Below, piece by piece: positions 1 through 7,843 of a stretch of DNA of 7,843 bases. The translations under genes and the position numbers were made by a program. Positions within the stretch are counted from its first letter, which is position 1; the number at the start of each line of letters is the position of its first letter. The notes under the pieces were generated by a model. That model was given only the letters and a program-made list of their open reading frames with translations, had not been told where the DNA came from and did not search any database. Source of the stretch: an uncultured archaeon (lineage in GTDB: Archaea; Iainarchaeota; Iainarchaeia; Iainarchaeales; CSSED10-239). The stretch lies in contig CAZPGO010000010.1 in assembly GCA_964586355.1 (NCBI GenBank), positions 1-7,843 of the forward strand, in the 5' to 3' direction.

Positions 1-75
1 ATTAAAGGAGAGACATATTTATATTTTTTAAACAAAAATTTTTTTCTTAATTTAGATCTGTTTTTTTTGGATAAC

Positions 76-99
76 ATAATAATAATAATAATAATAATA
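76..99. repeat. (ATA)8 trinucleotide microsatellite in an A-tract-rich intergenic region
   Basis: Read directly: eight perfect ATA units at 76..99. They are followed by A8 (120-127), A7 (129-135), A7 (158-164) and A8 (166-173) tracts upstream of the first CDS. Confidence 0.9.
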
Positions 100-145
100 T
101 ATAAAGATTACTAAAAACTAAAAAAAACAAAAAAACAAATAGAAA

Positions 146-160
146 AATATAAAATATAAA
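146..160 (+). promoter_or_regulatory. Candidate archaeal TATA-box region for the pilin-like operon
   Basis: The sequence 'tataaaatataaa' is centred about 25-28 nt upstream of the ATG at 177. This matches archaeal TATA spacing for a leaderless or near-leaderless mRNA. The AT-rich background makes this weak evidence. Confidence 0.25.
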
Positions 161-176
161 AAAACAAAAAAAACTT

Positions 177-362
177 ATGATTAAAAAAATAATTAAAGAA
201 GAATCAGCACAGATCTCTGCAGAAATGATTATTTTGCTTGCTGCAATAATTGCTATTGTCTTAGTAATTGTTACACAATTACAAAAAACAACAACCAAAG
301 CAAATAAAAGTGTGGAAAAAAGCTCTGATAAGGTTTTTGATAAAATAAATAAAATAGATTAA
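177..362 (+). CDS. Class III signal peptide (archaeal type IV pilin-like) small protein
   Basis: 61 aa. The N-terminus MIKKIIKEESAQISAEMIILLAAIIAIVLVIV has a short charged leader, a [GA]-Q-I-S-x-E motif and a hydrophobic helix. This is the archaeal prepilin/class III signal (DUF361-like QxSxE pattern). Its stop directly abuts the next ATG (taaATG at 360-365). Confidence 0.7.
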   Translation: MIKKIIKEESAQISAEMIILLAAIIAIVLVIVTQLQKTTTKANKSVEKSSDKVFDKINKID

Positions 363-761
363 ATGAAAAAAGGTTTTTTAAGTATAGAATATATTTTATT
401 AGTTGCAGCTGTTGTGTCTGCAATTAGTGTGCTGGTTACTTCTGGTATTGGAATATATACTAAAAACCTAAATGCTATTGATAACTATAAACTAGATTCT
501 TTTTCTGAAAATCTTCAAAATAACATCTATTTATTAGAACTTAACAGCAATTCTAAAAACTCTTTTGAAATAACAACCATAAATGAATGGACATTAAAAA
601 AAACTAATAAAAATTGCTTAAATATAGAAAACAAACAAAAAACAAAAACAATTTGCTCTTCTTATATTCTTAGCTATAATAGATCTACTATTACTGATTA
701 CTTAAAAATAACCCTAGAACATAAAAACAATACTATTTATTTATATTTTCAATCAAAATAA
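363..761 (+). CDS. Class III signal peptide (archaeal pilin-like) protein
   Basis: 132 aa. The N-terminus MKKGFLSIEYILLVAAVVSAISVLV has a KKG|F cleavage-like site, Glu at +5 and a hydrophobic helix. The rest is Asn/Thr/Ser-rich and looks extracellular. It is translationally abutted to the upstream pilin-like ORF. Confidence 0.65.
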   Translation: MKKGFLSIEYILLVAAVVSAISVLVTSGIGIYTKNLNAIDNYKLDSFSENLQNNIYLLELNSNSKNSFEITTINEWTLKKTNKNCLNIENKQKTKTICSSYILSYNRSTITDYLKITLEHKNNTIYLYFQSK

Positions 762-765
762 AAGT

Positions 766-1281
766 ATGGACACTAGTAAACTTGCACAATACATTTTATT
801 TCCAGGAATTATTTTTCACGAACTAGCTCATGCTTTTGCATGTGTGTTATTTAATGTACCTATTAAAAAAATAAAATGGGTTGGTAAGGATGGAGGGTAT
901 GTTATACATGAAAACTCTAAGTCATATAAGATCATTATTATTGCATTGTTCCCTTTTCTGTTTAATATTTTTATATCATTAATTTTTGCAAGAATCTTTC
1001 TTTTAAATGAGTTATTAGTTATAAAACTAGTTTCAGTTTGGTTAGCCTCTTCAGCTTTGTTTTTCTGTGTGCCTAGTGCACAAGATAACAATAATTGTAT
1101 TTCAACATTAAAGGAAAGCTATACAAAAAAACAAAGCTTTTTGGTGTTACTAATAAAGATCTTATTATTTCCAATACCCTTAACAATAATAACAATCTGT
1201 AATATTTTTAAATTTCTAGACAAATTTATATTATTTAGAGTGTTTTTAGTAGTTTTTTGGTTCTATTTGTTTATTATCTAA
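766..1281 (+). CDS. Multi-pass membrane protein with N-terminal HExxH motif (putative zincin-like membrane metallopeptidase, DUF3267-like)
   Basis: 171 aa. HELAH lies at aa 18-22 (nt 817..831), followed by about four hydrophobic segments. It starts 4 nt after the preceding stop, so it is in the same operon as the two pilin-like genes. The family assignment comes from motif and topology only. Confidence 0.55.
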   Translation: MDTSKLAQYILFPGIIFHELAHAFACVLFNVPIKKIKWVGKDGGYVIHENSKSYKIIIIALFPFLFNIFISLIFARIFLLNELLVIKLVSVWLASSALFFCVPSAQDNNNCISTLKESYTKKQSFLVLLIKILLFPIPLTIITICNIFKFLDKFILFRVFLVVFWFYLFII

Positions 1282-1358
1282 AATAATTATATTTAAATAG
1301 ATTCCTAAACAAAATATTATATACTATTAAACTCTTATTTTAAAAAAAGGAAAAAAAT

Positions 1359-1559
1359 ATGGACTTAACAAAATATGAAATAACCAGAATAATTGCTGCA
1401 AGAGCTCAACAGCTATCCTGTGGAGCACCAGCATTAGTAAAAACAAATAAAGAAAGTACAGCTTATAGTATATCTAGAGCAGAATTTGAGAATAAAAGTA
1501 TTCCTTTAGCAATTATAAGAAAAAACAATAATAAAAAAGAAATTATTTCAATAAATTAA
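1359..1559 (+). CDS. rpoK: DNA-directed RNA polymerase subunit K (Rpo6/RpoK, omega/Rpb6 family)
   Basis: 66 aa. LTKYEITRIIAARAQQLSCGAPALV matches the conserved Rpo6 core (LT+FE.ARIIG.RA.QLS.GAP.L). The size is typical for archaeal RpoK. Confidence 0.85.
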   Translation: MDLTKYEITRIIAARAQQLSCGAPALVKTNKESTAYSISRAEFENKSIPLAIIRKNNNKKEIISIN

Positions 1560-1573
1560 AAAGGTGTTAATAT

Positions 1574-1846
1574 ATGGGTAAGGCAATGTCTAACAAGATA
1601 AAAGCAAAAGCAAAAATACTATTAAATGAATTTAAATCAGATTTTGGCACAGATTTTACAAAAAACAAAGACTTTTTAAAAAGTATAAATTTACCATTAT
1701 CAAAATTAACTATTAACTTAATGTCTGGTTATATTACTAGATATATAAAAAATGAGAAAAAAGAGCAAGAAGCTTTAAAAATAAAAGTACAAGATAGTAA
1801 AGTAGTACCAACAAAAGCTCCAACAGACAAAACTATTTCTCACTAA
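1574..1846 (+). CDS. rps17e: 30S ribosomal protein eS17 (S17e)
   Basis: 90 aa. It starts MGK and carries the eS17 pattern ..K.KAK.LL.EF...FGTDFT.NKDFL..I.LP.SK.L.N.M.GYITRY.K (compare eukaryotic/archaeal eS17 'DF..NK......I.SKKLRN.IAGYVT'). An AGGTG Shine-Dalgarno sits at 1561-1565, 8 nt upstream of the ATG. Confidence 0.75.
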   Translation: MGKAMSNKIKAKAKILLNEFKSDFGTDFTKNKDFLKSINLPLSKLTINLMSGYITRYIKNEKKEQEALKIKVQDSKVVPTKAPTDKTISH

Positions 1847-1855
1847 TTTTTTTTT
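1847..1855 (+). terminator. Oligo-T (T9) tract immediately after the rps17e stop; candidate archaeal terminator
   Basis: T9 is read directly at 1847..1855, right after TAA 1844-1846. Archaeal RNAP terminates at oligo-T runs. The tract overlaps the stop codon of convergent pelota. Confidence 0.35.
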
Positions 1856-2879
1856 AAATATTTATTGCAAATCTCAAATTAGCAACAACTCCTGAAAAAG
1901 AATTTAGAGATCTGCTTATTTCGTGTTTTGAATCTACTATGTGTACCTTAGCATTTACTTTTTCTGCATTTTTTACAATTTCTTGAATTTCATTTAGATT
2001 TTCCTGCCAAAGTTTTTCAGAAACTAAAATTGTTTCAATAGCACCTATCTCTATTGCTGTTTTTATTTGCTTTAAACCATAAATTGCCTTATTATTATCT
2101 TTACCTAGATTCTCTAAAAAAAGATCAAATATTTTTTGCTCTTTATAAATTATTGAATTTTCAAAAAATTTAGAAACTTCCGGTTTTTTAAACAATTCAG
2201 AGATTGAAGATCTAGAAGTATTTTGAATATTTACTTCTAAAATCTCTTTTTTGATCTTTGGTTTTATAAAATCCACAAACTGTTTTTTTGTATACCCACA
2301 GCCAGCAACAATTATTGGAATATCTGTTGGAATTATTTTTTCTATATTTAAAAAATATTCCTTAATATTAAAATTAGAAGAATATCTTTTACCAGTTTTT
2401 CCTGAATTAATTGTTGCAACATCATTTACTCCAATATCACTTAATTTGTAAATATTTGCACATTCATCATCAAGCACAATAACCAAAACATTTGAATTTG
2501 TTTTAGAGGTTTTTTCTAATAGATCTATTTGGTGTTTAAAAAAAACTTCTTTTTTTAGAGTGTAGCTTTTATTTAATTGGACCTCTAATGTATGATAATC
2601 ACCAATAGGAGCAAACTCTAATGGTTTAGCATCAATAATTCTTCCAGTAAATCTTAAGGATTTTAAACTTTGTGAAAAATCATATTTTTCAATACAAATA
2701 TGAACAAAAACAGGTTTTCTTTCAGAATCGTTTGTTTCTTCAGCACCTTTTTGCCTTCTATAACTAAGCCCACTAACAACATCGTTAGTATTAGCTACTG
2801 TTTTTATAGCCCAAAGGTCTTCAATTGTTTGAGCAACAAACACTAGTTCTCCTTCTTTTGTTAATTTTATTATTTGCAT
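1854..2879 (-). CDS. pelA: mRNA surveillance / ribosome rescue protein Pelota (Dom34 homologue)
   Basis: 341 aa. The N-terminus (EGELVFVAQTIEDLWAIKTVANTNDVVSGLSYRR) matches the Pelota Sm-like domain. The central part has IIVAGCGYTKKQF. The C-terminal eRF1-domain-3-like segment is YGLKQIKTAIEIGAIETILVSEKL. There is no GGQ or NIKS motif, which argues against aRF1. Confidence 0.85.
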   Translation of the reverse strand: MQIIKLTKEGELVFVAQTIEDLWAIKTVANTNDVVSGLSYRRQKGAEETNDSERKPVFVHICIEKYDFSQSLKSLRFTGRIIDAKPLEFAPIGDYHTLEVQLNKSYTLKKEVFFKHQIDLLEKTSKTNSNVLVIVLDDECANIYKLSDIGVNDVATINSGKTGKRYSSNFNIKEYFLNIEKIIPTDIPIIVAGCGYTKKQFVDFIKPKIKKEILEVNIQNTSRSSISELFKKPEVSKFFENSIIYKEQKIFDLFLENLGKDNNKAIYGLKQIKTAIEIGAIETILVSEKLWQENLNEIQEIVKNAEKVNAKVHIVDSKHEISRSLNSFSGVVANLRFAINI

Positions 2880-2886
2880 ATTAAAC

Positions 2887-4419
2887 TCAGTCTAAAAGAT
2901 CTTCTTCCATATATGTTGGAACCTTAAGCTCAAGTATTTTTAGTATTGTTGGTGCAATATTTGCAATACTGTATTCTTTATCCATCTTTAAAGAATATTT
3001 ATCTTTAGAGAGGAGAATAAAAGGTACTTTGTTTAGGGTGTGAGAGGTGTTAATAGATCCGTCTTTATTAATCATCATATCACAGTTACCATGATCTGCA
3101 GTGATTATTAAAGTTGTTGTGTTTAGATCTACTTTTTTTAAAATCAAAGCTAAACACTGATCAATTGTTTTTAAGGCTTTTACTGCTGCTTTAATATTTC
3201 CCGTATGCCCCACCATATCTCCGTTTGCAAAGTTTACTAAAATAAACTTGTATTCTTTATTTATATTTTCTAATAACTTTTGAGTTATTATTTTTACAGA
3301 CATCTCTGGTTTTAGATCATAAGTTAAAACACCAGGAGAAGGCACTAATATTCTTGATTCTTTTTTGTTTGGTTTTTCTTGACCTAAATTAAAAAAATAA
3401 GTAACATGCGCAAACTTTTCTGTTTCTGCTAATCTCAATTGCCTATATCCTAGTTTAGAAATAATTTGTCCTAGACCTGGTTTTTGTTTTCCAGGAGGAA
3501 ACATTACTTTTAAATTTTTTAACTTTGAATCATATTCTGTTAAAGTAATAAAATTAACATTAATCTTTTTAGTATTAAAAACATCAAACCTTTTATCCAC
3601 AAACATTCTAGTAAACATTCTTGCACGATCGCTTCTAAAGTTAAAAAACAACATAGTATCATTATTTTTAATTAATGAAGAGGTATCAAACAAAGTAGGT
3701 TCTAAAAATTCATCTGTAATTTTTTTATTATAACTTTTTTCTATAAAATCTATTGGATCATCTTTACTTATAGAACCTTTACCACAAACCAAAAGATCAT
3801 AAACTTTTTTTAAACGATCCCAATGATTATCTCTATCCATTCCATAATATCTTCCAGAAATACTAGCAATAGACATTTTTTTTGTTTTTTTTGAGATTAA
3901 TTCCTCCAAGAAAGATTTTCCACTATGTGGATCTGTATCTCTTCCATCTGTAAAAAGATGAAGGTATATTTGAGAAATATTTTCATATTTTTTTAAAATA
4001 TTTAATATAGAATAAAATTGATCTTTATGAGAATGAACGCCACCATCACTTAACAAACCAACCAAATGAAGACTTTGATTACCTTTTATTTTTTTTAAGT
4101 TTTTTACTAAAACTTTGTTTTTTGCAAAAGCTCCTGTTTTTATTGCTTTGTTTATTCTTATAATTTCAGAATCAATTATTCTTCCAGCACCAAAAGTAGA
4201 ATGCCCAACTTCAGAAGAACCTATCTGTCCTTCAGGAAGCCCTACAAACTTTTCTGAAGCACCTAACTTTGTATAAGGATATTTCTTTTTTAAATTTTCA
4301 AGAGTATTCATTTCTGCAACACTAACAGCATTACCAGAATATGCTCTATTAACTCCAACGCCATCTAAGACTAACAAAACCACTTTATTTTTGTTTTTCA
4401 TATTTTCTCTTATTTTCAT
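2887..4419 (-). CDS. gpmI: 2,3-bisphosphoglycerate-independent phosphoglycerate mutase, bacterial-type (GpmI, about 510 aa)
   Basis: It has VLLVLDGVG near the N-terminus, the catalytic-Ser motif GSSEVGHSTFGAGRI, the metal-site motifs NFANGDMVGHTGN and ITADHGNCD, and the expected 510 aa length. The annotated start overlaps the priL 3' end by 35 nt. An alternative start at M7 (4401) would still overlap by 17 nt. Confidence 0.93.
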   Translation of the reverse strand: MKIRENMKNKNKVVLLVLDGVGVNRAYSGNAVSVAEMNTLENLKKKYPYTKLGASEKFVGLPEGQIGSSEVGHSTFGAGRIIDSEIIRINKAIKTGAFAKNKVLVKNLKKIKGNQSLHLVGLLSDGGVHSHKDQFYSILNILKKYENISQIYLHLFTDGRDTDPHSGKSFLEELISKKTKKMSIASISGRYYGMDRDNHWDRLKKVYDLLVCGKGSISKDDPIDFIEKSYNKKITDEFLEPTLFDTSSLIKNNDTMLFFNFRSDRARMFTRMFVDKRFDVFNTKKINVNFITLTEYDSKLKNLKVMFPPGKQKPGLGQIISKLGYRQLRLAETEKFAHVTYFFNLGQEKPNKKESRILVPSPGVLTYDLKPEMSVKIITQKLLENINKEYKFILVNFANGDMVGHTGNIKAAVKALKTIDQCLALILKKVDLNTTTLIITADHGNCDMMINKDGSINTSHTLNKVPFILLSKDKYSLKMDKEYSIANIAPTILKILELKVPTYMEEDLLD

Positions 4420-5395
4420 TTTTATTTGTTAATAATTGCAAAGGATGTTTTACCTTACAATCTTTTACACATAATCCATTTGATTTTAGATTACTACAGT
4501 TTGCTACAGAATACTGTTTTTCAATAATCTTTTTTATTTGATATCCTGCAATCTTTTCATCAAAGTTTGGTAAATTTTTATAAATATGTAAAATCTCATC
4601 ATAGTCATATCCAACATTACTTAAAAAAACAGCAAAGTGAAAGTTTGCTATATGAGACAATTTTCTTCTGGCTAAAAGATCATTATATAATTTTGCAAAG
4701 CAAGGTGGAAATTCTTCTTCTTTTGGTTTATTAATGGATTGAAAGGACATACTTGCCTTTGCATCAGAAAAATACTTTTTTTTTATATCTTCTGAGTATG
4801 ATAAAAATATTTTAGGTATTTCTTTTTTATTTATTTCTGTGGTTCTTAATATTCTTTTTTTTAAAACTACTGAAACAAAATCAATAAGTTCTTTAGAATT
4901 ATTAAAATAGATCTTTCCGTTATTTAGATTAGAATATTGTAATTTATAATCATCTCCTAAGTCTAAAGACAAAAGATCTATTAAATCTATAAAATAACTC
5001 TCTTCTTTTTTCAGATTTGGAGTTAGATCACTTAAGATCTCTTCAATTTCATCATATTTACTGTCTTCAAAAGCCTTTTGTAAAAAATATCTTAGTTGTG
5101 CTTGATAGTAGTTAGCTAGTGATTGATTTATTGGGCTATAGTCAATAATTGAAAGAAAGATTTTAGACAAAGGATAGATGCTTACATATACCTTTGCTTC
5201 CAATTCATAATTTTTTTTAAGATCTTTATACCACTCTTTTTCTCTATTTAAATCTAAGATTGTAACTGTTAAAAAATATTTTGCTTTTTCTAATAATTTT
5301 TCTTCAACAGAGAAAAGATCTAGATTTTGGGTATCTAGATATTCTTTTGCTTTTTTTGAGAAGGGGTATTTTATTAGATAATTGTAATTAAACAT
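4385..5395 (-). CDS. priL: DNA primase large (regulatory) subunit PriL
   Basis: 336 aa. It has a YPFSKKAKEYL-type N-terminus. The C-terminal Fe-S domain pattern is PPCFAKLYNDLLARRKLSHIANFHFAVFLSNVGYDYDEI ... YSVANCSNLKSNGLCVKDC, with Cys residues positioned as in archaeal/eukaryotic PriL. Confidence 0.85.
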   Translation of the reverse strand: MFNYNYLIKYPFSKKAKEYLDTQNLDLFSVEEKLLEKAKYFLTVTILDLNREKEWYKDLKKNYELEAKVYVSIYPLSKIFLSIIDYSPINQSLANYYQAQLRYFLQKAFEDSKYDEIEEILSDLTPNLKKEESYFIDLIDLLSLDLGDDYKLQYSNLNNGKIYFNNSKELIDFVSVVLKKRILRTTEINKKEIPKIFLSYSEDIKKKYFSDAKASMSFQSINKPKEEEFPPCFAKLYNDLLARRKLSHIANFHFAVFLSNVGYDYDEILHIYKNLPNFDEKIAGYQIKKIIEKQYSVANCSNLKSNGLCVKDCKVKHPLQLLTNKNENKRKYEKQK

Positions 5396-5499
5396 AAATA
5401 TATATAAGAAGTAAAGAAATAAAAATCTCTTTGTTTTTAAGAAAAGTAATCATCAATAGTTATTATTAAATAAGGTCAGCAAAATAAAATATTTAACTC

Positions 5500-5512
5500 A
5501 AAAAATCAAAAA
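5500..5512 (-). terminator. T5-GA-T6 oligo-T tracts just downstream of the RT stop (- strand); candidate archaeal terminator
   Basis: The - strand reads taa-tatg-ttttt-ga-tttttt immediately after the RT stop at 5521-5523. This is a sequence-only call in an AT-rich background. Confidence 0.3.
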
Positions 5513-5520
5513 CATATTAA

Positions 5521-6576
5521 TTAAAATTTACAAAAATCTTTTTGTAATTTATTCTTTAGTTTAATACAATCAGCATGTTTAAGATATCCAAAAAAACTAT
5601 TAATTGATGATTCTAATGATGATCTGGTCAATTTTTTCGTATTATATTTAATTAATAGCTTTTTTGTTCTTTTCTTAAATCTTTTTATATTAATAGATCT
5701 TACTCTCACAAAATCAGGATAAATTTGATAACCAACAAAATCAACACCTGTTTTAGTTAGTCTAATTTTTGCTTTATTTATTGGTAGATCTAATTTTAAT
5801 TCTTTATTTAAATATTTACGAATAATTTCTTTAGACATATGCAATTCTTTTTTAGAATCAGAAAAAATTAAAAAATCATCTACATATCTAAAGTAATGTT
5901 TAATTTTTAGTTTGTTTTTCACAAATTGATCTAATTCATTTAAATAAATATTAGAAAACAATTGGGAAGTTAAATTGCCTATTGGTATTCCTTTCTTAGC
6001 TCCAAATTCTGAATGGTCGCTATCAATTATTTTAAAAATAACTGTTAATAGCTTTTTATCTTTTATTTTCTTAGAAATTATTTTTTTTAAAATATCTTGA
6101 TCTATACTTAGAAAATACTTTTTAATATCACATTTTAAAAAATATTTGGGTGGATTTTTGCTTTGAATAATTTTTTTTAATCTAAATAATCCTTTGTGTA
6201 TACCTTTGTTTTTCCTACAAGCATAAGAATCATAAATAAAAGATTTTTCAAAAATAGGTTCAATTATCTTTTGGATTGCATGATGAAGTACTCTATCTTT
6301 AAAGGACACAAACTTTATTGTTCGTTCTTTTGGTTTGTATATTTTAAATGTAGAATAAGGTCCAAAAACATAATTATTTGTGATTAATTCTTTTTGTAAA
6401 GAAAACAACTCTTTTTCATAATTAAAAAAATAATTAGTTATTTCAAAAGATCTTGGTTTTGATTTTTTTGCCAAAATATATGCATTATATAAATTATTAA
6501 AAGATATAAATTTTTGCCAAAGATTATTGTATGATTTCATAATAAAACTTACTTTGCAAAAAATGATTTTCGCCAT
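5521..6576 (-). CDS. Diversity-generating retroelement reverse transcriptase (Brt-like)
   Basis: The RT domains are colinear with Bordetella phage Brt. They are NLYNAY..AKKSK, YKPKERTI.FVSFKDRVLHHA, YACRKNKGIHKG, KCDIKKYF.SI, the DGR-diagnostic IGNLTSQ (nt 5962..5982) and the catalytic YVDD (nt 5875..5886). The compact size (about 340 aa) has no maturase or endonuclease domains. The true start is more likely M13 (ATG at 6540, MKSYNNLWQKF...) than the first ATG at 6576. Confidence 0.93.
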   Translation of the reverse strand: MAKIIFCKVSFIMKSYNNLWQKFISFNNLYNAYILAKKSKPRSFEITNYFFNYEKELFSLQKELITNNYVFGPYSTFKIYKPKERTIKFVSFKDRVLHHAIQKIIEPIFEKSFIYDSYACRKNKGIHKGLFRLKKIIQSKNPPKYFLKCDIKKYFLSIDQDILKKIISKKIKDKKLLTVIFKIIDSDHSEFGAKKGIPIGNLTSQLFSNIYLNELDQFVKNKLKIKHYFRYVDDFLIFSDSKKELHMSKEIIRKYLNKELKLDLPINKAKIRLTKTGVDFVGYQIYPDFVRVRSINIKRFKKRTKKLLIKYNTKKLTRSSLESSINSFFGYLKHADCIKLKNKLQKDFCKF

Positions 6577-6775
6577 TCCGAAAAGCTACTAACCATTTTT
6601 TACAAAGATTTTTTGTTTTTGCGGTATCTCTTTTTACATACTATAAAAAGGCAATTTATTAGCTACCGAAGAAATTATCAGATGTAGTTCTTTTTACAAC
6701 AAATATTGTATGTCCTTAAACATACAAAACCCCGACAATTCCAATTTGCAAACCAAATTTTTTGGATAAAGACTA

Positions 6776-6900
6776 CTATGCGCACCGAAACCCGATGTTA
6801 TAGTTCTGGTTACTTGTCCCGTTGTTCAAGTTCAAGGCTAAAAGACCTGTGTTAGTTCCATTGTTCCAATTGCCACCGCGCAGAAACTAAAGACTTGAAA
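6776..6900 (-). repeat. DGR template repeat (TR), non-coding; boundaries approximate because no VR is available to align
   Basis: The - strand 6886..6779 reads ttt ctg cgc ggt ggc aat tgg aac aat gga act aac aca ggt ctt tta gcc ttg aac ttg aac aac ggg aca agt aac cag aac tat aac atc ggg ttt cgg tgc gca. This translates to FLRGGNWNNGTNTGLLALNLNNGTSNQNYNIGFRCA. It is flanked in frame by TAG on both sides (6887-6889 and 6776-6778). There are ten AAY codons. RGG.W....GFRC is the C-type-lectin/FGE-fold DGR variable-region signature. The segment is a local GC island in an AT-rich window. Confidence 0.85.
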
Positions 6901-6972
6901 AACAGCAAAATACCGATAATCCCTCGTTCTTTAAAGAACCAATTATAAAAAAGAACAAAAACTTTAAATAGT

Positions 6973-7314
6973 TTACTTTATAGAAAATTTAGAAATTAAT
7001 CCACCAACTAATTGTCCAATCTTAGAGATTTTTTTTTCAGCAGTTTCATATTTTTTAAAATCAATTATTTTTAAATCTTTTGATATTCTTACTAAAATTC
7101 TTAATTTTTCTAAATTAATATCTGCTTCTCTTAAATAAACTTCTTTATTATAATTTTTATTTGCACAAACTAAATTTTCTATTAATAATAGATTAAGATC
7201 TTCTAATCTCTTACCAATAACTGATTTTTTTGTTTTTGGAAATTTATCTATAACATTATTTAACCACAAAAAAAGATCATAAGCTTCTTTAAATGCTTTT
7301 AAATCTTGATACAT
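6973..7314 (-). CDS. avd: Accessory variability determinant (Avd-like four-helix-bundle protein)
   Basis: 113 aa, predicted all-helical and basic. AYDLFLWLNNVIDKFPKTKKSVIGKRLEDL...EKLRILVRIS...KKYETAEKKISKIGQLVGGLI parallels Bordetella bAvd (..FPK/IPRKHG.., ..LAMLRFWLR.., ..ETAQVLIAEVGRILGSWI). It sits immediately upstream of the TR and RT. Confidence 0.8.
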   Translation of the reverse strand: MYQDLKAFKEAYDLFLWLNNVIDKFPKTKKSVIGKRLEDLNLLLIENLVCANKNYNKEVYLREADINLEKLRILVRISKDLKIIDFKKYETAEKKISKIGQLVGGLISKFSIK

Positions 7315-7329
7315 GTAAATAACACAATT

Positions 7330-7707
7330 TTATTTTTTATCCATTTTTTTAATAATACTATTTATATATTTTAAACAACCATCTAAATTATTTATTTGTT
7401 CTATAACAATTGCTTTTTCAAAAATATTTAAATCAATAAAAAATAACAAATTAGATTGCGCAGAAGATAAGTTGTTTCTAGCTGATTTATAAAACTCCAC
7501 TTTTTTCTTTTTATCAAATTCATTATAACCATTTGATAAATTTGATAATATTGATAATAACTTTAATTTTGTATCTGTTAATAAATAAAGGTGTTCTTGA
7601 GAAGCAGTATTTAATAAAAGAATAATTTTAGAAATTATTGGAAAAGATTCTTTATAAGCTAATAGATTTACAAAACCTTTCTTAAAAAAATAACTTTCTG
7701 ATTCCAT
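7330..7707 (-). CDS. Second four-helix-bundle protein (TIGR02436 / 23S-rRNA-IVS-protein-like, Avd superfamily)
   Basis: 125 aa. The pattern LLAYKESFPIISKII...LLSILSNLSNGYNEFDKKKKVEFYKSARNNLSSAQSNLLFFIDLNIF...LDGCLKYINSIIKK mirrors the four-helix-bundle family consensus (..SI.SNIAEG..R...K....F..IA.GSL.E....L.LA..L.Y.......L...I.K.L..L). It lies 15 nt upstream of avd on the same strand. Confidence 0.6.
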   Translation of the reverse strand: MESESYFFKKGFVNLLAYKESFPIISKIILLLNTASQEHLYLLTDTKLKLLSILSNLSNGYNEFDKKKKVEFYKSARNNLSSAQSNLLFFIDLNIFEKAIVIEQINNLDGCLKYINSIIKKMDKK

Positions 7708-7729
7708 GTTTTGATCAATTTTAAATTAT

Positions 7730-7740
7730 TGTTTATAGGG
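7730..7740 (-). promoter_or_regulatory. Candidate TATA box for the DGR operon (leaderless-type spacing)
   Basis: The - strand has 'ctataaac' with tataaa at 7737..7732. It is centred about 28 nt upstream of the ATG at 7707, the expected archaeal TATA-to-TSS distance if the mRNA is leaderless. Confidence 0.35.
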
Positions 7741-7744
7741 GGTG

Positions 7745-7775
7745 AAAAAAATTTGACCTTGCCTTAGGCAAGGTC
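7745..7775 (-). terminator. Perfect 9-bp GC-rich hairpin followed by T7 (- strand); terminator of the upstream - strand gene
   Basis: The - strand reads gaccttgcc-taa-ggcaaggtc-aaa-ttttttt. The stem arms are 7755-7763 and 7767-7775 and the T7 is 7751..7745. It begins 1 nt after the stop of the partial ORF ending at 7777. Confidence 0.5.
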
Positions 7776-7776
7776 T

Positions 7777-7843
7777 TTACCAAAGATAGACAGATAGCAG
7801 ATAATCTCCTAGCAGAATAACATATATTATTTGGAGATTAAAT
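7777..7843 (-). CDS. Possible 3' end of a - strand gene running off the right edge (hydrophobic C-terminus)
   Basis: This is the only frame open to the window edge. It reads ...FNLQIIYVILLGDYLLSVYLW* with stop TAA at 7779..7777, immediately followed by the hairpin and T7. With only 21 codons, the support is weak. Confidence 0.3.
   Translation of the reverse strand, partial: FNLQIIYVILLGDYLLSVYLW

Follow-up and report, generated by a model that had tools for sequence, protein, structure and literature searches.

Organization of the locus

The window analysed here, by which we mean the whole stretch of 7,843 nucleotides, is chromosomal DNA of a 24%-GC, DPANN-like archaeon, and its minus strand carries a cassette in the order target gene, hairpin, AvdL, Avd, template repeat (TR), a spacer of ~240 nt and reverse transcriptase (RT). 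The target gene, which encodes a 451-aa protein of the FGE-sulfatase/C-type-lectin fold, ends 10 nt outside the window, and the other features described below lie within it on the minus strand (-) unless stated otherwise. All relatives have the TR in this place, with Avd on one side and a DGR-type RT on the other, and the five-part cassette, with adenine-specific mismatches between TR and variable repeat (VR), recurs at four more archaeal loci, including one in a complete genome of 839,632 bp. A scan with a TR/VR anchor pattern gave no match among the GTDB species-representative genomes and 3 contigs only in the JGI metagenome collection. We also considered a phage or provirus origin for the locus and rejected it, because megablast returned no match in phage records and the flanks are archaeal housekeeping genes.

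An untranslated, adenine-rich template repeat

The TR is an untranslated segment of 109 nt (6779..6887, -), recognized by its homology to the VR, by the restriction of TR/VR differences to adenines and by flanking stop codons. Translation of the minus strand from 6886 to 6779 gives FLRGGNWNNGTNTGLLALNLNNGTSNQNYNIGFRCA. The initial annotation had drawn attention to this translation and to its adenines, and both the translation and the counts proved exact: adenine accounts for 32 of the 108 nt, with 15 in first, 12 in second and 5 in third codon positions (27 in positions 1-2), and ten codons are AAY (8 AAC and 2 AAT). The frame had also been described as closed by TAG on both sides and lacking a start codon, and we do find TAG at 6889-6887 upstream and TAG TAG at 6778-6773 downstream, with no ATG or GTG in frame and TTG, present twice, as the only possible start. 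The stretch was right to be called the only marked GC island, with 46% GC against 24% for the window; when the whole sequence is scanned, the 108-nt segments of highest GC begin at 6773-6782. None of the 18 adenine-bearing variable codons can be converted to a stop by any adenine substitution, and the coding capacity of the TR is ~1.9e16 peptides. This arrangement of adenines did not arise by chance.

The extent of the repeat needed correction, since it had been placed at 6776-6900 and homology to the VR covers 6887..6779 only (109 nt), which begins with the last base (G) of the upstream TAG and ends with the A that follows GCGC. A substitution in the VR had been predicted at the A of the upstream TAG; this A is indeed a T in the VR (GTG vs TAG), but the difference simply marks the 5′ edge of the homology, because the preceding base differs too (G vs T).

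The variable repeat differs from the template at adenines

Within the window, a search for a VR copy turned up nothing but AT-rich repeats attributable to chance. Longer contigs that cover this locus do carry the VR, 24 nt past the right-hand (3′) edge of the window (+ strand); on contig L001 it occupies 5961-6069 and, along the coding strand, precedes the TR by 1087 nt. The VR comprises 36 codons (413-448 of 451) at the 3′ end of the target gene, so the homologous repeat for which the initial annotation had proposed a search is present in the adjacent 451-aa gene. There are three natural VR alleles, and their mismatches to the TR fall at TR adenines in 13/14, 13/13 and 13/13 cases (hypergeometric p 1e-7 to 1e-8), in a repeat that is only 29% adenine. 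The single non-adenine mismatch, one of 14 in the commonest allele, is a T to C change (T59C), and across the alleles substitutions reach 23 of the 32 TR adenines. Four related cassettes behave in the same way, with 18/18, 12/14, 20/20 and 16/16 mismatches at TR adenines. The expected placement of the mismatches at TR adenines is thus seen here and in the relatives, and with an RT and an Avd gene adjacent the proposal that this adenine arrangement is the one exploited by DGR mutagenic retrohoming is supported.

The alleles also bear on when the variation arose. Between contigs L001 and L008 there are 18 differences in 4452 aligned bases, every one of them confined to 74 nt of the VR, which implies that the diversification seen in L008 is newer than any background mutation. 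The pattern is one-way in that the TR is identical across all contigs that carry it (L001-L004) and the VR is variable (three alleles). The commonest allele, 'a', is unchanged in at least four assemblies (contigs L001, L002 and L003; proteins P0004 and P0006), and P0006 combines it with 8 amino-acid changes outside the VR; VR turnover may therefore be slow, because the allele was kept despite 8 substitutions elsewhere. In a strain with an RT that is only 84% identical, the TR is 105/108 identical. The TR/VR pair, the restriction of its differences to adenines and the natural diversification of alleles are all direct observations.

Reverse transcriptase and two Avd-fold proteins

The RT gene (5521..6540, -) was assigned from matches to RVT_1 (E 2.7e-25) and to the Bordetella phage bRT and from its signature motif. 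The ORF may open at 6576; relatives begin at the methionine at 6540 (MKSYNNLW). Its best PDB match is the bRT chain 8ub7_A (E 8.8e-50), compared with 3e-22 for the best group II intron RT. The motif IGNLTSQ matches the DGR RT signature [I/V/L]GxxxSQ (PMC7826257), and the protein keeps YVDD together with counterparts of bRT F66, R74, I76, I181, G182 and Q187 (PMC7826257). All NCBIfam RT models, a set without a DGR-RT model, scored under their cut-offs.

Avd, the accessory variability determinant (6973..7314, -; 113 aa, pI 9.5), scores 85.3 bits against the NCBIfam equivalog DivGenRetAVD (cut-off 80) and 73 bits against Pfam bAvd (cut-off 40); an avd accessory gene is present in 74% of DGRs (PMC5758913). 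The neighboring gene AvdL (7330..7707, -) encodes a 125-aa protein of pI 9.2 (7.7-9.0 in relatives), which we regard as a divergent Avd-fold four-helix-bundle protein from its TIGR02436 match and its fold. Its score is above the cut-off for TIGR02436 (25.8 bits, cut-off 24) and below that for Pfam 23S_rRNA_IVP (29.4 bits, cut-off 33.8), and it does not match DivGenRetAVD or bAvd. An AF2 model of AvdL (pLDDT 88.5) has four helices, and Foldseek aligned it to BPP-1 Avd (4dwl, 8ub7) with TM 0.76-0.90 and to S23/IVS-family proteins with TM 0.66-0.88 (mostly 0.74-0.88). AvdL and Avd have no sequence homology by BLASTP or profile-profile comparison (hhalign probability 2%), and PDB sequence searches with the two proteins gave only a weak match to 4dwl (E 0.04, Avd profile); AvdL is linked to Avd only by the modelled fold. 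The position of AvdL is kept in L007, L005, L010, L090, L093 and L094, and the Avd and AvdL pair persists where the RTs are only 68% identical (L010) and in the more distant L090, L093 and L094, the targets of which are 46-49% identical.

The target protein

The initial annotation had suggested examining the target for a CLec/FGE-like fold, and such a fold is what we find. The target scores 30.8 bits against Pfam FGE-sulfatase (cut-off 23.3), and its AlphaFold (AF2) model (pLDDT 89) retrieves TaqVP, Mtd and then FGEs at the top of a Foldseek search, with TvpA at rank 49 (E 6.6e-3). At the other end of the protein, the N-terminus may be pilin-like, with a long helix modelled by AF2 over residues 17-52 and a family consensus of K[KR][SAG]-[IV]SPLIATILLIVVAV...WGK. 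A class III signal peptide consists of a basic residue, G/A/S, the cleavage site and a hydrophobic helix, and is processed by prepilin peptidase. Against Pfam Pilin_N the target scores 17.8 bits, below the cut-off of 25.2, and E<0.01 is reached in only 11/65 members of the family; PDB matches to the N-terminus are weak (8rey_M, E 0.06; 8fk7_A, E 0.6). Some homologues are named 'flagellin-like protein' in JGI, and there are bacterial relatives with N_methyl (PF07963).

Conserved RNA structure around the TR

The whole intergenic RNA (396 nt) folds no better than shuffled sequences (z -0.23), so the evidence for structure is drawn from comparative analysis, with a covariation set of only 6 sequences from 3 lineages. 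A search of the window with Rfam (gathering thresholds) and a tRNA scan gave no match. In the spacer consensus, 92% of cells are paired, compared with 44-57% when partners are slid, and there are 8 pairs with changes on both sides, compared with 0-2 in the slid controls; 0/500 shuffles match the observed values.

Immediately 3′ of the TR lies GUAGUCUUU (6768..6776, -), the proposed template strand of a template:primer duplex, which in the RNAalifold consensus of 6 cassettes pairs with AAAGAACUAC (6693..6684). The latter is the proposed primer strand and leads into the invariant block ACUACAUCUG, the two together spanning 6679..6693 (-), and ACTACATCTG is without change across all 6 cassettes. 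The five GUAGU:ACUAC pairs of the duplex show no variation in this set, and because all five never vary, the core is conserved but only predicted to pair. The priming role that we suggest for the duplex 6776..6768/6693..6684 is taken by analogy from BPP-1 (PMC6182149; bioRxiv 10.1101/2023.10.23.563531).

The spacer also contains two hairpins. P1 (6740..6766, -), just downstream of the TR, comprises helices 2 and 3 and has both-side changes in 4/8 pairs. Avd-binding stem-loops have been reported just downstream of the TR (bioRxiv 10.1101/2023.10.23.563531), and from this shared position P1 is a candidate Avd-binding stem-loop. P2 (helix 4; 6704..6729, -) has the form UUUUGUAUGU-UUAAGG-ACAUACAAUA and has 92% of cells paired over 11 pairs; 3 of these pairs show compensatory changes, as where a G:C pair in the window corresponds to A:U in L007.

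A long-range duplex of 12 bp brackets the TR, its 5′ strand AGGGAUUAUCGG (6913..6924, -) lying 25 nt upstream of the TR and its 3′ strand CUGAUAAUUUCU (6670..6681, -) in the spacer. None of 1000 shuffles was as good, and the duplex beats shuffles in three lineages, each with its own sequence (the window, L010 and L090/L093/L094); BPP-1 has a parallel to it in the 'cPRT Stop' duplex (bioRxiv 10.1101/2023.10.23.563531). Directly 5′ of its upstream strand is a palindromic hairpin, GUUCUUUAAAGAAC (6926..6939, -), with a stem that is kept and a loop that is variable in L010, L090, L093 and L094. Another possible pairing, between CGGUAU upstream of the TR and AUACCG in the spacer, was dropped on inspection of the alignment, where the upstream G has become A in L007 without compensation. 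The conservation and covariation of the RNA helices are direct results of the analysis, as are the families and folds of RT, Avd and target.

The 3′ end of the TR and a hairpin beyond the VR

The 3′ part of the TR is a GC-rich, adenine-poor block, ATCGGGTTTCGGTGCGC (6780..6796, -), that is the same in TR and VR in their alignment. The two repeats part right after it: past GCGCA, the TR continues as TAGTAGTCTTTATCC and the VR as GTAGTTCCTTAATTT, so that beyond a common block (ATCGGGTTTCGGTGCGCA) the two diverge, with a 2-nt indel among the differences. A common GC-rich block and then divergence are also seen when the L007 TR is compared with the L005 and L006 VRs; in L090, L093 and L094, the TR/VR homology continues through CAGTAGTTT. 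By analogy with BPP-1 (PMC4372165, PMC5758913), the block at 6780..6796 probably corresponds to an IMH*/IMH-like region.

Between the target gene and AvdL is a GC-rich hairpin, GACCUUGCC-UAA-GGCAAGGUC, followed by a T-run (7755..7775, -). It has a 9-bp GC-rich stem, lies ~90 nt downstream of the VR (81-110 nt) and is the sole terminator-like site in 6400-7843, where 0.2 would be expected. L005 and L006 keep the hairpin, one A:T pair having become G:C by compensatory change, and its counterpart in L010 has a GTAA loop and is without the T-run. It might serve either in termination or in retrohoming; it may act as a terminator because a T-run follows it in the window. Only 34% of DGRs have a GC-rich inverted repeat beyond the VR (PMC5758913).

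Discussion

We consider it very probable that 6887..6779 (-) is the TR of a chromosomal DGR in a low-GC, DPANN-type archaeon. Among the other readings, we give almost no credence to the idea that the stretch is translated, from an in-frame TTG or by read-through, and acts as a protein. Its frame does offer two TTG codons, but TAG stands immediately upstream and a double TAG downstream in frame, the longest possible ORF is <20 codons and is absent from the ORF list (minimum 40 aa), and conservation extends into the non-coding spacer as RNA helices rather than codons. It is just as improbable that we are looking at an ordinary duplicated fragment or pseudogene from the 3′ end of a lectin-fold gene, altered by normal mutation and with no template function. 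A non-coding copy of a gene 3′ end with stop codons on both sides would fit this description, yet the differences fall at adenines in 13/14, 13/13 and 13/13 cases in a repeat with 29% adenine, and the change is one-sided, the TR being invariant across contigs and the VR variable. Moreover, Avd and a DGR-type RT flank the TR in all relatives, and the TR remains 105/108 identical in the strain with an RT only 84% identical.

A genuine DGR that is decaying or dormant, in which retrohoming has stopped or become very rare and the VR alleles are old, has somewhat more in its favor and is still unlikely. Allele 'a' is the same in L001-L003, P0004 and P0006 despite the 8 non-VR changes in P0006, and T59C is a non-adenine change as expected of an aged allele. 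Against this, L008 has another VR allele, and its 18 differences, all in the VR, are the only ones in 4452 nt of shared backbone; intact ORFs remain for RT, Avd and AvdL, with the catalytic and signature motifs of the RT kept; the 32 adenines still sit in the stop-proof codons of the TR; and compensatory changes maintain the RNA helices. We thus keep to the reading of a chromosomal DGR with natural signs of activity, and the cassette offers a complete, clean archaeal example in which three VR alleles occur in otherwise identical DNA.

The mechanism that we propose borrows self-priming, the role of each helix, the function of the IMH and the direction of transfer from Bordetella phage BPP-1, and cDNA synthesis, the priming site and homing would likewise follow that model. 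A transcript would cover the TR together with the spacer and the stretch between Avd and the TR, and the long-range (6924-6913/6681-6670) and TR-proximal (6776-6768/6693-6684) duplexes would fold this RNA around the two hairpins. The RT and Avd would then self-prime from the spacer, close to the invariant block ACUACAU, and the RT would copy the TR into cDNA faithfully save opposite adenines. The cDNA would replace the homologous VR at the 3′ end of the target gene (36 codons), and up to 18 codons could be recoded (~2e16 peptides) on the ligand-binding face of the C-type-lectin/FGE fold with no stops created. The TR itself would be protected by being untranslated and by its departure from the VR sequence immediately after the GC-rich block (IMH* vs IMH). 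The RNA scaffold of the Bordetella phage seems to have recognizable, covarying counterparts in DPANN archaea, namely the template:primer duplex, the post-TR stem-loop and the duplex that brackets the TR, which supports conservation of the reverse-transcription mechanism across domains.

More tentatively, and with considerable doubt, we raise the possibility that this cassette family forms a DPANN DGR subtype of its own, dependent on two sequence-unrelated Avd-fold proteins. AvdL would bind P2 or else the conserved hairpin and block that separate the target gene from AvdL, and diversification would act on a type IV pilin-like subunit with a hypervariable lectin tip. If so, an episymbiont would be diversifying the adhesive end of a pilus for grabbing host cells. 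Two testable leads on attachment-surface variation in ultra-small symbiotic archaea are the conserved gene for a second Avd-fold protein and the possibly pilin-like N-terminal region of the target.

Comparison with known systems

DGRs of DPANN archaea have reportedly been described by Paul et al. in 2017 and Handa et al. in 2016. With DGRs in these archaea already documented, the cassette is a further example and leaves general knowledge of DGRs unchanged; less usual here are the additional Avd-fold gene, which is conserved, the putatively pilin-like N-terminal part of the target and the conserved hairpin ~90 nt past the VR. DGRs are described as prevalent in DPANN lineages (PMC6349945), and those of Nanoarchaeota, Pacearchaeota and Woesearchaeota (PMC4372165) resemble ours in their low-GC, small-genome, uncultured archaeal hosts, in CLec-fold targets with adenine-specific TR/VR differences and in small basic Avd-like ORFs between target and RT. 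They differ in that our cassette has its nearest named relatives in MAGs that carry the label Candidatus Iainarchaeum ('ainarchaeum') or just 'archaeon', and in that the hairpin of Nanoarchaeota DGRs is in the target gene with GRA loops (PMC4372165), whereas here it is intergenic with TAA, TTC, GAA or GTAA loops. Two avd genes were found in 1/372 DGRs by Wu et al. 2018 (PMC5758913), and our cassette likewise has two Avd-fold genes, but Avd and AvdL are not recent duplicates.

The closest structural relative of the target is TaqVP, the DGR variable protein of Thermus aquaticus (PDB 5VF4), which is both its best PDB sequence match (target residues 400-450, E 2.5e-4) and its best fold match (Foldseek E 3e-10, probability 1.0), and the VR strand-loop motif ..RGG.W..G...G...L...... 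G.R is common to both (PMC6328139). Overall identity between the two is only ~19%, and the TM-score is low (0.34-0.41) because their N-terminal domains differ, TaqVP being without the pilin-like N-terminal helix of the target.

The prototype BPP-1 DGR (mtd-avd-TR-brt) of Bordetella phage has the same order of a target with C-terminal VR, avd, TR, spacer and RT. The RTs (328-351 aa) align end to end and share the [I/V/L]GxxxSQ motif along with counterparts of R74 and I181, Avd is in both a basic four-helix-bundle protein, and the TR/VR differences are adenine-only, mostly in AAY codons, with the VR in a C-type-lectin fold. The RNA is likewise predicted to have a duplex between the TR 3′ end and the spacer, a post-TR stem-loop and an upstream:downstream duplex (PMC6182149; bioRxiv 10.1101/2023.10.23.563531). 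The differences are that the BPP-1 element is in a phage and ours in an archaeal chromosome, that an extra Avd-fold gene lies upstream of avd here and an extra hairpin, P2, in the spacer, that the proposed primer strand comes ~100 nt after the TR rather than ~50 nt, that the conserved GC hairpin stands ~90 nt beyond the VR and not next to the IMH, and that the target is a protein with a putatively pilin-like N-terminal helix rather than a tail fibre.

The template repeat and its variable copy

The minus-strand stretch 6887..6779 is the template repeat (TR) of an intact diversity-generating retroelement (DGR), and the element is evidently active. The initial annotation had read this stretch as a DGR template, and that reading is supported by a variable repeat (VR), by TR/VR mismatches at adenines, and by the adjacent genes for a reverse transcriptase (RT) and the accessory protein Avd. 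Its description of the sequence was also borne out. The minus strand from 6886 to 6779 translates as FLRGGNWNNGTNTGLLALNLNNGTSNQNYNIGFRCA, with a TAG immediately upstream and TAG TAG immediately downstream, both in frame, and there is no in-frame ATG or GTG within it. Adenine makes up 32 of its 108 nt, with 27 of the 32 at codon positions 1–2, and its AAY codons are 8 AAC and 2 AAT. The GC content is 46%, compared with 24% for the window, and no other 108-nt stretch of the window is as high. Adenine substitution creates a stop in 0 of the 18 adenine-bearing variable codons, and the peptide capacity of the TR is ~1.9 × 10¹⁶.

A second copy of the repeat was not found within the 7,843-nt window. 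Eight public contigs encode the RT protein. Three of these eight (L001–L003) span the entire window with zero differences and continue past its right-hand (3′, plus-strand) edge, and the gene for the 451-aa target protein ends 10 nt outside that edge. The homologous repeat that the initial annotation proposed to search for is present on these longer contigs at the 3′ end of the target gene: in L001, the VR is a 109-nt stretch (5961–6069) just before the final codons, and it matches the TR at L001 7048–7156 (window 6887..6779). The homology extends from the G of the upstream TAG through GCGCA, past which the two repeats part, with TAGTAGTCTTTATCC in the TR and GTAGTTCCTTAATTT in the VR. An IMH*/IMH pair, the 3′ blocks of TR and VR, would be expected to diverge in this way, and we infer that function here.

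The L001 TR and VR differ at 14 positions, 13 of them TR adenines. At 90% identity, the target protein clusters with others into a group of six sequences that have three different VR peptides, and the three alleles at the DNA level have 13/14, 13/13, and 13/13 of their mismatches at TR adenines (hypergeometric p of 10⁻⁷ to 10⁻⁸), as the initial annotation had anticipated. Substitutions in at least one allele affect 23 of the 32 TR adenines. When L001 is aligned with another contig, L008, 18 of 4452 bases differ, and all are confined to 74 nt of the VR. The TR is unchanged in every contig where it is seen. VR variation is localised, one-way, adenine-specific hypermutation. The commonest VR allele contains one T-to-C change and recurs in several assemblies, including one protein with eight changes elsewhere, which suggests that VR turnover is not fast.

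The window end at 7843 (+) and position 1 of L004, an independent contig from a different sample, fall within 3 nt of each other, 23–25 nt 3′ of the VR. Such coinciding ends are what VR heterogeneity in the population would do to an assembler.

The TRs of two strains, that of the window and that of L007, are identical at 105 of 108 positions, whereas their RTs are only 84% identical, and so the TR is under greater constraint than the RT that copies it. All three TR differences (43, 58, and 70) are at non-adenine positions.

Gene order and proteins of the cassette

On the minus strand, the window encodes AvdL (7707..7330), a four-helix-bundle protein of 125 aa, then the 113-aa Avd (7314..6973), which scores above cut-off with both the NCBIfam equivalog model of DGR Avd and Pfam bAvd, then the TR, an untranslated spacer, and the RT (6576 or 6540..5521). 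These are followed by housekeeping genes (primase large subunit, iPGM, Pelota, S17e, and Rpb6), all archaeal. For the primase large subunit, the closest named relatives are again Iainarchaeum-labelled MAGs, which NCBI places in Nanobdellati, the DPANN kingdom.

The best solved-structure relative of the RT is 8ub7 chain A (E 8.8 × 10⁻⁵⁰), listed in the fold-search library as a DGR ribonucleoprotein reverse transcriptase with Avd as chain B. In the alignment with 8ub7, the motif IGNLTSQ fits the DGR signature [I/V/L]GxxxSQ. The RT keeps the catalytic YVDD and counterparts of F66, R74, I76, I181, G182, and Q187 of bRT, the Bordetella phage BPP-1 enzyme, in which R74 and I181 promote adenine mutagenesis (PMC7826257). 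The open reading frame may begin at 6576 (MAKIIFCKVSFI...), but the L007 and L010 orthologues begin at a Met that corresponds to 6540 (MKSYNNLW). The RT is therefore probably 339 aa long, and the 12 leading codons of the ORF as mechanically called probably belong to the spacer RNA.

No sequence similarity between AvdL and Avd is detectable. AvdL is modelled with confidence as a bundle of four helices, which superposes on BPP-1 Avd with TM 0.76–0.90 and on S23/23S-IVS-family proteins with TM 0.66–0.88, mostly 0.74–0.88, and its position is kept across the cassette family.

The target is above the Pfam FGE-sulfatase cut-off, and its VR region matches TaqVP, a Thermus DGR variable protein (5VF4). 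Its AlphaFold model (pLDDT 89, with 65 homologues as input) is closest in fold to TaqVP, Mtd, and formylglycine-generating enzymes, with TvpA lower in the list (rank 49, E 6.6 × 10⁻³), in agreement with the CLec/FGE-like fold suggested initially. Sequence entropy across the family peaks where the TR has AAY codons. The N-terminus is similar to the class III (type IV pilin-like) signals of archaea, with consensus K[KR][SAG]-[IV]SPLIATILLIVVAV followed by a long helix in the model; bacterial relatives have the N_methyl pilin motif, and matches to archaeal pilin HMMs are all below cut-offs.

At window 177–362 (+) and 363–761 (+) are proteins of 61 and 132 aa with weak Class III signal-peptide matches (E ~10⁻³) and QISAE/LSIEY-type N-termini, which by sequence may be pilin-like. 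They adjoin a 171-aa membrane protein (766–1281, +) with a HELAH motif and weak Peptidase_M50 matches.

Predicted RNA structure around the template repeat

We aligned the spacer, from the TR 3′ end to the RT start, for six cassettes of three lineages. Two blocks, AGTAGT and ACTACATCTG, are invariant, and in the consensus fold GUAGUCUUU directly 3′ of the TR pairs with AAAGAACUAC ~100 nt downstream, enclosing hairpins P1 and P2. In this structure, 92% of cells are paired, compared with 44–57% when partners are slid, and 8 pairs are changed on both sides, compared with 0–2 in the slid controls; none of 500 shuffles reached the observed values. In every cassette, the 12 nt that follow ACUACAU form a duplex with a stretch 10–25 nt upstream of the TR: AGGGAUUAUCGG with CUGAUAAUUUCU in the window, GGUGUUUUUUAG with CUAGAAGACAUC in L010, and GGGCUUUUACAG with CUGUAAAAUGUU in L090, L093, and L094, where one 3′-strand base is bulged. 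The sequence of this duplex differs between lineages, and only 0 to 12 in 1000 dinucleotide shuffles equalled it. In the proposed template:primer duplex, all five core pairs are invariant, which shows that the core is conserved but does not prove that it pairs.

About 90 nt 3′ of the VR, in the gap separating the target gene from AvdL, is a GC-rich hairpin (7775..7755, −) that is preceded by a conserved block. An A:T pair is changed to G:C in relatives with pairing kept, and the hairpin may be either a terminator or the retrohoming hairpin. In the same place, a sister lineage has four tandem 8-nt GACGGnnn units (GACGGGTGAGACGGCAAGACGGCCAGACGG) instead, at L090 ~5410–5450 and at the equivalent site in L093 and L094.

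Related cassettes

There are ~100 full-length target homologues, most of them from archaeal MAGs that carry the label "archaeon" or Candidatus Iainarchaeum. The order target, AvdL, Avd, TR with spacer, and RT is also found in four loci, one of them (L090) from a complete 839,632-bp genome, CP045477.1, and their TR/VR mismatches are at adenines in 18/18 (L010), 12/14 (L090), 20/20 (L093), and 16/16 (L094) cases.

L005 (Ga0265294_10046000, reverse orientation, ~1180–3632) shares 71–92% identity with the window locus over the target, AvdL, Avd, and the intergenic DNA as far as the pre-TR TAG. Starting at the first base of the TR, both TR (FLRGGNWNNETNAGVLNLNANNNPSNTNNNIGFRCVVV) and spacer are different and the RT has only 51% identity to that of the window, yet the adjacent VR matches a TR of the window/L007 type and not that of L005 itself. 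Either the TR-spacer-RT module was swapped, with a breakpoint at the TR 5′ end, or the assembly is chimeric. In L012 (Pacearchaeota MAG JAVHOF010000190.1, 245–2437), a single uninterrupted 730-codon ORF contains Avd, TR, and RT, which is either an Avd-RT fusion with read-through of the TR or a stretch that lacks stop codons by chance. In L095 (Ga0247841_10002546, 4001–9386), a 461-aa target homologue is followed by phage-like genes (HNH, portal) and has no adjoining Avd, TR, or RT, and so members of this lectin-tipped family are found in virus-like surroundings too.

Comparison with known DGRs

In BPP-1 RNA, TR117–129 pairs with Sp47–56 with self-priming from Sp A56, an Avd-binding stem-loop is located just 3′ of the TR, and a "cPRT Stop" duplex links sequence upstream and downstream of the TR (PMC6182149; bioRxiv 10.1101/2023.10.23.563531). 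The archaeal TR-flanking layout corresponds to this RNA, with roles assigned to its helices by analogy only. Mechanism, target fold, accessory protein, and host group all match published DGR biology, and PMC6349945, with reference to Paul 2015, Paul 2017, and Handa 2016, already describes DGRs as prevalent among DPANN lineages. Two avd genes occur in 1 of 372 surveyed DGRs (PMC5758913), and the two-Avd architecture and pilin-like target are modest variants on known DGRs that are worth a note.
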